Below the pieces are notes generated by a model. That model saw only the letters and a list, made by a program, of their open reading frames with translations. It was not told the origin of the DNA and did no database searches. From positions 1-12,378 of the IMG/VR virus record IMGVR_UViG_2778261571_000002: DNA of 12,378 nt; one strand, given 5' to 3'. The position numbers were made by a program, and so were the translations under genes. The DNA is from a virus (taxonomy: Duplodnaviria; Heunggongvirae; Uroviricota; Caudoviricetes). Shown here one piece after another: positions 1 to 12,378 of the stretch (the first letter of the stretch is position 1; every line of letters begins with the position of its first letter).

Positions 1-94
1 ATCCATCACCGTTGTTGCTCCCGGCAATAATGTCAGGGTGATTTCCGACTGCTTCTATCAGGTCGATGTTTCGCGTTGGTTTGAATGTAATCAT
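1..94 (-). CDS. gp14-like virion/ejection protein, N-terminal fragment only (continues beyond window start)
   Basis: ATG at 94..92 overlaps the gp26 TGA stop (ATGA), and the frame stays open to the window edge ([31 protein letters not shown]...). Position immediately after gp26 matches the P22 order 10-26-14. Call is by synteny only; too short for a family assignment. Confidence 0.4.
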   Translation of the reverse strand, partial: MITFKPTRNIDLIEAVGNHPDIIAGSNNGDG

Positions 95-795
95 CAGTCA
101 ATCAGCCCATGTAATCTAAGTGCTGTTTCAAGCGCCAGAATACGCTGCCGCGCCTGCTGCAAACCTGTAGCGAGAGCTGCGACTTCGGATTGTGTGTACG
201 TAGTGCCGACCGTGTATGACTGGTTAGCGTTGAATGAGCCAAGAAGTGGCGTACCTGTGGCTGCAGTCCATCCGGTATTTCTTGCTCCAACAACCTGAAT
301 TCCATCAACTGAATATGATGTTTTTACATCCAGCGGTGACTCAAGAGACTGCAATTCGGTTACGGTTTTCGATACGTAATCACTCTTAATGCCAGAGACA
401 TCGTTTTCTACGTCATCCAGTCTTTGGTCAACAGTGACCAGATGCGCCTGAATATCGATAACCTCATCCAGCAAGTAATCAACATCGCTACGCAGTACGA
501 CTATCTTCCCTTCGGCGGTTGTTAACCTGACCTCAAGGAGATTTATCGCTTTTGTGTTTGCGGTGATTCTTGCGTCGTGATCAGCCAGTTCGACGTCCTG
601 TTCATCGTTTTTTACCTGGGCATCGTAAGCGCCCTGACCAGCCTGATTTGCCTTCCCGGCAATTGCGCCGACATCAGCTCCCTGATTTATGACATACAGC
701 AGGTAAGACTGGCTGAATATATTGCGTGGCAAAATTGAAGCATCGAGGCGCGTAGCCTGAACCACGACAGGATCATTCAGTGATGAATCAACCAT
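94..795 (-). CDS. tail needle / cell-envelope-penetrating protein (P22 gp26-like), 233 aa
   Basis: The N-terminus ([25 protein letters not shown]...[31 protein letters not shown]) and the middle heptad-like coiled-coil segment match what I recall of P22 gp26. Length equals P22 gp26. Sits directly after gp10, as in P22-like podoviruses. Confidence 0.8.
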
Positions 796-1289
796 TACTC
801 AATCCTCTGCCTTGCAAACTCTCCAAAATTTTCTGCTCTTGCCATCATTGATGCTGAGATAGCTTCGTCCAGGTCATCGAAGCATCCAACGTGAACCTGT
901 TTTTTATTTTTCTTGAAAGAAACAGTCCACTTGCAGAGATTTTTGTGCCAACAGACACCAGGATATCCTGACTTATTATTTCTTTGAATATTCCTGTTCA
1001 TCCCATTCTGGGATCTATTTGCCAATCTTAAATTTGAAAATCTGTTATCCGTTCTGTCTCCGTTAATATGATCTATTAAGCAATTTGCAGGTTTTCCTGT
1101 CATATAAAACCAAGCAAGCCTATGCGCTAAGTATCTCTTACCACAGACCATTATCCTTAAATAACCAGTGCACATGGTTCCCGCTTCATCACCAACGGTG
1201 ACGCTCGCTGTATTTGATATTTTTCGGGTAAAAACCCCGGTTTCTGGGTCATATGATAAATGACGCTTCAACTCTTCATGTGAAATCAT
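795..1289 (-). CDS. HNH homing endonuclease with C-terminal AP2-type DNA-binding domain, 164 aa
   Basis: HNH motif ...[26 protein letters not shown]... followed by an AP2-like segment [37 protein letters not shown]. The gene is visibly more AT-rich than its neighbours. Start is 2 nt after the gp10 stop and the stop overlaps the gp26 ATG (TAATG). GGAG Shine-Dalgarno lies about 6 nt upstream. Confidence 0.85.
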
Positions 1290-1291
1290 TA

Positions 1292-2710
1292 TTACTCCAG
1301 CCTAATAGAGCAGCCTGAGAGAGTGACTGGTGACTTCGTAATAACGCGCAATTTGAAGCCGACATTTTTCCTGATGCGTCCGACACGCTTCCACAAAACG
1401 CGTTTGTCGTAAACGAACGGTTCATTCTGCTCAATCATCTGCTCACGTCCGTAATTGATGCCGTCAGTGGTTGCAGAGAGAAAAAGGCGGTCAGCATACT
1501 GCGCAACGCCAGTTGACGACTCAACTTCAAGGTCGAAAACTCTGGCGTTATCCGCTTTGAACAACGGAGTAAACAGCAGGTGCTCCTGCTGCTTGTCGTA
1601 CTGGCTGCTGATATCGAATTGCAGTTTCCCGGTCACGGATTCCAGCTTATCGCCGCACGTTATCTGATTGCCTTCGTAAATGAAGTCGATAGCGCGGTAC
1701 ACATCGTCATACAGGCCTGTTTTCAGTACACACCATTGCGGACCATTGGCGCTTGAAGATGCGTCGTACACCAGAACATGGCGCGGAAGATGGATAATCA
1801 GCAACTCATGCGCATCAAACCGCAGCGATTCCATCACGCCATCAGCCAGTTCATCAGCAGTGTAGGAGCGAAGAATTTTCTCAATGCTCGCGCTGGCGAT
1901 TGGTGACACCTGACCGGAGCCGATGATATACACAGACGGCGCACCTGTTGCCGGATTGCTGATGAATGCATACGAATCAGCAAACGGCGTTTTGCAGTAA
2001 GTCCCGGCAATACCTTTCTGCACCATCAGCGATGGCTGTGCGACATACAAAGCGGCACCAACAGTGGTTGCACCAGTCAGGGAGAAATATTCAATCGTCG
2101 ATGAACCAAAGCAGACGATGAAGTCTCGCCATGTGCCGATGCCGATGATGCCGTCCGGCTGCGATTCTGCGCGATATTGTGCGCTGTAACGGTCAGGATG
2201 CGATTCGTCTTCAAGGTCAGTGATAAACCATGAATCAGTTCCGTCTTTTGACCACGCATAACGCCCACGTAAGCGCGTAATGTCGCGGACTGAGCCTAAC
2301 TCATACTGAGTGAATCCGCTGTCTGTAGGCCAGTTTGAGACGGTTTTGACCGCGCCATCATAACGATACTCGACCAGTTGACCATTAACGCCTACCGCCT
2401 GTGATGTCCGCCCATGCGCCATTGATACGCGACCACTTCCGGCAACATCACCGACTTCGCTTTCGCCCTTATACAGCTTGCCACCACACACGCGATAAAC
2501 AGCATTCTGCGCCATGTTGTACTCGACGCCTCGAGATACACCGTTCACATCAGAACGTTTGGCAATGCCCGGGAATGAGCGAAGATATCCGCTGCTGTTC
2601 AGGATTTCTTTGGGTGTAGCCAACATATTCGCTGGCAGATAGTCGATATAGTCGGCGTTTCGAAAGTCTTTGCCGACACCTTTCATAAGCGGAAGTTGCT
2701 GAATCGGCAT
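1292..2710 (-). CDS. tail accessory factor / tail hub protein (P22 gp10-like), 472 aa
   Basis: Sequence agrees along its length with what I recall of P22 gp10 (MPIQQLPLMKGVGKDF...NMLATPKEILNSSGYLRSFPGI...VITKSPVTLSGCSIRLE), and the length is the same. Located between the gp4-like and gp26-like genes. Confidence 0.9.
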   Translation of the reverse strand: MPIQQLPLMKGVGKDFRNADYIDYLPANMLATPKEILNSSGYLRSFPGIAKRSDVNGVSRGVEYNMAQNAVYRVCGGKLYKGESEVGDVAGSGRVSMAHGRTSQAVGVNGQLVEYRYDGAVKTVSNWPTDSGFTQYELGSVRDITRLRGRYAWSKDGTDSWFITDLEDESHPDRYSAQYRAESQPDGIIGIGTWRDFIVCFGSSTIEYFSLTGATTVGAALYVAQPSLMVQKGIAGTYCKTPFADSYAFISNPATGAPSVYIIGSGQVSPIASASIEKILRSYTADELADGVMESLRFDAHELLIIHLPRHVLVYDASSSANGPQWCVLKTGLYDDVYRAIDFIYEGNQITCGDKLESVTGKLQFDISSQYDKQQEHLLFTPLFKADNARVFDLEVESSTGVAQYADRLFLSATTDGINYGREQMIEQNEPFVYDKRVLWKRVGRIRKNVGFKLRVITKSPVTLSGCSIRLE

Positions 2711-2719
2711 TTATTCACC

Positions 2720-3181
2720 TCACGTACTCGGATCATCTTTCTCGATGTAAAACCGATTCCACGTAAACGCGCTTTTGTTACCACTACCGCGAGGCATGTC
2801 ATTTCGCCGCTCAAGTGGTGGTATTTTGGTTAAAGCGATGCAGATTGTCTGATATGCACTGTCAGCAGCGGTAAGGAGAGCGTCTGACGGCTGAATGACG
2901 TTATCCATGCACACTTGCACAGCGAGTTTCAAAGCGACGCCATCATTTGCCCATGCAGGGATACCTGAATCATCGTCAGGTAACGGCATGATGCCGTTTT
3001 CTGTATCAGCAAACTGATACCCAAGCTCGATACCTTTCGCCTGCCATGCTGCCATCATGTCTTCGAGGTCATTAATGGCATCTTCAATTGCCTGAGGGTC
3101 AGCATCTGTCAACGTGGCATTGGAATACAGCCCGGCTTTTCGTAAAGCCTTAAGAACGAGATCACCCTTCGTTTTCGCCAT
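2720..3181 (-). CDS. head-to-tail adaptor / head completion protein (P22 gp4-like), 153 aa
   Basis: N-terminus MAKTKGDLVLKALRKAGLYSNATLTDADPQAIEDAINDLEDMMAAWQ resembles the P22 gp4 N-terminus (KTKGDLV..ALRK.G..S.ATLTD). C-terminal ...PRGSGNKSAFTWNRFY is also similar. Syntenic position between coat and gp10. Confidence 0.85.
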   Translation of the reverse strand: MAKTKGDLVLKALRKAGLYSNATLTDADPQAIEDAINDLEDMMAAWQAKGIELGYQFADTENGIMPLPDDDSGIPAWANDGVALKLAVQVCMDNVIQPSDALLTAADSAYQTICIALTKIPPLERRNDMPRGSGNKSAFTWNRFYIEKDDPST

Positions 3182-3350
3182 CTTCTTCCGCCTTAGCCAC
3201 TTTATGCTTCGTTGCGGTTTCTTCAGGAGTTTTTACCCAGCCTTTTTTCAGGTGAGATTTAACTTCTTCGTCATCAACAATGATGTAATCGACAGCAAAC
3301 TGACCACAGGTGATCATGTTGCCCGGCTTATAGAGCATTGTTCGTGCCAT
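3162..3350 (-). CDS. small hypothetical virion-module protein, 62 aa (gp6-like position between coat and adaptor)
   Basis: The track ORF 3162..3389 runs through the coat terminator. The likelier start is the ATG at 3350 (MARTMLYKPGNMITCGQFAVDY...), preceded by GGAG about 7 nt upstream and lying just after the terminator. Its stop overlaps the gp4 start by 20 nt. Sf6-like phages carry a small gene at this position, as I recall. Confidence 0.45.
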   Translation of the reverse strand: MARTMLYKPGNMITCGQFAVDYIIVDDEEVKSHLKKGWVKTPEETATKHKVAKAEEDGENEG

Positions 3351-3360
3351 TGTCTTCTCC

Positions 3361-3388
3361 CAATAAAAATGGGGCCGAAGCCCCACCA
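3361..3388 (-). terminator. rho-independent terminator immediately downstream of the coat gene
   Basis: On the minus strand: GGGGC-UUCG-GCCCC hairpin (plus 3371..3384) followed by AUUUUUAUU, starting a few nt after the coat TAA (3392..3394). Confidence 0.75.
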
Positions 3389-3391
3389 AAA

Positions 3392-4645
3392 TTACTGCCC
3401 GGCAATAACGATGCCCGTATATTCAGGAACAAGTACAGAGCAACCGTACAGAGTGGTGAAACGAGCAGTGGTTACGCCTTTGATGTGGTCGAAGGCGTAA
3501 GACATGATCAGCGTAGCGCCCTGCTCGGTGGTTGCTGTCATTACCTGTGGACCCTGACCAGTCGGGAATGCCAGTTTGCCGTACATCAGTTCAACAGAAC
3601 CATCAGCCCAGAATAGGTTAGCCGGTGCTGCGTTCTTGTTGAGAATGGTGATTGCTGCTGATTCTGCCGGTTTGGCATCGACGTTTGCATATGGACGACT
3701 CGCAACATCAGTATTTTCAACAGGGAGAATCTTTGGAGAAATTGTTACGGTAGTTCCGCTAACAGCCAGAACACGGAATACCTGCGGTTGCCCGGTGGTA
3801 TCTTTTGTGATCTGGTGTACGGAATTCACACCGGCAATGGTGAACGCATCACCAACCTGCAAGCCAGATGCAGATACCGTAATAGTCCCCTGTCGGTTAT
3901 CAACTGGCATACCATTTGAATCTTTCGCTTCAACCTTGTGTTCAGGTTGGCCTGATACTGTCAAGGATTCAGTGCTTCCTTTCGGTAATCGACCAGAAAT
4001 ATCGGTCTTGTAGCTATCAAAGGACGCAACAGGAGGGATCTGCGCTTTTTCGTATGCTGTCAGGGTTGCGCCCTGAGCATAGGCACGGTGACCAAGCTCG
4101 CCAGCAAGGTCTTTGTAGTTGAAGGGGTTCCAGAAAGAGCGACGGTTGATACCCTGCGGTACACCTATCGCCGTCATGGTGGCATCAATACCTGCCGCAC
4201 AGTTCCACAAATCACGGCCCTGTGAACCAGTGGTTGAGTCAGCCATTGTGATCACGTTAGTAGCACGCTGCGTGACCATGGAAATCAGGTCAGAGTCAAT
4301 CTGTGCAGCAAGGCGCATACCTGCGGCGCGACCAGCTTCAGTTTTATGTTCCGGGTCACGCATTTCACGCGCATCCAGAGTGTACAGAATGTTTTTCGGC
4401 TCCTTGAACACAGAAGGAACAAGGCGCTGAACCAGTGCTGTAGGCGTTTTGCTGCTGAGATCGAGGCCTTCCTCAATGTTCATGTGGTAATGCTGCGGAC
4501 GATACAGAACATCACCTGCTCGCTGCATTGCTGTATCACCGGGACGGAATTTTTTAGCGTTACGGGAAACTACGCAGGCGGCCTCAAAGCCTTCAACGTA
4601 GTTTTCGAACATGATTTCAAGGTCTTTTGCTAATTGGTTAGCCAT
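3392..4645 (-). CDS. major capsid (coat) protein, P22 gp5 / Sf6 gp5-like, 417 aa
   Basis: Collinear similarity to the P22 coat protein as I recall it (e.g. ...TITVSASGLQVGDAFTIAGV...RPYANVDAKPAESAAITILNKNAAPANLFWADGSVELMYGK versus the P22 ...RAYANVNT...NVFWADDAIRIV region). GGAG RBS upstream. Followed by a strong terminator, as expected for a highly expressed coat gene. Confidence 0.9.
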   Translation of the reverse strand: MANQLAKDLEIMFENYVEGFEAACVVSRNAKKFRPGDTAMQRAGDVLYRPQHYHMNIEEGLDLSSKTPTALVQRLVPSVFKEPKNILYTLDAREMRDPEHKTEAGRAAGMRLAAQIDSDLISMVTQRATNVITMADSTTGSQGRDLWNCAAGIDATMTAIGVPQGINRRSFWNPFNYKDLAGELGHRAYAQGATLTAYEKAQIPPVASFDSYKTDISGRLPKGSTESLTVSGQPEHKVEAKDSNGMPVDNRQGTITVSASGLQVGDAFTIAGVNSVHQITKDTTGQPQVFRVLAVSGTTVTISPKILPVENTDVASRPYANVDAKPAESAAITILNKNAAPANLFWADGSVELMYGKLAFPTGQGPQVMTATTEQGATLIMSYAFDHIKGVTTARFTTLYGCSVLVPEYTGIVIAGQ

Positions 4646-4663
4646 GCTTAATGCTCCGATAGG

Positions 4664-5557
4664 TTATTTTTTTGCCTTTTTAGCGGCGAAATACGGCGTC
4701 CAGTCACCAGTTTCCAGCGCCTTGGCTTTCAATTTGTCGAGGTTGTTGATTACTGCGCCGTTGCTCCCCTTAACTGTCGGGGTTGTGGCTGCCGTGGTTT
4801 TTGCTTTTGGCATGATTCTGGCCTTCGATTCGATACGTTCCAGCAGACGACCAATTGCTACGGGGTTGGTAGCTTCTGCCAGTTGCTTGCGCAGTTCAGC
4901 GTTGCGACCGAGTGCCAGAACAACGATTTCCGGCTTCTCTGACTCAAACAGGATCGCGTTTTGTGTCTCGATGGGGACTTCCTCGAGTACGGCCTGTTCT
5001 GCTTCCTGATAGCCAGGAACCTTGAGAGCCTTAACACGTTGCTGATATTTGGATAATCGCTCTTGATAGGCAGCCTGAAGCTCCTGCTCCTTCTGCTTGC
5101 GAGCCATCTCCTGTTGCTGGTACTTGCCGTTATCCTCTGCCCACTTAGCCATGCGTTGCTGGTAGATTTCTTCATCGAAACCGATGTCCTCATCGTCCAG
5201 TTTTGGCATTCGCGGTGGTTGAGTGATTACCGGCTGCTGCTCGACGGGTTTCTGAGACTGACGCATCAGCTCTTTCAGCTCGCGGTCTTTCTCTTTAATC
5301 GTCTTGCGAAGGTGTTTTACCAGTCCATGCTCTGCACCATCTTCGCTGGTTGGCGAATCCAGCTTTTCGTCACCAAAGTAGAATTCCTGTTCTGATTCGT
5401 CGTCATCAGTTTCAGTAGCTTCCTCTGCATCATTGCCGGAGGACTCACTGCCATCTTCTGTTTCGACTTCTTCAGCCAGTTCGACATCATCAGGAATCTG
5501 CTCTGACGCGTCGGTTTCGATTTCAACTTCTGGTGTGTTTTCTGCCATCTGGTCCAT
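4664..5557 (-). CDS. scaffolding protein (P22 gp8-like position), 297 aa
   Basis: Lies between portal and coat. Strongly acidic, low-complexity N-terminal segment, then a central charged helical region (KEKDRELKELMRQ..., QQQEMARKQKEQELQAAYQERLSKYQQRVKALK), then a basic C-terminal tail (...YFAAKKAKK) consistent with a coat-binding helix-turn-helix. Length is typical for scaffold proteins. Confidence 0.75.
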   Translation of the reverse strand: MDQMAENTPEVEIETDASEQIPDDVELAEEVETEDGSESSGNDAEEATETDDDESEQEFYFGDEKLDSPTSEDGAEHGLVKHLRKTIKEKDRELKELMRQSQKPVEQQPVITQPPRMPKLDDEDIGFDEEIYQQRMAKWAEDNGKYQQQEMARKQKEQELQAAYQERLSKYQQRVKALKVPGYQEAEQAVLEEVPIETQNAILFESEKPEIVVLALGRNAELRKQLAEATNPVAIGRLLERIESKARIMPKAKTTAATTPTVKGSNGAVINNLDKLKAKALETGDWTPYFAAKKAKK

Positions 5558-5647
5558 TTGTTACCCCTGTTTACTCGATGTTCAGCCCATCGGAAGGCAA
5601 TAGGGTGCCAGGCCTCATAAAGACAGCCATTGCACGTTATGGGTTAA

Positions 5648-7846
5648 TTACTGCTGTGGTTGTTGCTGAGTTGATTTTTGCAGGATGCTGCTGATGTCCA
5701 TGCGCTGCGCATGGCCCTGTGCCTGACTTTTCAGGACAAGCTCTGCATCAGCACGGGCATTGTCTCCTTGCTGTTGCTGGAACTGTCCGAGCAGTTTCAG
5801 AGCCTCGCGGATATCAGATTTCTGCTGGCTATCGGCAGATGCGAGGATTTTCACAACATTTGCCGCTGCAACCTGAGCATCAGTCTGTGCCTGGAATGCT
5901 TTAACCTGAATGGCTGCCTGTTCGTTCTGCGCTTTCTGCAATTCAGCCTGACCAGCAAGAAGCTGACCTTGCGCAGCAACCATAGCCGGATCTGGCTGAC
6001 TGGCCTGTTGTTGTTTCGCCTGTTCAACCATCTGCTGTTCTTCAGGCGTTCTCGGCTTGATAACGCCAGACAGAAGCAACTGATTGCGGTTGTATTCTTT
6101 AAGGTCGTCCATCCCTTCGCCGTCCATATTGTCGAGAATCATCGACGATACAAGGTCATGCTTCGGCGTTCCTGGTGGGATAAGTGCCAGCATGGAAAGT
6201 AACGACTTAACCGTTGCATCACGGCGAGTAGCGAACGACTGACCGACATCGACAGTCACTTCATAGTTACCCTGCGAAAGGTCGTTAAGCGCGATAACCT
6301 GCCCTGTCTGACGGTCAACCACTTCACCAGTCATCAGCGCCACGTCATCGCTGCCATCCTCATTAACGATGCGCATTGGCGTATCGCTGCCATAGACTTC
6401 ACGAGCCATAGAAAGCCACACGACGCCAGCACGGCGCATGGATTTAGCCATGTTGTCCATGTAGATATAGGACTGCGTGTCCATCCTGTTAAAAATGCTA
6501 TCAACGGTATCGGTGGCGACGTTGCTCGGCATGTTCTCAAACTGCGACGCACCTGTAATTTGCTGAATAGCCGTTCCGGTGTACTGCAATAGCCCGGCAA
6601 GAGCTGGAGGCATTTGTGTCGGAGGCGTATAACTGCTGACCTGAGCCTGCGCTGTAATATCTCCGTTTTTGTTTTTCAGACTGACCATCGGCAGGAACGC
6701 CGGGCGCTTTTTGTTTCGCTCCGCCCAATGAGTGGCGAGAGTACCAGGAATCATGTCAACATCAACTACAGGAATGCCATCACCGCCAGCCTGAGTAGCG
6801 TTATCTGCAATCATGGAAACCATCAGGTTCTCAAGACGCTGCGCATCCATCGCTTTTGCTGCGTGGCCTTCGATTCGCTCCTGATTATCAACAAATGAGC
6901 GACGCCCATATACCGGGATGAGAGGAATATGTTCGCCCGGAATACGCTTCGGTTCTTCCAGCCATTCAGCGCCAGACAGAAGACCGCAATAAACTCTGCG
7001 TTTCTTCACTGTCCGCTCACCAATCAGTTCGAATGCGCCATCGGTCAGCTCGTCGACAATATCTTTGATTTGCTCTTCATCATAGATTGCCGTTTCTCCG
7101 CTAACAGGGTTACGCCACGCCGTGAGCTTCACTTTCTCTATGCGGACTTCGTAGTAACGTCCAACATAGATGGCATCAGGCGTTGACCAGTCATATTGAG
7201 TACCAGTGTCATCACGAGAAAGGCTTGCAGCGATGGAATCAGGGTATTCAGCTTCGAACGCTTTAGGCGTCATGGAGAACATTTCCATAGCCCACATAGC
7301 ATCAGAGCGGTCATATTGCTTGCTGTCCTGATCGAAGAAGACGCATGTCGCTGGGTCGTAAACAGGAAGAAGGCTTATACGGCGTTGCTCGTTACTCGGA
7401 TCCATTTCATCTTCGTAATCGGCACACATGCGGAAACAACCGAATCCGCCCGTTACAGCATCATCAAATGCGTTATCACACGCTTCGCCACCGGATGTTT
7501 CCTGATAGTCAGCGCGGAATTTGCCGTTCATCTTTTCGGCTAACGCTTCCGATGCCTTATCGTCCTTCGGCCTGAATTTAACGCTGATGCGATTCTGTCG
7601 ATACTCGCCAATGATGCGATCACATTCACGGGCAATCTTATTCAGTTCAAAGCGCGGATAATGCTCAAACCTGCCTTCATCAAATGAGTAACCAGCGTTT
7701 GTGCTGCCTTCCCACTGTGCGCCGGACACCCGGACGAAACGTTGAGCCTCAATAATCTGCTCACGCATATCCTGCGTTGCTGACCAGGCATTATCAAAGT
7801 TGCACAGCACCTTGCGATGCCAGTCAGTCATCTTTTTTTCTGCCAT
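5648..7846 (-). CDS. portal protein (P22 gp1-like), 732 aa
   Basis: Multiple blocks match the P22 portal as I recall it (YEVRIEKV...PVSGE...IKDIVDELTDGAF...KKRRVY...GEHIPLIPVYG; C-terminal ...PEEQQMVEQAKQQQASQPDPAMVAAQGQLLAGQAELQKAQN...ARADAELVLK...HAQRMDI...). Length is close to P22 gp1. Follows the large terminase with a 1-nt gap. Confidence 0.9.
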   Translation of the reverse strand: MAEKKMTDWHRKVLCNFDNAWSATQDMREQIIEAQRFVRVSGAQWEGSTNAGYSFDEGRFEHYPRFELNKIARECDRIIGEYRQNRISVKFRPKDDKASEALAEKMNGKFRADYQETSGGEACDNAFDDAVTGGFGCFRMCADYEDEMDPSNEQRRISLLPVYDPATCVFFDQDSKQYDRSDAMWAMEMFSMTPKAFEAEYPDSIAASLSRDDTGTQYDWSTPDAIYVGRYYEVRIEKVKLTAWRNPVSGETAIYDEEQIKDIVDELTDGAFELIGERTVKKRRVYCGLLSGAEWLEEPKRIPGEHIPLIPVYGRRSFVDNQERIEGHAAKAMDAQRLENLMVSMIADNATQAGGDGIPVVDVDMIPGTLATHWAERNKKRPAFLPMVSLKNKNGDITAQAQVSSYTPPTQMPPALAGLLQYTGTAIQQITGASQFENMPSNVATDTVDSIFNRMDTQSYIYMDNMAKSMRRAGVVWLSMAREVYGSDTPMRIVNEDGSDDVALMTGEVVDRQTGQVIALNDLSQGNYEVTVDVGQSFATRRDATVKSLLSMLALIPPGTPKHDLVSSMILDNMDGEGMDDLKEYNRNQLLLSGVIKPRTPEEQQMVEQAKQQQASQPDPAMVAAQGQLLAGQAELQKAQNEQAAIQVKAFQAQTDAQVAAANVVKILASADSQQKSDIREALKLLGQFQQQQGDNARADAELVLKSQAQGHAQRMDISSILQKSTQQQPQQ

Positions 7847-7847
7847 A

Positions 7848-9263
7848 TCAACCTACACCACAAGGAATTGAGTAACTGGAATAGTCGGGTTGCGCAGCCG
7901 ACTCCGGGCAATGCATACACATCATCAGCGCATCAGCCAGGTTAGGAGATGGAATACCGAGCTTCTGCTTCATTTCGACCTTAGTCATAAGCTCCAGCTT
8001 CCCGTTATTATTGAATTTGCGCTGAATCTGCGTCAGTTCTGCAAACAGCTTCTCCAGCATCTTCTCGCCTATCGCTTCTTTGTCGAAACTCAGCATGTCG
8101 TCTGGGTCTGCATACTCACCGTGAACAACCGCCCGATATGTCAGATACAGCCTGTCAGCCAGCGCGTAATAGAATTGCGCTCGCTTATTGCGGAATACAT
8201 CGCCAATAGTGCGAACGTTGTCGCCCTGTACGACTTCATCAGCCCATGCTCCGGCCTGATATGGTGCATCTTCATCGAATGGCGATTCGCTGCCCTTGAA
8301 CATCGTGGCGGTGATTTTCTTGCCGGAGAACGCTTCCGTTGTCTGTCTGCGTAGCCCCGCACCGACGCCATCACCATCCCACAGGTAATGGTCAGCGCCG
8401 TCTTCAATCGCCAGCGAAGTAGCCCAGTCAGCACCCTCGTTGATGTCCATCAGCAGACCTTCGGCAATGCGCTTAACTACCGAACCGTGACGCGATGCGT
8501 AACCTTTAGCATCTGGCCCTGTGTCTGATGGGTCATGCGCAGAAACAACCGCACCCTTCGCTTTCCATCCGAGTTTCTTGTGCGCATCGGTTGCGGCTTC
8601 AAGCCATTCTCGTTTGATGATTGCCATATCACTTGCGCTTACCGGCTCACCAAGCCAGATGTGACGATACAGTGTCGGATTTCTGCGTTTACACTCTTCC
8701 ATCTCAAGACGGAGAACTTCAGGAAAATGTGGGTTGTCGGTGTAGTTCACCGTCAGCAGGCAAATATCATCGGGAGGATTTACAACGAATCGCTGATAGG
8801 TATCGTCGAGTATGTTCTTCGGGTTAAAGCTCACCCATATTTCAGAGAACGGCTTACGGATGGTCGGTATCAGGATATCCCATGATTCCTTCGTTACCGC
8901 TTCCGCTTCTTCCACCCAGCAGATATCAATGCCTTCGAGCGATTTAATCTTCGTCGGGTTGTTTTTGATGCCGTAGAACATGAATTCAGCATTTGTTCCG
9001 AGATGACGAATCATTGAACGCTGAATTTCAAACTCAGCCGAATACCCTTCACGCTCGATGGTATCTTCAAGCAACCGGATTACCGAATCGCTGATACTGT
9101 TTTGCAGTTCACGAGCGCAGAGAATACGCACAGGCTGCCGACGTGCCGCCTCAACAAGCAGCCTCGCAATTGCCCATGATTTACCGCTACCTCGACCGCC
9201 TTTGGCGACTTTGTAGCGATGCGCCTCAATGAACGGTTCAAAGATAGGATTAATCGAGGTCAT
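7848..9263 (-). CDS. terminase large subunit (ATPase/nuclease), 471 aa
   Basis: N-terminal Walker A motif VAKGGRGSGKSWA and a Walker B-like run ICWVEEAEA, with a C-terminal region consistent with the terminase nuclease domain. Start overlaps the small terminase stop (ATGA). Size matches Sf6-type TerL. Confidence 0.9.
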   Translation of the reverse strand: MTSINPIFEPFIEAHRYKVAKGGRGSGKSWAIARLLVEAARRQPVRILCARELQNSISDSVIRLLEDTIEREGYSAEFEIQRSMIRHLGTNAEFMFYGIKNNPTKIKSLEGIDICWVEEAEAVTKESWDILIPTIRKPFSEIWVSFNPKNILDDTYQRFVVNPPDDICLLTVNYTDNPHFPEVLRLEMEECKRRNPTLYRHIWLGEPVSASDMAIIKREWLEAATDAHKKLGWKAKGAVVSAHDPSDTGPDAKGYASRHGSVVKRIAEGLLMDINEGADWATSLAIEDGADHYLWDGDGVGAGLRRQTTEAFSGKKITATMFKGSESPFDEDAPYQAGAWADEVVQGDNVRTIGDVFRNKRAQFYYALADRLYLTYRAVVHGEYADPDDMLSFDKEAIGEKMLEKLFAELTQIQRKFNNNGKLELMTKVEMKQKLGIPSPNLADALMMCMHCPESAAQPDYSSYSIPCGVG

Positions 9264-9700
9264 TTTCCGAATAGAGTGCTCATCGGTGATGTTTCAATCT
9301 GGATTGCGCCGCCGTCTTTGCCTGTTAGTTCGTGATCAACCTTGTCGCGCCATTTATCCTTCTGTCGATTCTTAAGCCAGAAGATGGCAGCGGTTGTATC
9401 AGGCGGGTAATACTTCTCAAGCGGAGTTTCGACAATTCTGTTTTCAATAACACGAATATCGATGTCTGGAGCCACGAAGCCCATAGCGCGTTGATAAAGA
9501 CGATCACTAACTTCTGCATCAGCGACGGCCTTACCCTTTTTTATGGACTCCGAAAACTTAGGATAATCAAGCTTCCACTTGTTAATAGTTGACTCACTGA
9601 CTTCAAAGAAATCAGCAAGTTCTGCGTCTGTATAGCCCAGCAAGCACAGTTTGCGTGCCTGTTCGGCATACGCCTCTTGATACTTTGTTGGGCGCGCCAT
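9260..9700 (-). CDS. terminase small subunit (DNA-recognition subunit), 146 aa
   Basis: Immediately upstream of and overlapping TerL. N-terminal helix-turn-helix-like segment (YTDAELADFFEVSESTINKWK) and a C-terminal tail (...GKDGGAIQIETSPMSTLFGK) typical of the TerL-interacting end of P22/Sf6-type small terminases. Confidence 0.7.
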   Translation of the reverse strand: MARPTKYQEAYAEQARKLCLLGYTDAELADFFEVSESTINKWKLDYPKFSESIKKGKAVADAEVSDRLYQRAMGFVAPDIDIRVIENRIVETPLEKYYPPDTTAAIFWLKNRQKDKWRDKVDHELTGKDGGAIQIETSPMSTLFGK

Positions 9701-9702
9701 GT

Positions 9703-9945
9703 TTATGCTCCGGTAGTGAACAGGTCTAACGCTTCCTTCGATTTACGCACTGCTTCGAATGTGCGGATCGTGATATCCGAATTAGCGCCGCCTGACTGGA
9801 AGTGAATTTTGAATAGCTCAAGCTTCAGTTCGTCAGTGCCAATGAACTGAAATGCTTCCTCTGCGGCTGCGTTCTGGTTCATGACCAGCTTGTAAATCTC
9901 TAACTGGAATTTCTGTTCTTCAGTCATGGGAATAATCTCTGCCAT
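9703..9945 (-). CDS. hypothetical protein, 80 aa (P22 ORF80-like position just upstream of the small terminase)
   Basis: Stop lies 3 nt before the TerS start. Same strand and compact spacing. Size and position match the small ORF upstream of gene 3 in P22-like phages. No recognisable motif. Confidence 0.5.
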   Translation of the reverse strand: MAEIIPMTEEQKFQLEIYKLVMNQNAAAEEAFQFIGTDELKLELFKIHFQSGGANSDITIRTFEAVRKSKEALDLFTTGA

Positions 9946-10048
9946 TGTTGGCTCCGTTTATCCGTTAAAAGGGATATCAGTTAAGTTATCCCGTATAGGG
10001 TATAAGCCATTATCAAAGCCACTCTGTAGGGAATGGCTTTTGTAATAA

Positions 10049-10429
10049 CTACTGTTCGCTTAGCTTCTGCTTCAGCAAGTAACCTTCGAGCATCCAGATT
10101 TTGTTTACAGCATTTTGCCGGGCAATCTTCCGACCAATTTCTGCATCAAAGTTTTCCGGGCTTGCACAGGCGCTCTCTCCGGTGACGGTGAAGCCATTCT
10201 TCAGCACCAGTACGCAGAAAGTGAGCAACTTCAATGGTGATAAATCACGATCGCCTTCTTCTGGTTTTTCCCTGCCACAATATTCGTTGCTGGAAATGGC
10301 ACCATTTCGTCCATCATAAGCAGTAAAGTAATGCTCGCTTTTAATCACGTCTTCGATGTGCTGCGGGGTGATTCGCGGTGCCGTTTGGCCTTTCTCAACG
10401 ATTTCTTTTTCGATTTGCTGGTCGTTCAT
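10049..10429 (-). CDS. hypothetical phage protein, 126 aa (possibly N4 gp49 / Sf6 gene 66-like family; unverified)
   Basis: Clean ORF in the same orientation as the flanking late genes, with an AGGG-type RBS region upstream. Family assignment is a guess from position and size. Confidence 0.45.
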   Translation of the reverse strand: MNDQQIEKEIVEKGQTAPRITPQHIEDVIKSEHYFTAYDGRNGAISSNEYCGREKPEEGDRDLSPLKLLTFCVLVLKNGFTVTGESACASPENFDAEIGRKIARQNAVNKIWMLEGYLLKQKLSEQ

Positions 10430-10669
10430 AATTATGACCCTGTGGAGTGGTTGCTTGATTAGGATGTCTTTCCATCAGTCCGCCACCACAAAGAATCTTT
10501 TTTGCCATAAGGCAGGCGGTTCATCTTTCAGTGGCTGCCAGTGTTATTTCCCCACTTTCTGGCTTGGGTTGTTTCGCTGTACTGCCGTAACTGGTTGCCC
10601 AGAATAAATTCCGGTTTCATTATCAAGCCCACCCGTAGATAGGCTTTGTAATGGATAGCTGTTGCTCAG

Positions 10670-11239
10670 TTATCGTAATGCTTTGATTTTTCCGATAACG
10701 CAGTTTTGCGTTTGCCAACAGCACGCGATATCGAGAGTCAACTGCAGTTGCTCGCGCCAGTACTCAACATTTGCTTCAATAACCGGCTTATCCCATCGCC
10801 AGCGAGCCATCTCTCTTGCCCCATTGCTGGCTTTTGATTTCCGGTCATCGCGAATGCGACATGCTTGCTCATATTTCTGCTGCTCAGTCAGTTCACCGCG
10901 AAGCAGACTATCAATGTGCAGGTCGCACCACACAGCAAAACGAGCATCACACCAACGGGCAAATGCAACTGAAAGTTTTGGATGTAGCCACGTACCACCA
11001 CCCCTGTCCTTTCGTGCCTTGCTGGTTTTTACATACCTCGATTGTGAGGGATGTAAAATTTGAGATTCTTTCCCGGTCAACGCTTCGTCTAAAGCACGAA
11101 CGTATTCAAGCGTTTCTGCCAAACGCATCCAGTTATCAATGCGTTTCCCAAATCTCTCAGCAACACCTGTGACGTTGATCCAACCATCAGTGTTGAAACT
11201 GACAATTTCACCTTTGTAATTAAGTGGCACGATATTCAT
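10670..11239 (-). CDS. KilA-N domain-containing protein, 189 aa
   Basis: N-terminal region carries the characteristic KilA-N signature ...GGGTWLHPKLSVAFARWCDARFAVWCDLHIDSLL (compare the GTW[VI]HP.LA..FA.W consensus). AGGTAA RBS about 7 nt upstream of the ATG. Lies between the lysis cassette and the terminase, where P22-like phages carry rha/ORF201-type accessory genes. Confidence 0.6.
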   Translation of the reverse strand: MNIVPLNYKGEIVSFNTDGWINVTGVAERFGKRIDNWMRLAETLEYVRALDEALTGKESQILHPSQSRYVKTSKARKDRGGGTWLHPKLSVAFARWCDARFAVWCDLHIDSLLRGELTEQQKYEQACRIRDDRKSKASNGAREMARWRWDKPVIEANVEYWREQLQLTLDIACCWQTQNCVIGKIKALR

Positions 11240-11344
11240 AACGTTTACCTACCATTTGAAATGAACCTTTGCCGCATAGGAAACCAGCCCACCGAGGCTC
11301 GCCAGCACTAACTGGTATCCTCAAAGGCCCATTCCAAAGGGGCA

Positions 11345-11370
11345 GGTTCGGTGTAAAAAAACATGCGTTG
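11345..11370 (-). terminator. candidate rho-independent terminator (distal of a tandem pair downstream of Rz)
   Basis: Minus strand: AUGCGU-ACCGCA-ACGCAU hairpin (plus arms 11353..11358 and 11365..11370) followed by G and 7 U (plus A-run 11345..11351). The stem is short and AU-containing, so strength is moderate. Confidence 0.5.
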
Positions 11371-11375
11371 CGGTA

Positions 11376-11399
11376 CGCATTTATTGCAAAAAGCCCCGC
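11376..11399 (-). terminator. candidate rho-independent terminator about 40 nt downstream of Rz
   Basis: Minus strand: GCCUCGC-GAU-GCGGGGC (7-bp stem with one G-U pair; plus arms 11383..11389 and 11393..11399) followed by UUUUUGC (plus A-run 11378..11382). Confidence 0.55.
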
Positions 11400-11441
11400 A
11401 TCGCGAGGCTCATTAAATTGACTTTGTGATTTGCAAAAAAA

Positions 11442-11879
11442 TTATTTCAGGCATTGCGTCCTGATGTATTCCTGCAGGTAGTTAACCTGCGCGGTTATCC
11501 TGTCGATTCCACTTCGGAGACGGTAATAATTGAGTTCAGCATCTGCTGTAAGTCTTGGGCTTTCTCCATCGCCCATGCTGCTGGCTCCGGTCGTTGACTT
11601 TGCACAGGTGGCGGCGACTTGCAGGCGCTTACGCCCAGCAGAAACATCAGCACGGAGACTTTCGATAGTCGCGTTAGCATCAGCAAGCTCCTTTGTATAT
11701 CTGACATCGAGTTCTGCTACGTCACGTTGACGCTTCTGCATGTCAGCGATGATGTACGTGGCTTTATCGCGCTGTTCTTTATAGGTAATGGCGTTATCAC
11801 GGTAATGATTAACAGCCCATGACAGGCAGACGATGATGCAGATAACCAGAGCGGAGATAATCGCGGTTACTCTGCTCAT
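11442..11879 (-). CDS. Rz: Rz spanin, inner-membrane subunit (i-spanin), 145 aa
   Basis: N-terminal transmembrane segment [34 protein letters not shown] closely matches lambda Rz as I recall it, followed by a coiled-coil periplasmic domain. Start overlaps the R stop (ATGA). Confidence 0.9.
11495..11680 (-). CDS. Rz1: Rz1 spanin, outer-membrane lipoprotein subunit (o-spanin), embedded in the +1 frame of Rz
   Basis: Alternate-frame ORF wholly inside Rz. Signal peptide [19 protein letters not shown] with lipobox V-S-A-C, and a short proline-rich mature domain [17 protein letters not shown]..., as in lambda Rz1. Start taken at the Met before the hydrophobic core; the track ORF extends upstream to 11707. 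Confidence 0.75.
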
Positions 11880-12352
11880 ACCTCAATCTCTCTGACTGTT
11901 CCGCCAGCTTCTTTGAATTTTGCAATCAGGCTGTCAGCCTTATGCTCGAACTGGCCATAACCAGCCCCGGGCAACGAAGCCCAGATATTGCTGCAACGGT
12001 CGATTGCCTGACGAATATCACCGCGATCAATCATCGGCAAAGCGCCACGCTCTTTAATCTGTTGCAATGCCACAGCGTCCTGGCTTTTGGGAGAGAAGTC
12101 TTTCAGGCCAAGCTGCTTGCGGTAGGCATCCCACCAACGGGAAAGAAGCTGGTAGCGTCCGGCGGCTGTTGATTTGAGTTTTGGGTTTAGCGTGACAAGT
12201 TTGCGAGGGTGATCGGAGTAATCAGTGAATAGCTCTCCGCCAACAATGACGTCATAACCATGATTTCTGGTCTTCTGACGTCCGTTATCAGTTCCCTCTG
12301 ACCACGCCAGCATATCGAGGAACGCCTTACGTTGATTATTGATTTCCACCAT
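11876..12352 (-). CDS. R: endolysin, lambda R-type lytic transglycosylase, 158 aa
   Basis: Near-identical along its length to lambda R as I recall it ([51 protein letters not shown]...), including the catalytic Glu in the AWSEGTD motif. Confidence 0.95.
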
Positions 12353-12378
12353 CTTCTACTCCGGCTTTTTTAGCAGCG
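12336..12378 (-). CDS. S: holin S, C-terminal fragment only (gene continues beyond window end)
   Basis: Minus-strand frame reads ...[13 protein letters not shown] with TAA at 12338..12336, matching the lambda S C-terminus (...[13 protein letters not shown]). Overlaps the R start, as in lambda. Confidence 0.7.
   Translation of the reverse strand, partial: AAKKAGVEDGGNQ

Follow-up and report, generated by a model that had tools for sequence, protein, structure and literature searches.

Homing endonuclease genes (HEGs) that join an HNH nuclease to an AP2 DNA-binding domain form a recognised family in phages, cyanobacteria and protists (Magnani et al. 2004, as cited in PMC10448857; bioRxiv 10.64898/2026.02.23.707548). 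ICP1, whose 'IPA-HNH' HEGs are diverged relatives of this family, has HEGs at boundaries of genetic exchange (PMC10448857). Elsewhere in P22-like genomes, HEGs are known as gene 31 of epsilon34 and in the terminase-portal interval of SEN22 (PMC2629481, PMC5261728). I-HmuI of Bacillus phage SPO1 (PDB 1U3E) is an HNH nicking homing endonuclease, which is encoded by an intron and ends in a helix-turn-helix module. Phage-borne HEGs can also be free-standing, as the one studied here very probably is. In T4, the HEG mobA and the gene 60 bypass element reportedly make up such a free-standing cassette, which carries its own protection.

The gene analysed here lies in a stretch of 12,378 nt, hereafter the window, which represents the late region of a CUS-3/HK620-like (Lederbergvirus) phage or prophage of E. 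coli. Very probably, it is a free-standing HEG that invaded the overlapping stop/start junction of the essential genes gp10 (tail hub) and gp26. With other HNH-AP2 HEGs it shares an N-terminal HNH_3 domain, a C-terminal AP2 domain and a size of about 160-180 aa, and, as in them, the gene is free-standing and AT-rich, with a sporadic presence among phage genomes that are otherwise syntenic. It differs from them in its setting, since its nearest homologues in sequenced phages are at most 48% identical and have siphovirus or myovirus contexts, whereas the present clade occupies the gp10/gp26 junction of P22-like podoviruses. Unlike I-HmuI, it is not encoded by an intron, its C-terminal module is AP2 rather than helix-turn-helix, and sequence identity between the two enzymes is only 22%. 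With T4 mobA/gene 60 and the ICP1 HEGs it would have in common intronless homing, adjacent sequence that travels along and alters the carrier's presumed target, and a location at an exchange boundary. In contrast to these two systems, its putative protective sequence is a recoded gene terminus of 15 nt, and the HEG reading frame is fused in frame to the displaced terminus, which keeps the translational coupling of the essential gene downstream. A literature search found neither a HEG at the gp10/gp26 site nor work on the present protein; an earlier description is possible, and the junction is apparently new as a HEG site. The case is a clear but ordinary one of a known kind of mobile element, and its most interesting feature is the recoded-terminus design.

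All genes of the window are on the minus strand (Table 1). Among phage records, the window is nearest to CUS-3, phiv205-1 and other E. coli Lederbergviruses (about 96% identity). A zone of accessory genes (9703..11239) stands beside the lysis genes. Within the latter, an ORF with a lipobox-like LLGVSAC (11495..11707) is nested out of frame in another ORF (11442..11879), an arrangement as expected of an Rz/Rz1 pair. In gp10, diversity among HEG-carrying loci rises at window positions 1501..1600 (pi 0.116, against about 0.05 in the rest of the gene), which suggests a small mosaic segment.

Table 1. Features of the window, with the second HEG of other genomes in the last row (positions are those of the window unless a locus is given)
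Feature	Position	Strand	Remarks
Window, P22-like late region	12,378 nt	-	All genes on this strand
Lysis genes	11442..12352	-	By position and size
KilA-N protein	10670..11239	-	Accessory, between lysis and terminase genes
N4 gp49/Sf6 gene 66 family protein	10049..10429	-	Accessory, lysis-terminase interval
DUF2560 protein	9703..9945	-	Accessory, lysis-terminase interval
Terminase small subunit	9260..9700	-	Annotation of matching phage records
Terminase large subunit	7848..9263	-	Annotation of matching phage records
Portal, scaffold, coat	Downstream of terminase in reading order	-	Names from annotation of matching phage records
gp4	2720..3181	-	Precedes gp10 in reading order
gp10 (head-closure / packaged-DNA stabilisation protein)	1292..2710	-	Pfam Phage_stabilise 8e-300
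gp10 part outside the cassette	1310..2710	-	
Near-invariant mobile block	792..1315	-	524 nt: HEG ORF, recoded gp10 tail, some conserved bases of the flanks; common to the 19 carriers compared
Recoded last five gp10 codons and stop	1292..1309	-	TCT ATT AGG CTG GAG TAA (SIRLE-stop)
Spacer TA, gp10 stop to HEG ATG	1290..1291	-	2 nt, direct sequence reading
Endonuclease ORF	795..1289	-	164 aa, ATG start
HNH_3 nuclease core, aa 53-97	999..1133	-	
HNH motif D73-H74...N86...N95, residues 73-95	1005..1073	-	As quoted in the sequence-only reading
AP2-type DNA-binding domain, aa 107-153	831..971	-	
HEG 3' end, CAG AGG ATT GAG TAA (QRIE-stop)	795..809	-	Copy of original gp10 3' end (putative)
gp26 tail needle gene, P22/HK620-type	94..795	-	233 aa; tail needle by annotation of related phages
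Second HEG loci	L011:3349-4074; L012:3661-4245; L024:548-1129		E. coli 23CRST047; Salmonella phage UPF_BP1; IMG/VR contig

A sequence-only reading of this DNA had proposed that an AT-rich ORF encoding 164 aa, with HNH and AP2 segments, was a homing endonuclease gene wedged into a conserved structural operon. The position that it gave is exact: on the coding strand, the ORF begins 2 nt past the gp10 stop (CTGGAG TAA TA ATG ATT) and shares 1 nt of its stop with the gp26 start (ATTGAG TAATG G). Base composition, which had been judged by eye, was calculated, and the GC content of the ORF is 39.4%, compared with 48.6-51.4% for the neighbouring genes and 49.3% for the window (GC3 of the ORF, 37.6%). 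The ORF has the lowest GC of any 495-nt stretch in the window, and no such stretch outside it falls below 44.0%.

Profile searches recovered both of the proposed domains. PF13392 (HNH_3) matched with 58.7 bits for a cut-off of 24.8 (E 4.3e-16), PHROG_99 'HNH endonuclease' matched at 4e-70, and Pfam AP2 gave E 8.2e-05, under its gathering score. As a search of the PDB with the single sequence gave weak matches only, a family profile and structure comparison were used instead. The profile, built on 46 homologues, matched the AP2 domain of WRINKLED1 (4.9e-08) and I-HmuI (6.8e-06). Residues D73, H74, N86 and N98 are invariant across the family, and the catalytic residues of the beta-beta-alpha-metal type are all there, namely the Asp-His general base, the structural Asn and the metal-binding Asn. 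For the AP2 region, both a profile match and the fold of a three-stranded sheet packed on a helix were found. Judged from these profiles and folds, the protein is an I-HmuI-like HNH nuclease domain fused to a C-terminal AP2 domain. We considered a derivation of its N-terminus (ATGATTTCA) from the gp26 start (ATGGTTGATTCA), and rejected it because MI(T/S)xEELK is the typical N-terminus of the family.

RefSeq holds an identical protein, WP_021529423.1, already named 'HNH endonuclease'. NCBIfam has a model neither for the gp10/gp26 HEG nor for the NUMOD4-HNH_3 HEG presented below. The same gene is labelled 'endolysin' in phage vB_EcoP-683R2 (ON470594.1, L001:3795-4289), and homologues of 44-46% identity are labelled 'putative class I holin' in S4lw, 'endolysin' in STP03 and 'Fis family transcriptional regulator' in Ralstonia phage GP4.

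The gp10-gp26 junction is tight in relatives, as the earlier reading held: stop and start overlap as GAGTAATGG in CUS-3, HK620, Sf6, EC.P3 and E. coli prophages. In P22, there is a 3-nt spacer and no overlap. The empty-site twin of the window is a prophage of E. coli EC6 (L054), whose gp10 and gp26 proteins are 98.5% and 97.4% identical to those of the window, and which matches it base for base on both sides of the insertion. On the coding strand, the empty allele reads ...TCAGGCTGC CAGATAAGGATTGAG TAATGGTTGAT..., and the window allele reads ...TCAGGCTGC TCTATTAGGCTGGAG TAA TA ATG(HEG)...GCAAGG CAGAGGATTGAG TAATGGTTGAT..., for a net insertion of 497 nt. The insertion is thus at the junction, as had been proposed, but it is not purely intergenic, for comparison with the twin places it inside gp10, after Cys467.

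The gp10 protein nevertheless keeps its full length, because the cassette brings a recoded version of the last five gp10 codons and the stop. This tail replaces CAG ATA AGG ATT GAG TAA (QIRIE-stop) of the empty-site alleles, and gp10 ends in CSIRLE instead of CQIRIE. From CAGATAAGGATTGAG to TCTATTAGGCTGGAG, 6 of the 15 bases are changed, in carriers only, and the recoded tail is invariant in all carriers compared. In the complete genomes of E. coli, the best 16 matches to the recoded gp10 end are precisely the 16 HEG carriers. By reading of the sequence, the Shine-Dalgarno motif of the HEG, GGAG, lies within this tail.

At the other end of the cassette, alignment of the alleles places the empty site ...CAGATAAGGATTGAGTAATGG against the HEG end ...CAGAGGATTGAGTAATGG. 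Members of the protein family mostly stop 2-3 residues past GEFAR, which is conserved, and in the predicted model pLDDT is low for the four final residues of the HEG protein. We infer that the QRIE-stop tail is the original gp10 3' end, retained. Since the HEG reading frame runs into this tail, the AGGA ribosome-binding site of gp26 and its TAATG stop/start coupling are kept. The core of the empty junction, CAGATAAGGAT(T/C)GAGTAATGG, varies hardly at all across 8 phages and prophages that lack the HEG, including those with differing gp26 N-termini, and the empty junctions of CUS-3, HK620 and E. coli EC6 contain GGCTGCCAGATAAGGATTGAGTAATGG.

In CUS-3, HK620 and EC.P3 (L005, L006, L009), the insertion point lies within CTGGC-T-GCCAG, a perfect inverted repeat of 5 bp (window equivalent about 1305..1320), which encodes Ser-Gly-Cys-Gln of gp10. 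The repeat is off by one or two bases in EC6, Sf6, UPF_BP1, MS1657 and 23CRST047, and it is lost in carriers, GCCAG having become GCTCT. As a lead, this palindrome may be part of the recognition site.

Some P22-like prophages have a second HEG, between gp4 and gp10. It encodes a NUMOD4 + HNH_3 protein of 194 aa (WP_021529421.1) and has a GC content of 0.42. The corresponding site of the window (2711..2719) is empty, and one IMG/VR contig (L024) has both HEGs together. At the locus of E. coli 23CRST047, which was inspected base by base, the first 31 original gp10 codons are left upstream as a truncated ORF, and the cassette's AT-rich, recoded gp10 N-terminus overlaps the 3' end of the HEG itself. 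The two elements are alike in host module, in AT-richness and in bringing a recoded copy of the displaced gp10 terminus, in mirror-image designs as seen at that locus. They differ in their proteins, which are unrelated beyond the HNH core (BLASTP E 0.08) and carry NUMOD4 in one case and AP2 in the other, and they sit at opposite ends of gp10. We tentatively raise the possibility that gp10 is a recurrent homing target, invaded from both ends by two unrelated HNH endonucleases, each of which enters this essential, translationally coupled gene with a recoded version of the displaced terminus: 5 codons of the 3' end for the gp10/gp26 element, and 31 codons of the 5' end for the NUMOD4-HNH one.

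The gene is missing from P22, Sf6, HK620 and CUS-3, the relatives that the sequence-only reading had named for comparison. It is also missing from IME10 and Sf101. Among 128 phage records matching positions 1..3200 of the window, a single one has it, Escherichia phage vB_EcoP-683R2, at the same place and 99.8% identical; no other P22-like record matched the DNA of the gene. In 5,426 complete genomes of E. coli, gp10 was found in 923 and the HEG in 16, a frequency of about 2% of genomes with gp10, and all 16 copies are at least 99.6% identical. The gene was present in 10 IMG/VR contigs, every time at the gp10/gp26 junction. Far from being universal in related genomes with matching composition, it is sporadic and compositionally deviant. 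Together with the domains, this spread and this composition support the proposal of a free-standing HEG that invaded a structural operon.

Outside of this clade, the next-nearest homologues in sequenced phages belong to unrelated genomes, and the species-representative genomes of GTDB hold homologues of at most 50% identity. None of 100 loci with such distant homologues (50% identity or less) adjoins gp10, gp26 or gp4. Therefore, site specificity is a property of the gp10/gp26 clade.

Not all copies are intact. Three of the 16 E. coli copies (FDAARGOS_1280, strains 2779 and 5283) matched over 387 of 497 nt; the one inspected, in FDAARGOS_1280 (L004:4001-5830), has an IS2 insertion. An IMG/VR copy (L033:2501-2991) is frameshifted after codon 43. 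Disrupted and frameshifted copies are as expected from the life cycle of HEGs. One HEG-carrying P22-like prophage is found on a 176-kb record labelled plasmid p3 (L018, NZ_JBXRYH010000004.1, E. coli EC20).

The junction is also occupied in more distant relatives. Two metagenomic lineages, P0003 (78% identical) and P0004 (75%), represented by contigs L013-L017, have the gene at this place with the same geometry: gp10 ends in Cys-Ser-(I/V)-Arg-(L/V)-Glu and the HEG in KRIE-stop. In L013, the longest of these contigs, the gp10 protein is 72% identical to that of the window and the needle has 276 aa. In all three lineages, GC content is about 0.40 for the HEG versus about 0.50 for the flanks. Between the window and L013, pN and pS are 0.10 and 0.62 for the HEG (dN/dS about 0.08), and 0.155 and 0.90 for the adjacent gp10 C-terminus. 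By these values, the protein is under strong purifying selection, and in this comparison the HEG is less diverged than its gp10 neighbour. With homologues of 75-78% identity in the same junction, the history of the element at this site is longer than a single invasion.

The presence of these homologues in distant P22-like phages, together with a HEG divergence of the same order as that of gp10, is also what might be seen if the gene were an ancestral member of the P22-like virion module, lost from most lineages. We hold this to be very improbable, since within the E. coli lineage the HEG is near-identical while its flanks differ by 5-20%, and since its GC is about 10 points under the flanks in each of the three lineages. 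Moreover, non-carriers show a clean overlapping stop/start, free of remnants, the recoded tail is absent among the best-matching non-carrier alleles, and in the comparison with L013 the HEG has the lower pS, at 0.62 against 0.90 in the gp10 sequence next to it.

The recent movement of the element was followed in an alignment of 19 carriers, composed of the window, 683R2, eight E. coli genomes and nine IMG/VR contigs. The block 792..1315 has 6 variable sites in 524 nt, with pi ranging from 0.001 to 0.008 (about 0.002). In the same carriers, the gp10 flank has a pi of about 0.05 and 14 haplotypes, and the first 250 nt of gp26 have a pi of 0.10-0.21 and 15 haplotypes. The switch in diversity is abrupt on both sides, at 1315/1316 and 791/792, with variable sites resuming at 1316 in gp10 and at 791 in gp26. 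WP_021529423.1 is found beside at least 5 different needle proteins, including a 317-aa knob needle of the Sf6 type. A block of about 0.5 kb moves as one piece among otherwise divergent P22-like genomes, and the pattern is the one that recent, repeated block transfer into diverged backgrounds would give.

No gradient of flanking diversity, as a co-conversion tract would leave, was visible across the 19 carriers, so co-conversion tracts are either very short or erased by later recombination. This missing gradient is the main opening for another explanation, in which the gene is a moron-like passenger, acquired once and spread by general homologous recombination, while its nuclease acts on some other target (competing phages, host DNA) or no longer drives transfer. 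The sharp edges of the block do fall at bases conserved in all P22-like phages (GGCTGC, GAGTAATGG), the gp10/gp26 boundary also swaps needle types, and a frequency of only about 2% would suit a passenger. Ordinary homologous recombination at the conserved junction bases, after a single acquisition, could likewise have shuffled the flanks. We nevertheless find a passenger unlikely. A 524-nt block with a pi of about 0.002, amid flanks at 0.05-0.2 and in at least 14 backgrounds, needs recent and repeated spread of the block. A recoded terminus of the target gene is expected of a self-immunising HEG, and the second HEG, at the opposite end of gp10, shows its mirror image. Finally, the clade keeps to its site across lineages in which gp10 is merely 72% identical.

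Strong purifying selection on the protein could also be the mark of a function that serves the phage, as a domesticated AP2 DNA-binding regulator or as a packaging HNH protein of the HK97 gp74 type. In phages and satellites, AP2 and related DNA-binding domains of HEGs have indeed been recruited as regulators (PMC10448857; bioRxiv 10.64898/2026.02.23.707548). Such a role is highly unlikely here, given that no family member varies at the catalytic D-H...N...N residues, which are intact here, that about 98% of closely related, functional phages do without the gene, and that copies disrupted by IS2 or by a frameshift exist. Unlike an HNH protein of the HK97 gp74 type, the gene is not adjacent to the terminase genes (7848..9700), from which it is separated by some 6.5 kb. 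P22-like phages package DNA by a headful mechanism, for which an HNH partner is unneeded.

The favoured reading, a homing endonuclease gene that targets the gp10/gp26 junction, leads to the following scheme. A scan of positions 500..1700 on the coding (minus) strand found no consensus promoter or terminator, so the HEG is presumably read from the late operon transcript, by way of the GGAG in the recoded tail. RNA folding around its ribosome-binding site gave no sign of a regulatory hairpin or of one sequestering the site (z = 0.17). The enzyme would thus be made late. In a cell with both a carrier and a non-carrier P22-like genome, through co-infection or infection of a lysogen, it would recognise the conserved empty junction, about GGCTGC^CAGATAAGGATTGAGTAATGG, by means of its AP2 and N-terminal domains, and nick or cut there, this target being deduced from the insertion point. 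Enzymes of the I-HmuI type can nick one strand instead of cutting both. Repair by recombination with the carrier allele would then copy the cassette in. Two changes would make the carrier allele itself immune: the insertion separates the halves of the site, and in the left half 6 of 15 bases are rewritten. The right half of the presumed target (AGGATTGAGTAATGG) is intact in carriers, so immunity would require that recognition extend leftwards across the insertion point. A frequency of about 2% despite long residence implies that drive is weak or opposed.

To our knowledge, few HNH-AP2 enzymes have been characterised, and the class is linked in evolution to the AP2 transcription factors of plants and apicomplexans. 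The present locus, with filled and empty alleles known to the base and the existing genetics of P22, HK620, CUS-3 and Sf6, offers a tractable system, suited to defining HNH-AP2 specificity. The finding also corrects annotation in databases, where several records name the gene or a relative of it as endolysin, holin or Fis-family regulator.

The locus illustrates cleanly, in nature, how a junction devoid of intergenic space can take up a selfish nuclease gene while two essential genes stay unharmed. If the design is general, free-standing HEGs would have in 'recoded-terminus cassettes' an insertion strategy of a distinct kind, and a systematic search could look for short, hyper-divergent termini of genes beside nuclease genes. 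If the proposed cutting at the gp10/gp26 junction is true, it could drive the exchange of tail-needle types among P22-like phages, and the role of HEGs in the mosaicism of the needle module could be tested in this system.

What the first reader, a model, noticed from the sequence alone, without database searches (positions are those of the whole stretch)
9703..11441. Three-gene accessory island between the lysis cassette and the terminase, bounded upstream by tandem terminators
Between Rz and the small terminase sit three genes that are neither lysis nor morphogenesis: a KilA-N domain protein (189 aa), a 126-aa protein and an 80-aa protein. Two hairpin-plus-U-run structures precede them and a 240-bp non-coding gap lies inside the island. 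This boundary between lysis and packaging is a known variable slot in lambdoid/P22-like phages (rha/ORF201/ORF80 in P22; bor in lambda). KilA-N proteins are poorly characterised DNA-binding proteins, so this trio is the best candidate in the window for an uncharacterised host-interaction or regulatory function. I cannot assign any of them a function from sequence alone.
Basis: partly seen in the sequence, partly recalled or inferred. Interest (0 to 1): 0.5.

Follow-up and report, generated by a model that had tools for sequence, protein, structure and literature searches.

The report
Phage cargo slot with anti-CBASS sponge
Between the lysis and DNA-packaging genes of this P22-like prophage sit two independently swappable cargo genes (a KilA-N DNA-binding protein and a member of the known Acb4 family of anti-immunity 'sponges') plus one fixed small gene of unknown role. 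This is ordinary phage mosaicism, apart from a well-supported RNA leader in front of the KilA-N gene that I could not find described.

Summary
Three minus-strand genes (189, 126 and 80 aa), two hairpin-plus-U structures and a 240-bp gap lie between Rz and the small terminase.

It is not one three-gene island but three separate modules.
- **The 126-aa protein** is 98% identical to Sf6 gp66 and belongs to Pfam PF13876. Since 2024 this family is known as Acb4, phage sponges that sequester CBASS cyclic dinucleotides. Its predicted fold matches only SPO1 Acb4 (PDB 9E4W). It is a clean cassette insertion, present in 20 of 74 related loci.
- **The KilA-N protein** shares a C-terminal module with Rha proteins. 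It occupies a position that relatives fill with Rha, T5orf172, Tad2-like or no gene.
- **DUF2560** is present in 74 of 74 related loci, always directly before the terminase. It is backbone, not cargo, and its function is unknown.
- **The 240-bp gap** is mostly a spacer shared by 163 phage records.

No promoter-like site lies on the coding strand, so late read-through is the likelier mode of expression.

Beyond the finding, a ~110-nt hairpin leader occludes the KilA-N ribosome-binding site. It recurs, with strong covariation, before Rha, KilA-N, T5orf172 and HNH genes, including phi80 rha. It has no Rfam match.

The parts
11391..11411 (-). t1: intrinsic-terminator-like hairpin (9 pairs, then U5 at 11392..11388), 33 nt after the Rz stop. 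Part of the backbone.
   Evidence: Fold -14.1 kcal/mol. Conserved in G749, HK544 and phiKp_30 whatever gene follows. The equivalent site is annotated as a rho-independent terminator in HK544 and phi80.
11355..11380 (-). t2: short hairpin (6 pairs) plus U7. It is the 5' end of the KilA-N cassette, not backbone.
   Evidence: Found by the scan; -6.9 kcal/mol. Relatives with other leader versions keep a short GC hairpin here but lack the U run.
11240..11348 (-). Structured leader: long imperfect hairpin whose base pairs ACCUGCC with GGUAGGU, the Shine-Dalgarno region of the KilA-N gene.
   Evidence: -49.2 kcal/mol, z=-4.83, 0/200 shuffles. Covariance model R1, built without this version, matches 11348..11237 at 54.8 bits, E=1.2e-9. 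Covariation across 33 distinct copies. An in-frame TAG lies 4 codons before the ATG, so it is not a coding extension (read from the sequence). No Rfam match.
10670..11239 (-). KilA-N protein gene (189 aa here; 173 aa in relatives, because codon 174 is TGT here and TGA there). N-terminal KilA-N domain plus a C-terminal module shared with Rha proteins.
   Evidence: Pfam KilA-N 1e-21, residues 7-114. phrog_129 'transcriptional regulator' 3.6e-57; phrog_518 Rha-like 4e-9 on residues 118-171. Profile comparison with Rha proteins matches only residues 122-172 (prob 94.3%, E=9.8e-8). Stop-codon difference.
10463..10654 (-). Conserved backbone spacer, most of the '240-bp gap'. Begins with a hairpin (10646..10625, -13.5 kcal/mol) followed by GAUAAUG.
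   Evidence: Present in 163 phage records, podoviruses and siphoviruses, with different flanking genes, and in 74/74 related loci. Frame-breaking 1-nt indels and a lost ATG among copies argue against a conserved ORF. In ST64T/L its 3' part is read as the N-terminus of orf118.
10007..10462 (-). acb4 cassette: 33-nt leader, CDS 10429..10049 (126 aa), then a hairpin (10040..10015, -13.3 kcal/mol) followed by GAUAAUGG.
   Evidence: Clean insertion relative to L017, L040 and ST64T. Left junction is GACATC|CTAATC at 10463|10462. The right side rejoins after a hairpin with 3 compensatory stem changes. Energies.
10049..10429 (-). acb4 homologue (Sf6 gp66 allele): predicted cyclic-dinucleotide sponge.
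   Evidence: PF13876 120.8 bits against a cut-off of 27. 124/126 identical to Sf6 gp66. 45% identical to the N4 PF13876 protein. Profile against PDB: only 9E4W, E=1.3e-6. AlphaFold model pLDDT 91.7. Foldseek top 13 PDB hits are all 9E4W chains, next hit E=0.13.
9703..9945 (-). DUF2560 gene (80 aa, acidic, predicted all-helical), fixed backbone gene directly before the small terminase. Function unknown.
   Evidence: Pfam 2.6e-42. 74/74 related loci, constant spacing to the terminase ATG. Only 90 clusters in 5.8 billion proteins; every cluster that carries a source name is from Enterobacterales (Escherichia, Salmonella, Shimwellia, Serratia), most are unnamed. pI 4.7. Poor model and no fold match.
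9260..9700 (-). Small terminase subunit (right-hand boundary). Its GGAG ribosome-binding site lies inside the end of the DUF2560 gene.
   Evidence: phrog_309 terminase small subunit 9.7e-68. Sequence read.

Best explanation
The stretch is the cargo zone at the end of the lysis genes in the late operon of a P22-like (Sf6/CUS-3-type) prophage. It is a conserved scaffold, Rz - t1 - spacer - DUF2560 - small terminase, with two insertion points, one on each side of the spacer.

**Position 1** holds a KilA-N cassette: short hairpin, long leader, then a gene with a KilA-N DNA-binding domain fused to the C-terminal module also found in Rha proteins. I infer a Rha-like DNA-binding regulator. Its translation is throttled because the leader buries the ribosome-binding site.

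**Position 2** holds acb4. Its product most likely assembles into a tetramer that soaks up CBASS cyclic dinucleotides (3'3'-cGAMP, and probably c-di-AMP as in other Gram-negative phage homologues), so the CBASS effector is never triggered.

**DUF2560** is a fixed small acidic protein whose role is unknown.

**Expression.** All three are probably transcribed only as part of the Q-antiterminated late transcript that reads through t1 and t2.

**Shown:** gene identities, family and fold membership, cassette boundaries, distribution, RNA structure.
**Inferred:** ligand binding, tetramer, expression mode, what the KilA-N protein regulates.
For: **Acb4**
- PF13876 at 120.8 bits. The family is defined as Acb4: all eight tested homologues bound 3'3'-cGAMP, and those from Gram-negative phages also bound c-di-AMP (bioRxiv 10.1101/2024.12.30.630793).
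- N4 Acb4 binds c-di-AMP at 111 nM (bioRxiv 10.64898/2026.08.10.743972). The PF13876 protein found in N4 (only record positions 22000-46000 were inspected) is 45% identical to this one.
- Profile against PDB gives only 9E4W, E=1.3e-6. The high-confidence model matches only 9E4W.
- Stacking and hydrophobic ligand contacts are kept: F48->F80, F62->F94, I66->I98.

**Cassette structure:** alignments.

**Census:** Acb4 20/74, this KilA-N 7/74, Rha about 31-33/74, Tad2-like 5/74, DUF2560 74/74. E. coli genomes: 899, 527 and 155 of 5426 for DUF2560, acb4 and KilA-N.

**KilA-N / Rha relation:**

**Leader:**

**Expression:** no coding-strand promoter-like site.
Against: - No binding, oligomer or expression data exist for this allele.
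- Several SPO1 ligand contacts differ here by sequence alignment: E49->T81, Y57->A89, T70->I102, K81->M113. Ligand preference may therefore differ.
- The protein has an N-terminal extension and a roughly 22-residue hypervariable insert absent from SPO1 Acb4.
- TM-scores to 9E4W are moderate (0.56-0.71 normalised to the target, rmsd 4-5 A).
- The promoter scan is a crude consensus search and cannot exclude weak or non-sigma-70 promoters.
- Late-operon timing for an anti-CBASS sponge is untested.
- The KilA-N function is inferred from domain content only.
Confidence: 0.75

Rival explanations
1. The genes are morons: self-contained units with their own promoters, expressed from the repressed prophage to change the host (lysogenic conversion), like lambda bor or P22 pid.
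For: Each unit ends in a hairpin. P22 pid, which lies in the same zone in P22 and BTP1, does have its own promoter and terminator (PMC8835761). Terminators upstream would insulate such units.
Against: No sigma-70-like site on the coding strand anywhere in 9200..12378. pid is on the opposite strand, whereas these genes are co-oriented with the late operon. The KilA-N ribosome-binding site is occluded. The acb4 cassette carries only 33 nt of leader.
Confidence: 0.12
2. The 126-aa protein is an anti-CRISPR, as annotated for the 99% identical gene of phage Huey.
For: GenBank annotation 'anti-CRISPR protein' on Huey_CDS0066.
Against: That is an automatic label. The neighbouring Huey gene with the same label is a Tad2-like/DUF2829 protein. 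From my own knowledge, this family is linked to AcrIIA7, so the label probably spread from there. Sequence profile and fold both point only to Acb4.
Confidence: 0.04
3. The KilA-N protein is a defence or exclusion factor (BstA-like abortive infection), not a regulator.
For: Weak match of the KilA-N domain to a candidate defence protein, PADLOC PDC-S22, E=1.6e-5. From my own knowledge, BstA of the P22-like prophage BTP1 has an N-terminal KilA-N domain.
Against: The match covers only the DNA-binding domain. The protein is 173-189 aa and carries the Rha-type C-terminal module instead of a BstA-type C-terminal half. It lies in the late operon behind terminators, not in a prophage-expressed region.
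Confidence: 0.08
4. DUF2560, and possibly the whole stretch, is a core late function in packaging or assembly rather than cargo.
For: DUF2560 is present in 74/74 loci at a fixed distance from the terminase start, which overlaps its ribosome-binding site. It is also found before the packaging genes of P22/BTP1 and Sf6.
Against: For the other two genes, presence is 7/74 and 20/74. For DUF2560: the ST64T/L relative (orf118) sits three genes upstream of that terminase rather than next to it, although orf118 does still carry a DUF2560 domain. It has no similarity to any packaging protein. From my own knowledge, classical P22 genetics found no essential gene here.
Confidence: 0.2

Closest known systems
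Acb4 (anti-CBASS 4) sponges: SPO1 Acb4 (PDB 9E4W), N4 Acb4, Sf6 gp66 (Pfam PF13876)
   Same: Same Pfam family well above threshold, same fold by Foldseek, phage-encoded, conserved ENFxxEIGR motif and stacking phenylalanines. 98% identical to Sf6 gp66 and 45% to the N4 protein.
   Different: 126 aa against 96 aa in SPO1. N-terminal extension and a hypervariable ~22-residue insert. Guanine-specific and phosphate contacts of SPO1 are not conserved. This allele has not been tested.
Rha of phi80 and P22 (ORF201)
   Same: Same position directly after Rz and a terminator. Same C-terminal module. Same structured leader.
   Different: The N-terminal DNA-binding domain is KilA-N (PF04383), not Phage_pRha (PF09669). 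The Rha phenotype (harmful to growth in IHF-deficient hosts, PMC4936722) has not been tested for KilA-N versions.
Ribosome-binding-site hairpins of T4-family homing endonuclease genes (I-TevI, mobE, segB)
   Same: [quoted passage not shown] Here the same leader also precedes HNH and T5orf172 genes.
   Different: Unrelated sequence. About 100 nt long with several helices. No internal promoter was found that would free the site. How translation would be released is unknown.
Tad2 / DUF2829 sponges
   Same: They occupy position 1 of the same slot in some relatives (5/74), are adjacent to acb4 in N4, and are fused to PF13876 in some proteins.
   Different: Not present in this window.
Lambdoid morons (lambda bor, P22 pid)
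   Same: Non-essential cargo inserted between late genes, bounded by hairpins, patchily distributed.
   Different: No own promoter detected. Co-oriented with the late operon.

Membership tests
Acb4 / PF13876 | Sequence match to the family profile above the curated threshold | tested here: met
   120.8 bits against a cut-off of 27, E=3.4e-35. The family is equated with Acb4 in bioRxiv 10.1101/2024.12.30.630793.
Acb4 / PF13876 | Fold of the protomer (three-stranded sheet flanked by helices, as in 9E4W) | tested here: met
   Model pLDDT 91.7. Top 13 PDB matches are all 9E4W chains, prob 1.00, TM 0.56-0.71 normalised to the target. The next hit has E=0.13.
Acb4 / PF13876 | Conservation of ligand-contact residues | tested here: inconclusive
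   F48, F62 and I66 are kept. E49, Y57, T70 and K81 are replaced, by sequence alignment only.
Acb4 / PF13876 | Tetramer that binds CBASS cyclic dinucleotides at nanomolar affinity | not testable with these tools
   Needs a multimer model or biochemistry.
KilA-N domain proteins (PF04383) | N-terminal KilA-N domain above threshold | tested here: met
   77.2 bits against a cut-off of 23.8, residues 7-114. 47% identical to the HK97 KilA-N domain.
Rha family (PF09669 + ORF11CD3) | Phage_pRha N-terminal domain | tested here: not met
   No PF09669 match. Rha proteins of phiKp_30 and BTP1 do have it.
Rha family (PF09669 + ORF11CD3) | ORF11CD3-type C-terminal module | tested here: met
   Pfam alone is below threshold (16 bits against 25). 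Support comes from phrog_518 at 4e-9 and a profile-profile match at prob 94.3%, E=9.8e-8.
Moron | Own promoter upstream of the gene | tested here: not met
   No promoter-like site on the minus strand in 9200..12378. This was a consensus scan only.
Moron | Own terminator downstream | tested here: inconclusive
   Stable hairpins follow both cassettes (-13.5 and -13.3 kcal/mol), but with a poor U tract (UUGAUAAUG).
Intrinsic terminators (t1, t2) | GC-rich hairpin followed by a U run | tested here: met
   t1 -14.1 kcal/mol with U5; t2 -6.9 kcal/mol with U7. Termination activity was not tested.
BstA-like abortive infection | KilA-N domain plus the long BstA C-terminal region (about 300 aa in all, from my own knowledge) | tested here: not met
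   The protein is 173-189 aa with a Rha-type C-terminal module. Only a domain-level PADLOC match, E=1.6e-5.
Known RNA families (Rfam 15) | Match of the leader to any curated model | tested here: not met
   No match at E<=1 in 9000..12378.

The most novel reading that the evidence does not exclude
The ~110-nt leader before the KilA-N gene is an undescribed cis-acting RNA element of lambdoid phages. It is a long hairpin that hides the ribosome-binding site. It is shared by unrelated exchangeable genes (Rha, KilA-N, T5orf172, HNH-AP2), including the genetically defined phi80 rha gene. It could throttle translation of potentially harmful proteins. Release might come through RNase III cleavage, as at the lambda N leader (my inference). 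The leader could also serve as the 5' homology arm through which these cassettes are swapped.
Probability: 0.45. Interest if true: 0.55.

Novelty: new member of a known kind. Interest (0 to 1): 0.35.

Why it matters
**For the finding as given: modest.**
- An 'uncharacterised trio' becomes one probable anti-CBASS sponge, one Rha-like regulator and one fixed gene of unknown function.
- The P22-like lysis-to-terminase zone turns out to be a place where nucleotide-sponge counter-defence genes (Acb4, Tad2-like) accumulate.
- About 10% of complete E. coli genomes carry an acb4 of this type. That is relevant to predicting which prophages and phages evade CBASS, or trigger guard systems such as PanDA.

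**The leader RNA is the one item that could open something.** It gives a concrete cis element to test for the old, unexplained Rha phenotype. It also suggests how lambdoid phages keep cargo genes quiet inside the late transcript.

Tried and rejected
- **Rfam scan** of 9000..12378 at E<=1: nothing.
- **NCBIfam:** no family for any of the three proteins.
- **PADLOC:** only a weak domain-level match for KilA-N.
- **PDB sequence search:** nothing credible for KilA-N or DUF2560.
- **DUF2560 structure:** low confidence (pLDDT 65.8). The fold search gave nothing below E=4.4, so I draw no conclusion from it.
- **Small ORFs in the 240-bp gap** (30, 21 and 37 aa): rejected as genes. Copies differ by frame-breaking indels, and one has lost its ATG. 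ST64T orf118 is a deletion-generated fusion of spacer and DUF2560.
- **Plus-strand ORFs** overlapping the three genes: treated as spurious, because the minus-strand frames carry strong family matches.
- **RNAalifold on a plain MAFFT alignment of the leader:** recovered only 15 pairs because the arms were misaligned. I replaced it with a covariance-model alignment.
- **First profile comparison of KilA-N and Rha sets**: contaminated by a mis-sorted Rha sequence and discarded. The clean rerun is.
- **Structure-aware MAFFT modes:** not installed.
- **Henthorn & Friedman 1995 on rha:** could not be retrieved, so I cannot say whether the leader was noticed before.
- **Identity of the pid terminator and the opposite-strand hairpin in the spacer:** considered and rejected on coordinates.
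Full report
**Context.** All genes in the window run on the minus strand. In order they are: endolysin (12352..11876), Rz (11879..11442, with Rz1 embedded), the three genes in question, small terminase (9700..9260), large terminase, portal, scaffold and coat. DNA matches are to P22-like podoviruses (Sf6, CUS-3, phiKp_30) and, for parts, to HK97-like siphoviruses. The closest collinear relative among 5426 complete E. coli genomes is a prophage of strain G749, at 97.5% identity over 9200..11900. Only five genomes cover 80% or more of that stretch.

**Checking the observation.**
- The three ORFs are at the stated coordinates and are real genes: KilA-N E=1e-21, Phage_gp49_66 E=3.4e-35, DUF2560 E=2.6e-42.
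- The Rz-to-KilA-N gap holds two hairpin-plus-U structures.
  - t1: 11411..11391, -14.1 kcal/mol, U5.
  - t2: 11380..11363, -6.9 kcal/mol, U7.
- The number of terminator-like sites in the region is not above chance (6 found, 3.6 +/- 1.9 expected).
- t1 nevertheless sits where HK544 and phi80 annotators placed a terminator.
- The 240-bp gap exists.
- The 189-aa ORF is a read-through variant. Relatives stop at TGA after 173 codons; here that codon is TGT.

**The middle gene.**
- The 126-aa protein is 124/126 identical to Sf6 gp66, one of the two namesakes of Pfam PF13876.
- Chang et al. (bioRxiv 10.1101/2024.12.30.630793) showed that SPO1 Acb4, a 96-aa tetrameric sponge that binds 3'3'-cGAMP at about 157 nM, founds this family. 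All eight homologues they tested bound 3'3'-cGAMP, and those from Gram-negative phages also bound c-di-AMP.
- A later preprint shows that N4 Acb4 binds c-di-AMP at 111 nM and thereby trips the PanDA guard system.
- The PF13876 protein I found in N4 (I inspected only record positions 22000-46000) is 45% identical to the window protein and lies next to a Tad2-like gene.
- A profile of 47 homologues hits only 9E4W in the PDB, at E=1.3e-6.
- The AlphaFold model is confident (pLDDT 91.7). Its top 13 PDB matches are all chains of 9E4W, and the next hit has E=0.13.
- By sequence alignment, the stacking and hydrophobic ligand contacts are kept (F80, F94, I98). The guanine-reading Glu and some phosphate contacts are not (T81, A89, I102, M113). 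This fits a shifted ligand preference but proves nothing.
- The family is large: 5040 representatives at 50% clustering and 928 of 50,697 phage records.
- The middle of the gene (residues about 40-62) is hypervariable.

**The first gene.**
- The N-terminal 115 residues are a KilA-N domain, 47% identical to that of HK97.
- The C-terminal ~50 residues match the ORF11CD3 module that ends Rha proteins: phrog_518 4e-9, and a clean profile-profile match restricted to residues 122-172 with prob 94.3%, E=9.8e-8.
- Rha of phiKp_30 and BTP1 are Phage_pRha + ORF11CD3. The HK97 protein is KilA-N + P63C.
- At this position, then, different DNA-binding heads are joined to a common tail.
- phi80 rha, the gene whose product blocks growth in IHF-deficient hosts (PMC4936722), lies at exactly this place after Rz and a terminator.
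- I therefore read the protein as a Rha-like DNA-binding regulator. That is an inference from domains and position.

**The third gene.**
- DUF2560 is a narrow family: 90 clusters among 5.8 billion proteins. Every cluster that carries a source name is from Enterobacterales (Escherichia, Salmonella, Shimwellia, Serratia); most are unnamed.
- The protein is acidic (pI 4.7) and predicted all-helical.
- The model is poor and has no fold match. Only two papers mention the family, neither functionally.

**Anatomy of the slot.** I fetched 80 IMG/VR loci whose small terminase is >=99% identical; 74 of them reach Rz.
- DUF2560 is present in 74/74, always at the same spacing from the terminase ATG.
- Acb4 is present in 20/74.
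- The window-type KilA-N is present in 7/74.
- Rha types are present in about 31-33/74.
- A Tad2-like sponge (PF11195, 1.7e-24) is present in 5/74.
- A T5orf172 protein is present in about 12/74.
- pid is present in 1/74.
- The same trio is present in 3/74.
- There are 29 label patterns, and slot lengths run from 553 to 2130 bp.
- In E. coli genomes the three genes occur in 899, 527 and 155 of 5426.

Alignments show how the modules fit together.
- t1 is shared whatever gene follows. t2, the leader and the KilA-N gene form one block.
- That block ends where a ~190-bp spacer begins.
- The spacer is found in 163 phage records, including P22, Sf6, HK97 and Stx phages.
- acb4 is a clean insertion at the distal end of the spacer (GACATC|CTAATC, 10463|10462).
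- The sequence rejoins the common one after a hairpin whose stem differs from the uninserted version by three compensatory changes.
- Both cassettes end in similar hairpins, TACAAA(A)GCC...GGCTT(T)GATAATG.
- ST64T orf118 is the spacer's end fused by a deletion to DUF2560.

**Expression.** No sigma-70-like site lies on the coding strand in 9200..12378. Together with t1 and t2 upstream, this favours transcription only by antiterminated late RNA polymerase. The scan is crude and this remains an inference.

**The leader (beyond the original finding).**
- The 109 nt before the KilA-N ATG fold into one long hairpin (-49.2 kcal/mol, z=-4.83). Its base pairs ACCUGCC with GGUAGGU, the ribosome-binding site.
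- An in-frame TAG four codons upstream rules out a coding extension.
- At least six versions, 60-80% identical, precede Rha, KilA-N and T5orf172 genes. All fold alike, and the base helix pairs (G/A)CCUUU with AAAGGU.
- A covariance model built only from four other versions finds the window copy at 54.8 bits (E=1.2e-9), HK97 at 38 bits, and 68 copies in 90 sources.
- On the 33 distinct copies, 89.7% of cells pair against 73.9% in shuffles (0/500).
- 24 of 33 pairs show changes on both sides (shuffles 14.5).
- The covariation score is 0.430 against 0.183. Slid controls give 38-51% pairing.
- Caveat: the alignment was fitted to the model.
- Frequent conserved G-U pairs point to RNA on the coding strand rather than a DNA cruciform.
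- Extra copies precede HNH-AP2 endonuclease genes elsewhere in some loci.
- phi80 has two copies: one ends at an in-frame ATG 36 nt inside the annotated rha, and one ends at the ATG of ORF x171.28.
- Hairpins that hide the ribosome-binding site are known for T4-family homing endonuclease genes (PMC3014915). I found no description of this element, but I could not read the 1995 rha paper.

**Verdict.** The most 'mysterious' gene belongs to a family whose function has since been worked out. The main finding is an ordinary mosaic cargo zone carrying a new member of a known counter-defence family. The leader RNA is the only part that may be new.

Noticed in passing
window 11240-11348 (-); also L091 (phi80) 43667-43777 and 45261-45354; L009 (HK97) 382-497: A conserved ~110-nt hairpin leader hides the ribosome-binding site of Rha, KilA-N, T5orf172 and HNH-AP2 genes in lambdoid phages. 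Covariation is strong (24/33 pairs with changes on both sides) and there is no Rfam match.
   Followed up: partly
window 10718-10720 (-): The KilA-N gene has TGT where relatives (G749, HK544) have the TGA stop. This extends the ORF by 16 codons into the spacer.
   Followed up: yes
window 10463-10654 (-): About 190 bp of the '240-bp gap' is a spacer shared at 89-98% identity by 163 phage records (P22, Sf6, CUS-3, epsilon34, HK97, HK106, Stx phages), whatever genes flank it. Its function is unknown. It carries a weak hairpin on the opposite strand (10502-10519), annotated as a terminator in phage L.
   Followed up: partly
window 10625-10646 and 10015-10040 (-): Two similar hairpins, TACAAA(A)GCC...GGCTT(T)GATAATG, close the two cassettes. 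The second differs from the uninserted version by three compensatory stem changes. They may be recombination handles or weak terminators.
   Followed up: partly
window 795-1289 (-): A 164-aa HNH_3 + AP2 homing-endonuclease-like gene is wedged between the gp10-like gene (1292..2710) and the next gene (94..795). The G749 relative has no gene there.
   Followed up: partly
window 10240-10310 (-), residues ~40-62 of the Acb4 homologue: The central segment of the gene is hypervariable in length and sequence across homologues, while both flanks are conserved. Many E. coli matches split into two pieces around it.
   Followed up: no
L090 (phage N4) 11633-12486; L006 (phage Huey) 382-1497; protein P0091: Acb4-family and Tad2-like (DUF2829) sponge genes are adjacent in N4, share the P22-like slot in Huey and in L026, and are fused in some proteins. 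The 'anti-CRISPR' labels in Huey look like annotation carry-over.
   Followed up: partly
L007 (ST64T) 1934-2290: ST64T/L orf118 is a DUF2560 protein whose first ~42 residues are encoded by the conserved spacer. The fusion was created by a ~39-bp deletion.
   Followed up: yes
L091 (phi80) 43739-44293: The annotated start of phi80 rha lies inside the leader hairpin. The conserved ATG with its ribosome-binding site is 36 nt downstream, in frame. The same applies to the 201-aa annotation of P22/BTP1 Rha.
   Followed up: partly
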